NCBI GenBank assembly: GCA_014075255.1 | Contig: CP046178.1 | Coordinates: 1,089,616 to 1,153,615 of the forward strand | Direction: 5' to 3' | Length of the DNA stretch: 64,000 nucleotides | Origin: Gammaproteobacteria bacterium | GTDB taxonomy: Bacteria; Pseudomonadota; Gammaproteobacteria; UBA4575 | Part shown: piece by piece, positions 1-64,000 of the stretch | Numbering within the stretch: position 1 is the first letter of the stretch | How the letters are laid out: the number at the start of each line of letters is the position of its first letter | Notes under the pieces: model-generated | What the model was told of the DNA's origin: nothing | Seen by the model: the letters and a program-made list of their open reading frames with translations, nothing else | The model's database searches: none | Position numbers and translations under genes: made by a program

Positions 1-19
1 CAAAAGTGCACTTAAAAAT

Positions 20-313
20 ATGAATTTAAATTCAAAAATTGATTGGTGGTTCATGCTGACACTCCTTGATGTCGTACATTATTATTCCCTTCGCTTGCAA
101 AGTTATGAGTACATTCCATTACCATCCGAACGAGGACACACCTCGCCAGACAAGCGAAAAAACCTATTAACACACCTTATTTTAAGGACTTACGAGCGTT
201 TTAAAGACTATATGTATCGGATGTTTGATACCGCGGGTCAAACGATTTTGAGGACTAACGGATGTTTTATTAGGATGCGTGGAATGGAATTTATTTGTGA
301 CTTGAATGTTTGA
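20..313 (+). CDS. hypothetical protein with no recognisable domain
   Basis: 97 aa ORF from the six-frame track. I recognised no motif. It is convergent with the downstream O-methyltransferase gene. Confidence 0.2.
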   Translation: MNLNSKIDWWFMLTLLDVVHYYSLRLQSYEYIPLPSERGHTSPDKRKNLLTHLILRTYERFKDYMYRMFDTAGQTILRTNGCFIRMRGMEFICDLNV

Positions 314-332
314 AGATTTGCAATAAATTTAT

Positions 333-1325
333 CTATATTTTACAACCCACTACAACACTCCAGTACCCAGTAGTTGGCATTATTTGAATATTTTGAAATC
401 CAGACTTTTTTAGAATTTTTTTAACTTCACTTCCAGTATATTGCTTACCTTCAGTCCAGGCCATCATGCCAACATTCCCTGCTGATGCCATTAAAGGGCC
501 AGATTTATCATCATCAAAAAGCATTTCATGAATAATAATTTTTCCTTGTTCGGGTAGGCTCTGAAAACTTTTTTCAGCAAGAAGTAGACATTTTTCTTCT
601 CGCCAATCATGAAATATTTGCGAGTAAAAATGCACGTCAGCTTTTGGGAACTCGCATTTCCAAAAATCATCAGAAACAAATTTTATTCTTGCTTGTAAAT
701 TGTATTCTGATAATAATTTTTTAGCCGCGGTTATAACAGTTTTAATATCAAGAAGTACTGCACTTAAATGCGGATAATATTTTAATATCCCTATTATATG
801 TGCGCCAGAACCACCTCCCACATCAAGCAGTGTATGGTTACTTGAAAGATCAACTTTATCCGGCCACCCTAATGCTGCAGACATACTTGCACTGTGCATG
901 GCATGAGTAAACTTTTCAGATTTATCATTATCGTCAATATGAGCATCAAATATATCAACTCCACTATACACTTGAGGCGAATTGGTTATTACAGATTGCT
1001 TTAATTGCTCACATGTCCAGTTCGATTTATTCGATAATGCCAACATTCCACCAAAATAAGTTTCACTTTCTTTAAGCAAATATTTCTTTGAAACATCGGT
1101 TAATGTATATTTCCCATTTTTCGAAACAACAAACCCTAAATTTACCAACATCAACACTAACGCCTCTACTGGTCTTTCCTCCAAACCCAATTCATTTGAT
1201 AGTCCTAGTAATGTTTTTGAAGAGTCTGAAAGTTTCTCAAATATCTCAAGATCATGAGCCACAATGAGAGTGTTATAACTAATTCGACCAGCAATTACAT
1301 CCCAAACAAGAGTGTCATCTACCAT
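333..1325 (-). CDS. class I SAM-dependent O-methyltransferase (family 2, CrtF/HIOMT-like)
   Basis: Glycine-rich SAM-binding motif LDVGGGSGAHIIGIL..LLD. N-terminal winged-helix dimerisation-like region. 330 aa. Overlaps the upstream ORF by 7 nt, consistent with an operon. Confidence 0.7.
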   Translation of the reverse strand: MVDDTLVWDVIAGRISYNTLIVAHDLEIFEKLSDSSKTLLGLSNELGLEERPVEALVLMLVNLGFVVSKNGKYTLTDVSKKYLLKESETYFGGMLALSNKSNWTCEQLKQSVITNSPQVYSGVDIFDAHIDDNDKSEKFTHAMHSASMSAALGWPDKVDLSSNHTLLDVGGGSGAHIIGILKYYPHLSAVLLDIKTVITAAKKLLSEYNLQARIKFVSDDFWKCEFPKADVHFYSQIFHDWREEKCLLLAEKSFQSLPEQGKIIIHEMLFDDDKSGPLMASAGNVGMMAWTEGKQYTGSEVKKILKKSGFQNIQIMPTTGYWSVVVGCKI

Positions 1326-2116
1326 TCTCTTATACTGCTACCTTCATACTTTATGCGATTACATCTAAATGGAAAAAACATATTCTCTGGCTTTTCTGCT
1401 GCATCTATAAAGCACGTTGTAAAACCTATACTAAATGAGACCAACAGATAATTATAATATTCTCTGGGAGTTAGCCCTTGGTCAGCAGCAAGTCCAGCAG
1501 CAACCGCAGCAATGTTTGCTTTTTTGCGCCAACGACCCTCACTAAGAATTTTTTCAACATCAAATACTAGTTTCAAGTACTTTCCATTCGCTAAACCAAG
1601 TTTATGCGCTAACTCTACTAGAGGTTTTATTCTCTCGTCTTCTTTAACTATTGGTCTTGCATACCCAAAAATTGCTCTAAAATTTTTTAACTCGCTTAAG
1701 ACAATTTCAGACAATTCCTTATTATTTTCAATTTGCTCCTGTGCACGGTAGAAAAAATCAATAGCCCTGATATCAGGACGTCGGCCATATAAAAGCGCTT
1801 CAGACATTGCACTTGAAGCACCCACTGCTAGACATGCAGTGCTTCTTGCAGTCCCTGCTAATGATGATACTCGATTATTCCAAATTCGTGGATCAGGATA
1901 ACTTGTACATATAGTCCAAATTGAATCGAATAATTGTATTTGCTTTTTTGAAAACTCACGACCAGTTACTCCATATAGCAATAACTCCATCCATGATTTA
2001 TTTGAAAATTCGGTAAATAAATCTTTATCGCGAAAAACTACTCTTTCTCCAGGAAATACAAGCCCCATAGTAGTTTCCCACCTGTGCTCAAATTTGAATA
2101 AATCATCGTTACTCAT
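1319..2116 (-). CDS. citrate synthase-like protein (short, citryl-CoA-lyase-like; catalytic His apparently absent)
   Basis: 265 aa. Region GTARSTACLAVGASSAMSEALLYG resembles the citrate synthase ST.STVR.VGSS/GPLHGGA block, but there is no His at the His274-equivalent position. Confidence 0.5.
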   Translation of the reverse strand: MSNDDLFKFEHRWETTMGLVFPGERVVFRDKDLFTEFSNKSWMELLLYGVTGREFSKKQIQLFDSIWTICTSYPDPRIWNNRVSSLAGTARSTACLAVGASSAMSEALLYGRRPDIRAIDFFYRAQEQIENNKELSEIVLSELKNFRAIFGYARPIVKEDERIKPLVELAHKLGLANGKYLKLVFDVEKILSEGRWRKKANIAAVAAGLAADQGLTPREYYNYLLVSFSIGFTTCFIDAAEKPENMFFPFRCNRIKYEGSSIREW

Positions 2117-2128
2117 GCTTTAATTCGA

Positions 2129-2944
2129 TTACTTATCACGTGATTCATTTTTCAGATTTACTTGATGCAAGAAAAAAGGGTATCTATTACAGCCATAATA
2201 ACTTTGCTCAAGTGCGTTCGCGCCAGCCCCAGGTAATCTTAACAGTAGATACAACATTTCACCCTGTTCTTTAGATAATTCCAAATCTCTTAATGCAGTT
2301 GCAATTAAGCCTGTAAAAGAAACTGGAATCTGGATAATTTTTTCTAACTCAGATTGATTGTTTTTAAGCCAATTAATATTAGAGTTTGAATTAGTTAACG
2401 ATGATAACTTGTCTAAAGTTTTCATTACTGGTGTAGGACAAGTTACACCGTGCGGATCAAATCCCGGTGGATGCTCCATAGGTAGCCAAATATCTGCACG
2501 CTCTTCTTTTGGCGGATTTAATAATATTTCTTTCCACTTTGTAATATCTTGACCACATTCTTCCCATAACTGCATAACCAAAAACACTTCTCTCGCACCG
2601 CCATATTGCCCGGCTCCTACCGCAAGCGCTGCCATTAAAGCTGAAGCAGCGGTTGAACCACCAACACCTGCATTCATTGCAGCACGGACACTGTGGTCAC
2701 GTATTCCTGGATTCGCAATTGCAACTGCAATCGTTTCAAGTAGCGTAGCCTGCTCTTTTGTAGGTTTTTCTAATTTAAAAAGAAGATATAAATATTCAAT
2801 CCAACTTGCTTTTCCTAACAAGTCCCCATACACATCGTAACCCGCACAAAAACACTTTTTTGCAGCAAAGGGATTGTCTGGTTCAGGTTCTTCTCTCCAG
2901 ATTTTTGAATGAATGACTTCTTGTTTTTTTTCTTCCGAGGACAT
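2129..2944 (-). CDS. citrate synthase-like protein (paralog of the adjacent gene)
   Basis: 271 aa. NAGVGGSTAASALMAALAVGAGQYGGAREV aligns to the citrate synthase small-domain motif ..GPAHGGANE, with Tyr replacing the catalytic His. Confidence 0.5.
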   Translation of the reverse strand: MSSEEKKQEVIHSKIWREEPEPDNPFAAKKCFCAGYDVYGDLLGKASWIEYLYLLFKLEKPTKEQATLLETIAVAIANPGIRDHSVRAAMNAGVGGSTAASALMAALAVGAGQYGGAREVFLVMQLWEECGQDITKWKEILLNPPKEERADIWLPMEHPPGFDPHGVTCPTPVMKTLDKLSSLTNSNSNINWLKNNQSELEKIIQIPVSFTGLIATALRDLELSKEQGEMLYLLLRLPGAGANALEQSYYGCNRYPFFLHQVNLKNESRDK

Positions 2945-3056
2945 TATCGGTAACGCTTGCTATGGGAATTTAGACTTTACTAAATATAACTTTAAAAGCT
3001 CGGAATAAAAACAAAGGCTTTATGTATTTTAAGAAATGCTTATGCTAATAAATAAT

Positions 3057-4961
3057 TTATTTAAGCGTGCCTAATGCTTTTAATCGATTATCAATTGGCG
3101 GCACTTCGTCTTTATCAATGCGCACATCTAAAATCACCGGACCATCTAACATTAACTCTTTAACATTTAATGCTTCTAAATCATCAATTGAATTAATCAA
3201 ACGACTCGTGATGCCCATTGAATCTGCGTACTGAACAAAATCAATCTTTGGCAACTCATAACCAACGGGTTCGCCGCCGCCTAAATTTTGGCCGTGTTTT
3301 ACCATGCCATATTCTGAATCATTAAGAATAATGAAAAATACGGGTAATTTTTCTTGTAAGGCTACTGTTACTTCACCGCCATACATCAGCATTGAACCAT
3401 CACCGGTTATACATACCACTGGGTGTTTATCATTTGCTAGCGAAGTTCCAATTGATGACCCAATTGCCCAGCCCATAGAACCAAATTCTAAGCAGGTCCA
3501 AAATAATCCGCCATGCTCATCTCTTGATCCCGCAACGCGTCGATCATACGGATGCAAATAATGTATCGACCACGCCATGCTATTACCGGAATCACATAAA
3601 TATTTTGTTTCGGGAGGAAATATTTTTGGCAATAATGTCATAAGCCTTTGCGGCTTAATTGGAGCACTATTGTCAGTACATTTTTTTTCTTCCAACAACT
3701 TAAATGATCGTTTTAGTTCTGATTCATTTAAAGTATTGCTGCGGCTTTTGCTTGAACCTCTATCATTAGAGGTCGCTATTTTTTTAATATCAAGACTGTT
3801 TTCAACTTCTTCAAATACTTTTGCAACATCTCCTCTAACGTGTAAACGCGCCATTGGAGAATGCATTAAATTACCTTCCGAAGAATCAATGTGTATTAAT
3901 CGTTGATTTAACACTTTTTGATCCCAAGTATTACTTGCGGTCTCACTGAGTGTTGTTCCGATTGCAACGATGGTATCTACTTCATCATCAATGACATTGA
4001 TTGCGCTATCGTGCCCTGCAAATCCTAAAACGCCACAGAATAATGGATGAAATGGACTAACAAGCCCTTTTGCGTGAGGCGTAGTTACAATCTTTGCATT
4101 TACACTCGTTGCTACATTTAAAATTGGCCCTATTCCATTCAAACAACCTTCACCGACAATGAATACAATATTCTTTGATGATGAAAGTTCTTTTGTAAGT
4201 ATCTCTACACTGTCACTATCAACTGGTTGTGGCTTCCAAAGTAAATTAGCTAAATCGTTCGATGGATAATTAACTGGGCTAGCAGCTCTTAGAACATCTA
4301 AAGGAATACTGAGATGGGCTGGTCCCATCGGTGAACGAAATGCTGTCATAATTGCTGAAGCTAACTTCTGTTCAAATTGGTTAACGTGAGATACCAATGT
4401 ACTGAAATGAGTACAAGGCTCAAACATTGCTACAGTATTAATTCCTGTATCACCCGATTCTTGCGCTGCATTGCGCCCAAAATTTTCTAGCGCAGTTTGC
4501 GCTGTTATAACCAGTAACGGTGAATGATTATCATATGCGGAGGCAACTCCTGTTATAAGGTTTGTAGCACCAGGCCCTGCAGTGGCACAACATACACCCA
4601 AGTTACCACTATTACGCGCATAACCATCCGCCATAAACGCAGCACCCGTTTCATGTCTGGCTACTACCGCTCTTGGCCCACCCCTTTTAGCACTGCGCGA
4701 CAATGCGTTGTACAACGGTTCGATTGCGCCACCAGGAATACCAAATACAAATTCAACACCTATGTACTCTAAGTAGGAAACAAGTAAATCTCCCACTTCA
4801 TAAGATTCTTTCGAAGTGATCGGCGCAGCATCGTAAACTTGCGAATCATTTGCTGTAGGCAAATCAACAACATTGCGCGCACCAATCTCTAATGCATCGC
4901 TCTTTTCTGTAACGATATCCATTAAAGATGCAGAACTAATGTCATCTCCGTTTGCAGCCAT
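3057..4961 (-). CDS. thiamine-pyrophosphate-dependent enzyme, acetolactate synthase / benzoylformate decarboxylase-like
   Basis: N-terminal Pyr domain (YLEYIGVEFVFGIPGGAIEPLYNAL, CATAGPGATN). C-terminal TPP-binding motif GDGSMLMYGGEVTVALQEKLPVFFIILNDSEYG. 634 aa, with about 60 aa of N-terminal extension and an insertion of roughly 70 aa before the TPP domain. Confidence 0.7.
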   Translation of the reverse strand: MAANGDDISSASLMDIVTEKSDALEIGARNVVDLPTANDSQVYDAAPITSKESYEVGDLLVSYLEYIGVEFVFGIPGGAIEPLYNALSRSAKRGGPRAVVARHETGAAFMADGYARNSGNLGVCCATAGPGATNLITGVASAYDNHSPLLVITAQTALENFGRNAAQESGDTGINTVAMFEPCTHFSTLVSHVNQFEQKLASAIMTAFRSPMGPAHLSIPLDVLRAASPVNYPSNDLANLLWKPQPVDSDSVEILTKELSSSKNIVFIVGEGCLNGIGPILNVATSVNAKIVTTPHAKGLVSPFHPLFCGVLGFAGHDSAINVIDDEVDTIVAIGTTLSETASNTWDQKVLNQRLIHIDSSEGNLMHSPMARLHVRGDVAKVFEEVENSLDIKKIATSNDRGSSKSRSNTLNESELKRSFKLLEEKKCTDNSAPIKPQRLMTLLPKIFPPETKYLCDSGNSMAWSIHYLHPYDRRVAGSRDEHGGLFWTCLEFGSMGWAIGSSIGTSLANDKHPVVCITGDGSMLMYGGEVTVALQEKLPVFFIILNDSEYGMVKHGQNLGGGEPVGYELPKIDFVQYADSMGITSRLINSIDDLEALNVKELMLDGPVILDVRIDKDEVPPIDNRLKALGTLK

Positions 4962-5946
4962 CTCTCAACTCTGGTGTGTTTAAACTATTATTTATGTAAG
5001 TGTATTAAATATACGTGATTTATTTATTGAAGTGATCTCGTAATAGTTTGTATTTACAACTATTAACAATGTATTCATATTTATTTTTAGTTGTTATTAA
5101 GCAAAATACAACACTTTACGTGTGTTTAACATGCATTTATTTACTATTTTTCAAGTGTATTCATAAGTAAATGATTCTTGGAGAATTTAAAGAATCCATC
5201 CATTGTCCACACGGTAAGACAAGCCAATCTAGAATTTCGAATCGTTAAAAATTTTATTTAACCACCTAACAACCAAGTTAATGGAACAGTAACGAAGCTA
5301 TGGTTAGTGATAACAGACATATATGCGGCTAATACAATTATTAAATAATACATGCTTAGCTACCCCTCTATTTATATCGAACCTTTACATAAAACCCTCA
5401 GTAACCTTTATAAATGCTATTTGCAGATAATTATAATAACCAATACGAGCTATTAAACTTTAAAAGTGCGTAATGAATTTATAGATGCAAGCTAAGTGCG
5501 CTTATCTTCTAAAGATTGAAATCAGATATCTTTAAGACCGAATTCAAACCATATTGATTCGCAGATACCGATGAGACAAAACACCTTTTGGCACTTCTTC
5601 AGCAAACGCCTATTGAGATATATGAATACCTATTTCAAATTGTATATTTGAAATCTACCGCTATATCACTCTAAATATTCTAAAAACAATAAAAACATTT
5701 AAGAATAGTCACTTAGCGGATTTGCTTAACTAACTGCTATAAATGTAATGCTTTTTTCTGCAGAAAAGTTAAGCAACGAAGTTAAATTTCTTATGAAAAT
5801 ATAGAATTTTTCGTTACATTTTTTTCGCTAATTCATGCACACTTGCAAGACATATCACAGTTCATCATATTATTCCTTTTTAGAATGCTCATGAACTCTG
5901 ATAGGGAAGCACTATCTAATAAGAGTAAAACGAAACCGCTATTCCC

Positions 5947-7344
5947 ATGAACTCAACATTGCGCACATTTAAAATATTAATACTCGCTGTTGCAGTGGTC
6001 GCAATTCTTATTGTTGTTAATCAAAAGTATTCTTCATCTTTATTGCACGAAATTAAACGCGATAATAAATTAACGGTTATTACGCGTAACAGTCCCACCA
6101 CTTATTATATAGGTCCGAATGGACCCACTGGTTTTGAATATGAACTTGCAAAACAGTTTGCAGACTTTTTGGGTGTTGAACTAAACATCATTGTAAAAAA
6201 CGAATTTCACCAAATATTACCTAGCATTGTAAATAATGATGCGCATATTGGTGCTGCTGGAATTACCCATACCAAACAACGTGATGCCTATGTCAACTTT
6301 GGTCCTGAATATACCAAGGTGGTCTCACAAATCGCTTATAAAAGTGGCCAAAAAAAGCCTAAATCTATCGTCGACCTTGAAGGCAAACGTATAGCGGTCG
6401 TCAAAGGCAGCTCTCATGCCCAAATGCTACTAGATCATAAAGAGTTTTTCCCAAATCTAGAGTGGAAAGAATACCCCGATTTAACTTCAGAAGAGCTGAT
6501 GCTATTAACCACAGATAGTTTGATTGATTACACAATCGCCGATTCAAATGAACTTGCCGTAACGCGACGTTATTTTCCAAAATTAAGAGTCGGTTTTAAC
6601 TTAGGTCCAGAACAACCTCTTGCATGGGCCTTAAGAAAATCAGAAGACGATTCTTTACAAAAAGCGGTTAATAATTTTTTTGTGAAAATAGAAAGTGATG
6701 GTTCGCTAACACACTTAAGAGAAAAATATTTTGGTCATATAAACGATATAACTCCAGTAGATAGTCATACATTTCTTAAACATGTACGTGAACGTTTACC
6801 TAAATATGAAAATCTTTTTAAGGAAGCTGCTATTGAATATGACCAAGACTGGCGATTTCTTGCAGCAGTAAGTTATCAAGAGTCATTATGGAATTCGAAT
6901 GCTGTTTCTCCCACGAGTGTTAAAGGCTTAATGATGCTTACCCGTGATACCGCTAATGATCTCAACATTAAAGATCGTGTTGATCCACATAAAAGCGTAA
7001 ACGGTGGAACGAAATATTTTTTATCGATGCACGAAAAAATACCAGCACGCATTGGAGAGCCAGATCGCACCTGGATGGCCCTTGCTGCTTACAATGTTGG
7101 ATTTGGTCATTTAGAAGATGCACGAATTCTGACCCAAAATGCTGGCGACGACCCAGATCAGTGGATGGCGGTTCGAAAATATCTTCCGCTTTTAAGTAAC
7201 AAAAAGTGGTATGAAAAAACTCGCCATGGTTACGCACGAGGCAAGGAACCTGTGATCTACGTACAGAATATACGCAACTACTTTGATTTATTAGTTTGGC
7301 TAGAAAATAAGGGCGAACTTTACGACATGGTCGCACAAAACTAG
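5947..7344 (+). CDS. mltF: membrane-bound lytic murein transglycosylase F
   Basis: Signal/TM segment, a family-3 solute-binding domain, then an SLT domain (AVSYQESLWNSNAVSPTSVKGLMMLT, AYNVGFGH). Confidence 0.8.
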   Translation: MNSTLRTFKILILAVAVVAILIVVNQKYSSSLLHEIKRDNKLTVITRNSPTTYYIGPNGPTGFEYELAKQFADFLGVELNIIVKNEFHQILPSIVNNDAHIGAAGITHTKQRDAYVNFGPEYTKVVSQIAYKSGQKKPKSIVDLEGKRIAVVKGSSHAQMLLDHKEFFPNLEWKEYPDLTSEELMLLTTDSLIDYTIADSNELAVTRRYFPKLRVGFNLGPEQPLAWALRKSEDDSLQKAVNNFFVKIESDGSLTHLREKYFGHINDITPVDSHTFLKHVRERLPKYENLFKEAAIEYDQDWRFLAAVSYQESLWNSNAVSPTSVKGLMMLTRDTANDLNIKDRVDPHKSVNGGTKYFLSMHEKIPARIGEPDRTWMALAAYNVGFGHLEDARILTQNAGDDPDQWMAVRKYLPLLSNKKWYEKTRHGYARGKEPVIYVQNIRNYFDLLVWLENKGELYDMVAQN

Positions 7345-7353
7345 CAATTTTTA

Positions 7354-7839
7354 TTACCTACGCTGGCGAAAAAACTGCTGCAACATCTCTGCACTTTTTT
7401 TCTCTAAAACTCCGCCCTGTACTTCAACCGAATGGTTATGCCTTGCGTCAGAAAGCACATCAAACACAGTTCCCGCCGCCCCAGTTTTTGGATCATATGC
7501 CCCGAAGACCAGCCTTTTTACTCTAGCGTGCAAGATTGCCCCCACACACATCAGACAGGGCTCTAAAGTTACATAGAGTGTGGTTTTAACTAATCGATAA
7601 TTTTCAATAGTTTTAGCCGCATCACGTAAAGCCATAATTTCTGCATGTGCGGAGGGATCATTACTAGCAATCGATTGATTCCATCCTTTACCGATAATCT
7701 TATCCTCAAGAACCACTACCGCACCTACAGGAACTTCTTGTTGGCTCATTGCATGCTCAGCCAAACTTAAGGCTTCATGCATCCATTTTTGATCATCAGT
7801 CAAAGAATTAAGGTCGCTGTTAAAATCATTCCCACTCAA
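7354..7839 (-). CDS. tadA: tRNA-specific adenosine deaminase
   Basis: CDA fold motifs [12 protein letters not shown] and PCLMCVGAI. 161 aa. Its start overlaps the guaA stop. Confidence 0.85.
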
Positions 7840-9385
7840 TCGTGGCGGGCGGTTTCCCCGAAATATCGTAAGTCACTCTAGAGATTCCCTCAATCTCATT
7901 AATAATACGACGCGACACATGATCCAAAAACTCATAAGGAAGATGCGCCCAACGCGCGGTCATAAAATCAATAGTTTCTACAGCTCGCAAGGCAATCACA
8001 TAATCATACCTTCTTCCATCACCCATCACGCCTACTGATTTTACCGGCAAGAAAACAGCAAAAGCTTGTGAGACATCGTCATATAATTTATGCAATCTTA
8101 ATTCTGAAATAAAAATATCATCCGCCAGTCTCAATAGATCTGCATATTCTTTTTTTACTTCACCCAGTATGCGCACACCTAAACCGGGCCCAGGGAAAGG
8201 ATGGCGATAAATCATTTCGCGCGGCAAACCAAGTTCTTCACCCATTTTGCGCACCTCATCTTTGAAAAGTTCTCGCAATGGTTCCACTAATTTTAATTTC
8301 ATATCTTTTGGCAAGCCACCAACATTGTGATGCGATTTAATTAAATGTGCTTTGCCCGTAGAAGAACCAGCAGACTCAATAACATCTGGATAAATTGTGC
8401 CTTGCGCTAACCATTTAGCATTTTTTAATTTAGAAGATTCATCTTCAAAGATATTAATAAATAGGTTACCTATAATTTTGCGTTTTTTCTCAGGATCAAT
8501 CTCGCCTCTCAATTCATTCAAATAGCGTTGCTCTGCATTAACACGAATTACTTTCACACCCATGTGTTGCGCAAAAGTTTCCATTACCTGATCGCCTTCG
8601 TTTAAACGCAATAACCCTGTATCTACAAATATACAAGTGAGCTGTTCACCAATAGCTTTATGTAACAAAGCAGCAACTACCGATGAATCTACACCCCCTG
8701 ATAAACCGAGAATAACTTGATCATTGCCAACCTGTTGCTTAATGTTTTCAATCGACTCATTAACGATGTTTGCAGAGGTCCAATCGGAACCGCACCCACA
8801 AATATCACGAATAAAACGTCCTAATATTTCTTTACCTTGTTTGGTATGGGTAACTTCTGGATGAAACTGTAAGCCGTAAATTTTTAGTTGTTTGTTCTCT
8901 ATTGCGGCAATCGGCGCACTATCTGTACTTGCAATAACTTCAAAGCCATCAGGTAGTGTTGCAACACGATCTCCATGCGACATCCAAACATCCAAGCAAT
9001 TCTTGCCGTCAGAAATGCCATCTAATAGTTCGCTCCCACTCTCAGTATTCACTTGCGCATAGCCAAACTCTTTTTCATTTGACTCTTCAACATCACCACC
9101 TAGGTGTTTAGAAATGGCCTGCATACCGTAACAAATCCCAAGCACAGGAATGCCCAGTTTAAAGATTTCATTGGAAACTTCCGGTGTATCTTGCAGCGTA
9201 ACGGATTCAGGGCCACCAGAAAGAATGATACCCTTTGCACCAAAAGCAGTGATTCTTTCTAAAGCAATGTCCCAAGGATAGATTTCACAATACGTTCCAA
9301 GTTCGCGAACACGTCTTGCAATCAGTTGTGTGTATTGAGATCCAAAATCCAGGATTAATACTTTATCGGCATGAATATTTTTCAT
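7826..9385 (-). CDS. guaA: GMP synthase (glutamine-hydrolysing)
   Basis: N-terminal GATase1 domain ([28 protein letters not shown]) and ATP-PPase SGGVDSS motif. 519 aa. Confidence 0.95.
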
Positions 9386-9421
9386 GAAAAACTAAAATTT
9401 GAAATGATGCACGAAGATAGT

Positions 9422-10891
9422 TTATTCGACGTGATAATTTGGTGCTTCCTTAGTGATCGTCACATCATGCACATGACTTTCTCGATTGCCGGCAGCAGAT
9501 ATTTTCACAAACTCAGGTTTAGTACGCATTTCATCAATCGTTCCACAACCCACATACCCCATACTTGAACGCAGCCCGCCAAGAAGTTGTTGGATAATAT
9601 TAACTACAGTCCCTTTATAAGGCACACGACCTTCAATACCTTCTGGTACAAATTTGTCTGCGCCGCCTTCTTCATCTTGGAAATAACGATCACTAGAACC
9701 TTGTTGCATGGCTGACAAAGAACCCATACCTCGGTAACTTTTATAAGAGCGCCCTTGAAAAAGCTCGACTTCGCCCGGAGCTTCTTTAGTTCCAGCAAAC
9801 AATCCACCAATCATAATGGTGTTTGCTCCTGCAGCTATGGCTTTGGCAATATCACCTGAATAACGAATGCCACCATCTGCAATTATGGGTACCTTGCCTT
9901 TTACTAATTCGCTTACATTATCAACTGCACTAACTTGCGGCACGCCTACTCCGGCAACTATACGGGTTGTGCAGATGGATCCAGGTCCAATACCCACCTT
10001 TACCGCATCTGCGCCTGCTTTAATTAAATCTAAAGCAGCTTCACCCGTAGCAATATTTCCGCCAATAACTTGCACTTCTGGAAAGTTTTTCTTCACCCAA
10101 GCGACGCGATCCAACACCGCTTGCGAATGACCATGCGCGGTATCCACCACGATCACATCCACTCCAACTTGCACAAGTTCTGTAACACGTTGATCAGTTT
10201 CCGCACCCACACCCACTGCAGCACCAACAATTAACCGCCCTTCATGGTCTTTACACGCTAATGGGAAGTCTTTTGATTTTTGAATATCTTTAACTGTTAT
10301 TAGCCCACGCAATTCAAAATCATCATTTACCACTAAAACTTTTTCAATTCGATGCTCATGTAAAAGTTTTTTAATTTCACCTTTACTCGCGCCTTCTTTA
10401 ACAGTAACAAGTCGATCTTGCGGCGTCATGATTTTTGATACTGGCTCATCTCTACGTTTTTCAAATCGTAGATCACGGCTGGTTACAATACCAAGCAATG
10501 ATTCTCCCGCTACAACTGGCACACCGGAAATATTTTTTTCGCGCGTAAGCTCCAGCACTTCACCAATACTGGTATTGGGTTCTACACAAATGGGTTCTTT
10601 GATTACACCGCTTTCAAATTTCTTAACCGCTCTGACTTCGCTAGCTTGTTGAGTCACTGAAAGATTTTTATGAATGACCCCAAAGCCACCTTCTTGCGCC
10701 ATCGCGATCGCTAAGCGAGCTTCTGTTACGGTATCCATTGCAGAAGAAACCAGCGGCATGTTGAGACTAATTTCGCGAGTTAGCTGAGTCTTAAGTTCAA
10801 CTTCGCGCGGTAAGACGCTAGAGTGAGCTGGGACGAGAGAAACATCGTCAAAAGTGAGCGCGTCTTGTTTGATTCGCATTGTGCGGTCCAT
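9422..10891 (-). CDS. guaB: IMP dehydrogenase
   Basis: TIM barrel with CBS pair. Catalytic-loop [11 protein letters not shown] motif. 489 aa. Classic guaBA arrangement. Confidence 0.95.
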
Positions 10892-11210
10892 GTGCCTAAG
10901 TGGCGGCTCATTATAGTGATTGCGCGATACGCGGTAAACTTAATTTATGCGCATGGATGTACTGTATGCCGGTAACGCAGGAGCAGTTATCGGTATTATG
11001 CCCATGAACGGACTGTATGAACGCAGAAGATACGGTTCCATGGATAGAATCGGTAGCGTCGAATCAGGAACAGAGGTCCAGAGTAATGCCAGGAGCGATT
11101 ATCGACGACAGCATGAATGCAGGAGATAGAACAACGCTGGAGCAGTTACCGAGGAACAATACTCGCGAACCATTAACGACTACAATCTACACTGTCAATA
11201 ATCAAGTACT

Positions 11211-12581
11211 ATGCCCAATATGGATAGCTCTCAAATAGGAATGGATCTCGAAGAACGGCAAATATATTCCGTCCTGCAACTCAATCGAGAAGTTAAACAA
11301 CTATTACAACAAAACTTTCCATTACTATGGGTAGAAGGCGAGCTCTCTAATGTGGCGCGTCCCGCTTCAGGACATATTTATTTCTCGCTAAAAGATCAGC
11401 AAGCACAAGTTCGTTGCGCGATGTTTCGCAAGGCAAATTTAGGCTTAGCCTTTCAACCTGAAAATGGCATGCAAGTATTAGTACGGGCACGAGTCGGTAT
11501 ATACGAGCCTCGAGGTGAATACCAACTCACCATCGAACATATGGAAGAAGCGGGTGTTGGTATTCTGCAACGCAGATATGAGGCATTAAAACAAAAACTC
11601 AATCAAGAAGGCCTGTTCGACCCAGACAATAAACAACCACTACCCTCTTATCCACATGCTGTAAGCATCGTAACCTCTGCAACTGGAGCCGCGATACGTG
11701 ACATTCTTAGCGTGCTACATCGTCGCTATCCCCTGCTTACTATTCGCATCTATGCCGTGCCGGTTCAAGGAAATAAATCGGCCGCTGCTATCGTAGACGC
11801 CATTCAAGAGATCAATAAACGTAAAGACGCTGATGTGGTGATTGTTTCTCGAGGAGGTGGCTCGATAGAAGATCTTTGGTCATTCAATGAAGAAGAAGTT
11901 GCACGTGCAATCTATTCCTCCAAAATCCCAATCGTCGCAGGCGTCGGCCACGAAGTAGATTTTACTATTGCCGATTTTGTTGCCGATGTGCGTGCCGCCA
12001 CACCCACTGCAGCAGCAGAACTTATTACTCCACATCAAGATGAACTGCTAGAAACATTTATACAATATGAAAATACTCTGCTTTGCTTGTTGCGCGATTC
12101 GATAAGCAATTTTCATCAAGCTGTTGACTGGATGACACAACGCTTAGAATCTTTACATCCCAAACAAATTATCCAACGCAAACAAGAATTCTTAATCGAA
12201 TTACAGCGACGCGCGCATAGTGCCGTTAAACTTAAGTTGTCAGACCGAGTAAATCTGCTAAGTAGATTATCACTCAGGTTTGAAAGCCATTCTCCCCATG
12301 CACGTGTAAGAGAAGCTAAAATTAAATTAATCGATCTCCACAAACAGATGCACCGAAGCATTCAGACCCATCTGCAACAAAAGCAACAAGATATACATGC
12401 TTTAGCTAGAACTCTGGATGCAGTCAGTCCATTGGGTACTTTGAATCGTGGCTATGCCATTGCCAGCCACCGGGCAAGTGGACAAATTTTGCACAATAGT
12501 AATCAGGTATCAAAAGATGACGAAATATCTATCCAAGTGGCCAAGGGGCATATTTTCGCTAAGGTTAAAGGTAAGCAATAA
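11211..12581 (+). CDS. xseA: exodeoxyribonuclease VII large subunit
   Basis: OB-fold N-terminus (LLWVEGELSNVARPASGHIYFSLKD) and ExoVII catalytic core (VSRGGGSIEDLWSFNEE). 456 aa. Confidence 0.9.
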   Translation: MPNMDSSQIGMDLEERQIYSVLQLNREVKQLLQQNFPLLWVEGELSNVARPASGHIYFSLKDQQAQVRCAMFRKANLGLAFQPENGMQVLVRARVGIYEPRGEYQLTIEHMEEAGVGILQRRYEALKQKLNQEGLFDPDNKQPLPSYPHAVSIVTSATGAAIRDILSVLHRRYPLLTIRIYAVPVQGNKSAAAIVDAIQEINKRKDADVVIVSRGGGSIEDLWSFNEEEVARAIYSSKIPIVAGVGHEVDFTIADFVADVRAATPTAAAELITPHQDELLETFIQYENTLLCLLRDSISNFHQAVDWMTQRLESLHPKQIIQRKQEFLIELQRRAHSAVKLKLSDRVNLLSRLSLRFESHSPHARVREAKIKLIDLHKQMHRSIQTHLQQKQQDIHALARTLDAVSPLGTLNRGYAIASHRASGQILHNSNQVSKDDEISIQVAKGHIFAKVKGKQ

Positions 12582-12692
12582 GCCATTCTTGACACATTTC
12601 AAGAAAATTTCAGCTTTATACCTATAACCATTGCTTGCCAGAAGCCTTCTTATCTGGCATAAAAGCGGGCTTCATTTTCACAAGAGTCTTCC

Positions 12693-13481
12693 ATGCCAGC
12701 TAAAAAAGTCAAAACCAAGAAAAAAGCCGCTCCTAAAAAGAAGGCTGCAGTAAAAAAAGCCGCACCTAAGAAAAAAGCAGCGGTCAAAAGAAAAGCTGCG
12801 CCTAAGAAAAAGGCTGCGGTTAAGAAAAAAGCTGCGCCCAAGAAAAAGGCTGCAGTCAAGAAAAAAGCCGCGCCTAAGAAAAAAACTGCAGCAAAGAAAG
12901 CTGCGCCTAAAAAGAAGGCTGCGGTTAAGAAAAAAGCTGCGCCTAAAGCACCACCAGCAGAAAAGAAACCTTCCAAAGCTGAGCTGAAAGAACAGAAGGC
13001 GCAAGCAGAAAGAGAAAAGAAAAAACAGAAAAGAATTGAATTGTTAAATAAACGTTCCCCAGTTGAATTGCCGGTTGAAGGTATCACGCCCTACACCCTA
13101 CATCGTGGTGAAAGCTACATGAGTGACGCGCAGCTAGAACATTTCCGCAATATATTATTGTGTTGGAAACAAGAATTAATTGATGAAGTTAAACGCACGG
13201 TCGATCAAATGAAAAATGACGCTAGTCAATTTGCTGATCCGGCCGATCGTGCTACGCAAGAAGAAGAATTTAGTTTAGAGCTCAGAACACGTGACCGTGA
13301 AAGTAAATTGATTAGAAAAATCAACCAGACGCTGTCAACTATCGATTCTGAAGACTATGGTTATTGCGAATCGTGTGGCATTGAAATAGGCATTAAACGT
13401 TTGGAAGCACGGCCAACTGCCACCTTATGCATTGACTGTAAGACCTTGCAAGAAATCAAGGAAAAACAAATATTTACCTGA
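12693..13481 (+). CDS. dksA: RNA polymerase-binding transcription factor DksA with N-terminal histone H1-like Lys/Ala/Pro repeat extension
   Basis: C-terminal 150 aa matches DksA: coiled-coil YMSDAQLEHFRNILLCWKQEL and the C4 zinc finger CESCGIEIGIKRLEARPTATLCIDC. The first 110 aa or so are KKAAPKKKAAV repeats. It lies upstream of gluQ as in E. coli. Confidence 0.8.
   Translation: MPAKKVKTKKKAAPKKKAAVKKAAPKKKAAVKRKAAPKKKAAVKKKAAPKKKAAVKKKAAPKKKTAAKKAAPKKKAAVKKKAAPKAPPAEKKPSKAELKEQKAQAEREKKKQKRIELLNKRSPVELPVEGITPYTLHRGESYMSDAQLEHFRNILLCWKQELIDEVKRTVDQMKNDASQFADPADRATQEEEFSLELRTRDRESKLIRKINQTLSTIDSEDYGYCESCGIEIGIKRLEARPTATLCIDCKTLQEIKEKQIFT
12720..12960 (+). repeat. tandem imperfect 33-36 bp coding repeats (about 7 units) encoding AAPKKKAAVKKK
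   Basis: Repetition of aaraaagc(t/c)gcgcctaagaaaaaggctgcggt is visible in the DNA. The antisense frames give spurious F/A/L-rich ORFs. Confidence 0.8.
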
Positions 13482-13566
13482 TATTTCTCAGAGAAAATTA
13501 AGTTAATTTTTTTGGGATGAGAGCCCTGAATAGTTAACCTAAACGTCTTACTAGTATAGTTAATTT

Positions 13567-14490
13567 GTGAAACAACAAAACTATATAGGTCGATTCGCCC
13601 CCTCTCCTTCCGGGCCATTACATTACGGTTCGTTAGTAGCAGCTACAGCAAGTTATTTGCAAGCAAAGTACAATAATGGAAAGTGGTTAGTTCGCATAGA
13701 AGATATCGACCCACCACGTGAAGTTGCCGGCGCTGCAAACGAAATACTTAAAACCCTTGAACACTTTCAGTTTGAGTGGGATCAAACACCACTCTATCAA
13801 TCGACTCGTCGTGAGCAATACCGCTCTGCAGTTAATAGTTTAATTCAACAAAACCAAGCTTATGCTTGTTCATGCTCGCGAAAAGACTTAGCCAATAATA
13901 TTCAGAAAAGTGAATTAGGAAAACGCTATCCAGGAACCTGTGCAAACAAACAGTTAAATACTCGTGAAACATCTCTGAATTTAAGACTGCGCACTAAAAA
14001 TGAAAATATTAATTTTCAGGACATCACTTATGGAAAATTAAGACACAATCTTTTGAAAGAGATTGGTGACATTATTATTTATCGTAAATTGGACCTGCCA
14101 AGCTATGCTTTAGCAGTAACAATAGATGATGCCTACCAAGGCATTACCGAAGTAGTGCGCGGCTATGATTTACTCGCCTTTACCCCAATACAAATATATC
14201 TTTGCCAACTGTTACAGCTACCTATACCGAAGTTTCTACATATCCCTATTATCCTCAATCAACAGGGACAAAAATTAAGCAAACAAACCGGCGCAGATGC
14301 TATCAGCAAGCAAAATTGTGGGAGCGTGTTAGTTCAGGCGCTGAAAGATTTAGGTCAACCTGTCCCAGAAAATCTTGAAAAAGAGTCCTCTGGGAATGAC
14401 GAGCTAGGACAAATATGGAATTGGGCAATTAAACACTGGAATGTAGATAACATTCCCAAAATCAAACAAGTTTATCCATCCCAAAACTAA
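13567..14490 (+). CDS. gluQ: glutamyl-Q tRNA(Asp) synthetase
   Basis: GRFAPSPSGPLHYGSLVAA class I HIGH-like motif and truncated GluRS catalytic domain. 307 aa. Conserved dksA-gluQ synteny. Confidence 0.85.
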   Translation: MKQQNYIGRFAPSPSGPLHYGSLVAATASYLQAKYNNGKWLVRIEDIDPPREVAGAANEILKTLEHFQFEWDQTPLYQSTRREQYRSAVNSLIQQNQAYACSCSRKDLANNIQKSELGKRYPGTCANKQLNTRETSLNLRLRTKNENINFQDITYGKLRHNLLKEIGDIIIYRKLDLPSYALAVTIDDAYQGITEVVRGYDLLAFTPIQIYLCQLLQLPIPKFLHIPIILNQQGQKLSKQTGADAISKQNCGSVLVQALKDLGQPVPENLEKESSGNDELGQIWNWAIKHWNVDNIPKIKQVYPSQN

Positions 14491-14491
14491 A

Positions 14492-14514
14492 AACGGCCGT
14501 GATGTACGGCCGTT
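14492..14514. terminator. GC-rich hairpin, likely bidirectional rho-independent terminator
   Basis: aacggccgt-gatgt-acggccgtt stem-loop immediately after the gluQ stop. It is followed by a T-rich tract and lies downstream of convergent genes. Confidence 0.5.
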
Positions 14515-14545
14515 ATTAGTTAATTATTAAAGACGAAAACGAGGC

Positions 14546-14773
14546 TTATTCATCGCCTCCACTTTCTTTGTTTTTAACCCAATCCCATGGCTCTTCTTTA
14601 CCCACCGCAAAAAAGATCCAGAAGTTGCCAATGATCATAATAATGAACATCAAAGCGGTAAGGATCGCCCAAACTGGCTCGCGGTTATGTTCGCCAATAT
14701 TGAGCCAATTCATAATTCCAAGGAACGCGACGGTCCATAACGCCATAACGCCTAATGCTTGTAAAGTACGCAT
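14546..14773 (-). CDS. small two-TM membrane protein, hypothetical
   Basis: 75 aa with two hydrophobic helices (LGVMALWTVAFLGIM, VWAILTALMFIIMIIGNFWIFFAV). Same strand as, and immediately downstream of, the reductase gene. I chose it over the overlapping plus-strand ORF. Confidence 0.35.
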   Translation of the reverse strand: MRTLQALGVMALWTVAFLGIMNWLNIGEHNREPVWAILTALMFIIMIIGNFWIFFAVGKEEPWDWVKNKESGGDE

Positions 14774-14807
14774 ATCTATCTCCTAAACTCTAAATTTAAC
14801 TAATTCT

Positions 14808-15887
14808 TTAACGCCCGCCAGGCATTGAACTCGCATCTAAAAACTTATCAAAGTATATATTCTCTTTATTCATACCTTGGTCAACCATGACATCAATTGC
14901 TGCATCGATCATCGGTGGAGGACCACATAAATAGCCCTGAGCTTCGTTCAAAGACAATTTACCAGTATCTACGTAAGCTTCCTTTAAATAGGTGGTCACA
15001 AACCCTGTTGCGCCCTGCCAGCCGCTTCCTTCTGGCTCTTCACTTAATACAGGAACGAACTCAAAGGAATAGTCTTTATTCCATTTTTTACCAATTTCTG
15101 CTAATTCGTCCATGCAGTATAAATCTTGCTGCGCACGTGCGCCAAATAGATATAAACAGTTTCGTTTCACTTGTTCCGCAGCAGAGCTTTCTAAAATGGC
15201 CTTAATAGCGCTCATACCACTGCCGCCTGCTACACACACCATCGTAGAATCTTCATCACGTCGAAAGAACTGTCCATAGGGACCTGTTACTTTAACAGTT
15301 TCGCCAACACGCTCTTCTGCGAATAGCCATTCAGTAAATTTACCGTTTGGCACTAAACGCACATAAAATGTAAATTCACCTGGATTCTCTTGCTTAGGGG
15401 CTTTTGCGTAAGAATAAGAACGTGGATCATCTAAAGCGCTAATCGCGACTTCAGAATACTGTCCAGCCATTCCTGAATGCTCGACTTTGCCTTCACACTT
15501 AACGACTAGCTCTTTAATGTCGTGCGTTAGGTTACGAGTACTTATGATTTGACCTTCGTATGAATTTAACGCTATTGCAGGCGCATCACTGAGCTCAACT
15601 TCAATTGCAACATCGGTTTTAAGTCGCGTTTGGCAAGCAAGAATCTTACCGCTCTTGAGTTGATCTTGATCTAGTACATAAGAAAAATCTGTTAAAGCTT
15701 TGATTTTTCCATTTTTAAGCGTGCACTGACAGGTGCTGCAACTACCCACACGACAATCGTGCGGCCACGGGACACCTGCTTCTAAAGCAGCTTTTAACAA
15801 GTTGTCACCGGCCTTTACGGTAATGGTATGCTCGCCACCATTAACGGTTGCTTGCCAGTCTTTATTACCGCCAAATAATCCAAACAT
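14808..15887 (-). CDS. 2Fe-2S ferredoxin / FAD-NAD(P)H oxidoreductase fusion (XylA/alkane-hydroxylase-reductase-like electron transfer component)
   Basis: N-terminal plant-type ferredoxin with Cys pattern CRVGSCSTCQC...C. FNR-like FAD motif RSYSYAKAP and NAD motif MVCVAGGSGMSAIKAIL. 359 aa. Confidence 0.75.
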   Translation of the reverse strand: MFGLFGGNKDWQATVNGGEHTITVKAGDNLLKAALEAGVPWPHDCRVGSCSTCQCTLKNGKIKALTDFSYVLDQDQLKSGKILACQTRLKTDVAIEVELSDAPAIALNSYEGQIISTRNLTHDIKELVVKCEGKVEHSGMAGQYSEVAISALDDPRSYSYAKAPKQENPGEFTFYVRLVPNGKFTEWLFAEERVGETVKVTGPYGQFFRRDEDSTMVCVAGGSGMSAIKAILESSAAEQVKRNCLYLFGARAQQDLYCMDELAEIGKKWNKDYSFEFVPVLSEEPEGSGWQGATGFVTTYLKEAYVDTGKLSLNEAQGYLCGPPPMIDAAIDVMVDQGMNKENIYFDKFLDASSMPGGR

Positions 15888-15954
15888 GATATCAAATACT
15901 CACTGGCGTCCTTTCCAGTGTTGAGAACGCTTATTGTATGTTTAAGAGAGACGC

Positions 15955-16647
15955 TTAAACGTTAATAGAAATGTCTCGCAAGGTTCCAGAACTTACATCG
16001 CTTGCAGTTGGCAAGCAGCTATAAGGCTCAAGCTTTTCCTTACTCGTTGAAGGATGCGATTTCACTTTGCCGTACCAAGCATTCACACCCGCACGTGAAC
16101 TAATTAAATCACCCGCTCCACTGTGCTCAAGTAAGTTGCAACATGCTGCCCAGTGAATATCGGCTAAAGTAAAGTCTCCACAGATAAAGTCACCTTTCTT
16201 AGGTGGAGTCTTAAGTTGATTTTCTAATCCATCAAACAAAGTGGCTAAGCCGTTTTTATCTAGGTTATCACCCATCATTGCCTGAACTTTCTCAGAAGCA
16301 ACACCTGCCCACTGATACATCACCGCACGATGCACACCGTTACGTGGAACTAAAGATGGACCAAAACCTTTATCATCAAGATATGACATTACGGCAGTAG
16401 TGCCATAAACAATAAAGTCAATATCTTGCAATACGGGCCCAATTCCATAAGGAGATTTTGCAAGAAAATCACTGTCATCCATTCCATTAATGAGCACGGC
16501 TTCAACATCAACGCCTTTCTCACCTGCTGTTTGCATACACTTCCCAGTGTCTGGACAGCTTGGGTGTCCACTCAATATCATTTTTGTTCTTAACTGATCT
16601 CCGATCATATCTCCCCCTAACAGGCAATCTTTATTAGGATAGTACAA
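15955..16647 (-). CDS. glutathione S-transferase family protein
   Basis: Thioredoxin-like N-domain (KMILSGHPSCPD, YGIGPVL) and helical GST C-domain. The true start is probably the internal Met near 16581. Confidence 0.65.
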   Translation of the reverse strand: MYYPNKDCLLGGDMIGDQLRTKMILSGHPSCPDTGKCMQTAGEKGVDVEAVLINGMDDSDFLAKSPYGIGPVLQDIDFIVYGTTAVMSYLDDKGFGPSLVPRNGVHRAVMYQWAGVASEKVQAMMGDNLDKNGLATLFDGLENQLKTPPKKGDFICGDFTLADIHWAACCNLLEHSGAGDLISSRAGVNAWYGKVKSHPSTSKEKLEPYSCLPTASDVSSGTLRDISINV

Positions 16648-16751
16648 ATGTTAAATAGTGCTCTTTAGAGCACTACTCAACCATTAATTTTCAAATAAAC
16701 TTTAGTGTTTATAGGCGCTAAAGTAAAACGTTATAGCTGATTCTAATCAGC

Positions 16752-16931
16752 TTAACCTTCAATTTTCAAAGCGCCAGAAGGACACTTAGAAACTGTTTCA
16801 CGAATTTCTGCTTCAGGTGCCGCATCTGTATCAATTACAAATTGACCATCTTCTACTTTAAATACACTTGGTGAGCCTTTAACGCACTCGCCAGCATGGC
16901 TACAAGTATTCGCATCATAAGTTACTTTCAT
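16752..16931 (-). CDS. divergent 4Fe-4S mono-cluster protein (YjdI-like)
   Basis: My own translation of the minus strand gives MKVTYDANTCSHAGECVKGSPSVFKVEDGQFVIDTDAAPEAEIRETVSKCPSGALKIEG (59 aa). The C.H.G.C ... CPSGAL pattern matches E. coli YjdI. It falls below the 60 aa ORF-track cutoff. Confidence 0.55.
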   Translation of the reverse strand: MKVTYDANTCSHAGECVKGSPSVFKVEDGQFVIDTDAAPEAEIRETVSKCPSGALKIEG

Positions 16932-17105
16932 TTCTGAACTCCTCGTTTTTCTCTATTATATTGTATAGCTATAGTCTTATTTAGTATGACTATAGTTTGC
17001 CGTTTTTTTTTATACTTTAATAGCTTTTTAGCTAAAAATGCCCTTAACCTGGTTAATAAATTATGTTCAAAATATGAGCAAGGATAAGGGTTTATCTTTT
17101 TATAC

Positions 17106-18260
17106 TTAAACGTATCCAGCCTGTTTATTCATCTGTGCAGCGATCTTAAGCTCACCTTCAGACGCCATCTCGTCATCCCACTTCCCCAGCTGTTTCTTCA
17201 TGTAGGCATGAAACACAGGTGGCAATAAGCCTAATGCAAAGAGAGTGAAGTAGCCGCGCCCGCAGTTCGGAGCCCCCACTTCGTCGAGTTCCCAAAAGTG
17301 GGTCTCGCCTCGATCGTGGTGATCCGCTTGGCGACCAATTTCGATAAAGAACCAGCTGGTAAATGCGGTACTGTTGTCCCAGCTATGACGGTAGTCAATC
17401 GGTTGACCTTTTTCGCGTATCAGGCCGTAGTGCTCAAGGTAGTTCAGTACTTCAAGTTCAAAGTTGGAGATGAGCCATACACCGGCTAAACAAAGCATGC
17501 CGGTCCAGCCGCCTACGAACCAAAATAATAGAACGGTCGGTAGGGCCATGAAGTAGCCTCGGATCCAGCGGTTTTGCCAGGAGAGGAAGTTCACGCCGAT
17601 TCTTTCGAGGCGTTGCTTCTCCATCATGAAGAGGAATTTGCTTTGCCCAAATCCTGATAAAGGATAGTGGGTGTACATGCTGCGTCCACGTGGAGCAGTC
17701 GCCGGGTCGTCTTGGTGACCGAGTTCTAGGTGGTGGTTGTAGACGTGGGCGTAGCAAAAGTGGGCTTTACCACTTAAGGCCATCATCCAGCGCGCGATCA
17801 CAAAGCTGAAGCCTTTGGTGTGGGCCAGTTCGTGTCCGTAAATAATACCAATCCCCGCAAAGATGCCGGAGGACATCACTGCACCGATGAGTTGGCGTCC
17901 GGTGATGCCGTCTTGAACGGTGAGACCCAGAATACTGGTTTCGCCAATCGGCACGTTGCCCATGTATTGCCAGATGCGCCAAGCAAGGGCGAGTTGTATC
18001 AAGGCAAAGACGGCCAGCATGCCGTACATGGTGCCATTGAGTAACGGGACGATGCCCATGGTGTCGCCTTCGTCATCAAAGCCTGCACCCGGAGTTTGGG
18101 CCGTGGTTAAGGTGTCGACAATGATGCCTACGCCTAATAAAACTACGCCGGTCCACACCCATGGACCCCCCGCAATCACGCCAAATAAACTGGCGAATAT
18201 TAATAATGGTGCGAGAAAGTACCGCGCGTTGATTAATAACTTCTTCATGTTCGTCTCCAC
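17106..18260 (-). CDS. alkB: AlkB/XylM-family integral-membrane non-heme di-iron hydroxylase (alkane 1-monooxygenase-like)
   Basis: His boxes GHELAHTKG and AHVYNHH. The HYG motif NYLEHYGL and RQADHHDRG match AlkB signatures HE[LM]xHK, EHxxGHH, NYxEHYG[LM] and LQRHSDHH. Multiple TM helices. GC about 55-58%, against roughly 38% genome-wide. Confidence 0.8.
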   Translation of the reverse strand: METNMKKLLINARYFLAPLLIFASLFGVIAGGPWVWTGVVLLGVGIIVDTLTTAQTPGAGFDDEGDTMGIVPLLNGTMYGMLAVFALIQLALAWRIWQYMGNVPIGETSILGLTVQDGITGRQLIGAVMSSGIFAGIGIIYGHELAHTKGFSFVIARWMMALSGKAHFCYAHVYNHHLELGHQDDPATAPRGRSMYTHYPLSGFGQSKFLFMMEKQRLERIGVNFLSWQNRWIRGYFMALPTVLLFWFVGGWTGMLCLAGVWLISNFELEVLNYLEHYGLIREKGQPIDYRHSWDNSTAFTSWFFIEIGRQADHHDRGETHFWELDEVGAPNCGRGYFTLFALGLLPPVFHAYMKKQLGKWDDEMASEGELKIAAQMNKQAGYV

Positions 18261-18591
18261 TTCATCACAAGCTTATGCCTGTGCAGAAGAAAATTAAGAT
18301 TATAAAAATAGATATTTGAAATCTGTTTTCGAGCATGAGGCACTTAATTTTATAATTATCGGCCAGCACACTGATATTTATAGGAATTATAGCACTCGTT
18401 GAATGTATTTTTATAGCCTAGCCTTCACAATTTTAAGGTCAAAATATATGCTTCAAAAACTAAACACAGCATGAACAAGCTGGCTAATGAACCATCAGCT
18501 AACTCATTGATGGAATACGCAATTAGCCAATTTTAGAGCGAAAATAGAGAATACTAATGTTAGAAATTACATTAATAGCCATACATCTAGC

Positions 18592-19002
18592 TTAAGAATT
18601 ATCTTTAGAATCAAAGTCTAAGGATAATGAATTAATACAATATCTAAGACCTGTAGGATTAGGACCATCTTCGAAAACGTGCCCTAAATGTGCGCCGCAA
18701 GCATTGCACATTACTTCGGTTCTGCGCATACCATGAGATTCATCAGACTCCTCTTGAACACATTCAGCATTGGCTGGTTGAAAAAAACTTGGCCAACCGG
18801 AACCCGAATCAAATTTATGTCCCGATTCAAATAGTGGAGCCTTACAAGCCACACATACATACATGCCGTTTTCTTTATGACCATTAAACTCACCACTAAA
18901 GGCGGGCTCCGTACCCTTCTGCCGACAAACATGAAACTGCTCCGGCGTTAATTCTTCACGCCATTCATCATCGGTTTTTTTGATTTTTGATTTATCAGTC
19001 AT
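18592..19002 (-). CDS. msrB: peptide-methionine (R)-S-oxide reductase
   Basis: SelR domain with zinc CxxC pairs ([25 protein letters not shown]) and catalytic Cys near the C-terminus. 136 aa. Confidence 0.9.
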
Positions 19003-19251
19003 ATTAGATAGTTTGAACTAAATCCCTTCGAACAACCACCTAAGCACATGGACGATGTACATGGATGCACAAGTGTCTCGAGTGATATCGCAAATACTTA
19101 CAGCTATACATGCGAATTAAGTTCAAAAATAATTTGGAAATCAGAAGCAACCGTGTTCGCATGCTACAACAAGGATGTTGTATCAGCTTAATTCTTTTTT
19201 GCTAATGTCTGTTATCGAACAATTGCGGATATTAAACATTAATAGGTGTTC

Positions 19252-19929
19252 CTATTTTGTACTACTTAATCCATCTTCAATAGGTAGATTTTCAAGTTTC
19301 CATTCTGGAAATCCGTCTTCTAACCTACGAGCCTTGTAACCTTTAGAACGCAATTGTTCAACAGCTTCAAATGCCATGATACAAAATGGTCCTCGGCAAT
19401 ACGCAACAACTTCTTTTTTCTGTGGTAAGCGCTTTAACTCATCTTTTAATTCGGATAGTTGAATGTTAATAGCATGTGGAAGATGACCTGATTCAAATTC
19501 TTGTTCGGGACGCACATCTAGAACCGTGATTGTCCCTTTTTGTGCACGCTTCAATAACTCATCTCTTGAAATGGGTTCTAAATCATCTTTGGAAGACAAA
19601 TAATCTTTTACCAAAATTTGAATTTCAGCGATATTTTCTTCGGCAATCTTCCGCATGAGCGCTAATAACGCCACAACTGAATAATCACTTAAGCGATAAA
19701 ATGACTTTTGACCCTCCGCTCTGGATTTGACTAAACCAGACCTTCGCAGTCCCTGTAAATGTTGAGAGGTATTGGCGACGCTCAGCCCAGACGCTTTTGC
19801 TAGCCCATCTACAGTGCATTCACCTTGCGCCAGGAATTCCAATAGCGCTAAGCGATTACCGTTACTAAGCGATTTGCCAACCTGGGCAAATTGAGCAAAC
19901 AATTCTTTCTTGAATGTACTAGAAGACAT
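19252..19929 (-). CDS. ArsR-family transcriptional regulator fused to a C-terminal rhodanese domain
   Basis: ArsR winged HTH (ECTVDGLAKASGLSVANTSQHLQGLRRSGLV). C-terminal rhodanese with active-site Cys loop (VVAYCRGPFC). The start is taken at the internal Met of MSSSTFKK. Divergent from the downstream plus-strand genes. Confidence 0.65.
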   Translation of the reverse strand: MSSSTFKKELFAQFAQVGKSLSNGNRLALLEFLAQGECTVDGLAKASGLSVANTSQHLQGLRRSGLVKSRAEGQKSFYRLSDYSVVALLALMRKIAEENIAEIQILVKDYLSSKDDLEPISRDELLKRAQKGTITVLDVRPEQEFESGHLPHAINIQLSELKDELKRLPQKKEVVAYCRGPFCIMAFEAVEQLRSKGYKARRLEDGFPEWKLENLPIEDGLSSTK

Positions 19930-20009
19930 AATAATATAATATTCAATTGATCTATTGAATATTATATTGTACTTTAGGTTTAGATTCAATTATTTAAGAG
20001 AAATACGCA

Positions 20010-20876
20010 GTGCCTATAGAGGAATTTATATCTAGTTATGAGTTGAGCATTCGCTTTGGGTTCTTCTTTGCAGTGCTAGCAATAATGGCAGTGTGGGAAA
20101 TTCTTGCTCCTAGAAGGACTCTTAATGTTTCAAAATCTACACGTTGGATGAATAACCTTGGAATTGCAGCGCTTAACACAATTATTTTACGACTAATATT
20201 TCCAGCCGCCGCAATAGGTATGGCGGCATTAGCAGAAACACAGGGCTGGGGCGTATTAAATTATATACAGTCTCCGATCTGGCTTACCTTAATTGTGTCC
20301 GTAATTATTATGGATGCTGTAATTTATTTCCAACACGTGTTAGTACACGCTGTCCCTGTGCTTTGGCGATTACATCGAGTTCACCATGCTGACCTCGATT
20401 TCGATGTAACCACTGGATCACGCTTCCATCCGATTGAAATTATATTATCCCTGCTTATTAAGTTTGCCACGATTATTGTGCTTGGCCCGCCAATTATTGC
20501 GGTTGTGATTTTTGAAGTGCTGCTAAATACCACCAGCATGTTCAACCACGCAAATGTACGTATACCAAAAAGTGTAGATCGACTACTGCGCTGGTTTATC
20601 GTGACGCCAGATATGCACCGAGTTCACCATTCTGTTGAAGATGATGAAACGAATAGTAATTTCGGATTTAACTTACCGTGGTGGGACCGATTATTTGGTA
20701 CCTATCGCAATCAACCACGTGCGGGACATAAACTGATGACTATTGGCATTAATACATTCCGCGATCGTCAACATTGCACCTTGTTACCTGGCATGTTGGC
20801 GATGCCATTTATTGGCAAGATCACAAATTACACAATTAATAGCCGTCAATGGGACGTTCCTAATAAACAAAACTAA
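20010..20876 (+). CDS. sterol desaturase / fatty acid hydroxylase superfamily membrane protein
   Basis: Histidine boxes HRVHHAD and HRVHHSVEDD with four TM helices. 288 aa. Confidence 0.7.
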   Translation: MPIEEFISSYELSIRFGFFFAVLAIMAVWEILAPRRTLNVSKSTRWMNNLGIAALNTIILRLIFPAAAIGMAALAETQGWGVLNYIQSPIWLTLIVSVIIMDAVIYFQHVLVHAVPVLWRLHRVHHADLDFDVTTGSRFHPIEIILSLLIKFATIIVLGPPIIAVVIFEVLLNTTSMFNHANVRIPKSVDRLLRWFIVTPDMHRVHHSVEDDETNSNFGFNLPWWDRLFGTYRNQPRAGHKLMTIGINTFRDRQHCTLLPGMLAMPFIGKITNYTINSRQWDVPNKQN

Positions 20877-20893
20877 AAATCAGGAGAAAAGTC

Positions 20894-21256
20894 ATGTCAA
20901 AGATATTCATGAAGTCCTCATGGGGAAGTGACAACCCAACAAATGCTGAAATGGTATTTGGGCACGGCAATGCGCTGGCAGAAGCTGGAAATGATGTTCG
21001 GATATTCCAACTCTTTGAAGCGGTGACATTGGCCCGCCCAGTTGTACGTGAAAATTTGATCCCAGTAGGATGGCCTTCGATTGCAAAACAGTGGGATGAA
21101 AGCGTAAAACTAGGCATCCAAATTGAATGTTGTGGTGCGTGTTCTAGGGCCCGAGGCGTTACCAATGAAGAAATCGCAAAAGCTGGTGCACTTATAGGCA
21201 CCCCGGAATCCTTCGTAGAAGATGTAGAGTGGTCAGAGAAGATAATTACTGAATAA
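20894..21256 (+). CDS. DsrE/DsrF-like sulfur-relay family protein
   Basis: 120 aa. The small alpha/beta DsrE-like fold is suggested by GHGNALAEAGNDVRIF and a conserved Cys cluster IECCGACSRARG. Separated from the previous gene by 17 nt. Confidence 0.45.
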   Translation: MSKIFMKSSWGSDNPTNAEMVFGHGNALAEAGNDVRIFQLFEAVTLARPVVRENLIPVGWPSIAKQWDESVKLGIQIECCGACSRARGVTNEEIAKAGALIGTPESFVEDVEWSEKIITE

Positions 21257-21292
21257 TCAGGAAGTGTGGAACTAAATTGAAAAAAATACAAA

Positions 21293-21322
21293 TATCCGCT
21301 TTGGGTCGTAAGCAGACATTTT
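21293..21322. repeat. REP-like palindromic element (copy of the tgtccgctttgggtcgtaagcagacat family)
   Basis: tatccgctttgggtcgtaagcagacatt. Same family as the copies at 58.0-60.0 kb. Confidence 0.5.
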
Positions 21323-21352
21323 TAACTACGTTAAACCATAAAATATATTAAG

Positions 21353-21383
21353 CAAAAAAAAGGGCACATATTGCGCCCTTTAT
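21353..21383. terminator. bidirectional rho-independent terminator between the DsrE-like gene and pnp
   Basis: An A-run, the hairpin agggcacatattgcgccct, then a T-run, placed between convergent genes. Confidence 0.5.
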
Positions 21384-21401
21384 TAACTCTGATGACTGCT
21401 C

Positions 21402-23483
21402 TTATTCTTCTATAGCCTTCATACTTAAACGAATGCGCCCTTGCTTATCAATCTCAAGCACTTTTACTTTAATGATGTCGCCTTCTGTTAATTCGTCCGT
21501 AACATTTTCAACGCGCTCATTTGAAATTTGTGAGATATGAACCAATCCATCTTTACCCGGCAACACACTTACAAAAGCACCGAAGTCCATAATCTTTACG
21601 ACTTTACCTTCATATATTTTACCCACTTCAACATCAGCCGTGATTTCTTCGATACGTTTCTTCGCATCGTCGCCTGCAGCTTTATCAATCGATGCAATCT
21701 TAATTACACCTTCGTCATCGATATCAATGGTAGTGCCAGTTTCTTCAGTAAGCTGACGAATCGTTGCGCCACCTTTACCAATTACATCGCGAATCTTATC
21801 TGGGTTGATTTTCATCACGGTAAAGCGTGGTGCAAATTCTGACATTTCTTCACGTGCAGAGGATATGTCTTTCGCCATTTCACCAAGAATAAATAAACGA
21901 CCTTCTTTAGCTTGAATGAGGGCTTTATCCATAATTTCTTTGGTAATGCCTTCGATCTTAATATCCATTTGCAAAGCAGTAATACCGTCAGTAGTACCTG
22001 CAACTTTGAAATCCATGTCGCCAAGATGATCTTCATCACCCAAGATGTCGCTCAAAACCGCAAAGTCATCACCTTCTTTGATTAAGCCCATAGCAATACC
22101 TGCGACTGGTGCTTTTAACGGTACACCTGCATCCATCATAGACAAACTGGTACCACATACACTCGCCATAGAACTGGAACCATTAGACTCTGTAATTTCT
22201 GATACAACACGTAGAACATAAGGGAATTCTTCTTCACTAGGTATAACCGCTTGAATACCGCGTTTAGCTAATTTTCCGTGACCAATCTCGCGACGTTTAG
22301 GTGAACCCACAAAACCCGTTTCACCTACACAGAATGGAGGAAAGTTGTAATGCAACATGAACATATCTTTATATTCACCTTCGATTGCATCAATAATTTG
22401 TGCATCACGACCTGTACCTAGAGTAGTCACTACAACCGCTTGAGTTTCACCACGAGTAAATAAGGCACTACCGTGTGTGCGTGGTAAAAATCCTGTGCGA
22501 ACACTAATAGGGCGAACCGTATTCTGATCACGACCATCAATGCGTTTTTCGCCAGAAATAATTCGACCGCGTACAATTTTCTTTTCTTCTTTTTTGAATG
22601 CAGTCAATACATCTGCTGCACTTGGTCCATTCTCTTCATCTGCTAACGACGCCACTACTGCATCACGTGCTTCGCCGACTTTTTCTTGGCGAGTCATCTT
22701 TTCAGCAATGCTATACGCTTCACCTAATTGTGTAGCACATGCTTGATTCACTTTAGTCGCTAGAGATTCATCTGCCACTGCTGCTTGCCAATCCCATGCT
22801 GGGGTACCCACTTCAGCAGCGAATTCTTTAATTGCAGTAATTGCCGTTTGCAGATTTTCATGTCCAAACATTACTGCACCTAACATCACTTCTTCGGAAA
22901 GAATTTGCGCTTCAGACTCAACCATGAGTACTGCACTTTCAGTACCGGCAACCACTAAATCTAATTTTGAATTGTCTAGCTGAGAATAATTTGGGTTTAA
23001 CACATAGCCATCATCAACATAAGCAACGCGTGCTGCACCTATTGGACCACTGAAAGGAATGCCAGAAATCGCCAATGCTGCCGAGGTTCCAATCATTGCG
23101 GGAATATCAGGATTAATATCAGTGTTCATCGAAACAACGTTTGCAATGACTTGAACTTCATTCATGAAACCATTTGGAAACAGTGGGCGAATAGGACGAT
23201 CAATTAGGCGACAAGTAAGCGTTTCTTTCTCGCTAGGACGACCTTCACGTTTAAAGAAGCCACCAGGAATTTTTCCTGCTGCATAAGTCTTCTCTTGGTA
23301 ATTAACCGTAAGTGGGAAAAAGTCGCGACTTGGGTCAGCATCTTTTTTACCTACTACCGTTACCATAACTGTAGTGCCACCCACATCAACCATTACCGCT
23401 CCTGAGGCTTGTCTAGCAATCTCGCCAGTCTCAAGTGATACATCATGGTCGCCGTACTTAAATGTCTTAGTTATTTTGTTCAC
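21402..23483 (-). CDS. pnp: polyribonucleotide nucleotidyltransferase (PNPase)
   Basis: Two RNase PH domains, KH and S1 domains. 693 aa. Follows rpsO as in E. coli. Confidence 0.95.
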
Positions 23484-23648
23484 TGATAATTTCCAATGTT
23501 TGATTTACTGTTAATGTTACGAACTCTTTGAAACAAACTCATTCACACGACAATCTCATATTGCCAATGAAAATAAATTCGTGATGTTAATTGAATGCGT
23601 TAAAGATACAGACACTGAATACCCTCTTACCTTAGAGAGCACTAGCAA

Positions 23649-23918
23649 TTAGCGTCTTAAACCAAGAGAGCCAATTAAATCTTGATATCTTTTTTGATCT
23701 TTTGAACGCAAGTAATCAAGAAGTTTGCGACGGTGATTTACCATCTTTAATAAGCCATGACGTGAGTGATGGTCTTTCTTGTGCTTGCTGAAATGATCGC
23801 TTAAATGGGTGATACGCGCAGATAGGAGTGCTACTTGCACTTCGGGTGAACCGGTATCGGTACTTTCTCGTTGATATTTCTTTACGATTTCTGACTTGTC
23901 TTGTGCTGTAATGGTCAT
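23649..23918 (-). CDS. rpsO: 30S ribosomal protein S15
   Basis: 89 aa. [36 protein letters not shown] is canonical S15. Confidence 0.95.
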
Positions 23919-24092
23919 CTTATTTCTTGCCTTATTTTCTCTGCCCTAAATTTTTATGGGCCTTATGCCTACTTCTTGCAATTCCGCCTTTTACCAAGTG
24001 CGCGATTCTACCACGTAGGCCCTTACGAACAAGGGAAATCTCTTGGTGTACCCAGTCATCAAAAACCTAACCTTAAAGAGGTATTAATTGTC

Positions 24093-25001
24093 TCAATAAA
24101 GGGGTTTTGGAGCCATACGTCCGTCTTCTCGAATTGTACCTATTCCATAAAATTGCTGGTTCGCTTCATATATCCTCACCAGCCCTTGTGCAGGTAAATT
24201 GGCAAGGCGCATAGCGTGCCCATTACGTATATCTACCATTTGATCCTCACCGATTGATATTGCCGGCCAATCTTGTAGTGCATGGTCGGTTGGCAGTAAT
24301 GTCTGATCTAAATCTGGAAACCCTCGTTCAGAAAACTGCTCTAACTCCTCAAGGCAATACATTTTTGGATCAGTAAAAGGCCCTAATGAAGTGCGCCTTA
24401 ATTCCACCACGTGCGCACCGCATAACAATAATTTTCCAAGATCTTCGACCAAGGTTCGAATATACGTGCCCTTTGAACAGTGCACTTGCATGGTAACCAA
24501 GTCTTGTTGCTGTTCTATCAACTCAAAATTGTGAATCTCTACTTTCCTAGGTGCTCGCTCGACTTCAATGCCTTTTCTAGCCAACTCATATAAACGTGAA
24601 CCTTGGTACTTTAAAGCAGAATACATAGGCGGGATTTGTTCAATGCTACCGGTTAGGCTTGCAGCATGTTGCAGGATTTGATTTTTAGTAACCTTAGAAG
24701 CATCCCGTTGCTCCAGAATTACACCGTCTGCATCAGCTGAATCTGTAGTCACTCCTAGTTTTAGAACGACTCGGTATTGTTTGTCTACGGCTAACAGGTA
24801 ATCAGAAATTTTTGTTGTGCGACCAAAACAGATCACTAACAAGCCTGTTGCCAAAGGATCTAAGGTTCCAGTGTGGCCCGCTTTTGCAGCATTAAAGATG
24901 CGTTTTACTTTTTGCAGTACGAGGTTAGATGATTCACCAGCTGGTTTATCAAAAAGTAACAAACCATTCAGCGCACGACCTTTATTTTTCCTTCTTGACA
25001 C
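24093..25001 (-). CDS. truB: tRNA pseudouridine(55) synthase
   Basis: Catalytic Asp motif GHTGTLDPLATGLL and PUA C-terminus. 302 aa. Confidence 0.9.
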   Translation of the reverse strand: MSRRKNKGRALNGLLLFDKPAGESSNLVLQKVKRIFNAAKAGHTGTLDPLATGLLVICFGRTTKISDYLLAVDKQYRVVLKLGVTTDSADADGVILEQRDASKVTKNQILQHAASLTGSIEQIPPMYSALKYQGSRLYELARKGIEVERAPRKVEIHNFELIEQQQDLVTMQVHCSKGTYIRTLVEDLGKLLLCGAHVVELRRTSLGPFTDPKMYCLEELEQFSERGFPDLDQTLLPTDHALQDWPAISIGEDQMVDIRNGHAMRLANLPAQGLVRIYEANQQFYGIGTIREDGRMAPKPLY

Positions 25002-25013
25002 TCGCGATATGAA

Positions 25014-25367
25014 TTATTGCTTATTAAGGCTTTTTTGAATCAGTTGCTCGATTCGATCACCTTTAGCTTCCGTATCGTCAACAATAAATCGTAACTCAGG
25101 CATTTTGCGCAAACTTAGAATTTTACTTAATTGTGTTCGCAAATAACCACTAGCACTTTGCAGACCTTTAATCATCTCTGCTGCATCTTGTTGTATATCC
25201 ATCGGACTGAAATACACTTTTGCAGTTCCGAGATCTTTACTAACTACCACATCGTAAATAATGATATCAGCAACACGTGGATCTTTAACTTCATTACGTA
25301 ACATTAAAGTAAGTTCGCGACGAAGTTGCTCGCCGATGCGTAGAGGCCTGGATGATTCTCGTTGCAT
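25014..25367 (-). CDS. rbfA: ribosome-binding factor A
   Basis: 117 aa KH-like RbfA (RIGEQLRRELTLMLRNEVKDPRV). Confidence 0.9.
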   Translation of the reverse strand: MQRESSRPLRIGEQLRRELTLMLRNEVKDPRVADIIIYDVVVSKDLGTAKVYFSPMDIQQDAAEMIKGLQSASGYLRTQLSKILSLRKMPELRFIVDDTEAKGDRIEQLIQKSLNKQ

Positions 25368-25427
25368 TTTAATAAATGCTTTTTATAAAGGTTGTCGTTC
25401 TAAATTGTTCTAGTTAAATCATTTGGG

Positions 25428-27944
25428 TTAAATCGTTCTGGCAATTTCTGTACGTTCGTATACTTCTATCTGATCTCCTGGCAAAACATCATTATAGTTT
25501 TTAACTGCGATGCCGCACTCTGTACCCGATTTAACTTCATTCACATCATCCTTATGACGACGCAACGATTCTAATTCGCCTTCAAATACAACCACATTAT
25601 CACGTAATACACGAATTGGATTACCGCGCTTAATGACACCTTCAACTACTTGCGTACCCGCCACTGCACCCATCTTCGATGATCTAAATACATCTTTAAC
25701 TTCAGCAAGACCAATAATTTCTTCGCGCAGCTCTGGTGTAAGCATTCCGCTCATAGCCAACTTCACATCATCAATCGCTTCATAAATAATGCTGTAATAA
25801 CGAATCTCGACATCTACATCAGATGCAGTTCTCTTTGCAGCACCATCAGCTCGCACATTAAAACCAATCATTACCGCTTTAGATGCTTCGGCTAAATTTA
25901 CATCAGATTCATTAATTCCACCCACAGCTGCCATTACAATCTTAACTCTAACCTCCTCTGTGGAAAGCTTTTCAAGGGCATCTTTCAACGCTTCCGCACT
26001 ACCTTGAACATCCGCTTTAATCATAACGTTAACCGTAGCGGCAACACTTCCACCCATCTGACTGAATGCGTCTTCGAGTTTAGTAGCTTGTTGCGAAGCA
26101 AATTTCGTATCTCTTGATTTGCTTTTACGTACATCAACAATTTCACGCACCTTGCGCTCATTGGCAACAACGATGGCATCCTCACCTGCATTGGCTGCGC
26201 CGGATAATCCTAAAACCATTACGGGTGTAGATGGCCCTGCGGTTTCAACTTCATTACCGTTTTCATCAAACATGGCACGAACACGGCCAAACTCTTCACC
26301 GGTTAACAGCATATCGCCTTTAGATAACATCCCTTGTTGCACTAATACGGTTGCAACTGGCCCACGACCTTTATCTAAACTTGATTCAATCACTACACCT
26401 GAGGCAGGACCGTGATCTACGGCTTTTAATTCAAGAATTTCAGCTTGCAATGAAATAGCTTCTAGCAATTCATCTATACCTGCGCCTGTAAGTGCTGAGA
26501 CATTCAAAAAGATCGTATCGCCACCCCATTCTTCTGGTAACACTTCTAATGCAGAGAGCTCATTACGCACACGTTCTGGATCAGCATCTTGTTTATCTGT
26601 TTTATTTACCGCGACAATCATCGGCACGCCAGCAGCACGCGAGTGTTCCACAGCTTCTTTTGTTTGCGGCATTACACCATCATCTGCCGCTGCAACTAAA
26701 ACAACAATATCCGTGGCTTTTGCTCCTCTTGCACGCATTGCAGTAAAGGCAGCATGACCTGGTGTATCGAGGAAAGTAATCGTTCCTTTATCGGTGCTAA
26801 CGCTATAGGCACCAATATGCTGAGTAATTCCACCTGCCTCACCCGATGCCACTTTGGTTCGGCGAATATAATCCAGTAAAGAAGTTTTACCGTGATCAAC
26901 ATGACCCATGACCGTTACTACAGGGTTTCTAACCAGCGCTTTTGAATCATCATATTCAACCTGCAACACAGTGTCTTCTACACTTGAAGCTTCCATCGGT
27001 TTTGCTTCGTGACCCATTTCCTCTACCACAAGGATCGCAGTATCTTGATCAAGAATTTGGTTGATGGTGGCCATTACGCCCATTTTCATCATCACTCCAA
27101 CCACTTCAGCAGCTTTAATCGCCATCTTTTGTGCAAGATCAGCAACCGAAATATTTTCTGGCACTAAAATTTCACGCTTAACTGGCTCACTTGGCTTTTC
27201 GAACTGATGTTTATCACTAGGAGCGACCTTCCCTGGGCGACGGTGCTTAGGTTTTGCTTTGCGCTTACCACGCTTATCACTTGCTACATGTAATTCTTGG
27301 CGCTTTGTTTTACTAGGCTTCTTAGATGCAGGTTTTTTATCTTCTTCAGGTTTTTCAGGTGCAGGAGTAACCACTCTTATTCCAACGGGATCAGTTGCTT
27401 TTTCCTTCTCGACCACATCTTGAGCAACCGCTTCTTGCTCGGGTGTTTTTTGCTTTTCGAGCTCTTCTTGTTGAGCTTGCTGTTTAGCTTGTTCTTCAGC
27501 CGCTTTCGTAGCTTCTACTTGCTCTAATTGCGCTGCAATTTTAGCCTCCTTCTCTGCTTGTTCTTCAGCGCGCTGCTCTTCTTCTTTCGCCGCTTCTTCC
27601 AGAACCACACTTCGCTTCACATAGGTGCGTTTTTTGCGAACCTCAACATTAACTGTACTTCCACCTGTAGCGTTTCTACCTGTAGAACCACCCACTTTCA
27701 AAGTAGAAGTGCTTTTCCTACGTAACGTAATCTTTTTACCTTCACTAGCAGGTTCACTGGAAGATTCCTCAGCAGCCTTACTACGATTGTTACGCAAATG
27801 GTCTAGCAATTGCATTTTTTGCTCGTCGGAAACCACTTGATCTGCAGCATTAAACTCCAATCCTGCTTCTGAAAGCTGAACTAGCAATTTCTCAACTGGA
27901 GTTTTAACTACGTCCGCTAGTTGTTTTACAGTAACTTCACTCAT
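25428..27944 (-). CDS. infB: translation initiation factor IF-2
   Basis: G domain ([26 protein letters not shown]) and charged low-complexity N-terminal region. 838 aa. Confidence 0.95.
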
Positions 27945-27995
27945 TATTTAATTTATTCACTAATAATTTAATATTAAATTTGATTAACTTTCGCG

Positions 27996-29501
27996 TTACG
28001 TTGTAGCGCCTTCATTTTCAAACCACGGTGCTCGCGCCAACATAATCAACGAACCTGCGCGCTCAGAATCTAAACCTTCAATTTCCAACAGCTCATCAAC
28101 AGACTGCTCTGCTAAATCTTCCATAGTAGAAATACCTCTACAGGCCAATTCGAAGGCTAGATCTTTATCCATGCCCTCCATATTTAGCAAATCGGCAGAT
28201 GGCTCCACATCGGCAAACTTTTCTTCTGTTACTAACGCAGTAGTAAGTAAAACGTCTCTAGCACGAGCGCGTAATTCCTCCACCATCTCTTCCTCAAATT
28301 CTTCTACTTCTACTAATTCTTTGGGTGGAACATAAGCCACTTCTTCAACACTCGAAAATCCTTCTTGAGCTAGAATCACTGCAACTTCTTCATCCACATC
28401 AAGTTGAGACATGAACATCTCAACAATTTCTCGCGTTTCAGTTTCACTTTTTTCTTCCGCTTGACCCTCAGTCATTACGTTTAACTCCCAGCCGGTTAAT
28501 TGACTAGCTAGTTTTACGTTTTGGCCGCCACGACCAATAGCTTGAGATAATTTTTCATCTTCAACTGCAATATCCATACTGTTCTTGTCTTCATCAACAA
28601 CAATAGAAGTTACTGCTGCAGGAGACATAGCATTGATAACGTATTGCGCAGAATTTTCATCCCAAAGAATAATGTCAATACGTTCACCGGCCAGTTCGTT
28701 AGACACTGACTGCACTCGAGAACCTCGCATACCAACACACGCACCGACTGGATCCAATCGCGGGTCATTAGATTTAACTGCGATTTTGGCACGCAAACCT
28801 GAGTCTCTTGCCGCAGAAAGCACTTCAATTAAACCTTGCCCAACTTCTGGAACTTCTAATTTAAATAGCTCAATTAAAAACTCAGGAGCCGTTCTAGTTA
28901 AAAATAGTTGCGGGCCACGCACTTCCTCACGAACCTCATACAAGAATGCTCGCACTCGATCACCAGGTCGCATTGCCTCACGCGCAATCATGTGTTCACG
29001 TGAAATAAACCCTTCTGCATTACTACCTAAATCTATAAAGGTTCCAGAATGATCGCTTCGCTTTACCACGCCCATAACCAATTCACCGACACGGTCTTGA
29101 AATATATCTACAATTTGTGCACGCTCAGCTTCACGGATTTTTTGAACGATTACTTGCTTTGCAGTGTGTGCAGCAATTCGACCAAAGGCTACAGATTCAA
29201 TTGGTTGTTCTATGAACTCGCCAATTTGCATTTCCGGATGATTCTGAATGGCATAGCTGTAAAGTATCTGCGTTTCAGTCGAATCAAATTCTGGATCTTC
29301 GTCGTCCAGCACTTCCCAACGCCGAAAAGATTCGTAATCACCCGTCTCACGGTTAATCTCCACACGTATATCCATTTCCATGCCATGTTTCTTGCGCGCT
29401 GCAGTCGCCAGAGCCGCTTCGATAGCTTGAAAAATAATATCTTTTTCGACGCCTTTCTCATTAGAGACAGCATCGGCTACAAGTAAAATTTCTTTGTTCA
29501 T
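27996..29501 (-). CDS. nusA: transcription termination/antitermination factor NusA
   Basis: S1 and KH domains plus C-terminal acidic repeats. 501 aa. Conserved rimP-nusA-infB order. Confidence 0.95.
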   Translation of the reverse strand: MNKEILLVADAVSNEKGVEKDIIFQAIEAALATAARKKHGMEMDIRVEINRETGDYESFRRWEVLDDEDPEFDSTETQILYSYAIQNHPEMQIGEFIEQPIESVAFGRIAAHTAKQVIVQKIREAERAQIVDIFQDRVGELVMGVVKRSDHSGTFIDLGSNAEGFISREHMIAREAMRPGDRVRAFLYEVREEVRGPQLFLTRTAPEFLIELFKLEVPEVGQGLIEVLSAARDSGLRAKIAVKSNDPRLDPVGACVGMRGSRVQSVSNELAGERIDIILWDENSAQYVINAMSPAAVTSIVVDEDKNSMDIAVEDEKLSQAIGRGGQNVKLASQLTGWELNVMTEGQAEEKSETETREIVEMFMSQLDVDEEVAVILAQEGFSSVEEVAYVPPKELVEVEEFEEEMVEELRARARDVLLTTALVTEEKFADVEPSADLLNMEGMDKDLAFELACRGISTMEDLAEQSVDELLEIEGLDSERAGSLIMLARAPWFENEGATT

Positions 29502-29552
29502 AATTTAAAAAATATTAAGTTCCTATACTTAAAAAAATCTAATACCATAAAA

Positions 29553-30035
29553 TTAATTTTTAGTGCTCAGATTCGGATCAATATCCAAATCTAATTTCGC
29601 ATTTTTTATTGCCTCAATTGGCACTAAAAACTCTTTACCTTCTTGTGTAACTACCGTTAGTTGCACATCATCCGCATTTATCAATATCCCACGTATATTT
29701 CGTCGCTCATCTATTGGCCAAGTTGTTTTGACTTTCACCTTACTTCCAACTGCATCTTTCATTTGCTCGGTACTAAACAGCTTTCGATTTATACCAGGAG
29801 AGGAAATCTCCAAGGTATATGGCACTTGCACAGGATCTTCTACATCCAGCACAGCACTAAGTTGCTGACTTACTCGCGAACAATCATCTAATGTTATACC
29901 TTCACCATGATCAATAAATATTCGTATCTGTGCCGTATTTTCACTTGCTTGGTACTCTAATCCCCAGAAGTTGTATCCCATACCTACTATTACGGGCTCA
30001 ACAATGGGCACTATTCCGTACGGATCATTAAACAA
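29553..30035 (-). CDS. rimP: ribosome maturation factor RimP
   Basis: Aligns to E. coli RimP (IRIFIDHGEGITLDDCSRVSQQLSAVLDVEDP, LEISSPGINR). 160 aa. Confidence 0.85.
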   Translation of the reverse strand: MFNDPYGIVPIVEPVIVGMGYNFWGLEYQASENTAQIRIFIDHGEGITLDDCSRVSQQLSAVLDVEDPVQVPYTLEISSPGINRKLFSTEQMKDAVGSKVKVKTTWPIDERRNIRGILINADDVQLTVVTQEGKEFLVPIEAIKNAKLDLDIDPNLSTKN

Positions 30036-30316
30036 CTTCGCTTTACCTATTTTCTCGGCCTAAATTTCTTGACCAAATATATTTAACCAATTCGCCAGGC
30101 CCAATAAAAAAGGCCCTCTAGGGGCCCTTCCGAATCATTGAAAAACAATGACTTAGCAAACTAATACCCAGCCAGTATAGGTAAAAAAAATCGCGGCTTC
30201 AAGCAAAGAGTTTATCTGCTGCCTGTTTCACTGGCTGGGGGTAGCTTTTTTGAGATAAGAATCCTTCTCTGCAAGGCTTAAAGCTAGCAATCTCCCCGCC
30301 TATACGCCTTAACCAT

Positions 30317-30345
30317 AAAAAAAGCCCGAATAAATCGGGCTTTTT
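30317..30345. terminator. rho-independent terminator (bidirectional) downstream of the truncated hemoglobin gene
   Basis: aaaaaaagcccgaataaatcgggcttttt is a perfect 7 bp GC-rich stem flanked by A and T runs. A second hairpin, ggccctctaggggcc, lies at 30110-30130. Confidence 0.6.
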
Positions 30346-30378
30346 CTCTAACGCTAAATCTGCGCTTATACGTCTACC

Positions 30379-30741
30379 TTATACATCTACTATGTCAGCC
30401 TTCATTGAATAAAGAATGCAAAGCACTTCATCTTTCTCACCTTGGGCTACATTGTTCTTATCAAGCGCTGCTAAGACATCATCACAAACCGCAACAAATT
30501 CTTCATCATTAATATTCATTCCAGTATGCGCAGTAAGCATATCTTGACCCGTGTATTCTTGAGGTCCGCCAATTCCGGAACAGAAGAATTCCCAAACAAC
30601 CTGCTTAACTTTTTCGCCATCACTATTCACATAGCGATTCTTAACCTTAGGGTTGCTGGTATGGTTAGCCCATACATCCGCAACGATATTTCTTAACTTG
30701 TCACCGCCGCCAAGACGGTCATATAAACTTGCTCCACTCAT
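30379..30741 (-). CDS. truncated (2/2) hemoglobin
   Basis: LYDRLGG N-terminal motif and FCSGIGGPQEYTGQDMLTAHTGMNI, with the proximal His in the GxDM..H context. 120 aa. Confidence 0.75.
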   Translation of the reverse strand: MSGASLYDRLGGGDKLRNIVADVWANHTSNPKVKNRYVNSDGEKVKQVVWEFFCSGIGGPQEYTGQDMLTAHTGMNINDEEFVAVCDDVLAALDKNNVAQGEKDEVLCILYSMKADIVDV

Positions 30742-30944
30742 TTGAAAACTCCTTTACATTCTTATAATTACTATAAACTTCAACATATACACAGACTATT
30801 GGGCCATTATACCGTGTTCTTTACTTGAGTTGCTAGCCTAAGAGGTTCTCAATAACATCTTGCAAACTCAACGTAACTACTTGTAAAGTAAATATTTATC
30901 TAACACTTGGTTTGGCATATACACTGCATCGGTATGCAATATTC

Positions 30945-31256
30945 TTATTCATCCCACAGAACATCCGTATTTTGTTCAATAGCAGCTTCAAGTAACTCTA
31001 TAAGCGGTCTAGCTCGCTTATCGATACTCACATAATTTTCACTATCATCTGATGCCTGGCCTTGTTCACAATCTTGATCAATAGCCATCTCTGCACGCAC
31101 CGAGCTTTGCAGCTGTTCTAATGCCTTTGGCAAATCATCTATTTGAATAACTCCTGGTACAGCACCACTATGGCCCATAGACTTAATGAGCTTAATAGCC
31201 ACATCACCAAACATAGTGATATTTGCGTAGGCTTTGGTTTCAAATGTGATGAGCAT
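30945..31256 (-). CDS. DUF1840-like small protein
   Basis: 103 aa. N-terminal MLITFETKAYANITMFGDVAIKLIKSMGHSG resembles DUF1840 family starts. Acidic C-terminal half. Confidence 0.4.
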   Translation of the reverse strand: MLITFETKAYANITMFGDVAIKLIKSMGHSGAVPGVIQIDDLPKALEQLQSSVRAEMAIDQDCEQGQASDDSENYVSIDKRARPLIELLEAAIEQNTDVLWDE

Positions 31257-31386
31257 GCAGATAATTTAACCACATTAAGAAACAACTTAGTGCGGGAATT
31301 TAGCTTTTATTAGATCACTGATAATAAAGAAAAATACGGTGTCACTTCGTGACAATTGATTTGCGAGTTATACCCACTCGCAGATG

Positions 31387-31463
<77 letters not shown>

Positions 31464-31685
31464 TCAATCTGAGCCGCAGAAGTCTACGCAGATAAGTTAA
31501 ATAATACAAGAAAGTAAATTAGGTGTTCGGCGATGAATAATCAATTTTGCATGACTTTATCACGATTTATTTAATTGGCTTAAAGCAAGTATGATTCGTG
31601 ATAGTTATTTTGTAATTAGCACCCCTTGCCCCGAATATCTCCGCTGAATTAACTAATGAGTATGCTAAACACAAGCAACGATGCT

Positions 31686-33167
31686 CTACTGGAACACATT
31701 CACACAATAGTTCAACAAATAGTTTGGAAAGATAAACAATCCCACAATAAGCAAACCATTTACTGAAAGAACGGTATTGGCAACTAGTGCGTTTTGCGCA
31801 CCCAAACTTTGATCAAGTTCATCAAAGTACATATGTTTAATAACCCGTAAGTAATAAAACGCACCTACGATCGACATTATTACCGCCAAAACGGCTAACC
31901 AAAGAAAGTTGTTATAAACCAAGCTCTGTAATACATATAATTTAGCATAGAAACCAACCGTGAGCGGCATACCTGCCATTGAAAACATTATCAATAACAT
32001 GATTATGGCTAAACGTGGATGCGATTGCCCCAAGCCTTTAAATTCTGAGAGCGCATCCACATCAGTATCATCATTTTTCTTTAATAACAGTAATACACCA
32101 AAAGCACCTGCCGCCATGAGCACATAGATTACTGTGTAAAACAATGCAGATGCATAACCAAAATTCTCGCCAGACAAGAACCCTAGCAATACGAAACCAA
32201 TATGCGAAATGGTTGAATAAGCGAGCATACGTTTGATATGGCTTTGCGCAATAGCAATTACATTCCCAAATATTAAAGACAACACTGCTAATATCATCAA
32301 CATCTGCTGCCAATCCACAACCAGTTCCTGCATACCATGGCTTAATAAGCGAATCGCCATCACAAACGCAGCAAATTTTGGAGCAGTAGCAATAAATAAG
32401 GTAACCGCTGTAGGCGCTCCCTGGTAAACGTCTGGCACCCACATATGAAATGGCACCGCACCAAATTTAAATGCAACCCCAACAACAATAAATGTTAATG
32501 CAAAAATTAAACCTATATTTAAATCATTAACATTTGCTATATAGGCACTGATTTCACTCATACTCAATGCGCCAGTAACTCCATACATAATAGACATGCC
32601 ATACAGCAGCATGCCTGAAGCAATCGCACCGAGAACAAAATACTTTATCGCGGCTTCTGCTGCATCATTAGAGTCACGCATATATGCAACCAATGCATAC
32701 AAACACAAAGACAGTAACTCCAAGCCTAAATAAATAGTTATAAAGTTTTGCGCAGATGCCATCACTAACATTCCTAATGTGGCAAACAATCCTAATATAT
32801 AAAATTCTGGGCGCGAATGGCTGCGACTCATCAAATAGGGTCGCGCATAGACAAAAATCACCACAACAGTAACGCACACCAACAACTTAATAAATTTAGC
32901 CAAATCATCATAAACGTACATTTCATTAAATAGCACGACATCAGGTTGTTTTATACCTAGCAGTATCAGAAAAACTACGCCAAACAAAGTGGCCATACTC
33001 AATGTGAAAGTAAATAGCTCGCTTCTGCGGCCTGCAAATATACTAATCATCAAGATAACCGACGCCGCAATTAGTAACGCTACTTCAGGCATCACAACTA
33101 AATATTTTGCCAACATAGCAAACAAGCTTGAAACTGAATCAATTGAATTTATATCTAAGCTATCCAT
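31686..33167 (-). CDS. nuoN: NADH-quinone oxidoreductase subunit N
   Basis: Polytopic antiporter-like subunit. Last gene of the nuo operon. 493 aa. Confidence 0.9.
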   Translation of the reverse strand: MDSLDINSIDSVSSLFAMLAKYLVVMPEVALLIAASVILMISIFAGRRSELFTFTLSMATLFGVVFLILLGIKQPDVVLFNEMYVYDDLAKFIKLLVCVTVVVIFVYARPYLMSRSHSRPEFYILGLFATLGMLVMASAQNFITIYLGLELLSLCLYALVAYMRDSNDAAEAAIKYFVLGAIASGMLLYGMSIMYGVTGALSMSEISAYIANVNDLNIGLIFALTFIVVGVAFKFGAVPFHMWVPDVYQGAPTAVTLFIATAPKFAAFVMAIRLLSHGMQELVVDWQQMLMILAVLSLIFGNVIAIAQSHIKRMLAYSTISHIGFVLLGFLSGENFGYASALFYTVIYVLMAAGAFGVLLLLKKNDDTDVDALSEFKGLGQSHPRLAIIMLLIMFSMAGMPLTVGFYAKLYVLQSLVYNNFLWLAVLAVIMSIVGAFYYLRVIKHMYFDELDQSLGAQNALVANTVLSVNGLLIVGLFIFPNYLLNYCVNVFQ

Positions 33168-33182
33168 TACGATTATGTCGTT

Positions 33183-34697
33183 TTATAAAGGGAGATTAGT
33201 TTGCTGCGCTTGATACAAAAGATGCGAAACTGATGCATCCATCATTTCTATAAGTGGCGCCGGCCAAAGACCAATCCACAAAACAAATATCGCTAAAACA
33301 AACAAACAGAAAAATTCGCGACCATTTAAATCTTTAAGTTTAGCCACTTCATCATTACCTACTTCACCAAATAGCACACGCTTAACCGTCCACAGTGTAT
33401 ACGCTGCGCCTAAAATTAAAGTGGTTGCGGCTAAAAATGCAAACCAAACATTGGCTTTAAAGCTTGCCAATATCACCATAAACTCTCCAACAAAGCCTGA
33501 AGTTCCTGGCAAACCTGCATTAGCCATGGCAAAAATCACGAAGAAGGTTGCGAATTTAGGCATTACATTTACTACGTCACCATAATCTGCTATCTGTCGA
33601 CTATGCATACGATCATATAAAACACCTACGCAAAGAAACATTGCGCCAGAAATAAAGCCGTGCGAAATCATTTGCACCATGCCACCTTGTAATGCGAGTT
33701 CGGAATACGAGCTGTTACTAGCGGCCAATTTAAAAATTACGAAGAATCCTAAGGTAACAAATCCCATATGCGCAATCGAAGAATATGCAATTAACTTTTT
33801 CATATCTCTTTGCGCCAAAGCGACAAAACCGATATACACCACAGCAATTAGTGAGACTGCAATTACCAAATAAGCCAACTGATTACTTGCGTAAGGAGTG
33901 ATAGGGATACTAAACCTTAAGAAACCATAGCCACCTACTTTCAACATGATGGCAGCCAATACAACTGAACCACCCGTAGGCGCTTCCACGTGAGCATCTG
34001 GTAACCAAGTATGCACTGGCCACATAGGAATTTTTACCGCAAAGGCAATGAAAAAGGCTAAAAACAAAAACAGTTGCTGATTTTCGTTAAATCGAGCGAG
34101 CTGCAATGCCGCGATCTCAAATGTACCAGTATTTAAATACATATAAATAAGCGCGATCAATAGAAACACTGAGCCGAAAAAGGTATACAAAAAGAACTTA
34201 ATGGTTGCGTATACTCTTCTTGGCCCACCCCACATTCCAATAATTAAAAACATTGGGATCAACATAGCTTCAAAGAAGATATAGAAGAGAATGGCATCTA
34301 ATGCGCAAAATACACCGATCATCAGGCCTTCTAAAATAAGAAATGCTGCTAAGTACTCAGCAATACGCTCACGAGCGATTTCCCAACCTGCAATAATGAC
34401 TAGTACAGTTATAATGGTAGTCAATAAAATTAATGGTGCTGAAATACCGTCCACACCCAATGCATAGTAAATATTAAATACATCGATCCACGGTATTTGT
34501 TCATAAAACTGCATTGCATATTGACTGCTATCGAAACCTCTCATTAGCACAACACTGGCAAGTAAAGTAGCTAATGCAATTATTAATGACAGCCATCTAA
34601 CTGCACCAACTGATACTTTTTTTACTGCAAGTACCAATAAGCCACCTATTATCGGTAACCAAATTAATACGCTTAAAATTGGAAGTGAATAGAACAT
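33183..34697 (-). CDS. nuoM: NADH-quinone oxidoreductase subunit M
   Basis: Antiporter-like membrane subunit. 504 aa. Operon position. Confidence 0.9.
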   Translation of the reverse strand: MFYSLPILSVLIWLPIIGGLLVLAVKKVSVGAVRWLSLIIALATLLASVVLMRGFDSSQYAMQFYEQIPWIDVFNIYYALGVDGISAPLILLTTIITVLVIIAGWEIARERIAEYLAAFLILEGLMIGVFCALDAILFYIFFEAMLIPMFLIIGMWGGPRRVYATIKFFLYTFFGSVFLLIALIYMYLNTGTFEIAALQLARFNENQQLFLFLAFFIAFAVKIPMWPVHTWLPDAHVEAPTGGSVVLAAIMLKVGGYGFLRFSIPITPYASNQLAYLVIAVSLIAVVYIGFVALAQRDMKKLIAYSSIAHMGFVTLGFFVIFKLAASNSSYSELALQGGMVQMISHGFISGAMFLCVGVLYDRMHSRQIADYGDVVNVMPKFATFFVIFAMANAGLPGTSGFVGEFMVILASFKANVWFAFLAATTLILGAAYTLWTVKRVLFGEVGNDEVAKLKDLNGREFFCLFVLAIFVLWIGLWPAPLIEMMDASVSHLLYQAQQTNLPL

Positions 34698-34702
34698 TTT
34701 GG

Positions 34703-36652
34703 CTACTGTAGAAAAACCTTACTTAACAAAATTAACAAGCCAATGATCATGGCAAAGGCATAATGATATAAATAACCTGTTTGTATGGTTCGTGTTTTAG
34801 CAGAAAACCAGCTAACGATTTTTGCAGAACCATTTACTATCAAACCATCAATTAGCAATCGATCACCAAATGAATCACAAAATGCACCAATTTTTCGTGC
34901 GCCCGTTGCAAATAAAATCTGGTATAACTCATCAATGCCATATTTGTTTGATAGCACTTTATGAGGAATATGTAGTTTTTGCTTTAAGCTTTCAGCCAAT
35001 TGCGGCTGTTTTAAATACAAGAACCAAGCGCAGAATATGCCAGCAAATGCCAAGTACACTGCATAACCTTTAAATGCATGTGCAACAAAGGATCCAATTC
35101 CATGATAGTGCTCTTTAAGTTCAGCTACCGCATGATGATTCTCGGCTACAAAAATACTCTGCGCAAAATAATCTCCAAATACGAATGACCCTATAAACAA
35201 GCCTGCAAATACTGAAGGAATCGCTAATAGAATTAGTGGAATGGTAATTACTTTAGAAGATTCTTTCACATGTTCTTCGGTATGTTTGTCCATGCGTGAA
35301 TCACCATGGAACACTAAAAACAATAAACGGAATGAATAAAACGCCGTGACAAATACACCTGCTAAGACTAACCAATAAGCAAATTCTGCAGCAGGTAAAT
35401 TTGAATAATGTACTGCTTCGATAATGGAATCTTTAGAAAAGAAACCTGCAAACCCTGGGAAGCCAATTAACGCCAATGTGCCTATAAATGCCGTCCAGTA
35501 AGTAATTGGCATATATTTACGTAAGCCACCCATTTTGCGCATATCTTGTTCGTGATGTAGTGCGACAATCACAGAACCAGCGCCTAAAAATAGCAAAGCC
35601 TTAAAAAAGGCATGTGTAAATAGATGGAAAATTGCTATTGAATACGCAGATGCCCCTAAGGCAACGGTCATGTAGCCTAATTGTGACAATGTAGAGTAGG
35701 CAACAACTCTTTTAATATCGTTCTGCACAATTCCCACTAACCCCATAAAGAAGGCAGTGATTGCTCCGATAATTAGCATGAAGTTTAACGCAGTATCACT
35801 AAGCTCAAATAAAGGCGACATACGTGCCACCATAAATATTCCTGCTGTCACCATGGTAGCGGCATGAATTAAAGCTGATATAGGTGTCGGACCTTCCATC
35901 GAATCTGGCAACCAAACATGCAATGGCACTTGAGCAGACTTACCCATTGCACCAACAAACAGTAACAAACAAATTACCGTCATTACAGGCCAATGGATAT
36001 TTTCAGTGATTGCGAAAGTTTGAGTATTAATTAAAGGCGCCTGAGCAAATACAGATTGATAATCCAGCGTATTAAAAACTGCCAATACCGCACCTATACC
36101 TAACAAAAAACCAAAGTCCCCTACTCTGTTGACTAAAAACGCCTTCATATTGGCAAAAATAGCGCTGTCTCTTGTATACCAAAAACCAATGAGTAGATAT
36201 GAGACCAATCCAACTGCCTCCCAACCAAAAAATAATTGCAAAAAATTATTTGCCATTACCAGCATTAACATTGAAAAGGTAAACAGAGAGATATAAGAAA
36301 AGAAACGCTGATAACCAGGGTCATCATGCATGTAACCAATAGTGTAGATATGCACCATTAATGATACAAAAGTCACTACCAACATCATTGTTACAGTTAA
36401 CGGATCAATTAAAAAACCAATTTTAAAACTAAAGTCACCTAACGCTAACCATTGGTAAATATCGATTGAAGTGTGTGAAACCTGATCAAAGATTACTTGT
36501 TTAAATATAAATAAACTTAAAACAAAAGAAACCGCCACACCCAGAATTGTTAGCCAGTGCGTGCCATTTCTCCCGATTACTCGCCCAAACAAACCAGCAA
36601 CAATAGATGCAATCAAAGGTGCAAGAACAATCGTTAAACAAAGCGCTTTCAT
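34703..36652 (-). CDS. nuoL: NADH-quinone oxidoreductase subunit L
   Basis: 649 aa antiporter-like subunit with long C-terminal amphipathic helix region. Confidence 0.9.
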   Translation of the reverse strand: MKALCLTIVLAPLIASIVAGLFGRVIGRNGTHWLTILGVAVSFVLSLFIFKQVIFDQVSHTSIDIYQWLALGDFSFKIGFLIDPLTVTMMLVVTFVSLMVHIYTIGYMHDDPGYQRFFSYISLFTFSMLMLVMANNFLQLFFGWEAVGLVSYLLIGFWYTRDSAIFANMKAFLVNRVGDFGFLLGIGAVLAVFNTLDYQSVFAQAPLINTQTFAITENIHWPVMTVICLLLFVGAMGKSAQVPLHVWLPDSMEGPTPISALIHAATMVTAGIFMVARMSPLFELSDTALNFMLIIGAITAFFMGLVGIVQNDIKRVVAYSTLSQLGYMTVALGASAYSIAIFHLFTHAFFKALLFLGAGSVIVALHHEQDMRKMGGLRKYMPITYWTAFIGTLALIGFPGFAGFFSKDSIIEAVHYSNLPAAEFAYWLVLAGVFVTAFYSFRLLFLVFHGDSRMDKHTEEHVKESSKVITIPLILLAIPSVFAGLFIGSFVFGDYFAQSIFVAENHHAVAELKEHYHGIGSFVAHAFKGYAVYLAFAGIFCAWFLYLKQPQLAESLKQKLHIPHKVLSNKYGIDELYQILFATGARKIGAFCDSFGDRLLIDGLIVNGSAKIVSWFSAKTRTIQTGYLYHYAFAMIIGLLILLSKVFLQ

Positions 36653-36663
36653 ACCTTCTTTGC

Positions 36664-36969
36664 CTAACCTTTCAAATTATCGATATCTTGCACGTTAATC
36701 GTAGAACGATTGCGGTACAACACAACTAAAATTGCTAAACCAATTGCCGCTTCAGCTGCAGCTACGGTAAGTATAAAAAATACGAAAACTTGGCCTGCAA
36801 GATCGTCCAAGTAGTATGAAAAAGCTACAAAATTCATATTAACCGCTAACAACATCAATTCAATGGCCATTAACAATAGAATTACATTCTTTCGATTAAG
36901 AAATATGCCCGCAACGCTCAGGGAAAATAGAATTGCGCCAAGCACAAGAAAATGCGTCAAAGTAATCAT
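36664..36969 (-). CDS. nuoK: NADH-quinone oxidoreductase subunit K
   Basis: 101 aa three-TM subunit ([14 protein letters not shown]). Confidence 0.9.
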
Positions 36970-37014
36970 TTTTTAATTATTATTTACTTACTAATCTCAA
37001 TTTATCTTTATAGT

Positions 37015-37602
37015 TTATTCTCTATCCAGATCCGCCAAACGAACGCGATCTTTTCGCTGCGCACTAATTTGCTGATGTGGCTTTTGTTTCTTAGAAACCG
37101 TACGTTTCCGCATGGTTAAGGTAATGGCGGCAATAATTGCGACCAATAAAATCACCCCTGCAATTTCAAATGGATACACATACTCAGTAAACAACAACTT
37201 TCCCAACTCTTGAGTGTTACTGTAATCCGCAGGTTTTGGATTTGCTTGAACATGCTCAAAATTAGACTTAGTCAAAATTATGATCATTTCTGCTGCCATT
37301 GCGGCGCCCACAATCAATCCTACTGGCAAATATTTAGCATAACCGGCGCGCATCTTTGCGATATTGATATCTAACATCATCACCACAAACAAAAATAAAA
37401 CCATTACAGCGCCGACATATACCAACACTAATACAATGCCTAAAAATTCAGCTTCTAGTAACAACCAAAGCGCACCACTAGTAAAAAACGCTAAAACTAA
37501 AAATAAAGCCGCATGCACAGGGTTGCGTACCGTGATCATCGCTAGCGCAGATAACACTAGAATTCCGGCGAAAAAATAAAATATTGTCGTTTGTATTAAC
37601 AT
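37015..37602 (-). CDS. nuoJ: NADH-quinone oxidoreductase subunit J
   Basis: 195 aa membrane subunit. Operon position between nuoI and nuoK. Confidence 0.85.
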   Translation of the reverse strand: MLIQTTIFYFFAGILVLSALAMITVRNPVHAALFLVLAFFTSGALWLLLEAEFLGIVLVLVYVGAVMVLFLFVVMMLDINIAKMRAGYAKYLPVGLIVGAAMAAEMIIILTKSNFEHVQANPKPADYSNTQELGKLLFTEYVYPFEIAGVILLVAIIAAITLTMRKRTVSKKQKPHQQISAQRKDRVRLADLDRE

Positions 37603-37642
37603 CTAAATTGTACTTTTACTTTCTTGGCTTACCTGTTTTTTG

Positions 37643-38131
37643 CTATCTATAAGGCGCATCTGTTTGACGGTCAGCAGCAATTTCTTCTTCATAAATTCTT
37701 CCCACCTCTAGCAACATATCTTTGGTCATCACCTGCTGACCTCGCTCATAAAATGCGTATTCAAATACTCGCGTTTCCACTATGGCATCAACGGGACAAG
37801 CTTCTTCGCAAAAACCACAATACACACACTTAAATAAATCTATGTCATAGCGTGTTGTGCGTCGACTTCCATCTTCGCGTTCTTCGCTATCAATGGTAAT
37901 GGCCAGTGCCGGGCATACTGCTTCACATAACTTGCAGCCAATACAACGTTCTTCACCACTCGGGTATCTACGCAAAGCATGTAAACCACGAAATCTTGGG
38001 GATTGCGGCGTTTTCTCTTCAGGATACTGAATGGTAAATTTCTTAGTAAAGAAACGCCTGCTTGTTAACTGCAAACCCTTAAGTAACTCGAAGAGAGTAA
38101 AGCTTTTAAGTATATGTAATAGAGCTCTCAT
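37643..38131 (-). CDS. nuoI: NADH-quinone oxidoreductase subunit I
   Basis: Two 4Fe-4S ferredoxin motifs ([24 protein letters not shown]). 162 aa. Confidence 0.95.
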
Positions 38132-38133
38132 TG

Positions 38134-39186
38134 CTAATCAAACCATGGTGGTATCTGGAAATATAAAAGAACACCTTCAACGAAGATCCAAATTAATGTA
38201 ATTGGCAATAATATTTTCCACCCCAAACGCATAATTTGATCATAACGATATCGTGGAAACGTGGCGCGAAACCAAAGAAAACAAAAGATAAATAAGCATG
38301 TCTTAGCAATAAACATATGTGGCCCATGGCCGAGCACAAAACCTAAATAAGGAACACTTGTCCAACTTTCCGGGAAAGGACTGAGCCAGCCGCCCAAAAA
38401 TAATAATGCAGTTAATGCAGAAATTAGAATAATATTGGCATATTCTGCTAAAAAGAATAATGCAAATCCCATTCCTGAATATTCAACATGAAAACCAGCA
38501 ACAATTTCCGACTCACCTTCAACCACATCAAAAGGCGCACGATTCGTTTCTGCTACCCCTGCAATTAGGTAGGTAATAAATAAAGGCAGCAAAGGTAGCC
38601 AGTACCAATTGAATACACCTCCCTGTTGTTCTCTAACGATATCGCCAAGATTTAAACTTCCACTCGCCATCAATACCCCAACAAGTGCAAATCCCATGGC
38701 AATTTCATACGCTACAATTTGTGCTGCTGAGCGTAATGCTCCCAATAATGCATACTTAGAATTCGAAGCCCAACCTGCAACGATGACACCGTATACACCC
38801 AATGATGTCATAGCTAACAAATACAATAAGCCTGCATTGATGTCTGCAAAATTCCATCCATCTGCGAATGGAATCACCGCCCATGCCGCTAACGCAGGAA
38901 TCATGGACAGAAGTGGCGCCAAACGAAATAAGAAACGATCTGCATCATTCGGCAATATCATTTCCTTAAACATTAACTTCAAAGCATCTGCAATTGGTTG
39001 GCCAAAACCTTTTGGCCCAACTCTATTAGGCCCAATACGGACTTGCATAAAACCAATTACTTTACGTTCAGCTAAAGTCACATATGCAACACAACCAAAT
39101 AACACCAACACAAAAATAGACATATAAACCGTCATCAGTATTACTGGCGGTACGATTGAAATTATATTTTGCGCCCATTCAAACAT
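38134..39186 (-). CDS. nuoH: NADH-quinone oxidoreductase subunit H
   Basis: Polytopic ND1 homolog. Start chosen at the internal Met (MFEWAQNII), giving an 8 nt overlap with nuoG. The ORF as tracked extends to 39225. Confidence 0.85.
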
Positions 39187-41554
39187 TCGCAGTCCTTTGT
39201 ATTTCAACAGGAGCGATTGCCTCACCTAATACATCTACTTGTGTAGAACTTTTTTGTATCCACACACAATGATCTGGCATATTTTCAACAATTCGTAATG
39301 GCAGTGTAACTTCCCGCTTGTCTTGAACAACTCGGACCACTTGCTCATTTAACATATTTAGCTGCTTAGCCTGTTCTACAGACATTGCAACATGGCTCTC
39401 TTGATCCACCGCCGCTTTTTGCAATGAAGCTGCGCGGCGAACTATATTATCAACTGCATAGACAGGTGTGTCAGAAACGCGATGCAACTTGTTAACATCA
39501 GATTTTAAATTTACATGGTCATAGTTTTCTAGATGACTAGTAAAATTCATTTCGTCAGAAAATAACTTCTTTAATTCATCTCTTATCTGCTCACTAGTTT
39601 GATATTGCACATCATCAAACCCTAGTTTGTTTGCCAGCACTCGCAATACTTTCCAAGCCGGTCGTGCTTCACCAGGTGCAGATACGGCTTTACCTATACT
39701 TTGCCAATGCCCTACGGTGTTAACAAAAGTACCATCCGTTTCAGCAAAAGTTGCAATAGGTAAAATAACATCTGCATATTGTTGGATTCGTTCATTATTA
39801 TAAGGAGTAAACACAACAACCAAATCCGCTGCTTGCATTGCCTCAAGCACTGCAGGCGAATTTGCAAAATCAAATTCAGCTTCCAAATTAAACAAAACAT
39901 AGGCACGTCTAGGTACTGCCAGCATTTCCGATGAATTTAATCCAGCATCAGTATTAATTTCACCCGCTGGCAAACGGTGCGGCAATACACCTGATAACCA
40001 TGCACCTACTGTATTTCCAGATTGTGCAAGTATGCCAAAATTAGAATTCGTTGCTTGCGCAACAAAATTACTTAAAGCACGTAACACTGAAGCTTGCGGG
40101 TGACCTTCCGCAATTGCTCCAAGCATTATGCTTGACCGTTGTCCATTCTTTAGTGAGTTATATATATTTTTCGCATCTTCTGAAACGGTTGCATTATTAA
40201 CGATACTTTTAAGCTCAGTTGACAAATTATCTAAAGAATCTGAACATTTTGCTATTTCAGCCAGAGCGGTTAGCCATTGTTGTGGAGCAAGGCTCCAAGC
40301 GTAATGACTAGTAAAATGGAAATCATATTGTTGTGGATTTAACGAACTTACTTCACACCCTTTTGCGCTAGCCTTACGAATTCGGTGAGCCAACATAGGC
40401 TGTTCTAAACGAATATTAGACCCCACTAAGAAGAGACTATTATTTTCTTCTATAGATTTGATCGATTGCCCTAGATATGGGAACAAGGGCATTGCTTCCT
40501 GATCAGTAAAGTCAATTTGTTGCGTACGATGATCAATATTATTAACACCTAACTGACGAAATATTTTTTGCAATAAATACAATTCTTCTAAAGTTGAATG
40601 TGGTGCAGCCAGAATACCAATATCATTTACTTGAAAATGTTTAAGCTTGTCTGCAACATGCGCTAAAGACGTATCCCAATCACCTGCTTGCCAACCTTGT
40701 TCCGTTTTCGACATTACTTGGGTTGCACGATCACTTGCATTTAAGCCTTCGTAACTAAAACGATCACGATCCGAAATCCAGGTTTCATTAATGTCATCAT
40801 TTTCACGTGGCACAACACGCATCACTTGATTGCGTAGTGTATGCAAATACACATTGGATCCAACACTATCATGTGGCATTACACTTGCAGATTGCATTAC
40901 CTCCCAGGCGCGCGCTGACATACGAGAAGGTTTTGCATTCAACGCGCCCACCGGACAGACATCAATAACATTACCTGACAGTTCTGAACTTAGAGATTTT
41001 TCTACATAGGTCCCAATCTCCATGAATTCGCCGCGACCGGTAGAACCTAATTCACTAATTCCTGCAATTTCAGTTCCGAACCGAACACAACGCGTACAAT
41101 GAATACAGCGCGTCATATCAGTAGAAACCAATGGGCCTAGCTCTTTATCTTGCACCACGCGTTTACGCTCGGTGTAACGAGAAATGCTATTGCCATATCC
41201 CATTGCAACATCTTGCAATTCACACTCACCACCTTGGTCACATACTGGGCAATCTAGTGGGTGGTTAATTAACAAAAACTCCATGGTTCCTTGCTGCGCA
41301 TCTAATGCTAAAGGAGATTTTGTGTAAACCTTCATTCCTTCCATAACCGGCGTAGCACAAGCTGGGAGTGGCTTTGGCGCATTCTCAACTTCGACCATAC
41401 ACATGCGACAATTTGCTGCCACCGATAATTTTTTGTGGTAACAAAAACGCGGCACTTCAACATCGTGTTGATCGGTAACTTCGATCACCATTGCACCTTT
41501 TGGCGCAGTAACTTCTTTGTCGTTGATAAATATTTGTACGGTTTCTTCAGACAT
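39179..41554 (-). CDS. nuoG: NADH-quinone oxidoreductase subunit G
   Basis: N-terminal 2Fe-2S and 4Fe-4S Cys clusters ([39 protein letters not shown]) followed by a molybdopterin-like domain. 791 aa. Confidence 0.95.
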
Positions 41555-41570
41555 TACAGATCACCAATAC

Positions 41571-42869
41571 TTATGCTGCATCTTTTTGTTTAGCCACATC
41601 TAACATGCTGCAGCCATGTTCAATGTAATGCACAAACTCATCACGATAATGTTTAATAAAACTATGCACTGGCATAGCAGCAGCATCACCTAAAGCACAA
41701 ATCGTTCGACCTTCTATCTTGGTTGCAACATCATCAAGTTTATCGATATCTTCTAGCTGCCCTTTACCTTCCACAATGCGACACAACATTCGATACAGCC
41801 AGCCAGTACCTTCTCTACATGGCGTACATTGGCCACAAGACTCAGAAAAATAAAATCGTGAAATACGTTGCAAAACTTTTACCATGTCAGTGGAATCATC
41901 CATCACAACCACTGCGCCTGAACCAAGCATTGATCCCGCAGCGGCAATCGACTCATAGTCCATATTAGTGTTCATCATTATTTCGCCTGGTAATACAGGC
42001 ACAGAAGACCCTCCAGGTATCACAGCTTTTAAATTTGCACCATCCGTTACCCCGCCGGCTAACTCGAGCAATTCTGAAAATGGCATGCCTAATGGCACTT
42101 CAAAATTCCCAGGCTTGTTCACATGTCCTGACACAGAGAAACATTTTGTACCACCACTTTTTTCCACACCCATAGCGGCAAACCATTCTGCACCTTCGCG
42201 CATAATGCTTGGTACGGAAGCAAAAGTTTCGGTGTTATTTACGGTAGTCGGTTTTCCATACAAGCCTACATTGGCTGGAAACGGAGGCTTGAATCGAGGC
42301 TGGCCTTTTTTACCCTCTAATGATTCTAGCAATGCCGTCTCTTCACCACATATATATGCACCTGCGCCCAATGTGTCATACAAATAAAAAGTGAAATCAG
42401 TTCCCATTATATTGTCGCCCAAATAACAAGCAGCGTAGGCTTCATCTAAGGCTTGTTTAAATCTTATATAAGGTTCATCTAAAAATTCACCGCGCAAATA
42501 GTTATAACCCACCGAAGAGCGCATGGCATATGCTGCAATGGCAATACCTTCGATAACTGAGTGCGGGTTATACCTTAAAATATCACGATCTTTACAGGTG
42601 CCAGGCTCAGCCTCATCTGAGTTACAAACAACATAACTTTGAATCTCAGCTTTACGCGGCATGAAACTCCATTTTAAACCTGTTGGAAAGCCCGCGCCGC
42701 CACGACCACGCAGACCCGAAGCTTTAATTTGTTCGATAACTTCATCTGGTGAAGTATTCTCACGCAGAATTTTTTCCCAAGCAGAATATCCGCCCACACT
42801 TAAATAATTTTCCAGCGTCCATGGTTGGTCAAATTTTAAGGTCTGATAACAAACGTTATTTAATTGCAT
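41571..42869 (-). CDS. nuoF: NADH-quinone oxidoreductase subunit F
   Basis: NADH/FMN-binding ([16 protein letters not shown]) and 4Fe-4S motif [12 protein letters not shown]. 432 aa. Confidence 0.95.
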
Positions 42870-42881
42870 AACTAATTCAAT

Positions 42882-43385
42882 TTAGCCGTCTAATTGTTCT
42901 AAGATATCATCGACTTTTTCAATGGTTAGATTTTCTTTGTATACATGATCTACTTGCATCATTGGCGCACCACAACATGCCGCTAAACATTCTTCTTCTT
43001 TTTTTAAATAAAACTTTCCATCTGGTGTACTTTCACCTATATCAATACCAAGTTTATTTTTTAAATGTTCAACAATCTCATCTGCACCTCGAAGCATGCA
43101 AGATAAGTTAGTGCATACAGAAATTGTATGCCTGCCTACTGGCTTCAATTCAAACATGGAATAAAACGATGCAACTTCATATACCGCTATAGCAGGCATT
43201 TCTAAATACTCCGCTATGGCATCCATTTTTTCCACTGGCAGGTAGCCTTCTTCATGTTGCAAAGCACGTAAAGCGCCTAGCACAGCTGACTGCTTTTGAT
43301 CCACTGGGTAGCGCGAAATCCAATCTTCAATTTCGTCTTGCAAATGATCTGATAGAACTGATTTTTTACTAGAGATCTCGTTCAT
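42882..43385 (-). CDS. nuoE: NADH-quinone oxidoreductase subunit E
   Basis: Thioredoxin-like 2Fe-2S subunit ([20 protein letters not shown]). 167 aa. Confidence 0.9.
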
Positions 43386-44635
43386 CGATCTATCTCTCCA
43401 AACACGATATCTTGAGTACCAATAATCGCTACAACATCTGCAAGCATATGCCCACGCGACATTTCATCTAGAGCAGCAAGATGCGCAAAACCAGGCGCGC
43501 GAATTTTTACTCGGTATGGTTTATTGGCGCCATCTGAAATTAAATAGATTCCAAATTCACCTTTAGGATGCTCAATGGCCGAATACACTTCCCCTTCAGG
43601 CAAACAATAACCTTCAGTAAATAACTTAAAATGATGAATCAGTTCTTCCATGCCCATTTTCATATCACCACGTGATGGCGGTGATACTTTATGATCATCT
43701 ACCATCACTGGCCCAGGATTATTTCTAAGCCAAGTTATACATTGTTTAATTATTTCATTGGATTGGCGCATTTCTTCCATACGAACAAGATAGCGATCAT
43801 AGCAATCACCATTTACACCAATTGGAATTTTAAAATCAATTTCGTTGTAGGTATCGTATGGCTGCTTGCGACGCAAATCCCACTCTATTCCAGAACCGCG
43901 TAACATTGGTCCTGTAAATCCTAACTGCAATGCACGTTCGGGAGTCACAATACCTATATCAACCGTGCGCTGCTTCCAAATGCGATTATCAGTTAATAGT
44001 GTTTCGTATTCGTCTACACAAGCTGGAAAACGCTTGGTAAAGTCTTCGATAAAATCTAAAAAAGAACCGGTTCGCGCTTCATTTAACTTTTTTACTTCTT
44101 TTTCATCATGCCAACGTGATTTAGTATATTTTGGCATTTCATCCGGCAGATCACGGTAGACACCGCCCGGGCGATAATAAGTAGCATGCAAACGCGCACC
44201 TGATACAGCTTCATAACAATCCATTAGATCTTCACGCTCACGAAACGCATATAAAAATACGGTCATCGCACCAATATCTAAAGCATGTGCACCCAACCAC
44301 AATAAATGATTAAGGATTCGAGTAATTTCATCAAACATTACACGGATATATTGCGCCCGTTCAGGCACTTCAATACCGGATAACTTTTCAATCGACATAA
44401 CATATGCGTGCTCATTACACATCATGGATACGTAATCGAGTCGATCCATGTAACCAATGCTTTGGTTATACGGTTTACTTTCGGCAAGTTTTTCGGTTGC
44501 GCGATGCAATAAACCAATATGTGGATCAGCGCGCTGCACAACCTCACCATCCATCTCCAACACTAGACGTAACACCCCATGTGCTGCAGGATGCTGCGGC
44601 CCAAAATTCATTGTGTAATTATGTAAATCAGCCAT
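43382..44635 (-). CDS. nuoD: NADH-quinone oxidoreductase subunit D
   Basis: 49 kDa subunit. Start taken at [20 protein letters not shown] with an 8 nt overlap to nuoC. Separate from nuoC, not a CD fusion. Confidence 0.9.
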
Positions 44636-45389
44636 CAGCTGCTTCCTTTTCAGACTTGCCCTCTGATTGGCCCTCTGATTGGTCCGCTGACTGACCCTCT
44701 TCAAACCGATGATCGTCTCGAATCACTTTCGGAACATTAATTCTTGGTTCAATTGAAACCGGCTGATAGATAACGCGTTTTTGATCTGGGTCATAACGCA
44801 CCTCAACATGACCCACCAATGGAAAATCTTTGCGGAACGGATGACCTGTAAATCCGTAATCTGTAAGAATACGCCGCAAATCTGGATGACTTTCAAAAAC
44901 AATTCCAAAAAGATCAAACGCTTCACGTTCATACCAATCTGCACAAGACCATAAACCTGTCACGGAGGAAAGGATCGGCAACTCATTGTCTTCGCAATAC
45001 ACTTTCACACGTATTCTTAAGTTATTCGCAACAGATAACAGATGATAAACCACTGCATAGCGCGGCCCATCCATTTCTGTACCTTGCTTAGCGTCATCAA
45101 AAGTAAAACGACCAAAAGAAGCTTTCTCTACTCCTCGACTAAATCCAGAAGAAGAAGGAGTTTCAGTATTCCACTCATCCGTTCCAAACTCTAAATAATC
45201 AACGCCCGCTAAATCTATTAATTGATCAAATTTAAATTCTGATGCACTGTTTAGTTTTGAAAGCACGCGCAATAGTTCGTCTGGATGAACAAGGATTGTA
45301 AGTTCATCATATTTAATTTCTACTGACTGTAGCGAAGATGCAAATACACGTTGCAGCTCAGTACTTAATTTATTGAGTTGATCTTGCAT
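44628..45389 (-). CDS. nuoC: NADH-quinone oxidoreductase subunit C
   Basis: 30 kDa subunit fold, 253 aa with an acidic C-terminal tail. Confidence 0.9.
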
Positions 45390-45400
45390 AGAACTAGCAC

Positions 45401-45931
45401 TTAACGTGCAATAGTATTGGTGCGACGAATTTTATTTTGTAACTGCAATATACCGTATAGCAGTGCTTCTGCAGTGGGAGGACAACCTGGCACATACACA
45501 TCAACCGGTACGATGCGGTCACAGCCTCTCACTACTGAATAGGAATAGTGATAATAACCACCACCATTTGCACATGAACCCATCGAAATCACCCACTTAG
45601 GATCAGCCATTTGGTCATAAACCTTACGTAATGCAGGCGCCATTTTATTTACTAATGTTCCGGCGACAATCATCACATCCGATTGCCTAGGACTCGGACG
45701 AAACATTACACCAAAGCGATCAAGATCATATCTCGCTGCACCTGCATGCATCATTTCTACTGCACAACAAGCTAAACCAAATGTCATCGGCCACATTGAA
45801 CCTGTTCGTGCCCAATTAATTAAATCGTCAAGTTTGGTTGTTGCAAAACCTTTGTCATGAAAACCTTGATCATGAAAGCTTTGTTCTAGTGGACTCATAG
45901 GAGTATTAATTGAAGAGTTAATATTTGCCAT
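45401..45931 (-). CDS. nuoB: NADH-quinone oxidoreductase subunit B
   Basis: N2 cluster ligands ([26 protein letters not shown]). 176 aa. Confidence 0.95.
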
Positions 45932-45959
45932 AACAAACCTTTTTATTTCTTAACTAGGT

Positions 45960-46325
45960 TTAATCCCAATCAAGCGCACCTTTTTTCCATTCATAGATAA
46001 AGCCGATGGTAAGAATGATTAAAAAGATTGCCATTGAGACAAAACCTACCAAACCTACTTCACGAATCGCCACGGCCCAAGGAAATAGAAAAGCAATTTC
46101 CAAATCAAAAATGATGAATAAAATAGCCACCAAGTAGTAACGCACATCAAATTGCATGCGTGCATCTTCAAATGCTTCAAAACCACACTCATAAGGTGAT
46201 TCTTTTGCTGCATCTTTTACATGTGGTCCCAAACCTATTCGGGCTAAACCCAAAAACATTATGGCTCCACCAAAAACTGAGGCTATGACAATAAAAATTA
46301 AAACTGGAAGGTAGTTTTCAATCAT
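45960..46325 (-). CDS. nuoA: NADH-quinone oxidoreductase subunit A
   Basis: 121 aa three-TM ND3 homolog (PYECGFE motif). First gene of the operon. Confidence 0.9.
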
Positions 46326-46674
46326 TATAGTTTCTCTTGTAGATCAAGCCACATAGTCTCACGAATAAATATACTCTTAGATTGATGTTTCATTCGATCT
46401 ATATCCTCGTGGCCCAAAAAAGCATGACCACTATTAACTTATTATTTTTGTTTTGTAGAATTTGATCTAAATATTTATACAGCGAATTACGCAGTATATC
46501 TTGTCAGAATACCTGAGTATTCAAACACATACTTAATTATATCGTACGACGTATACTTGACAGACATAGCTTGTTCATTTTATGAGCAAACTCTCCCGCA
46601 CACGGAATAAGGAATCGCACTGCGATACGCTATCTGCCTGTAATAGGTGCACGCAAATTTAGTCTGCGCATGCG

Positions 46675-46761
46675 TGGTGCCGATGGCCGGACTCGAACCG
46701 GCACGAGGTTGCCCCCACTAGCCCCTCAAGCTAGCGCGTCTACCAATTCCGCCACATCGGC
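46675..46761 (-). tRNA. leuU: tRNA-Leu (anticodon GAG) with long variable arm
   Basis: Reverse complement gccgatgtggcggaattggtagacgcgctagcttgaggggctagtgggggcaacctcgtgccggttcgagtccggccatcggcacca. The uuGAGgg anticodon loop and class II variable arm are present. Lies next to secG as leuU does in E. coli. Confidence 0.85.
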
Positions 46762-47146
46762 TGCATGAAAAGACCATTTTATCCTAAGGTATTCTAACTA
46801 GGATAATTTTTCGCTGATAGCGATATAAGACAGGATAATCCCTAGCTTATTAATATCCAAATTAGCTTTAACAAGAAGGGGTTAGCTCGACAAACTACAA
46901 TATAGACAACAATAAAAGATCATGGGATCATGGTTCAATCAACAGTTTACAACCAAATATATAAAGTTTGTACTTAGGGAGAACTAATAATGGATAAAGA
47001 CGAATATAAAGTATTCGATATGGCCGCACTCATCGTAGGCATAGTAATCGTTGTATATGCTCTCGTTATGGCTTTCGTATTCCCTTAAGCCTTTCAGCTA
47101 ACACCAAGGCTAATGGTTTAAAGTTAGAAAAATAACTTAGTTAGCC

Positions 47147-47656
47147 TTACTCTGGAACGTCGTCTGGCGTCACATTATCCAGAGTGCTTTCAACCTCTTC
47201 TTTAATCGCATCCATGCTGTCTTGAACTTCGTTTAACGAATCATTAGAGATAGCATCAGTTTGTGTATCCACAGGCATATCATCTTCAACACCCATCTCT
47301 TGGTCTGGTAGATCAGAAGACTCTGATTCCTTCATACTTTCAACATCGGGAATATCGGTAACAGTCGTATTTATTTCTGTTTGTTCAACATTGTCGATGA
47401 CACTTTCTGCAACAGGTCGATTACTCGCTAAATATGCAAGCGCTAAACTATTTATGAAAAATAATGTTGCAAGTATCGCAGTCAAACGCGTTAAGAAAGA
47501 CGCTGAACCTTGCGAACCAAATACGGTTCCGGAGGCACCGCTACCAAACGCCGCCCCAACATCAGCACCTTTACCATGTTGAATAAGAATTAATCCAATA
47601 ATGCCAATTGCAAGCAGCACATCGATGGAAACTAAGATGCTATATAAAGTATTCAT
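47147..47656 (-). CDS. secG: preprotein translocase subunit SecG (with acidic C-terminal extension)
   Basis: N-terminal 75 aa is canonical SecG (two TM helices and a Gly-rich GAAFGSGASGTVFGSQG loop). It is followed by an Asp/Glu/Ser-rich tail of about 90 aa. 169 aa. Confidence 0.85.
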   Translation of the reverse strand: MNTLYSILVSIDVLLAIGIIGLILIQHGKGADVGAAFGSGASGTVFGSQGSASFLTRLTAILATLFFINSLALAYLASNRPVAESVIDNVEQTEINTTVTDIPDVESMKESESSDLPDQEMGVEDDMPVDTQTDAISNDSLNEVQDSMDAIKEEVESTLDNVTPDDVPE

Positions 47657-47738
47657 GTATTAAAGATATCGTTATTAAAATATTTATTTCATTGACAACT
47701 TGTGAAGCTGCATAAGTTTGCGGTTTTAGTTTTCAGCC

Positions 47739-48491
47739 TTAATTTGCAGCAAGGGCAATTCCAATAAAATCATCAGCCTTAAGCGCTGCCCCACCAATCA
47801 AACCGCCATCAATATCGGGTTGTTGTAATAATTCCCGCGCATTATCAGGCTTCATACTGCCACCATAAAGAATTCGAATATTCGCCGCAATATCTTTATT
47901 TTGCGCATCCAAGGTAAGTCTAATTTCTTTGTGCACTTCTTGCGCTTGAGCTGGGGTGGCAACTTGTCCTGTTCCAATTGCCCATACAGGCTCATATGCG
48001 ATCACTGCTTTTTTAAATGCCCCTATACCAAATAGATCAAGCACAGCGTTAATCTGTGAAGCCACTACTACTTCCGTATGCCCGGCTTCACGCTCTTCTA
48101 ATGTCTCACCTACACACAAAATTGGTACTAATCCATTTTTTATAACATGGGCAAATTTTGTTGCAACTTTTTCGTTACTATCTCCATAGACATGTCGGCG
48201 TTCAGAATGACCAATGATGTTGTACTTACAGCCAAACTCTTTCACCATCGCGGCCGCAACTTCACCCGTATATGCACCACTTTCTTGATCAGAACAATCT
48301 TGGGCACCAATCGATATATCGCTACCCTCTAATAATTTCTGCACATGAGACAAATAAATATAAGGTGGGCACACCGCGAGCTCAGCATTCTTCACAGTAG
48401 ATAAATGCTCCTGAATACCAGAAATTAGCTCCGAAATACTATCCAGCGAGCCATTTAACTTCCAGTTTCCTGCTACCAGTGGTTGACGCAT
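47739..48491 (-). CDS. tpiA: triose-phosphate isomerase
   Basis: VAGNWKLNGS start, catalytic AYEPVWAIGTG and GGSMKP motifs. 250 aa. Confidence 0.95.
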   Translation of the reverse strand: MRQPLVAGNWKLNGSLDSISELISGIQEHLSTVKNAELAVCPPYIYLSHVQKLLEGSDISIGAQDCSDQESGAYTGEVAAAMVKEFGCKYNIIGHSERRHVYGDSNEKVATKFAHVIKNGLVPILCVGETLEEREAGHTEVVVASQINAVLDLFGIGAFKKAVIAYEPVWAIGTGQVATPAQAQEVHKEIRLTLDAQNKDIAANIRILYGGSMKPDNARELLQQPDIDGGLIGGAALKADDFIGIALAAN

Positions 48492-48616
48492 ATATAAGTG
48501 TCTAATGTCAGAATATAAAGGCGCGCAGCTTACCTATGCCAGGCGCTTTAGGCAAATACTATATTTTTCTCAAAATCACTTTTACAGATGAGGTTGGATT
48601 AGCTACGCGGGCTAGC

Positions 48617-49966
48617 TTAGCAAGCGGCGCTTACGCTGTCCGCAATCTGCTGGGCTAATTGCTGAACTTTTGGTGCATCTACACCTTCAACCATCACCCG
48701 TACAAGCGGTTCAGTCCCAGAAGGTCTAAGTAGCACTCTCCCTGTATCAGCAAGGTCAGATTCTGCATCTTTTACGGCTTGTTGAATTTGCGGCGTATTA
48801 TCTAGATCAATCTTAGCTTTAATCGGTACATTAATAAGTATCTGCGGATATTTACTCATCCCTGACTTGGCATCACGCAAGCTGACTTGCTGATTTACCA
48901 ATACTTGTAATACTTGCAAGGCTGAAATAATCGCATCTCCCGTAGTGGTTCTATCCAAACATATAATATGTCCAGAAGATTCTCCCCCAAGCAACCATGA
49001 ACGCTCCTTGAGCATTTCCATGACATAACGATCACCTACCGCAGCGCGACTAAACTCAATATCTTGTGCACGTAATGCGTGCTCAAGCCCTAGATTGCTC
49101 ATCAATGTTCCAACCACTCCGCCGTGCAAAAGATTTTCACTTTTTCGTGCTTGTGCGATGACATATAAAAGTTCGTCGCCATCTACTATTGCACCAGTAT
49201 CATCTACCATTATTAAACGATCACCATCACCATCAATCGCAATTCCTAAATCAGCATGATGCTCAATAACAGCCATACGCAATGCTTTTGGATCGGTTGC
49301 GCCACATTTTTCATTTATATTCAAACCATTTGGTTTAGATGAGAGACTAATGACTTCAGCGCCTAATTCTGTAAATACATTTGGAGCAATGTGATAAGTA
49401 GCTCCGTGCGCGCAATCAAGTACGATCTTTAAACCATTTAATGTAATTCGCGTTGGGATAGTACTCTTACAAAACTCAATATATCGCCCAGCGGCATCCG
49501 TTATACGCTCAACTTTTCCAAGTTGATCAGAAGCAACTACTTCTAACGGCTTATCCAGTTGGCTTTCAATTTCTAATTCGATCGAGTCTGGAAGTTTTTT
49601 TCCTTCAGAAGAAAAAAACTTAACACCGTTATCGTAGTAAGGGTTATGTGAAGCACTAATTACAATTCCAGCTGCTGCACGCAATGTGCGAGTTAAATAC
49701 GCAACCGCAGGAGTAGGCATAGGGCCCAATAAACGCGCATCAACACCTGCAGCAGAAAGTCCTGCTTCTAACACCGACTCAAACATATAACCGGAAATAC
49801 GCGTGTCTTTGCCAATTAAAACTAAATTGTTATTTTCGCTACATAAAACTCGACCCACAGCCCAACCCAATTTTAATACAAACTCAGGCGTCATCACCCC
49901 GTCGCCTACGCGACCGCGGATTCCATCGGTACCAAAATATTTTCGTTCCATAAAAACTAAATCCAA
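48617..49966 (-). CDS. glmM: phosphoglucosamine mutase
   Basis: YFGTDGIRG start and phosphoserine loop [11 protein letters not shown]. 449 aa. Confidence 0.95.
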
Positions 49967-50140
49967 CTCATTATTTAGTAGTAGATTTTATAGCCTATTG
50001 CACAAAAAAAGTACTTTGATTTGTTCACAATACGACAGAATCACGCGTTTGCGTGATTGTTATGGCCTTTCTTTTAGAGATTAGTTGAGGGTATTCAAGA
50101 AGCAACTAGATTAAATCGCTTCTTGTAAGATTAAATACTA

Positions 50141-52063
50141 CTAGTGCTCACCTGCCGGTCCACCTATTGGACCAGAATCTTTTTCATCTTGTGAAGACGA
50201 TGCAGTAGAACCAGAATCAGGCTTATCATCATCCATCCAATCTTTAGGCGGACTAGGTACTTTGCCTTCCATAATTTCATTGATTTGATCTTTATCGATG
50301 GTTTCATATTTAATCAATGCTTTCGCCATCGCATGCAACTTATCCATGTTTTCATTAAGAATTTTTTCTGCACGCTCATAATTAGTATCAATGATACGAC
50401 GAATCTCTTGATCTATGGAATTTGCAGTGTCATCTGAAACTGATTTGTGCTGCGTTACAGAATGACCTAAGAAAACTTCACCGTCATCTTCACCATAAGA
50501 GAGTGGACCCATTTTCTCAGACAAACCCCATCTAGTTACCATCGCGCGTGCTAGTTCAGTTGCACGTTCTATATCATTAGATGCACCGGTAGTTACACGG
50601 TCAGCCCCTAAAGTGATTTCTTCTGCAATACGACCACCAAACAAAGTGGAAATCTGACTTTCTAAACGTTGCTTACTGTGGCTGTAGCGGTCTTCTTCTG
50701 GCAAAAACATCGTCACACCTAGTGCACGTCCTCGTGGAATAATGGTTACCTTATAAACCGGATCATGATCAGGAACTAAGCGACCCACAATAGCGTGACC
50801 CGATTCATGATATGCAGTGTTTTTCTTTTCTTCTTCATCCATCACCATGGACTTACGTTCTGCGCCCATAAGAATTTTATCTTTGGCGCGCTCAAACTCT
50901 TCCATGTCTACCGTACGTTTATTTGCACGTGCAGCAAACAAAGCTGCTTCATTCACCAAGTTTGCTAAATCTGCACCGGAAAAACCAGGAGTTCCACGGG
51001 CAATGTAATCTGGTCGAACATCTTTACCCATAGGGACTTTACGCATATGTACTTTAAGGATTTGTTCACGACCACGAATATCTGGTAGTGGAACCGTTAC
51101 TTGACGATCAAATCGACCAGGGCGAAGTAACGCTGGATCTAAAACATCAGGCCGGTTAGTTGCAGCAATCACGATTACGCCTTCGTTACCTTCAAATCCA
51201 TCCATCTCAACCAGCAATTGATTAAGAGTTTGTTCACGTTCATCATGCCCGCCACCAAGACCTGCGCCACGGTGCCGACCTACTGCATCAATCTCATCGA
51301 TAAAGATAATACATGGGGAATGTTTCTTAGCTTGAGCAAACATATCACGTACACGTGATGCGCCCACACCGACAAACATCTCAACAAAGTCTGAACCAGA
51401 GATAGTAAAGAAAGGAACTTTAGCTTCACCTGCAATGGCTTTCGCTAATAAGGTTTTACCAGTACCCGGTGAACCTACCATTAAAACACCGCGAGGAATT
51501 TTACCACCCAGTTTTTGAAACTTACCTGGATCACGTAAAAATTCTACCAGTTCGGAAACTTCATCTTTTGCTTCTTCAACGCCTGCTACATCAGCAAACG
51601 TGACTTTTATTTGATCTTCACCCATTAAGCGCGCTTTACTCTTACCAAATGACATCGCGCCACGACCAGAACCACCACCTTGCATCTGGCGCATGAAGAA
51701 TATCCACACACCAATGAGCAATAACATTGGGAACCAGCTAATTAATATATCTAAAAGTAATGAACGCGGCTTTGCTTCACCCGCCTCAACCACCACATCA
51801 TATTTAAGTAATGTATCTAATAACTTCTCATCGCCTGGACTATTCGTTTCAAACTTTTCGTTATTTTCGAGCATACCCGTAATCTGGCGATTATCGGGAC
51901 TAATCATTACCGATTGAACGTTGCCTGATTTAACTTGTTTTATGAACTCAGAATAATCAAGTTCATCTGGCGTCTCTGGGCGTGGTGCAAAGTTATTGAA
52001 AACAGTCATTAAGACGACTGCAATCACAGCCCAAAGCAATAAATTTTTTACCATGTCGTTCAA
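50141..52063 (-). CDS. ftsH: ATP-dependent zinc metalloprotease FtsH
   Basis: N-terminal TM helices, AAA Walker [12 protein letters not shown] region and zinc motif HESGHAIVG. 640 aa. Confidence 0.95.
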
Positions 52064-52114
52064 AAAGTTAACCTCTTACTTATAATTCAAACACTTAAAC
52101 GAATATTGACCTTA

Positions 52115-52723
52115 CTATAACTTAATATGAGTGGCCAGGGCATACATCTCACGGCTACGCGGTCTGGACGCTTCTGGCTTACGAATCAATACTTTACTGA
52201 ATTTTGAGCGCAATATTTTTACATAATCATCAAAACCAGTGCCTTGAAACAGTTTCACTACCAGACCACCGTCCGGCGCCAAGACCTCAACACTAAACTC
52301 AACGGCTAATTCTGCTAGATACATGGCCTTTGGCTGGTCAACGCTGTTGATACCACTAATATTGGGGGCCATATCACTTAAAACAAGGTCTATAGGGTTT
52401 TGACCCACTAATTCACGCAAAGATTCATATATATCTTGCTCGGTGAAGTCACCCTTTAAGAAATGCACATTATTTATTGCATCCATATCCAGTACATCAA
52501 TAGCGATCAACTTACCGGTCTTACCCACTTTCTTAGCCACATACTGACTCCAACCTCCAGGGGCAGCACCTAAATCAACAATATTCTTTCCTTGATGAAT
52601 AAGATTGTATTTTTTATCAAGCTCTTCTAATTTATAAACCGCACGCGAACGCCAACCCTCTTTGATCGCGCGTTTAACAAATGGATCATCATTATGTTCT
52701 TTTAACCAGGCCTTACTTTTCAT
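52115..52723 (-). CDS. rlmE: 23S rRNA 2'-O-ribose U2552 methyltransferase
   Basis: RSRAVYKLEELDKK and SAM motif VDLGAAPGGWSQY. 202 aa. ftsJ-ftsH order conserved. Confidence 0.9.
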   Translation of the reverse strand: MKSKAWLKEHNDDPFVKRAIKEGWRSRAVYKLEELDKKYNLIHQGKNIVDLGAAPGGWSQYVAKKVGKTGKLIAIDVLDMDAINNVHFLKGDFTEQDIYESLRELVGQNPIDLVLSDMAPNISGINSVDQPKAMYLAELAVEFSVEVLAPDGGLVVKLFQGTGFDDYVKILRSKFSKVLIRKPEASRPRSREMYALATHIKL

Positions 52724-52898
52724 AAGAAATTATTAGTGTGAATAACAATTAGAACTCAAAGAAGTTCTAGTTTATTTCAAGACGAGGCAAATGAGAATGA
52801 GAAAGCGGAGTGTATATGCTCATACTAGAGCATTTCGAAAGAACATTTAACGACCTAATACAATTAATTAGGGTGGAATAAATCAGAGCTTCAAGCAC

Positions 52899-53375
52899 TC
52901 ACTCGTAGCGGACTTCAACTACTTCATAGTCTTTGTTCCCCGCAGGCGCTTCAACCGTAATCAAATCACCTTCTTCTTTTGCAATCATTGCACGAGCTAT
53001 CGGAGAAGTTACAGAAATCATACCCTGCTTAATATCGGCCTCATCCTCACCAACTATTTTATAGGTAACTTCGTCACCGCTATCTTCATCTGCCAATATA
53101 ACCGTTGCACCAAACACAACACGACCGTTAGCATTTACTTTAGTTACATCAATAACTTCAGCATTAGATAATTTTCCTTCAATCTCTTTAATACGACCTT
53201 CTGCAAATGACTGTTGTTCTCTTGCTGCATGATATTCTGCATTTTCTTTTAGGTCACCGTGTGCACGTGCGGTTGCTATAGCCTCGATAATCTGAGGTCG
53301 CTTAACATTCTTAAGCTCGTCTAATTCAGCGCGTAATTTTTCAGCACCCTTAACGGTTAATGGAACTCTATTCAT
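52899..53375 (-). CDS. greA: transcription elongation factor GreA
   Basis: N-terminal coiled coil ([18 protein letters not shown]) and FKBP-like C-domain. 158 aa. Confidence 0.9.
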
Positions 53376-53427
53376 ACTTCACACCAAAATAATTAAAATA
53401 ATGTGCAAAAAATACTAATCTTTTACA

Positions 53428-56400
53428 TTAATGATTTGTTTGGGCATGCAAATCTTGAAGTCGATAAACCTGATAACTATCTTTGCTCTGCATGGCTTCT
53501 TTAAGCGCCCAAGCCCCCGCAATCGTAGTGGTATAACACACCTTATGTTGCAGCGCTTCCCTTCTAATTGTAAACGAATCCGCAATCGCTTGTTTACCTT
53601 CTGTGGTATTCACAATTAAGTCAATTTTACCATCAATTATCATGTCGACAATGTGAGGACGCCCTTCCCTAACCTTATTCACCGTATCGCATTCAATGCC
53701 CTTTTCGCTCAGAGCTCTTGCTGTTCCTTTTGTTGCCACAACATTAAAACCAAGCATTTTTAGCTGCTCAGCAATAAGTGTAGCTTGTTCTCTATCTTCC
53801 TTACGCACACTTAATAACACACACCCCGACTCAGGAAAATTCGTTCCTGCGGCTAATTGTGACTTACCAAACGCTTCGCCAAAGGTTTCACCCACTCCCA
53901 TAACTTCACCAGTAGACTTCATCTCAGGACCCAGTATTGGATCTACTCCAAGAAATTTGATAAATGGGAATACCGCTTCTTTAACTGAAAAATATTTAGG
54001 TGTGATTTCTTTAGTTGCATTTTGTTCTTTAAGTGTTTTACCCACCATGCAACGTGCAGCAATTTTTGCCAATGGCTGGCCAATCGCTTTAGAAACAAAA
54101 GGTACGGTACGTGATGCGCGTGGATTTACTTCGATTAAATAAACTTTCTCATCTTTAATCGCAAACTGAATATTCATCAAACCTTTAACTTGTAAAGCCA
54201 ATGCAAGTTGAGTCGCTTGCTTGCGCATTACATCTTGCACTTCATCACTTAAATTATAAGGAGGCAATGAACATGCGCTATCACCTGAGTGAATACCAGC
54301 TTGCTCAATGTGCTGCATAACGCCGCCAATTAACACATTCTTTCCGTCACATATCGCATCGAGATCAATTTCTACCGCGTTATCAAGGAAATGATCTATC
54401 AATACCGGCGCATCATTAGAAACCTTAACGGCTTCGCGCATATAGCGCTCTAAATCGGAACGATTGTAAACAATCTCCATTGCGCGCCCACCTAAAACAT
54501 AAGAAGGACGAACCACTACGGGATAACCAATCTTGTCTGCTGCTTCAACTGCTTGTTCAGTACTGGTCGCGGTTGCATTAGGCGGCTGCAATAATTTTAA
54601 ATCATTGACTAATTGCAAAAAACGTTCACGATCTTCTGCAAGATCAATTGAATCCGGACTGGTGCCAACAATCGGAACGCCAGCGGCTTCGAGATCTTGA
54701 GCAAGCTTTAGTGGAGTTTGCCCACCAAACTGCACAATTACTCCATACGGCTTTTCAACACGCACAATCTCTAAAACATCTTCTAGCGTTAACGGTTCAA
54801 AATAGAGTCGATCCGATGTGTCGTAATCTGTTGAAACAGTTTCAGGATTACAGTTCACCATAATGGTTTCATAACCATCTTCGCGCATTGCAAAGGCTGC
54901 ATGCACACAACAATAGTCAAACTCGATACCTTGGCCAATGCGATTTGGCCCGCCGCCTAAAACAATAATCTTCTTGTTGTCGCTTGGCTCGGCTTCGCAC
55001 TCTTCGTCATAACTTGAATACATATACGCAGTACTCGTCGCAAACTCTGCTGCACAGGTATCCACCCTCTTATATATAGGGTGAACACTCAAAGCTGTTC
55101 GTTTTGCTCGCACATCATTTTCATTGCACTGCAACAGCTTTGCGATTCTACGATCCGAAAAACCTTTGCGTTTAATACCACGCATCGTTGGCTCATCGAT
55201 AGACGCTAATTTCATCGAAGCCATATCCGCTTCCATATCGACAAGCTGTTTTAGCTGGGCAAGAAACCAAGGGTCAATTGATGTAGATTCAAATAGCTCT
55301 TCATTACTTTGCCCCAAGCGCATTGCATCACCCACATACCAAACACGATTTGGACCAGGCTCCTGCAACTCAGAAGTTAATATACCTAGATGTTCCTCAT
55401 CATATTCCTCGTGCATAGGATCTAAACCATCGACCCCTACCTCTAAACCGCGCAAAGCTTTTTGAAATGATTCTTGAAAAGTTCGGCCTATGGCCATTAC
55501 TTCACCCACCGATTTCATTTGCGTACTTAACTTCGCTTTAGCTTGCGGGAATTTTTCAAACGTAAACCGAGGAATTTTTGTTACTACATAATCAATACTC
55601 GGCTCAAATGATGCCGGAGTTGCACCACCAGTAATTTCATTTTGCAATTCATCTAACGTATAGCCAATCGCAAGTTTTGCAGCAACTTTAGCAATAGGAA
55701 AACCCGTTGCTTTGGATGCCAATGCTGAAGATCTAGACACGCGAGGGTTCATTTCAATAATCACCATGCGACCGTCTTCAGGATTTATTGAAAACTGCAC
55801 ATTAGAACCACCAGTATCCACACCAATTTTACGCAACACATCCAACGATGCGTTGCGCATGATTTGGTATTCTTTATCGGTAAGAGTCTGTGCGGGAGCA
55901 ACGGTAATTGAATCACCCGTGTGCACACCCATCGGGTCAAAGTTTTCTATTGAACAAATAATGATGCAGTTGTCATTTTTATCTCGCACCACTTCCATTT
56001 CATACTCTTTCCAACCCAACAAAGACTCTTCGAGCAATACTTCGCTAGTCGGCGAGAGATCCAAACCATGCGCAATGATCTCTTTAAATTCTTCTAAGTT
56101 ATAAGCGATTCCTCCGCCACTGCCACCCATAGTGAATGACGGTCGAATTACGGTTGGGAACCCCAAGCTAGGTTGCTGCTGAATCGCTTCTTCTAAACTA
56201 TGTGCAAGTGCGGAACGTGCAGACTTTAATCCAATGTCTTCCATCGCTCTGCGGAACAATTCTCGATCTTCTGCCATGTCGATGGCTTCTTTTTTCGCAC
56301 CAATCATTTCGATTGAAAACTTTTCTAAAACGCCTTCACGATCTAAGTCCAAAGCACAGTTCAAAGCGGTTTGCCCACCCATAGTTGGCAGCAACACATC

Positions 56401-56649
56401 AGGACGTTCTTTTTCAATAATTTGTGCAACGGTTTGCCACGTGATGGGTTCGATATAGATCGCATCCGCCATCTCAGGATCCGTCATGATGGTAGCTGGA
56501 TTAGAGTTCACCAAAATTACACGGTAACCCTCTTCGCGTAGTGCTTTACATGCTTGCGCGCCAGAGTAATCAAATTCACATGCCTGCCCGATCACTATCG
56601 GTCCGGCACCAATTATCAATACACTTTTTATGTCCGTACGTTTAGGCAT
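53428..56649 (-). CDS. carB: carbamoyl-phosphate synthase large subunit
   Basis: Duplicated ATP-grasp halves and MGS-like C-terminus. 1073 aa. Confidence 0.95.
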
Positions 56650-57817
56650 GGTTTAAACGTGCCTTATACTCTTCCATCAACTTGATGAAATGTTCAAATA
56701 GAGGTTTAACATCTTGAGGACCCGGACTGGCTTCTGGATGGCCTTGAAAACTGTAAGCGGGTTTTTGAGTGTGGCGGATACCTTGTAACGATCCATCAAA
56801 TAGAGATCGGTGTGTTGCCTCTAGCTCATTCGGCAAGGTTTTCTCATCCACTGCAAAACCATGATTCTGACTACTAATCATTACCAAGCTAGTGCTCAAA
56901 TCTTGTACAGGATGGTTCGCACCATGGTGACCAAATTTCATCTTGGTGGTTTTTGCACCACATGCCAGACCTAACAATTGATGACCTAAACAAATTCCAA
57001 AGGTAGGTACACCTGCCGCAATTATTTCTTGAATAGCTTGAATCGCATAATCACAAGGTTCCGGATCACCCGGGCCATTAGATAGAAAAATTCCATCAGG
57101 ATTTTTTGCCAGCACTTCACTTGCTGTCGTAGTTGCAGGGATTACTTCAAGCTCACAACCAAGGTCATGAAGAATACGCAGAATGTTACGTTTTACTCCA
57201 AAGTCATATGCTAAGACTTTGAAACTATGATTATTCTTCTTGGTACCATCCTGATTACTTTGGTAACCATTTTCTAAATCCCAACAGCCCTCGTTCCATG
57301 CATAAGGTTTATCAGTGGTAACTTCTTTTGCCAGATCCATGCCTTTCAAACCAGCAAAACCTTTCGCAGCGGCTAAAGCTTGTTCTTCACTAATATCGCT
57401 CAACGAATTTCCGGCCATGATAGCGCCGTTTTGCGCACCCTCCTCTCGTAGAATTCTAGTCAACCTACGAGTATCAATATCGGCAATCGAAACTACATTA
57501 TGTTTTTTTAAATAAGTAGATAAATCAGATTGTTGTCGCCAATTACTTACCTGTATCGGTAAGTCTCGAATGACCAATCCAGTCGCGAAAATTTGAGCAG
57601 ATTCTTCGTCTTCAAAATTAACACCTACATTACCAATGTGCGGATACGTCAGTGTGATGATTTGTTGCGCGTAAGAAGGGTCTGTGAGAATTTCCTGATA
57701 ACCCGTCATAGAAGTATTGAAAACGACTTCCCCTACCGATAAACCCGATATGCCAATAGAGCTTCCCCAAAAAAGACTGCCGTCTTCTAAAGCAAGCAAG
57801 GCGGGTTGATGACTCAA
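56642..57817 (-). CDS. carA: carbamoyl-phosphate synthase small subunit
   Basis: CPSase small-chain N-domain and GATase1 (GICLGHQLL, catalytic Cys-His). Overlaps the carB start by 8 nt. 391 aa. Confidence 0.95.
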
Positions 57818-58000
57818 AAAACGACTCTCCTAATCTATAAGGCGCAGATGTAAAAACGGGACGACCAGTTGGTCATCCCGTAAAAATTCTGTGCAATCGG
57901 TGGACCGGGAGAATTGTACTCAAATCATCGGCTTAGTGAAACCGAGAATTAGAGATATTGGCTGAGAATTAATCAGTTTAGTAAGCACATGGATGTGCGC

Positions 58001-58169
58001 ATATGAGTCGCATCAAGGATGATGCATCAAATTAAATCTTTCTTTGCGAAGTCTGCTTACGGCCAATAGTGAGCATAGGGAAATGCAAATATGAGCTGCA
58101 ACAAGGATGCTGCATCAAATCAAATGTTTTTACTTACTAATGTCTGCTTTCGGCCAATAGCGGTCATTT
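58001..58169. repeat. tandem duplication of a roughly 85 bp unit, each unit ending in a REP-like palindromic element
   Basis: Copy 1 is atatgagtcgcatcaaggatgatgcatcaaattaaatcttt...gtctgcttacggccaatagtgagcat. Copy 2 is atatgagctgcaacaaggatgctgcatcaaatcaaatgttt...tgtctgctttcggccaatagcggtcat. About 85% identity. Confidence 0.7.
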
Positions 58170-58553
58170 AGTTAAAATTAAAATCCAGTAAATAACTACC
58201 ATTAGTGGAATAAAAGCTGCTGATATAACACTGGCTTGCCAGTATTTTATTCTAGTGTTTACTAGCTTAATTAAATTTTCATCATTCGTGCTTTTGGCTA
58301 GCTCTAAGTCTTTTGACAATGAAAATATATTTTTCCTTATTCCAGAATTTGGATCTATATATGTACTGGGTGGCTGGTGTGACCATTGCGCTATAAACCA
58401 TTCCCAAGGTGATTTGGGCCGATTATCGATCACCTGGAATTTAGAATACAAACCCACATGATTTTTCTCATAACAATCCCAAACTTTTCTTGATTGTCGG
58501 CCTAGAAGGAAAAAGAAAACTATTGCTGGAAGGATAAAAAAAACGTAAATCAT
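58164..58553 (-). CDS. hypothetical membrane protein (N- and C-terminal TM helices)
   Basis: 129 aa, AT-rich gene, no recognisable domain. Flanked by REP-like repeats. Confidence 0.35.
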   Translation of the reverse strand: MIYVFFILPAIVFFFLLGRQSRKVWDCYEKNHVGLYSKFQVIDNRPKSPWEWFIAQWSHQPPSTYIDPNSGIRKNIFSLSKDLELAKSTNDENLIKLVNTRIKYWQASVISAAFIPLMVVIYWILILTK

Positions 58554-58579
58554 ATTCAGACAATAGTTCTATATTGGTA

Positions 58580-58610
58580 ATGTCCGCTTTGGGTCGTAAG
58601 CAGTCATTTT
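58580..58610. repeat. REP-like palindromic element
   Basis: atgtccgctttgggtcgtaagcagtcatttt. Confidence 0.6.
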
Positions 58611-58662
58611 AGAATTGTTTTTTAGAGTTTCCAATCTAGCTTCCCCTTAAATCTATTTAATT

Positions 58663-58692
58663 ATGTCCGCTTTCGGCCAATAGCGGCCATTT
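58663..58692. repeat. REP-like palindromic element (cggccaatagcgg variant)
   Basis: atgtccgctttcggccaatagcggccattt. Confidence 0.6.
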
Positions 58693-58749
58693 ATTTTTGT
58701 TAAATTTTAACTCATTATATGTCACTGACAGTGGTTAATTAAAATTCAA

Positions 58750-59442
58750 TTGATAGAGAATAGCTTCATGAAAGAGATGGTAGTTTGGGTAATTCATACT
58801 CCAGCAGGAACGATTGGACTCGTCACTGCTGTTGTTGCCTTGTTCGTAATCAAAGGAGGCGCTATTCATCGAAAAGCTGGTAATTTGTTCACTATCTCAA
58901 TGTTCATCATGTTGATTTCAGGATTCGCAGCGGCATATTTAAAAGATTCCACAGATGACATGTTTTTAAGTGCTGTAGTGATCTATACCGTATTTACCGC
59001 ATGGCTAACGGTAAAGCATAAAAAAAATGAAACTGGTTTCATGGAATATATGGCTCTTGTATGGATTGTTGTTTTTGCTATAGCGGCACTTTTTGTAAGC
59101 GCAGGTTGGCGTGGAGTAAATGTTCCAAGTGTTTATCTTTTTTGGGCAGGCTTTGCAATCCTTTGTACAATTGGAGATACACGAAATTTATACCGGTCAG
59201 GCTTAACAGGAAATCAACGGATAATTAGACACGTATGGCGAATCGGATTTTCGCTGATTTGGGCTTTGTTAGCATTCACAGACAAGATTGTAAAAATGCA
59301 AGGCTCTAGCGTTAAAGAAATGCCAAAAGAACAAGTATTTTTCATTGTTGGCATTCCGACTATGCTGGTACTGATAGTAATTTTGTATTGGATAATAAAT
59401 ATTCAGTTTTTTTCACGCAAGAAGTTTGCTAAGTACAATTAA
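58750..59442 (+). CDS. hypothetical polytopic membrane protein (about 6 TM)
   Basis: 230 aa with regularly spaced hydrophobic helices. I recognised no motif. Confidence 0.4.
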   Translation: MIENSFMKEMVVWVIHTPAGTIGLVTAVVALFVIKGGAIHRKAGNLFTISMFIMLISGFAAAYLKDSTDDMFLSAVVIYTVFTAWLTVKHKKNETGFMEYMALVWIVVFAIAALFVSAGWRGVNVPSVYLFWAGFAILCTIGDTRNLYRSGLTGNQRIIRHVWRIGFSLIWALLAFTDKIVKMQGSSVKEMPKEQVFFIVGIPTMLVLIVILYWIINIQFFSRKKFAKYN

Positions 59443-59460
59443 AGGTCGGGTAATTTTTTC

Positions 59461-59488
59461 ATGTCCGCTTTGGGTCGAAAGCGGACAT
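59461..59488. repeat. REP-like perfect palindrome between convergent genes
   Basis: atgtccgcttt-gggtcg-aaagcggacat. The arms are exact reverse complements. It may act as a terminator. Confidence 0.65.
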
Positions 59489-59949
59489 TAATTATTTTTT
59501 ACAACCCTATCCGTACCATGAAAAACACCCTTCACACCTACAATAGAAAACACTATCCCAACTATTGCAGAACTCAAATCCTTTCTAGTCCAGGCAAAGT
59601 AAAATCCTAATATACCAATAGCAACTGTCAAAATTGATAATGTTATCAACACAGATGGGCTCATTAATCCATTATCTGATTGACGACCCTTGCCAGTAAT
59701 TAAACGATAAGATAAAACAAAAAGTAAAATTGTAATTACGGGTGTAACGAATGTTATCGTTAGAAATACAAGTACTGATTGAATTTCCACCCCAGAAAGA
59801 CTGAAACTTGCTCCAGATATAATCCCACTAATAATAGCTGCAAATGCGTGCAAACTAATCCAACTTCCAATAAGCGCTAAAATCAGGGTAAATACCCCGA
59901 ACCAAAACGAGCTAAACCCATCCGCCTCAACCTGTTGTTCTTTTTTCAT
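59488..59949 (-). CDS. hypothetical membrane protein (about 4 TM)
   Basis: Tracked ORF 59488..60003. The likely start is the internal Met of MKKEQQV, which places the REP-like element upstream. Confidence 0.35.
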   Translation of the reverse strand: MKKEQQVEADGFSSFWFGVFTLILALIGSWISLHAFAAIISGIISGASFSLSGVEIQSVLVFLTITFVTPVITILLFVLSYRLITGKGRQSDNGLMSPSVLITLSILTVAIGILGFYFAWTRKDLSSAIVGIVFSIVGVKGVFHGTDRVVKNN

Positions 59950-59963
59950 TTGAAATTTAACTT

Positions 59964-59990
59964 TATTCTTATTGTCTGCTTTTAATCGAA
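59964..59990. repeat. degenerate REP-like element
   Basis: tgtctgcttttaatcgaaagca retains the gcttt/aaagc arms. Confidence 0.4.
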
Positions 59991-60006
59991 AGCAAAAATC
60001 CAAGCT

Positions 60007-60435
60007 TTACTTTGATCTCCCAAGCATCGACTCCAATCTTGGGGCACTAAACCCACTCATTGTTTGCTTACCTACAACAATTAATGGCACCCCATTACCG
60101 CCTAAACTTTTAAATTTACGGTGCGCATTAGAGTTCTTTTCTATATCGTATTCTTTGTAACTTATTCCATTATTTGACATGTATTTTTTTGCTGTTTTAC
60201 AGACACCACACCAAGCAGTGGAATACATAACAACTTTCTTTCCGGAATAACCTGTATCTTGACTTGAAATTGTTGCTGGCCCTTCGACTGAATTAACCCT
60301 AACTTCAATTTGCTCTGCTTTTGCTGTGGGCTTGTCTGTGAAGATTACTCGTCCATTTTCATCTACTGTTTTATATATTTCTGCGTATGCCGTAAAAGGC
60401 AAAAATACTATTAATATATAAAGTACTTTATTCAT
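60007..60435 (-). CDS. secreted DUF4124-glutaredoxin-like fusion protein
   Basis: Signal peptide. DUF4124-like IYKTVDENGRVIFTDKP. Thioredoxin-fold segment with WCGVCKTAKKYM and GVPLIVVG. 142 aa. Confidence 0.5.
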   Translation of the reverse strand: MNKVLYILIVFLPFTAYAEIYKTVDENGRVIFTDKPTAKAEQIEVRVNSVEGPATISSQDTGYSGKKVVMYSTAWCGVCKTAKKYMSNNGISYKEYDIEKNSNAHRKFKSLGGNGVPLIVVGKQTMSGFSAPRLESMLGRSK

Positions 60436-60438
60436 GGT

Positions 60439-60660
60439 CTAGTACCCCTGTTCTTTCATTTCTCTTTTTCTTGCATCCGCCGAATCAAGAATTGTTTGTT
60501 CTACTCCTTTTGCTTTATCTAGTGCTGATTCATACTCTTTAAATACATTGTCTTCACTTAGCTTTTGTGATGATTTTTCGACGACTACTGCTTTTTCATT
60601 TGAACAAGCAGTACTTAATATAAATAAAAGAATTACTAAAAGCGATGAAGGAGTTGTCAT
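60439..60660 (-). CDS. small lipoprotein, hypothetical
   Basis: 73 aa. Signal peptide ending in the lipobox-like LSTAC. 4 nt gap to the downstream gene. Confidence 0.35.
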   Translation of the reverse strand: MTTPSSLLVILLFILSTACSNEKAVVVEKSSQKLSEDNVFKEYESALDKAKGVEQTILDSADARKREMKEQGY

Positions 60661-60682
60661 ATTATACCAACCAAATTGCGAG

Positions 60683-61003
60683 TTATAAATCCAACCAAAG
60701 TTTTTTAGGTTGCCTCATGCCTGCAATTTTACAACCTTGTTGCCCGTATCCATATGGAAATAGCGCATAAACATACTTACGGGTTGCTTTTTCCGGACCA
60801 AGTTCTGCTTTTAGTTGTTTTAATATTTTCCGCAGCTCTGGAACCGAGTGATTCTCGTAATAATATTCTCGAATAAGGCGGATTAGATTCCAACGATCTT
60901 CAGTGAGTTCTAGCTCTTCCTTTACAGCAATCTTTTTTGCTATTTCTTCAGTCCAATCTTCTGGGTCTAATAAAAATCCGTCCTCATCAGTTTGGACATC
61001 CAT
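60683..61003 (-). CDS. TusE/DsrC-family sulfur-relay-like protein (lacks C-terminal Cys)
   Basis: Aligns with E. coli TusE (RKYVYALFPYG..CKIAGMRQP versus RYLYRLFPKG..TKIAGLPKP). It ends LWLDL instead of the conserved terminal Cys arm. 106 aa. Confidence 0.5.
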   Translation of the reverse strand: MDVQTDEDGFLLDPEDWTEEIAKKIAVKEELELTEDRWNLIRLIREYYYENHSVPELRKILKQLKAELGPEKATRKYVYALFPYGYGQQGCKIAGMRQPKKLWLDL

Positions 61004-61372
61004 TTATGATTTGCTAAAGAATAAATAGCCTGCAAATGCGATTAATATTAAAGAAAATATCTTTTTAAAATTAGCTGTAGACACATGCTCTAGTATGTGT
61101 GGCCCAATTTGCGCACCAATAATTCCACCCAAGCCTAATACAATCGCTATTTTATAATCTACATTAGAAAATTTTGAATGCGCAAACACTGCAGATGCGG
61201 AGATAATTAAAATAGCTAAAAAAGAAGTTCCAACTGCCTTTTGAGCAGTATAACCCAATGCAATGAGTAGAGGCACCATTAGAAAACCACCACCTAGACC
61301 TGTGAATGATGCTGCGATACCAATAAAAAATCCCGAGAACAAAAGTAATGCGTAAGTTAATGTCATAGTCAT
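61004..61372 (-). CDS. half-size TauE/SafE (TSUP) family membrane protein
   Basis: 122 aa with a single 4-TM repeat. Carries the TSUP signature GLGGGFLMVPLLIALG....AVGTS. Abuts the TusE-like gene with no gap. Confidence 0.55.
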   Translation of the reverse strand: MTMTLTYALLLFSGFFIGIAASFTGLGGGFLMVPLLIALGYTAQKAVGTSFLAILIISASAVFAHSKFSNVDYKIAIVLGLGGIIGAQIGPHILEHVSTANFKKIFSLILIAFAGYLFFSKS

Positions 61373-61382
61373 ATACCTTGGT

Positions 61383-62808
<1,426 letters not shown>

Positions 62809-62859
62809 TTAAAGTGTACACCAAACTATTCGATCGTCACACGAGGTGAATTGCAGAAA

Positions 62860-63984
62860 TTATTCGTCCCAGAACTTCAAGTTATCAAAAAAGCCTTTCA
62901 CATTGTCCGTCCAAGAATGTGACTTAGGACTGTGCTGATCTCCACCTTTCTCAATCTCAGCTGAGAACTCTTTCATCAGATCTTTTTGTTTTTTAGTGAG
63001 ATTCACGGGTGTTTCTACCATCGTGGTGCATAACATGTCACCGGTTGCTCCACCTCGTACCGGTTTTACACCTTTGCCACGTAATCTAAATAAACGCCCT
63101 GATTGAGATTCAGCAGGTATTTTTAATTTAACTTTTCCATTGAGTGTTGGTACTTCAATTTCCCCACCCAGTGCTGCCATACTAAAGCTAATTGGAACTT
63201 GGCAATGTAAATGGTTTTCTTCGCGAGTAAATAATTCATGCGGAAGCACGTGGATCTCAACATATAAGTCACCAGATGGACCATTGTTCGCACCCGCCTC
63301 ACCTTCTCCACTTAGACGAATTCGATCGCCTGTATCTACACCTGCAGGTACTTTAATAGATAATTTTTTATTTTCTTTGGTGAGACCCGTACCCCGGCAG
63401 TAATCACAAGGTACTTTAATGGTTTTACCTTTACCTCTGCATTTAGGGCAGCCTTGTTGAATAGAAAAGAAACCTTGCTGCATGCGTACTTGGCCCACGC
63501 CACCGCAAGTTTCACATGTTTCTATGGTTGTGTTTGGCGCTGCTCCTGAACCTTCACATTTCTCACATGTAGATTGCTTAGGAATATCAATCGTAGATTC
63601 GGTACCAAATACGGCTTCCTCTAAACTTACTTCTAATCCGTATTGCAAATCGGAACCACGGTAGACACGTTGCCCGCCACCTCGACCGCCGCCAAAGATG
63701 TCGCCGAACATATCTCCAAAAATATCACCGAAATCTCCTGTTCCTCCACCAGCACCTTGCTGCACGCCTGCATGACCATATTGATCATAGGCTTGGCGCT
63801 TATTGGCGTTGCCTAAAACTTCATACGCTTCTTTAGCTTCTTTAAATTTTGCTTCGGCCTCATGATCACCTGGATTCCGATCTGGATGATATTTCATTGC
63901 AAGTCGACGAAAGGTTTTTTTCAAATCGCCTTCATTGACAGTGCGCTCTACCCCTAGAACTTCGTAGTAATCTCTTTTTGCCAT
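62860..63984 (-). CDS. dnaJ: chaperone DnaJ
   Basis: J domain (DYYEVLGV...HPDRN). G/F region. Four CxxCxGxG zinc-finger repeats. 374 aa. Confidence 0.95.
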
Positions 63985-64000
63985 TTTTATTTTAAGATTT

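Follow-up and report, generated by a model that had tools for sequence, protein, structure and literature searches.

What does a thiamine-dependent enzyme do next to two small citrate-synthase-like proteins and a methyltransferase? The genes for these four proteins lie on the minus strand at one end of the 64,000 bp stretch of gammaproteobacterial DNA that was analysed (hereafter the window). Our answer is that they form the enzymatic half of a seven-gene module conserved in environmental Gammaproteobacteria, and that this module couples the enzymes to genes for uptake and sensing.

Organization of the locus

The four open reading frames encode products of 634, 271, 265 and 330 aa, with spacings of 112 nt and 12 nt and then a 7 nt overlap, and these coordinates and gaps agree with those in the initial annotation, which described four tightly spaced co-directional genes. 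The 985 bp AT-rich non-coding border that it reported is also present (4962..5946; GC content ~0.28–0.33), and this spacer has no open reading frame of 60 aa or more and no Rfam match. The proposal that the methyltransferase gene ends the operon does not hold, however, as the array continues into a TonB-dependent receptor gene that begins at window position 54 on the minus strand. The real unit consists of the thiamine enzyme, the two citrate-synthase-like proteins (here proteins A and B), the TonB-dependent receptor, a binding protein of the PF04392 family, and a sensor kinase that bears GGDEF and EAL domains. The receptor and sensor part was missed initially because the window cuts the receptor gene after 54 nt, and the coupling to uptake and sensing turns what was read as a metabolite pathway into a putative make-and-sense module. 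No recognised pathway had been assigned to the genes, and a literature search likewise turned up no published account of the module and no matching pathway; it is apparently undescribed so far.

Only the first 18 codons of the receptor gene, corresponding to the signal peptide, are in the window (1..54, minus strand; translation MNHQSIFEFKFIFLSALL), and the other ~680 codons lie past its left edge. The peptide MNHQSIFEFKFIFLSALL is the start of the receptor open reading frame in locus L006, whose sequence equals that of the window across this region, and the gene has an AAGGAG ribosome-binding site upstream. The receptor has plug and beta-barrel domains, and its closest solved relatives are CirA (94 bits), PirA, FepA and BtuB. 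Beyond the window on the same contig the receptor gene is followed by one for an orphan PF04392 periplasmic binding protein with a predicted signal peptide, and then by one for a 1504-aa hybrid histidine kinase containing HAMP, HisKA, HATPase, three receiver, Hpt, GGDEF and EAL domains, in which two membrane segments flank a periplasmic domain of ~135 aa. The binding-protein and kinase genes adjoin each other even where the pair is inverted. No ABC permease or ATPase family is recurrent in the loci examined, and the module contains no exporter gene. PF04392 proteins of known structure have Trp, Tyr or Phe as ligands (PMC10443332).

Conservation of the module

Homologs of protein B were found in 241 GTDB species representatives, and 80 of these loci were analysed and pooled with earlier ones to give 83 non-redundant loci, each gene being counted only where the flanking sequence was sufficient. 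Proteins A and B are present in all 83, and they are accompanied by the thiamine enzyme in 65/65, the receptor in 62/67, the binding protein in 57/64, the kinase in 55/59 and GGDEF/EAL domains in 48/53, counts that are biased upward, the 80 loci being those of the closest relatives of B. Co-conservation of the four genes first noted is thus borne out for the thiamine enzyme, A and B, and fails for the methyltransferase, which is present in 8 of 50 loci and at three different positions. Nitrosococcus oceani and further loci share the gene order in unrelated genomic surroundings, and the loci span different orders of Gammaproteobacteria.

There are also five genes in which A and B are fused, and all of them either adjoin a thiamine-enzyme gene or are within two genes of one. 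These distant loci include a receptor in one instance and the binding protein together with the sensor kinase in two (L092 and L093/L094).

The hosts include Nitrosococcus, Gallionella and sulfur oxidisers, as well as Cycloclasticus and Porticoccus. Nitrosococcus, Gallionella and the sulfur oxidisers are chemolithoautotrophs, which argues against a catabolic role; Cycloclasticus and Porticoccus are hydrocarbon degraders.

The thiamine-diphosphate-dependent enzyme

The 634-aa protein (3057..4961, minus strand) is a predicted thiamine-diphosphate-dependent carboligase of the acetolactate-synthase superfamily, in the branch related to BbmA, CsmA and ScyA. Searches with the Pfam models TPP_enzyme_N, M and C (PF02776, PF00205, PF02775) gave matches above threshold for all three domains (129, 79 and 98 bits), and two cofactor features are readable in the sequence, the activating Glu (ARHETG) and the GDG...ND motif. 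The carboligase-type assignment made at the outset is sustained, the protein scoring below every acetolactate-synthase equivalog cut-off (279 bits for the best NCBIfam acetolactate synthase model, with a cut-off of 538). Among solved proteins the best relatives are BbmA (277 bits) and CsmA (262 bits), ahead of E. coli acetolactate synthase I (202 bits), so that by sequence similarity the enzyme is nearer to BbmA and CsmA than to true acetolactate synthases; benzaldehyde lyase and 2-hydroxyacyl-CoA lyase are also among the solved matches. No gene for an acetolactate-synthase regulatory small subunit is present at any locus examined. The BbmA family includes a protein of Thermosporothrix hazakensis, and the Thzk0150 enzyme of that organism is known as an aromatic acyloin synthase.

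The enzyme had been noted as having unusual insertions, and these resolve into two separate things. An N-terminal segment of ~40 aa is missing or unconserved in 70% of orthologs, whereas a linker at residues ~385–420 is common to all of them and can be aligned in BbmA too. The alignment with BbmA spans residues 56–622, including this long inter-domain linker.

Proteins A and B

Protein A (271 aa; 2129..2944, minus strand) and protein B (265 aa; 1319..2116, minus strand) are matched by the Pfam Citrate_synt model PF00285, but only at 16.2 and 21.1 bits, below the gathering threshold of 27. Both fall far short of the NCBIfam citryl-CoA-lyase models (PRK06224 models; cut-offs 193–261), with A scoring 52.6 bits against a cut-off of 212 and B scoring 32 bits. 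For both proteins the best sequence match among solved structures is nevertheless 6hxp, the citryl-CoA lyase of Hydrogenobacter thermophilus, in line with the earlier description of them as truncated, citryl-CoA-lyase-like citrate synthases. Foldseek searches also place 6hxp first for the A model (E = 3e-6, TM 0.57–0.60) and the B model (E = 7e-6, TM about 0.6); the next hits are ATP-citrate-lyase modules, citrate synthases and PrpC. The predicted fold of both is therefore the all-helical one of citrate synthase and citryl-CoA lyase, as judged from AlphaFold models of moderate quality (pLDDT 70–74) in which the most conserved motifs fall in low-confidence regions. Comparison by hhalign with the citryl-CoA lyase sequence gives a probability of 96% for each protein, and 88% for A against B; the two are diverged paralogs with 25% identity over 129 aa. 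Public records name A as a citryl-CoA lyase, and some homologs as citrate synthase.

The catalytic triad of citrate synthase (His274, His320 and Asp375 in pig numbering) was located through the 6hxp motifs SAHGGA, GYGHRYY and LNVDGA. In protein A, His274 is replaced by Tyr or Leu (Tyr114 here), the segment with His320 is deleted, and Asp375 is replaced by Thr or Ser, with the Arg401 equivalent retained (LRLPG). In protein B, His274 is absent, His320 is replaced by an invariant Arg (GYGRP) and Asp375 by Ala, with the Arg329 equivalent retained (DER). These changes are conserved over 34–35 orthologs. The initial annotation had recognised a Tyr or no residue at the His274 position, and the loss extends to all three catalytic residues. 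The A/B pair may therefore even be non-catalytic, acting as a scaffold or carrier.

Five A–B fusion proteins were verified, in which the order is the same as that of the genes, and B–B fusions were verified too. The existence of natural A–B fusions indicates that A and B probably act as a heteromer. The B family is a small one: it accounts for 625 of 1.84 billion representatives and is confined to ~241 of 185,579 species.

Methyltransferase and other tailoring genes

The 330-aa product (333..1325, minus strand; its gene is the one that overlaps that of B) is a predicted class I SAM-dependent methyltransferase. Pfam searches identify Methyltransf_2 (137.6 bits), as the initial annotation anticipated, and a Dimerisation domain (29.2 bits), both over threshold, and SAM motif I is present (LLDVGGGSG). 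Its nearest solved relatives are RedM, DsyB and ASMT, which methylate O, N or S atoms. Because so few loci carry it, the methyltransferase is an accessory tailoring gene. The tailoring gene differs by lineage, with a short-chain dehydrogenase or a carbamoyltransferase elsewhere, a pattern to be anticipated if the product is a secondary metabolite or a signal.

Conserved non-coding blocks

Between the methyltransferase and receptor genes there is a 278 nt spacer with its own conserved block (142..262, minus strand), a candidate operator or promoter. The block lies upstream of the receptor gene in 12 non-redundant loci, where the preceding gene is either the methyltransferase or B, and contains the palindrome TTGATCCACGGTATCAA. 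As an RNA it has an RNAalifold energy of only -4 kcal/mol, no covariation support and no Rfam match. Because this spacer and its block divide them, the enzyme half and the receptor and sensing half may be on separate transcripts. A second block (5041..5176, minus strand) is ~85–220 nt upstream of the thiamine-enzyme gene and may serve the operon as promoter or operator; its identity is 80–85% in the closest relatives (L045, L017, L013 and L016), and considered as an RNA it has an unfavourable covariation term and no Rfam match. No Fur box was found across the window at ≤3 mismatches. Upstream of the thiamine-enzyme and receptor genes across the loci, Fur-like sites are barely enriched (0.077 versus 0.050 per kb), with only five weak matches.

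A proposed role in making, re-importing and sensing a molecule

We favor, with a probability of roughly 0.55, an explanation in which a diffusible molecule, which this lineage would methylate, is made by the enzymes, re-imported by the receptor and sensed in the periplasm by the binding protein and kinase. The thiamine-dependent carboligase would join two units derived from 2-oxo acids to yield an acyloin or an alpha-hydroxy-beta-keto acid, and an obligate heteromer of A and B would process this intermediate. It would do so without the acid–base chemistry of citrate synthase, because the triad is gone; one carboxylate-binding arginine is retained in each subunit. A lineage-specific tailoring enzyme (here the methyltransferase) would complete the molecule, which after release would cross the outer membrane through its dedicated TonB-dependent receptor and be caught by the orphan binding protein, whose neighborhood lacks genes for an ABC permease or ATPase. 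The binding protein would then signal to the hybrid kinase, and a phosphorelay ending in the GGDEF and EAL domains would shift c-di-GMP levels, the probable output. The direction is presumably synthesis rather than breakdown, and the ligand sensed is probably the module's own product. The synthase genes are linked to those of a putative sensor, the binding protein and kinase, in 55–57 of 59–64 loci and also at two of the distant fusion loci.

Several other explanations were weighed. Metal chelates typically enter by TonB-dependent uptake, a product of the acetolactate type is an alpha-hydroxy acid and could bind metals, and PfeS/PfeR senses ferric enterobactin. The enzymes could make a small alpha-hydroxy-carboxylate or catechol-type chelator, with the receptor importing its metal complex and the binding protein and kinase sensing the loaded chelator in the periplasm. 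Acquiring metal would then be the main function, and the similarity of the receptor to the catecholate-siderophore receptors CirA, PirA and FepA, along with BtuB, is consistent with this. However, the TonB-dependent receptor is the only feature here that fits a siderophore locus. The window has no Fur box, and neither an inner-membrane transporter nor a reductase, TonB/ExbBD, an NRPS or an NIS synthetase is recurrent in the module. The output is apparently c-di-GMP turnover, not a transcription factor acting on the receptor gene. Metal carriage thus seems doubtful. The lack of an inner-membrane importer, which would be needed to bring a substrate to cytoplasmic enzymes, also weighs against the idea that an environmental molecule is imported, sensed and cleaved, with the thiamine enzyme and A/B acting as C–C lyases. 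Lyases do occur in both families (benzaldehyde lyase and 2-hydroxyacyl-CoA lyase in one, citryl-CoA lyase as the top fold match in the other) and some hosts degrade hydrocarbons, but the catalytic residues of citryl-CoA lyase are gone from A and B, some carriers of the module, for example Nitrosococcus oceani and Gallionella, are obligate chemolithoautotrophs, and a varying set of tailoring genes (methyl-, carbamoyl- and reductase) is what biosynthetic loci typically have. We regard such a breakdown role as improbable.

On the narrower reading of the initial annotation, the genes would be a self-contained four-gene biosynthetic operon for C–C bond formation and subsequent O-methylation, and the receptor and sensor neighborhood would have no functional meaning. 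The tight spacing, the overlap of two genes, and the spacer and block before the receptor gene fit this, but it also seems quite improbable given how rarely the methyltransferase is present and how regularly the receptor, binding protein and kinase are, across varied flanks and gammaproteobacterial orders, and with the latter two also at the distant fusion loci noted above. A housekeeping function, in which an acetolactate synthase acts beside a split form of citrate synthase or citryl-CoA lyase serving a variant of the reverse TCA cycle, is scarcely credible. The fold of A and B and the names given to their homologs favor it, but the triad is gone from both, their scores are below the Pfam and NCBIfam cut-offs, the B family is rare, and neither a citryl-CoA synthetase nor an acetolactate-synthase small subunit is encoded nearby. 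The earlier view that this is not central metabolism is thus supported.

Relationship to known systems

Like the H. thermophilus citryl-CoA lyase and the corresponding ATP-citrate-lyase module, A and B are truncated citrate-synthase folds of ~260 aa, and they keep a DPR-type arginine in B and a GRxPG-type arginine in A. They differ in having no His-His-Asp triad and in being two diverged, sometimes fused, paralogs, whereas 6hxp is one homo-oligomeric protein. Their partner is always the thiamine enzyme rather than a citryl-CoA synthetase (there are no succinyl-CoA-synthetase-like genes in any locus), and their context is a signalling or uptake locus, not carbon fixation. BbmA and CsmA (8x3x, 8x3z) and the ScyA-related carboligases are the nearest solved and curated relatives of the thiamine enzyme and align end to end with it, linker included, although the similarity is moderate (277 bits to BbmA, and 244 bits to the ScyA-related model NF035927, which has a cut-off of 1000). 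The BbmA-like gene adjoins one for a KAS III-like enzyme, whereas the thiamine gene here adjoins those for citryl-CoA-lyase-fold proteins.

In LuxS-type signalling, the periplasmic binding protein LuxP presents the autoinducer to the hybrid histidine kinase LuxQ. The module resembles this in having dedicated synthase genes, an orphan binding protein with no transporter, and a hybrid kinase that combines a periplasmic domain with a phosphorelay. The synthase, the binding-protein family (PF04392) and the kinase are unrelated, however, and the module adds a dedicated TonB-dependent outer-membrane receptor and has a relay that ends in GGDEF and EAL domains of the same polypeptide, not in a transcription factor. 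In Pseudomonas, PfeA and PfeS/PfeR likewise pair a TonB-dependent receptor, which here is of the CirA/PirA/FepA type, with a histidine kinase that senses in the periplasm. In contrast to that system, the module has no Fur signature, classical siderophore synthetase or transcriptional response regulator, and its sensing is through a separate binding protein.

We tentatively suggest, at somewhat less than even odds, that the making, re-import and sensing proposed here constitute a new signalling class, defined by an acyloin-type molecule that a carboligase and a heteromeric A/B family would build, by chemical 'dialects', by TonB-dependent import and by direct c-di-GMP turnover. If so, the citryl-CoA-lyase fold would have given rise to a new enzyme family with its entire catalytic apparatus replaced, and methylation, carbamoylation or reduction by different lineages would constitute the dialects of the signal. 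Perception of the signal would require active TonB-dependent import over the outer membrane, after which the periplasmic binding protein and the hybrid kinase would convert it directly into c-di-GMP turnover. The module is widespread among uncultured marine and freshwater Gammaproteobacteria, and its hosts include nitrifiers, methanotrophs and sulfur oxidisers as well as the SAR92/Porticoccaceae group.

Gene array across the window edge

The cluster consists of four minus-strand genes, encoding a 634-aa TPP-dependent carboligase with all three TPP-enzyme domains (the thiamine enzyme; 4961..3057), the citrate-synthase-like proteins A (271 aa; 2944..2129) and B (265 aa; 2116..1319), and a 330-aa methyltransferase with Methyltransf_2 and Dimerisation domains (1325..333). 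The ORF coordinates bear out the gaps of 112, 12 and -7 nt proposed in the initial annotation, the last being an overlap, and the 985-bp AT-rich non-coding border that it described is also present (4962..5946; GC ~0.28-0.33). An ORF scan of this spacer found no ORF of 60 aa or more and only unremarkable smaller ones, and its repeats are likewise unremarkable. The same annotation had the methyltransferase ending the operon, but the array continues past the window edge. Four public contigs found by a lookup with protein B (L006-L009) match the window identically across the cluster, and on these a 278-nt spacer 3' of the methyltransferase gene is followed by genes for a TonB-dependent receptor, a 302-aa PF04392 ('ABC_sub_bind') periplasmic binding protein, and a 1504-aa hybrid histidine kinase with HAMP, HisKA, HATPase, three receiver, Hpt, GGDEF and EAL domains. 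Because these three genes come after it, the methyltransferase gene is not the last of the array. The receptor is 682 aa as called on the public contig and ~700 aa from the ATG at window position 54 (minus strand), which has an AAGGAG ribosome-binding site upstream and places the first 18 codons within the window.

The kinase is a single 1504-aa ORF in L006 (15221-19736) and a pair of overlapping ORFs of 549 aa and 975 aa in two other assemblies (including L008, 6023-10537), suggesting that the gene contains a frameshift or was assembled differently. A 97-aa ORF on the plus strand (window 20-313), antisense across the receptor start and leader, is predicted as a gene on the public contigs; it has no Pfam match, and its weak tblastn matches follow the nucleotide conservation of the receptor leader, so that it is probably spurious. 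From window 5947 onward are housekeeping neighbours (an mltF-like gene, tadA, guaA, and guaB, the last at 9422..10891 as read from synteny with L006), with an exonuclease VII large-subunit gene (11211..12581) assigned by synteny alone. The order from the mltF-like gene to exonuclease VII is common to loci L004 and L006 and is absent at Nitrosococcus and other loci, and thus the module occupies different genomic contexts. The remainder of the window is ordinary in appearance, with only two tRNAs in its whole length by Rfam (31390-31463 and 46678-46761).

Proteins A and B lack the catalytic residues of citrate synthase

Public annotation labels A a 'citryl-CoA lyase' and B a 'citrate synthase'. 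Both fall short of the 27-bit Pfam threshold for Citrate_synt (16.2 bits for A, 21.1 bits for B) and score far under the cut-offs of the citryl-CoA-lyase NCBIfam models. For each of them 6hxp, a citryl-CoA lyase from Hydrogenobacter, is the best solved relative, whether compared by sequence (E 4.5e-7 for A, 0.024 for B), by profile (96% probability each) or by fold (E 3e-6 and 7e-6, TM ~0.6), the last using predicted models with pLDDT of 73.6 (A) and 70.5 (B). Conserved motifs at residues 78-99 of A and 72-115 of B fall in poorly predicted parts of these models. The initial description of truncated, citryl-CoA-lyase-like proteins rather than true citrate synthases therefore stands. With 25% identity over 129 aa and an hhalign probability of 88%, A and B are, on these alignments, distant paralogs.

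Each lyase motif was traced through alignments of 34-35 orthologs. SAHGGA (His274) reads GQ(Y/L)GGA in A, where the Tyr is itself unconserved, and has no His in B, in agreement with the Tyr or missing residue noted initially. The GYGHRYY segment (His320) is deleted in A and is an invariant GYGRP, with Arg, in B, and the Asp375 of LNVDGA is Thr or Ser in A and Ala in B. In citrate synthase, Arg329 and Arg401 bind the carboxylates of oxaloacetate or citrate, and each protein retains one of the two: DPR (Arg329) is lost in A and retained as DER in B, and GRVPG (Arg401) is retained as LRLPG in A and lost in B. Judged from sequence, neither A nor B can be a canonical citrate synthase or citryl-CoA lyase. 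Both have invariant motifs of their own, including IWxE..E..NPF, NPG(I/P)RDHSVRAAMNAGVGGS, W...H.PGFDP and LRLPGAA.HALEQ in A, and SYPDPRIWNNR, SEAxxYG, DERIxP and EGxFFPxxC..Y.G...W in B. The B family is small and tight, with 625 matches at E<=1e-3 and 142 at E<=1e-30 among 1.84 billion representatives.

The thiamine enzyme is related to BbmA

The thiamine enzyme scores under every acetolactate-synthase equivalog cut-off (at best 279 bits vs 538), and there is no gene for an acetolactate-synthase regulatory small subunit near it. Among solved structures it is nearest to BbmA (277 bits) and CsmA (262 bits), well ahead of the best acetolactate synthase (202 bits), and it aligns with BbmA over the whole length, long inter-domain linker included. 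The 'unusual insertions' reported initially are accounted for by this linker (residues ~385-420) and the N-terminal ~40 residues (window 4842-4961). The linker is present in all 67 orthologs, with variable sequence, and in BbmA; the N-terminal segment is absent or unconserved in 70% of the 67, and either the true start codon may be further downstream or this lineage may have an extended N-terminus. BbmA comes from Brevibacillus, and its family includes a Thermosporothrix hazakensis enzyme (51% identity). Thzk0150 of T. hazakensis is an aromatic acyloin synthase and may be this 51%-identity match. A BbmA-like gene adjoins a KAS III-like gene and has no citryl-CoA-lyase-like partners beside it, unlike the thiamine enzyme, and BbmA is thus informative for the first step only.

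Conservation and distribution of the module

Nitrosococcus oceani ATCC 19707 (Noc_1268 region) has the genes in an identical order (thiamine enzyme, A, B, receptor, binding protein, kinase), as do several metagenome-assembled genomes in which the flanking genes are unrelated. To count co-occurrence, ORFs were called in all loci and searched with seven module proteins, considering only sufficiently flanked loci; the 80 loci drawn from the species scan are the best B matches, and the counts are skewed toward closer relatives. A and B are both found in 83 of 83 non-redundant loci, together with the thiamine enzyme (65/65), the receptor (62/67), the binding protein (57/64), the kinase (55/59) and GGDEF/EAL domains (48/53). 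The methyltransferase is present in 8 of 50, where it follows B, separates the thiamine enzyme from A, or follows the receptor, and other lineages have a short-chain dehydrogenase and/or a carbamoyltransferase in its place. Co-conservation of all four genes, on which the initial annotation had made its operon proposal depend, thus holds for the thiamine enzyme, A and B and fails for the methyltransferase, and the conserved unit is six genes plus one variable tailoring gene.

When each GTDB species was represented by one genome, relatives of B turned up in 241 species, nearly all of them Gammaproteobacteria (Methylococcales, Thiotrichales, Chromatiales, Porticoccaceae/SAR92, Cycloclasticus, Sedimenticola and Thiogranum), with Nannocystis, one Planctomycetota genome and Gallionella as rare outliers. 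Protein B has no match among 72,556 plasmids. Acyl-activating genes are a recurrent, though not universal, neighbour of the module: L019 encodes a protein with PP-binding, AMP-binding and acyltransferase domains (5424-8273, minus strand), L011 a 678-aa protein with a weak PP-binding match alone (7059-9095, minus strand), and L004 and L006 have AMP-binding genes 3' of the kinase. These hint at a possible acyl substrate.

Fusion proteins and the A-B partnership

The A and B genes are separated by short gaps or overlap, and in five proteins among the representatives (P0304, P0346, P0353, P0367 and P0368) an A-like N-terminal half is fused to a B-like C-terminal half, in the same order as the separate genes. 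The fusions, verified with HMMs built from the A and B alignments, are the best available evidence for a putative A-B heteromer, which is also consistent with the dimeric nature of the citrate-synthase fold. Other arrangements, verified in the same way, include B-B tandem fusions (P0278 and two in the Nannocystis MAG locus L020, 3-1526 and 6331-8061) and, in a Planctomycetota MAG, B fused to a C-terminal SRPBCC (polyketide-cyclase-like) domain (L062, 9995-11281). L020 also encodes a further A-like protein and a regulator of the LysR type, and has no receptor, binding protein or kinase at the locus.

The surroundings of the A-B fusions are informative. At L092 the genes for a receiver-PAS-GGDEF-EAL protein, the thiamine enzyme and P0353 are accompanied, on the other strand, by those for a receptor, dehydrogenase, kinase and PF04392 protein. 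At L093/L094 the thiamine-enzyme gene comes first, then the gene for a binding protein from a different family (SBP_bac_5), that for P0304 and that for a dCache-GAF-PAS kinase; P0346 (L095) overlaps the thiamine-enzyme gene by 4 nt; and P0367 lies between a dehydrogenase and the thiamine enzyme, adjoining an NRPS condensation-domain gene. By gene content, the enzymatic core is the thiamine enzyme plus the A/B pair, and its tie to a binding protein and sensor kinase reappears even where the protein families are swapped.

Conserved upstream sequences

Two conserved blocks lie upstream of module genes on the minus strand. One (~5041..5176, ~135 nt), in the 985-bp spacer upstream of the thiamine-enzyme gene, is 80-85% identical in the four closest relatives and contains the inverted repeats AACAC-N7-GTGTT and ACAACTA-N27-TAGTTGT. 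The other (~142..262), in the 278-nt spacer upstream of the receptor gene (55-332), is strongly conserved and recurs in 12 non-redundant loci regardless of the preceding gene, with the palindrome TTGATCCACGGTATCAA and the invariant stretches GATCCACGGTAT.AA, CCGA.AC.T, GTAA.TC.TTAAA.TA and TTCGC...GCGAGG. A riboswitch or RNA leader finds no Rfam match (nothing in window 1..7500 at E<=1), and RNAalifold covariation is weak or unfavourable in both blocks. Covariation is unconvincing for both blocks; they more probably act at the DNA level, as operators or promoters whose regulator is encoded elsewhere. Promoter and terminator scans were at or under chance. A further conserved block adjoins the mltF-like gene (window ~5596-5946).

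Proposed pathway and alternatives

The binding protein has a predicted cleavable signal peptide, and the kinase has membrane segments (15-42 and 179-209) flanking a ~135-aa periplasmic domain, with HAMP following. The two genes are neighbours in nearly all loci, also where the pair is inverted, and no ABC permease or ATPase family recurs across the 83 loci. Since these are lacking, the most plausible role of the binding protein is to sense together with the kinase. LuxP-LuxQ and TorT-TorS are precedents for such an arrangement. The receptor is nearest to CirA, PirA, BtuB and FepA (60-94 bits). The PF04392 protein of the window locus weakly matches solved members of its family (3lft, E 7e-8), which bind Trp, Tyr or Phe (PMC10443332).

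We propose that the carboligase, as its family suggests, would condense two 2-oxo-acid-derived units to an acyloin or alpha-hydroxy-beta-keto acid, and that the A/B heteromer would bind and convert this carboxylate-bearing intermediate through non-canonical residues. One chemically attractive and unsupported route would add an acyl-CoA to the ketone and then lactonise the adduct to a butenolide; the missing acid-base triad speaks against a textbook Claisen mechanism. The methyltransferase, or elsewhere the dehydrogenase or carbamoyltransferase, would then decorate a hydroxyl or keto group, and the product would exit the cell. The dedicated receptor would import it for binding by the PF04392 protein, with a phosphorelay to GGDEF/EAL; this architecture is observed and the ligand is putative. 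Nitrosococcus, Gallionella and the sulfur oxidisers are chemolithoautotrophs, and the presence of the module in them favours synthesis over catabolism. The main rival is that the module serves as a metal carrier system, which the receptor type fits. Against it, the module has no inner-membrane importer and no classical synthetase, and there is no Fur box in the window and no real enrichment of one across loci, which also speaks against iron regulation. We put the probability that the module is a new signalling class at about one in three.

Every component belongs to a known protein superfamily, and systems that pair a synthase with its cognate sensor are known. Searches of the open-access literature yielded no account of the module or of BbmA/CsmA. 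What appear to be new are the heteromeric citryl-CoA-lyase-fold pair, which lacks the catalytic triad and always accompanies a thiamine carboligase, the need for a TonB-dependent receptor dedicated to the module, and the direct wiring to c-di-GMP.

Implications

The locus is widespread, conserved and misannotated. Correcting the recurrent labels of A and B matters in that they could pass for evidence of a reverse TCA cycle in metagenome-based metabolic reconstructions. N. oceani ATCC 19707 is a cultured strain that carries the module, and the hypothesis is thus directly testable. The module is hosted by ammonia oxidisers, methanotrophs, sulfur oxidisers and SAR92/Porticoccaceae, groups whose signalling is poorly understood. 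If correct, the proposal would give these organisms a new chemical language, the citrate-synthase fold a new enzymatic use, and signal perception a route through TonB-powered import that feeds straight into c-di-GMP.

Follow-up and report, generated by a model that had tools for sequence, protein, structure and literature searches.

A polycationic N-terminal tail on a gammaproteobacterial DksA: architecture, distribution and possible roles

The dksA locus and its DksA core

The window, a 64-kb stretch of gammaproteobacterial DNA, carries an intact dksA gene between xseA and gluQRS, with the following features:

11211..12581, + strand: xseA (exodeoxyribonuclease VII large subunit), upstream neighbour; TIGR00237, 497 bits (cutoff 180)
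12693..13481, + strand: dksA ORF, comprising tail, linker helix and DksA core; ORF list, TIGR02420 above cutoff
12693..12974, + strand: polycationic tail, aa 1–94; composition, charge and AlphaFold
12717..12946, + strand: imperfect tandem DNA repeat array coding for the tail; TRF and repeat scan
12975..13052, + strand: charged linker SKAELKEQKAQAEREKKKQKRIELLN, aa 95–120, a predicted single alpha-helix; AlphaFold pLDDT 69–83
13068..13472, + strand: DksA core, aa 126–260; phmmer against PDB 1TJL, 5VSW and 7KHE
13236..13253, + strand: coiled-coil tip DPADRA, with D182/D185/A187 corresponding to E. coli D71/D74/A76; residue mapping
13365..13439, + strand: C4 zinc finger CESC...CIDC; Pfam zf-dskA_traR and residue mapping
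13567..14490, + strand: gluQRS (tRNA glutamyl-Q34 synthetase), downstream neighbour; TIGR03838, 335 bits (cutoff 277)

The dksA ORF opens with ATG, lies downstream of an in-frame stop at 12660 and runs uninterrupted through 262 aa to its own stop codon (ORF list), just as an earlier sequence-only reading of this DNA had described it. Its product is identical to QMU61211.1 and present on 10 contigs. Because the gene DNA is 100% the same in two further independent NCBI assemblies (L085 and L086), the tail fusion is not an assembly artefact, and the repeat number is constant across the three assemblies compared.

The gluQRS gene begins 85 bp past dksA on the same strand, the context of a DksA-type orthologue; dksA and gluQ are adjacent in E. 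coli as well. Relatives share the gene order xseA-dksA-gluQRS, the xseA neighbour being kept in L081–L085. A promoter and terminator scan of 12450–13650 gave counts at or below the shuffled expectation, with zero promoter matches on the + strand, and a regex scan for a second DksA/TraR zinc finger found no convincing paralogue in the 64-kb window. Antisense ORFs overlap the tail region of dksA.

Residues 126–260 align without gaps to residues 15–149 of E. coli DksA at 64% identity (phmmer against PDB, E = 8.6e-56). The core scores 166.1 bits against the NCBIfam dksA model TIGR02420 (cutoff 115.5), and Pfam places DksA_N (PF21157) at aa 147–217 (7e-31, 106.7 bits, cutoff 27) and zf-dskA_traR (PF01258) at aa 221–251 (5e-12, 45.9 bits, cutoff 24.9). 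The enterobacterial equivalog NF008045 gives 206 bits where its cutoff is 289, which fits a non-enteric orthologue. AlphaFold predicts coiled coil at 145–179 and 183–218 and a C-terminal helix at 247–261, and the core is acidic (pI 4.9).

The functional residues of DksA map onto this core one for one. The tip columns D182, D185 and A187, invariant in alignment A1, form the DxxDxA motif with which the coiled coil of DksA proteins extends to the RNAP active site, and C225, C228, C246 and C249 correspond to E. coli C114, C117, C135 and C138, with the spacing CxxC-17-CxxC. R202, K205, K209, R240 and K250 match E. coli R91, K94, K98, R129 and K139, all of them conserved; we take these five to be the E. 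coli DksA residues that form ppGpp site 2 with RNA polymerase (RNAP). TIGR02420, Pfam and residue mapping thus agree with the earlier description of a complete DksA with coiled coil and C4 zinc finger. By homology, aa 126–260 are a true DksA orthologue in which all checkable RNAP and ppGpp residues are kept, and the gene product is best explained as the organism's ordinary DksA, a predicted secondary-channel regulator of RNAP that works with ppGpp.

Composition and co-translation of the tail

The tail begins with MPAKKVKTKKK and continues as six to seven KKKAA[P/V] double units. Its 94 residues carry a net charge of +41.5 (pI 11.5), and lysine, alanine and proline make up 43%, 29% and 10% of aa 1–111. 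In the AlphaFold model, built on a 16-sequence alignment, aa 1–86 have pLDDT values below 50 and are without secondary structure. The linker at aa 95–120 is conserved in the closest relatives only (P0005, P0016, P0024, P0029 and P0015 in alignment A1).

At the DNA level, the periods detected by TRF are 18 and 36 bp, with 6.6 copies of the 36-bp unit and 78% matches, the double unit measuring 33–36 bp. A repeat scan found 10 registers spaced 18 bp apart, each 60–82% identical to the reference copy; exact direct repeats reach 29 bp at most (12810 and 12915). AAPK occurs seven times in the protein, in line with the proposed count of about seven imperfect repeats; the description of the DNA units as near-identical, however, was overstated in view of these identities, match rate and exact-repeat length.

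The tail resembles a eukaryotic H1 C-terminal region in being dominated by K, A and P, disordered and very basic. Family searches returned nothing comparable: the tail alone had no Pfam match at E values up to 10, and against NF038053 (hist_H1_lk_Burk) it reached E = 4.4 and 7.5 bits, where the cutoff is 80. S/TPKK motifs number zero in aa 1–99, where APKK occurs six times instead. Many tailed DksA homologues carry precomputed, composition-driven PF07382 (HC2) matches in the tail; the window tail has none. The earlier label of a histone-H1-like tail therefore stands for composition, disorder and basicity but not for any HMM match or S/TPKK motif, and "H1-like" here denotes, as far as the sequence can tell, compositional resemblance only. 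The tail matches no DNA-binding family profile either, an observation that speaks against a role on DNA.

A possible objection is that the tail is an artefact of annotation or assembly, either untranslated or a separate small ORF, with the true DksA starting internally. Shorter proteins are indeed annotated in databases, for example P0031 with 146 aa and P0018 with 183 aa, and open frames come cheaply in the tail DNA, since lysine- and alanine-rich DNA is poor in T. Taken up as candidate tail-less relatives, P0031 and P0018 were both rejected, the first being explained by a 100-N scaffold gap within the repeats and the second, which has its tail ORF immediately upstream, by a frameshift in a 3.46x long-read contig. 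The fusion thus survives the check for a split ORF that the sequence-only reading had named as a way to overturn it.

Several features of the gene argue for translation of the tail together with DksA. Only one in-frame ATG precedes M143, and it lies at 12693, where the tail starts. The intervening stretch between tail and M143 (aa 112–142) is conserved at the protein level yet contains no ATG, and M143 itself, in ESYMSDAQ, aligns to E. coli EEYMNEAQ. This agrees with the earlier statements that there is no internal ATG and that the only Met, in YMSDAQ, falls within the E. coli domain. In-frame TTG codons occur at positions 117 and 126, and neither has a Shine-Dalgarno-like sequence ahead of it.

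The pattern of substitutions points the same way. Among four 12-aa repeat units, codon differences are synonymous in 31 cases and non-synonymous in three, which argues that the peptide rather than the DNA is conserved. Compared with L083 (∼80% nucleotide identity, 97% amino-acid identity in the core), the sole indels measure 33, 3 and 6 nt, all multiples of three. Orthologue tails in genomes ranging from 40 to 68% GC share the K/A/P/T composition and the frame (L001, L031, L029, L033, L046 and L047), and tails open with a conserved M-[APV]-x-K-K. We conclude from these codon and frame patterns that the tail is under protein-level selection.

The artefact explanation has to contend with this selection, with the occurrence of the same gene DNA in three assemblies, with the conserved but ATG-less aa 112–142 and with an experimental precedent in Xanthomonas (PMC5559785), and we consider it extremely improbable. 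The architecture of a tail, a linker helix and a DksA core in one co-translated protein is, on the other hand, almost certainly correct. The earlier claim of co-translation accordingly gains the sole upstream ATG, the synonymous excess and the indels in multiples of three as its grounds.

Distribution and evolution of tailed DksA

Among the 120 best matches to the full protein, a set biased by tail words in common, nearly all are DksA proteins of 220–340 aa with a K/A-rich extension. This bias is absent when the core alone is searched with HMMER against 1.84 billion cluster representatives; among 130 assessable top matches, 65 proteins were strictly tailed and about a dozen near the threshold, a count inflated by clustering at 50% identity because tails diverge fast. 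Tail lengths in this search run from 47 to about 300 aa, and even very diverged tails keep 30–50% lysine. Put qualitatively, a tail is present in about half of the closest cluster representatives of DksA. The check proposed earlier, that related DksA orthologues be searched for the tail, thus comes out positive in both searches, with many carriers.

We also examined species-representative genomes, a sample biased to query-like cores rather than a census, and drawn without the window's own genome and Xanthomonas. A K/A-rich extension of at least 30 aa was present at 28 of 80 DksA loci among the genome matches listed. Among the carriers, Alcanivorax limicola has a tail of about 330 aa, and Alloalcanivorax balearicus and A. 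xenomutans have tails of about 210 aa; MAGs assigned to Halioglobus, Thiotrichales and Ectothiorhodospiraceae are tailed as well. The tail is absent from Marinobacter, Halomonas, Marinomonas, Kangiella, Halopseudomonas and Cellvibrio among these listed matches. With 28 of 80 loci tailed among the matches listed, the fusion is not unusual but widespread in Gammaproteobacteria. Judged by sequence similarity, fusion of a tail to DksA is common in environmental members of this class, cultured Alcanivorax and Alloalcanivorax included.

Tail presence follows the relatedness of the cores. The nearest core neighbour of a tailed locus is itself tailed in 20 of 28 cases, compared with 9.5 expected (0 of 2000 permutations), and untailed in the remaining eight. 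The pattern is one of vertical inheritance with repeated gain or loss. Length is more labile: among relatives with at least 93% core identity the extension varies from 75 to 141 aa, a range to which short-read assembly of repeats may add error. The earlier expectation that tail length would vary is thereby borne out in close relatives, while, as described above, the repeat number is constant in the three assemblies of the same gene.

This length range between close relatives, together with the patchy distribution and the many tail-less lineages, could be taken to mean that replication slippage has expanded the tail as neutral low-complexity sequence, functionless and tolerated because the DksA N-terminus faces away from RNAP. 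Neutrality sits poorly with the 31 synonymous against three non-synonymous differences between units, with the same frame and composition at GC contents of 40–68%, with the persistence of 30–50% lysine in very diverged tails and with the way in which tail presence tracks the core phylogeny (20 of 28 against 9.5 expected, 0 of 2000 permutations). We therefore rate neutral expansion as improbable, although less so than the annotation artefact; both are poorly supported.

The window protein belongs to a large gammaproteobacterial group that databases label merely as DksA. To our knowledge, work on DksA has been confined almost wholly to E. coli and a few pathogens, in which the protein is free and ∼150 aa long. 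Tails of 50–330 residues occur on DksA in many marine and environmental members of the Gammaproteobacteria, among them Xanthomonas and the oil-degrading Alcanivorax group. Models built on E. coli of how DksA finds RNAP, of its concentration and of its link to nucleoid or polyphosphate (polyP) may not transfer to these organisms because of the polycationic tail.

The group also poses practical difficulties. Gene callers and assemblers frequently truncate or split tailed dksA genes, spurious antisense ORFs are called across the tail repeats, and tryptic proteomics is mostly blind to the tail. Cultured carriers make tail function directly testable, and the group is of more interest than the single locus.

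Possible roles of the tail and comparison with known systems

The best overall explanation, which we favour slightly, is a tailed DksA whose tail tethers it to DNA; for DNA tethering as the role of the tail, taken by itself, we see about an even chance. That the tail binds DNA is suggested by analogy with the Streptomyces protein DdbA and with other H1-like tails. Carrying a charge of about +41, it would bind polyanions without sequence specificity, most likely DNA, and such contact would hold DksA at the nucleoid and make it more concentrated close to transcribing or promoter-bound RNAP.

In E. coli RNAP–DksA structures the N-terminus of DksA is positioned outside the secondary channel, and a disordered tail could therefore reach flanking DNA. 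A disordered chain of ∼94 residues would extend to the DNA flanking RNAP while the coiled coil occupies the secondary channel, and its contact with that DNA may alter how strongly DksA and ppGpp destabilise open complexes. Against such a role, the tail is dispensable for core DksA function, since many close lineages, such as Marinobacter, Halomonas, Marinomonas, Kangiella and Halopseudomonas, are tail-less.

Polycations also bind RNA and polyP, and the main ligand of the tail might be one of these rather than DNA. The tail would then recruit DksA to polyP granules, couple it to polyP in starvation or bind nascent rRNA or ribosomes. DksA reportedly regulates polyP accumulation in E. coli, to go by the title of a 2019 study by Gray, and this link between DksA and polyP lends the idea some appeal, as does the lack of any sequence-specific DNA-binding feature in the tail. 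The KPAA tail of AlgP, moreover, is needed for localisation to polyP granules (PMC9239181). Against this, AlgP is DNA-binding too, and DdbA, the sole DksA-family tail to have been assayed, binds DNA (PMC3643593). We regard polyP or RNA as an unlikely main ligand, though one to be taken seriously.

Somewhat less probable still is a role of the tail in regulation or turnover: it would be removed by cleavage, bypassed by initiation at TTG 117 or 126, or autoinhibitory on the acidic core, so that the active form would be the ∼150-aa protein. In Xanthomonas, a processed DksA was observed together with the full-length form (PMC5559785), and the active protein may therefore lose its tail; the pairing of a core of pI 4.9 with a +41 tail would suit autoinhibition, and the two in-frame TTG codons would suit internal initiation. 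Those codons lack a Shine-Dalgarno-like sequence, however, and composition is kept over tails of 50–300 aa in many lineages, which suggests that the tail is itself functional and not a disposable leader.

If DNA tethering or polyP binding is general, many gammaproteobacterial DksA proteins would be held on the nucleoid or on polyP by a fast-evolving polycationic tail that regulates this stringent-response co-factor spatially. We put this forward tentatively, as a less probable proposition than tethering of the present protein. Changes in ionic conditions, polyP or supercoiling would release DksA from DNA or polyP or recruit it there, and tail length would tune its dosage at promoters. Such spatial regulation, if real, would amount to a layer of ppGpp/DksA control that is absent from E. 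coli and evolved independently of DdbA.

A search of mainly open-access literature yielded no functional study of a gammaproteobacterial DksA tail; on the tailed proteins themselves it turned up the re-annotation of Xanthomonas DksA and DdbA of Streptomyces, and nothing further. The earlier statement that no characterised example was known is superseded by these two (PMC5559785 and PMC3643593).

E. coli DksA (PDB 1TJL; RNAP complexes 5VSW, 5W1T, 7KHE and 7KHI) has 151 aa and no basic tail. Its residues 1–14 are replaced in the window protein by 125 residues of tail and linker helix, whereas the core is shared, with R125 likewise conserved.

A CarD variant reported by Garcia-Heras et al. (PNAS, 2009; cited in PMC2919716) is said to carry an H1-like domain instead of HMGA AT-hooks. 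The variant comes from Anaeromyxobacter. Like the tailed DksA, it would combine an RNAP-interacting factor with a polycationic H1-like region that gives non-specific DNA contact. Its CarD_TRCF domain, however, binds the beta subunit rather than the secondary channel, and its tail is C-terminal.

H1-like K/A/P repeat proteins are known elsewhere in bacteria, among them P. putida PhaF, Chlamydia Hc1/Hc2 and the Burkholderia H1-like proteins. The KPAA-repeat protein AlgP of Pseudomonas, for which DNA binding is described, localises to polyP granules in a tail-dependent manner, the tail also being needed for granule spacing (PMC9239181). Proteins of the AlgP type resemble the window protein in their disordered lysine/alanine/proline repeats and high positive charge, but their repeats are C-terminal or make up the whole protein, and they have no RNAP-binding module.

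A further parallel is DksA of Xanthomonas euvesicatoria, which proved to be 256 aa long instead of the annotated 147 aa. The long form was established by an MS/MS peptide (AAPAAAKPAAKPVASK), start-codon mutagenesis of GTG1 and western blot, and the processed variant was seen beside it (PMC5559785). This DksA is gammaproteobacterial too and has an A/K/P-rich N-terminal extension of ∼110 aa whose translation is proven, and a spurious antisense gene lies over the extension, comparable to the antisense ORFs in the window. It differs in its GC-rich genome and GTG start, and its extension seems, judged from one peptide, more alanine/proline-rich and less lysine-dense than the window tail. The re-annotation does not comment on the composition or function of the extension (PMC5559785).

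A parallel from outside the Gammaproteobacteria is DdbA (SCO2075) of Streptomyces coelicolor, which joins a 93-aa histone-H1-like N-domain with S/T-A/T-A-K-K repeats to a DksA-like C-domain (PMC3643593, Aldridge et al. 2013). Its N-domain shifts plasmid DNA in EMSA, whereas the DksA-like C-domain does not; the N-domain also condenses DNA in vitro, and a ddbA mutant shows phenotypes in nucleoid condensation, supercoiling and oxidative stress (PMC3643593). The window protein shares the architecture of an H1-like N-domain followed by a DksA-like C-domain, and in both families the tail varies in length between orthologues.

DdbA is an actinobacterial DksA paralogue, in contrast to the canonical gammaproteobacterial orthologue encoded beside gluQRS, and its repeat unit is unlike the KKKAAP/KKKAAV of the window tail. 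Given the distant paralogue on one side, the canonical orthologue on the other and the different repeat units, the two fusions are most likely convergent and of independent origin, with SCO2075 compared here by its published description. SCO2075 matches E. coli DksA at 8e-11 by BLASTP, and its orthologues are reported in streptomycetes only (PMC3643593); set against 8.6e-56 for the window core, this makes orthology unlikely. The window protein is thus DdbA-like in kind, while probably outside the DdbA orthologous group, and the tailed gammaproteobacterial DksA, which has its precedent in Streptomyces, is better seen as a little-studied variant than as something newly discovered.

Tail length and database records of DksA homologs

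Extensions rich in K, A, P, T, and S precede DksA in cultured hydrocarbon degraders, reaching ∼330 aa in Alcanivorax limicola JB21 (locus L033, 1948–3408) and ∼210 aa in Alloalcanivorax balearicus and A. xenomutans (loci L047 and L055), and thus giving DksA proteins of 350–460 aa in these three species, which are convenient for experiments.

Elsewhere, the repeat is broken by the assembly itself: a 100-N scaffold gap interrupts it at locus L081 (760–1520), and a frameshift lies inside it at locus L082 (1010–1560), on a long-read contig at 3.46x. These breaks account for truncated DksA database calls (P0031, 146 aa; P0018, 183 aa) and for an orphan 116-aa “tail” ORF. A tailed DksA of gammaproteobacterial type, with 66% identity to the query core and a ∼180-aa tail rich in A, K, and P, occurs at locus L026 (2266–3408), on a contig that had been assigned to “MAG: Pedobacter sp.” (Bacteroidota) and is probably a binning contaminant.

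Besides the 2.65-Mb contig encoding QMU61211.1, an identical dksA gene is present in two further NCBI assemblies of very many contigs each (GCA_012263365.1, WLWG01002407.1; GCA_011087705.1, JAAHTH010029618.1), indicating that one strain was sequenced more than once, perhaps within samples taken from a host or a community.

Antisense and downstream reading frames

Four minus-strand reading frames lie across the repeat region or downstream of gluQRS:

12650–13087 (−): antisense ORF, 145 aa, spanning the repeat region
12678–13004 (−): antisense ORF, 108 aa, spanning the repeat region
14546–14773 (−): hydrophobic ORF, 75 aa, between gluQRS and a ferredoxin-reductase-like gene
14808–15887 (−): 359-aa protein with 2Fe-2S ferredoxin, FAD, and NAD-binding reductase domains

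Both antisense translations are low-complexity and F/L/A/G-rich, the mirror image of the tail repeats, and the ORFs are by-products of Lys/Ala codon complementarity. For their Xanthomonas counterpart, XCV2557, removal from the annotation has been proposed (PMC5559785).

The 75-aa hydrophobic ORF had no match in an NCBIfam search, and in two relatives (loci L083 and L084) the matching position likewise carries a called gene of 75 aa. The 359-aa protein matches the electron-transfer components BenC, AntC, and MmoC, all far under their cutoffs; it is a predicted oxygenase reductase with no specificity assigned.

The predicted linker helix

AlphaFold predicts an extra charged helix between tail and core (pLDDT 69–83):

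12975–13052 (+): SKAELKEQKAQAEREKKKQKRIELLN, aa 95–120

This predicted helix is kept only in the closest relatives, and E. coli DksA has no counterpart of it.

Follow-up and report, generated by a model that had tools for sequence, protein, structure and literature searches.

The stretch of DNA analysed here (the window, 64 kb) contains on its minus strand an operon with an AlkB-like hydroxylase gene. The locus is old and has been inherited vertically, as a core locus in a marine/sponge-associated clade of uncultured Gammaproteobacteria. The reading that accounts for the data as a whole, and that we hold to be reasonably probable, is that of an old vertical locus for a multicomponent membrane monooxygenase, where the high GC of alkB comes from codon selection and the alkB copies of related genomes are kept identical.

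Gene content and boundaries of the operon

Four ORFs, alkB-like, fer4, GST and reductase, are found between 14808 and 18260, all on the minus strand. The first gene (17106..18248, minus strand) encodes an AlkB-like integral-membrane di-iron hydroxylase of 380 aa, with similarity to PF00487 and FtAlkB. It is followed by fer4 (16752..16931, minus strand), which encodes a 59-aa single-cluster ferredoxin (Fer4_19, PF06902), a gene encoding a GST-fold protein of 217 aa (15955..16608, minus strand) with weak matches to the GST_N and GST_C Pfam families, and a gene encoding an NAD(P)H-dependent Fer2-FAD-NAD reductase (14808..15887, minus strand) with Fer2, FAD_binding_6 and NAD_binding_1 domains. The last gene of the module, tm75 (14546..14773, minus strand), encodes a two-helix membrane protein of 75 aa that is conserved after the reductase. 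The preliminary description had reported a same-strand cluster of hydroxylase, reductase, GST and 59-aa Fe-S protein; these ORFs are present where it placed them and their names are backed by Pfam, including the weak GST matches. Its block of four genes (14808-18260) stands, with the alkB and GST starts corrected and the 75-aa membrane gene added. The alkB start is the ATG at 18248, which has a GGAG ribosome-binding site and gives a product of 380 aa, as in all homologues; the GTG at 18260 was rejected as a mechanical ORF start only. The GST start is placed at the ATG at 16608, giving 217 aa. Intergenic gaps range from 67 to 174 nt, and hydroxylase, ferredoxin and reductase are separate genes without any fusion.

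A putative extended -10 promoter element, GAGTGCTATAAT (18386..18397, minus strand), is located about 130 nt upstream of the alkB ATG and probably acts as the alkB promoter. The window has a single occurrence of it, where chance would give 0.02, and a TGCTATAAT-type element aligns at the corresponding position upstream of alkB in the window and in all 14 syntenic loci compared: nine of the 15 loci show the exact TGCTATAAT and the remainder have closely similar forms, TGCTATACT and TGTTATAAT among them. This type of element was not found upstream of the alkB copies in the MerR context described below. The operon ends in an intrinsic terminator (14492..14514, minus strand) with a 9-bp G+C-rich stem and a following T-run, whose fold of -20.6 kcal/mol (z = -4.6) was equalled in 0 of 200 shuffles. 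With its conserved putative promoter and strong terminator, alkB-fer4-GST-reductase-tm75 is a genuine five-gene operon. The tm75 gene lies directly after the reductase gene in 21 of 25 module-carrying loci (28-85% identity); as for the exceptions, it was not detected in L096, L002 shows a partial match, and two contigs end before it. No Pfam family matches tm75 above its cut-off.

Hydroxylase family and proposed redox partners

The hydroxylase is of AlkB/XylM type and has the AlkB fold, in which six transmembrane helices form a bundle with a cytoplasmic cap. It matches Pfam FA_desaturase PF00487 (E 6e-27) and, by phmmer, the FtAlkB structures 8sbb (E 3e-26) and 8f6t (E 1e-24). Its AF2 model (pLDDT 95.3, pTM 0.92) has FtAlkB as the only PDB match in Foldseek (TM 0.78, probability 1.00). 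The motifs HELAH, HVYNHH and NYLEHYGL are present, align with those of AlkB, XylM and the ferredoxin-dependent class, and are invariant in the family. The claim that all AlkB His boxes are retained together with NYLEHYGL is correct for boxes 1 and 2 and for NYLEHYGL, but box 3 reads RQADHH, with Q307 in place of the first His, where AlkB has RHSDHH and XylM has NHINHH. All 15 of the family members compared carry Q307, and at the same position His stands in at least 90% of an 82-sequence alignment and in nearly all outgroup representatives with a locatable box 3. With eight canonical His ligands retained and Gln in place of the ninth, the enzyme may have a chemistry different from AlkB's. H317 is also invariant in the family, and either Q307 or H317 is a candidate iron ligand.

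Members of the hydroxylase family are 70-97% identical to each other and 31-38% identical to the next relatives. The family evolves slower than PNPase: in each comparison made, the dN of alkB is below that of pnp, and the same holds in most comparisons for fer4, which has one of the lowest dN values of the neighbourhood and is slightly higher than pnp in the four L025-L029 comparisons. In the phylogeny proposed earlier as a check, neighbour-joining places the XylM clade as sister to the family in 40 of 60 bootstraps, a relation which may reflect long-branch attraction, and the family itself is set apart on a long stem, as a clade of its own, in 60 of 60 bootstraps.

The closest annotated relatives belong to the ferredoxin-dependent AlkB class, which includes the fused ferr_ferrR_AlkB proteins (Nie et al., 2014; Williams et al., 2021, reviewed in PMC8918992); according to that review, such fused proteins have been expressed and were active. 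No other annotated relatives score as well in pairwise comparison (33-35% identity, E 1e-44 to 1e-46): the plasmid AlkB of Hydrocarboniclastica marina, which has a separate adjacent reductase, is 34.5% identical (E 5e-46), and the 752-aa fused reductase-AlkB of Polaromonas CJ2 is 33% identical (E 9e-44) and lies within an alkane-type operon with genes encoding a GMC oxidoreductase, an acyl-CoA ligase and an aldehyde dehydrogenase. The window system shares with this class the AlkB fold and a plant-type [2Fe-2S]-FNR donor, not rubredoxin/rubredoxin reductase, and the reductases of the class are 41-42% identical to that of the window. However, the parts fused in ferr_ferrR_AlkB are separate in the window, which adds the 59-aa Fer4_19 protein, the Cys-type GST-fold protein and the 75-aa membrane protein, and box 3 is RHSHHH in the class. 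The window operon also lacks AraC regulator, alcohol/aldehyde dehydrogenase and CoA-ligase genes, and its hydroxylase family lies outside this class, in the long-stem clade described above.

The reductase has the domain order of XylA, BenC and MmoC: an N-terminal plant-type [2Fe-2S] domain, a FAD-binding domain and a NAD-binding domain. This agrees with the XylA-like fused ferredoxin/FNR reductase initially proposed next to the hydroxylase. It is 40% identical to XylA of pWW0, with conserved Cys ligands and RxYS, GGxG and CGPP motifs, and 39-42% identical to the group formed by XylA and the partner reductases, separate or fused, of the closest annotated AlkB-like proteins. Its best NCBIfam matches, BenC, AntC and MmoC, are all under their cut-offs, and the NqrF alternative raised at the outset was rejected, as the score is 158 bits against a cut-off of 295. 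The TOL plasmid pWW0 system XylM/XylA likewise shows a membrane di-iron hydroxylase and Fer2-FNR reductase gene pair. XylM is about 30% identical to the window hydroxylase (E ~1e-24), but its box 3 keeps the His which is Gln in the window, and the benzyl-alcohol and benzaldehyde dehydrogenase context of xyl is not adjacent to the window operon. An XylM orthologue in an aromatic-side-chain context was rejected in view of this identity, the separate clade and the lack of adjacent xyl-type dehydrogenases.

The classical AlkB-AlkG-AlkT system (8F6T, 8SBB) has the same fold (TM 0.78), boxes 1 and 2 and NYLEHYGL, but its hydroxylases are only 23-30% identical to that of the window and have nine His ligands, in contrast to eight His and a Gln. 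Classical AlkB also has a rubredoxin and a rubredoxin reductase, neither of which is in the 64-kb window: a six-frame scan for the rubredoxin motif (CxxCG ... CPxCG) gave a DnaJ zinc finger as the sole regex match, and no rubredoxin reductase was found, as the preliminary description had indicated. A classical AlkB-rubredoxin system was accordingly rejected for the window, the neighbours being a Fer4_19 ferredoxin and a Fer2-FNR reductase. The 59-aa protein, taken from the beginning for a mono-cluster Fe-S protein, matches Fer4_19 with E 8e-17; among 11 orthologues C10, H12, C16 and C50-P51 are invariant and the usual middle Cys is Ala. In the GST-fold protein the catalytic residue's place is taken by a Cys-x5-Cys (SCPNTGKC) that does not vary among 11 aligned orthologues, and its family contains 345 proteins, with fer4 and the reductase at every inspected locus. 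The Cys-type GST-fold protein and tm75 are conserved accessory parts.

Inheritance, composition and alkB copies

At least 12 related genomes with saturated synonymous sites share the gene order pnp-msrB-alkB-fer4-GST-reductase-tm-gluQ-dksA-xseA, and the same chromosomal setting, rpsO-pnp-msrB ... dksA-xseA-guaB, is found in relatives with a PNPase 63-87% identical. In distant genomes alkB-fer4-GST-reductase-tm are kept together despite different flanks. Two genomes have fer4-GST-reductase at the pnp locus without alkB, one of which contains a full-length alkB homologue on an equally long contig. Values of pS range from 0.5 to 0.96 for alkB and from 0.39 to 0.92 for its neighbours, and between the window and its closest relatives both are near saturation. 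Horizontal acquisition of the whole block, as proposed in the preliminary description, does not agree with this conserved synteny and near-saturated pS, nor with the background composition of three of the four genes. A whole four-gene island with a GC above that of the host finds some backing in the block GC of 0.446, where windows of the same length have 0.404 (z = 2.2), and in the frequent location of AlkB and XylM genes on plasmids elsewhere; but the z of 2.2 is due entirely to alkB, since the other 2.3 kb have a GC of 0.408 (z = 0.2), which is background. The GC3 is 0.347 for the reductase gene, 0.338 for GST and 0.183 for fer4, with a window gene mean of 0.32, synteny with the housekeeping flanks is held down to 63% PNPase identity with synonymous divergence equal to that of the flanks, and neither a tRNA gene at the block edges nor an integrase or transposase among the flanking ORFs was found. 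The island reading is already contradicted and we regard it as extremely improbable.

The GC elevation, first described as a property of the block, belongs to alkB alone (GC 0.522, GC3 0.621; z = 4.5 against same-length windows) and ends sharply at the limits of its coding sequence; the suggested GC and codon analysis bears out a deviation for this gene, with reductase, GST and fer4 at background. The excess is concentrated in C-ending codons: C3 is 0.40 against a background of 0.135 and C-ending NNY codons reach 0.68 against 0.25, whereas G3 is 0.21 against 0.185, GAA, CAA and TTA are used at host frequencies, and GC1 and GC2 are normal. Because only C-ending codons are in excess, with GAA, CAA and TTA unchanged, codon selection fits better than a GC-rich donor. 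The bias has the direction of that of rpsO in most genomes, L010 being an exception, and differs between clades. It is absent from DnaK, PNPase and IF2 of the window, which makes the codon-selection signal unusually gene-specific and counts against it. The C-ending pattern is common to most low-GC relatives examined (the group of L001-L010, L021 and L035), and as it is shared despite near-saturated synonymous sites, the codon state of alkB is old and maintained. Codon-usage selection, acting on a gene that evolves very slowly and would be very highly expressed, is the best explanation for the high GC of alkB; high expression is suggested by codon bias, copy number and conservation.

Replacement of the alkB coding sequence alone, by recombination with the allele of a GC-richer relative, would leave an un-ameliorated GC excess that coincides sharply with the coding sequence, as is seen; conversion tracts of exactly such extent occur between paralogues in relatives, and related lineages of 47-52% GC have an alkB GC3 of 0.6-0.7. 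We consider it very unlikely, because these GC-richer relatives show the opposite pattern, using G-ending codons (R-bias 0.93-0.95) without C-ending preference, and their pS to the window is 0.93-0.96. The host usage of GAA, CAA and TTA, the normal GC1 and GC2 and the pattern held in common by low-GC relatives also speak against it.

A second hydroxylase coding sequence is located beside a MerR-type regulator in 13 of 13 related genomes compared, and in all 13 this copy and the one in the operon share 99.4-100% identity over the coding sequence alone. The identical tract starts about 10 nt before the ATG, and the promoters and neighbours of the two copies are unrelated. The copies are near-identical within a genome and the orthologues are diverged between genomes. 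Identity of this level implies concerted evolution and indicates that gene conversion keeps both alkB copies identical in the relatives. tufA/tufB and multiple amoCAB or pmoCAB copies are concertedly evolving duplicates for abundant proteins. They show the same dispersed near-identical copies within a genome, diverged orthologues and a very conserved product, but here the tract is a single CDS, and neither the promoters nor the neighbours of the copies are related.

Conversion between the two dispersed copies could itself be GC-biased and raise the third-position GC. This would fit the homogenised copies of all 13 genomes, the largest GC3 excess being in two-copy genomes, and the lower GC3 of unconverted third paralogues in two genomes (0.39 in L055 against 0.60 in L026/L027, and 0.52 in L041 against 0.62 in L030/L033). 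A strand-symmetric bias, however, should lift both G3 and C3, when only C3 is up; the A/G-ending two-fold codons of Glu and Gln are unchanged, and the preference for C-ending codons is also seen in AT-rich lineages with a single copy. It appears quite unlikely, and codon selection remains the preferred explanation.

The MerR regulator of the second context is CarH/LitR-like, with FabA nearby, and a third conserved alkB context is next to LpxR and YdjM. None of the three conserved contexts contains alcohol dehydrogenase, aldehyde dehydrogenase or acyl-CoA ligase genes, which weakens the reading of an alkane-catabolic enzyme.

Proposed function

The hydroxylase most likely acts on alkyl groups or alkanes, depends on a ferredoxin and is highly expressed. 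Electrons would pass from NAD(P)H to the FAD of the XylA-like reductase, then to the fused [2Fe-2S] centre of the same reductase, from there probably to the 59-aa ferredoxin, in place of a classical rubredoxin, and to the di-iron centre of the AlkB-fold hydroxylase, where O2 activation and alkyl C-H hydroxylation would take place. The nearest annotated relatives have Fer2-FNR reductases, which counts for the ferredoxin-fed reading, and a direct electron role of the 59-aa ferredoxin is suggested by its adjacency and co-conservation. XylA-type reductases are able to reduce their hydroxylase directly, which counts against a ferredoxin relay. The substrate class would most likely be an aliphatic hydrocarbon or an alkyl chain.

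The enzyme could instead hydroxylate or desaturate an endogenous membrane-lipid acyl chain, for example in a light or oxidative-stress response, and not external hydrocarbons. The automatic names, which include 'fatty acid desaturase', the other contexts near the CarH/LitR-like MerR with FabA and near LpxR and YdjM, the position of the operon after msrB and the absence of downstream alkane-catabolic genes all agree with a lipid substrate. It is nevertheless an unlikely one, since NYLEHYGL, the fold and the nearest relatives are all of AlkB/XylM type and not of acyl-lipid desaturase type, the nearest annotated relatives lie within hydrocarbon-catabolic operons, and catabolic oxygenases typically have an NAD(P)H reductase and a ferredoxin of their own.

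More speculatively, and with rather low probability, the hydroxylase might be no ordinary AlkB for scavenging hydrocarbons but a core, very abundant membrane monooxygenase of an uncultured order of sulfur-oxidising marine/sponge-symbiont Gammaproteobacteria, with a status like that of pMMO/AMO. In that case its substrate would be abundant and not yet linked to this enzyme class. Candidates would be alkanes that come from cyanobacteria or the host and serve as a main energy source, a hydrocarbon with a short chain, or a methylated sulfur compound. Twin copies kept identical by gene conversion, purifying selection stronger than that on PNPase, extreme codon bias and the His-to-Gln change of a di-iron ligand would fit such an enzyme, as would a dedicated relay of ferredoxin, Cys-type GST-fold protein and small membrane protein.

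Gene organization and conservation of the hydroxylase locus

On the minus strand of the window, from 14.5 to 18.4 kb, there are five co-directional genes. The best-supported account of them is a native operon of ancient synteny that encodes a ferredoxin-dependent hydroxylase of the AlkB fold; constraint on the hydroxylase coding sequence is unusually strong at amino-acid and synonymous sites, and this sequence has been duplicated and homogenised in relatives. The gene alkB (17106-18248) encodes a 380 aa AlkB/XylM-type membrane di-iron hydroxylase (PF00487) and is followed by fer4 (16752-16931), which encodes a 59 aa single-cluster ferredoxin (Fer4_19, E 8e-17), a gene encoding a 217 aa GST-fold protein with weak GST_N and GST_C matches (15955-16608), a gene encoding a 359 aa reductase with Fer2, FAD_binding_6 and NAD_binding_1 domains (14808-15887), and a gene encoding a 75 aa membrane protein of no family (14546-14773). 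The preliminary description, from which the last gene was missing, was largely right about this module: ORFs and Pfam domains place the hydroxylase, ferredoxin, GST and reductase where it had put them. Its statement that no rubredoxin accompanies the hydroxylase also holds, the rubredoxin motif being absent throughout the 64-kb window. The alkB gene starts at ATG 18248 with a GGAG ribosome-binding site, the same start as in all homologues; GTG 18260 is the mechanical ORF start and not the one that homologues support. An extended -10 element, GAGTGCTATAAT (18386-18397, minus strand), is located about 130 nt upstream of alkB, and an element of the TGCTATAAT type is aligned at the promoter position in every syntenic relative compared. 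Downstream of the membrane protein gene there is a strong intrinsic terminator (14492-14514, minus strand; -20.6 kcal/mol, z = -4.6). Given the gene order, promoter element and terminator, the five genes look like one operon and are probably co-transcribed. A hairpin just 3' of alkB was rejected as an attenuator or terminator, being no better than shuffled sequences (z = -1.1), and an Rfam scan of the region gave no meaningful match.

Homologues of the hydroxylase number more than 1,200, the best 120 at 70-93% identity, and the species-level genome collection contains 206 loci with a relative of it. The best 80 of these loci all belong to uncultured Gammaproteobacteria, many of which come from metagenomes of sponge or marine origin; 'Candidatus Porisulfidus', Oxydemutatoraceae and SAGs labelled Thiothrix are among them. 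The order pnp-msrB-alkB-fer4-GST-reductase-tm-gluQ-dksA-xseA (context A; tm encodes the 75 aa membrane protein) matches the window in at least 12 related genomes, with flank identities of 41-87%, and the five-gene module is also found with other flanks in GC-rich relatives (L077-L079). Between the window and its relatives, pairwise synonymous differences are near saturation (0.51-0.96 for alkB and 0.39-0.92 for its neighbours), and nonsynonymous differences are below those of PNPase for alkB in every comparison and for fer4 in most. Judged by the conserved synteny from pnp-msrB to xseA, context A is an old core locus and not an island. The earlier proposal that the whole block from 14808 to 18260 was acquired horizontally is contradicted by this synteny, by the near-saturated synonymous sites and by a compositional anomaly confined to alkB. 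Two more distant genomes (PNPase 63-64% identical) show fer4, GST and reductase genes at the pnp/msrB locus and no alkB there, and one of them has a full-length alkB homologue on a contig of equal length. In the distant relative L096, a transposase-type HTH fragment (positions 5278-5577 of that locus) is found where alkB would stand between pnp-msrB and fer4, which suggests that the operon copy was lost or replaced there.

The window also shows three genes between msrB and pnp (19252-21256): one encoding an ArsR-rhodanese fusion (19252-19989, minus strand), one encoding an OlsE-like protein of the FA_hydroxylase/sterol-desaturase family (20010-20876, plus strand) and one encoding a DsrE-like protein (20894-21256, plus strand). 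Since pnp and msrB are adjacent in every syntenic relative, this segment of about 2.2 kb is a lineage-specific insertion; its codon composition is ordinary. A 106 aa ORF at 60683-61003 resembles DsrC/TusE-type sulfur-relay proteins by eye only and, alongside the genes for the DsrE-like and rhodanese proteins, is consistent with a sulfur-oxidising lifestyle. The DksA homologue (12693-13481) is extended at its N terminus by about 110 aa of Lys/Ala/Pro-rich repeats (AAPKKKAAVKK...), likened to a histone H1 tail; long forms, with Pfam DksA_N, are present in relatives too.

Active site, partner proteins and relationship to known hydroxylases

The hydroxylase had been credited with the full set of AlkB His boxes, which is incorrect for one ligand: of the nine canonical ligand histidines of the iron site, eight are kept, and the first His of box 3 is Gln (RQADHH), invariant in the family. 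This position is His in AlkB, XylM and nearly all outgroup representatives with a locatable box 3. In the ferredoxin, C10, H12, C16 and C50-P51 are invariant and Ala occupies the usual middle-Cys position, a pattern that suggests a [3Fe-4S] or His-ligated [4Fe-4S] cluster. The GST-like family contains 345 proteins. At the catalytic position of the GST-fold protein a Cys-x5-Cys motif is invariant, a motif typical of thiol-transferase/reductase GSTs and not of conjugating ones. Genes for fer4 and the reductase are present at every locus of the GST-like family inspected, and the two-helix membrane protein is also a conserved member of the partner set.

In a library with 1.84 billion representatives, a single full-length one stands for the family (71% identity), and the next relatives are at 31-38%. 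In a neighbour-joining tree (numpy distances) the family is monophyletic in 60 of 60 bootstraps, with a long stem. Deep branching in this tree is weakly supported: the clade of XylM, from the xylene monooxygenase of TOL plasmid pWW0, is the sister group in 40 of 60 replicates, whereas pairwise distances favour the ferredoxin class. XylM is about 30% identical to the window hydroxylase and rubredoxin-type AlkB proteins 26-30%. The AlkB of a Hydrocarboniclastica plasmid is 34.5% identical (E 5e-46) and stands beside a separate Fer2-FNR reductase, and the 752 aa reductase-AlkB fusion of Polaromonas CJ2 is 33% identical (E 9e-44), in an operon with GMC oxidoreductase, acyl-CoA ligase and aldehyde dehydrogenase genes. 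The fused class has been expressed and its activity shown (PMC8918992). Both the XylM clade and the ferredoxin class use XylA-type reductases, with all of which the window reductase shares 39-42% identity; this and its three domains support the XylA-like electron supply of the preliminary description. An AF2 model built from an 82-sequence alignment (pLDDT 95.3) has just two matches in the PDB, both of them FtAlkB structures (8F6T and 8SBB; TM 0.78); a model from 15 sequences, all at least 70% identical, was rejected (pLDDT 63, active-site regions below 50).

Automatic annotation names the family 'alkane 1-monooxygenase' or 'fatty acid desaturase', and literature searches found no published description of it. 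The most likely candidate substrate is an aliphatic hydrocarbon or alkyl chain, the main alternative being an endogenous lipid. Genes for alcohol dehydrogenase, aldehyde dehydrogenase or acyl-CoA ligase are found in none of the three conserved alkB contexts. The family differs from every characterised AlkB in one metal ligand, in its electron-transfer partners, in having no catabolic genes downstream and in the way it evolves, being extremely conserved, biased in codon use and present as twin copies that evolve in concert. Marine surveys routinely tally alkB-annotated genes as alkane degradation potential. If this hydroxylase were a main enzyme of catabolism in abundant sponge symbionts and their planktonic relatives, it would reveal their food source, and for biochemistry it would be a naturally occurring AlkB di-iron site with Gln in place of His, fed by a ferredoxin.

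Codon composition of alkB

Per-gene statistics limit the GC anomaly to alkB, with a GC of 0.523 and a third-position GC (GC3) of 0.621, versus 0.431 and 0.347 in the reductase gene, 0.424 and 0.338 in the GST gene, 0.394 and 0.183 in fer4, and a mean of 0.405 and 0.32 (sd 0.05) in the 56 window ORFs. The elevated GC reported for the whole block thus stands for alkB alone (z = 4.5, above all other windows of equal length) and not for the remainder, which has 40.8% GC (z = 0.2 against same-length windows). First and second positions of alkB are ordinary, and the third-position excess is almost purely cytosine (C3 0.40 vs 0.135; G3 0.21 vs 0.185). Codons for Asp, His, Asn, Tyr, Thr, Ile, Gly and Arg are shifted to C-ending forms, the C-ending share of NNY codons being 0.68 in alkB and 0.25 (sd 0.07) in other genes, while GAA, CAA and TTA occur at host frequencies. 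A GC-rich donor or GC-biased conversion would be expected to raise G-ending codons as well. The same C-ending lean is found in rpsO (0.41), the sole ribosomal-protein gene in the window, and not in the DnaK, PNPase and IF2 genes of the window.

The GC3 excess of alkB is common to low-GC relatives (0.55-0.69 vs 0.28-0.34 in the flanks), and so is a maintained state. Its form differs among clades: in L016-L022 the high GC3 comes from Glu, Gln and Lys codons ending in G (0.93-0.95), without a C-ending preference, another clade has both G-ending and C-ending codons raised, and in AT-rich planktonic relatives the preference for C-ending codons is milder. In most genomes the bias of rpsO has the direction of that of alkB, in small samples. 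From these codon patterns we infer lineage-specific codon selection on a gene that would be very highly expressed; a sharp GC3 spike in a single gene can mean codon selection, not horizontal transfer.

Twin copies of alkB in related genomes

Many relatives show a second alkB in a different but conserved setting (context B), which contains genes encoding TatD, a rhodanese-domain protein, FabA and a MerR-family regulator, all divergent from alkB, and, 3' of it, a gene encoding a 232-236 aa protein without assigned function, followed by DinB. The MerR regulator has about 320 aa and a degenerate B12-binding-like domain, the CarH/LitR architecture. This copy is seen at L003, L008, L011, L015, L017, L018 and other loci (upstream of 7001). 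The two copies are 99.4-100% identical at the DNA level in 13 of 13 genomes compared, and the identical tract begins about 10 nt 5' of the start codon and ends 3-100 nt past the stop, between unrelated flanks; alkB orthologues of different genomes show only 64-86% DNA identity. Near-identity within genomes against divergence between them indicates that the twin copies evolve in concert via gene conversion. At L001, L004, L006 and L079, short-read MAG contigs begin 0-12 nt from the alkB start, as expected if assembly breaks at a duplicated identical coding sequence.

The copies are unlike in their upstream regions, with the extended -10 promoter in context A and TGTACA-type repeats in context B, where they lie in the intergenic region between alkB and the MerR regulator gene. 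The CarH/LitR-type regulator and these repeats hint that one copy is controlled by light or stress. Next to YdjM and LpxR genes there is also a third paralogue, which is unconverted and shows about 73% DNA identity; the YdjM/LpxR setting is the sole alkB context seen in the AT-rich planktonic clade. Two very highly expressed alkB copies are reported in the marine gammaproteobacterial order GCA-002705445 (PMC13488336), and these may belong to the window family. In Porisulfidus-type genomes (L084/L085, positions 12155-14661), a gene about 3 kb downstream of alkB encodes an 807 aa protein with an AlkB-like FA_desaturase domain (28% identical) and a GlnE-like domain, and adjoins genes encoding a CMAS-type methyltransferase and a YcaO protein.
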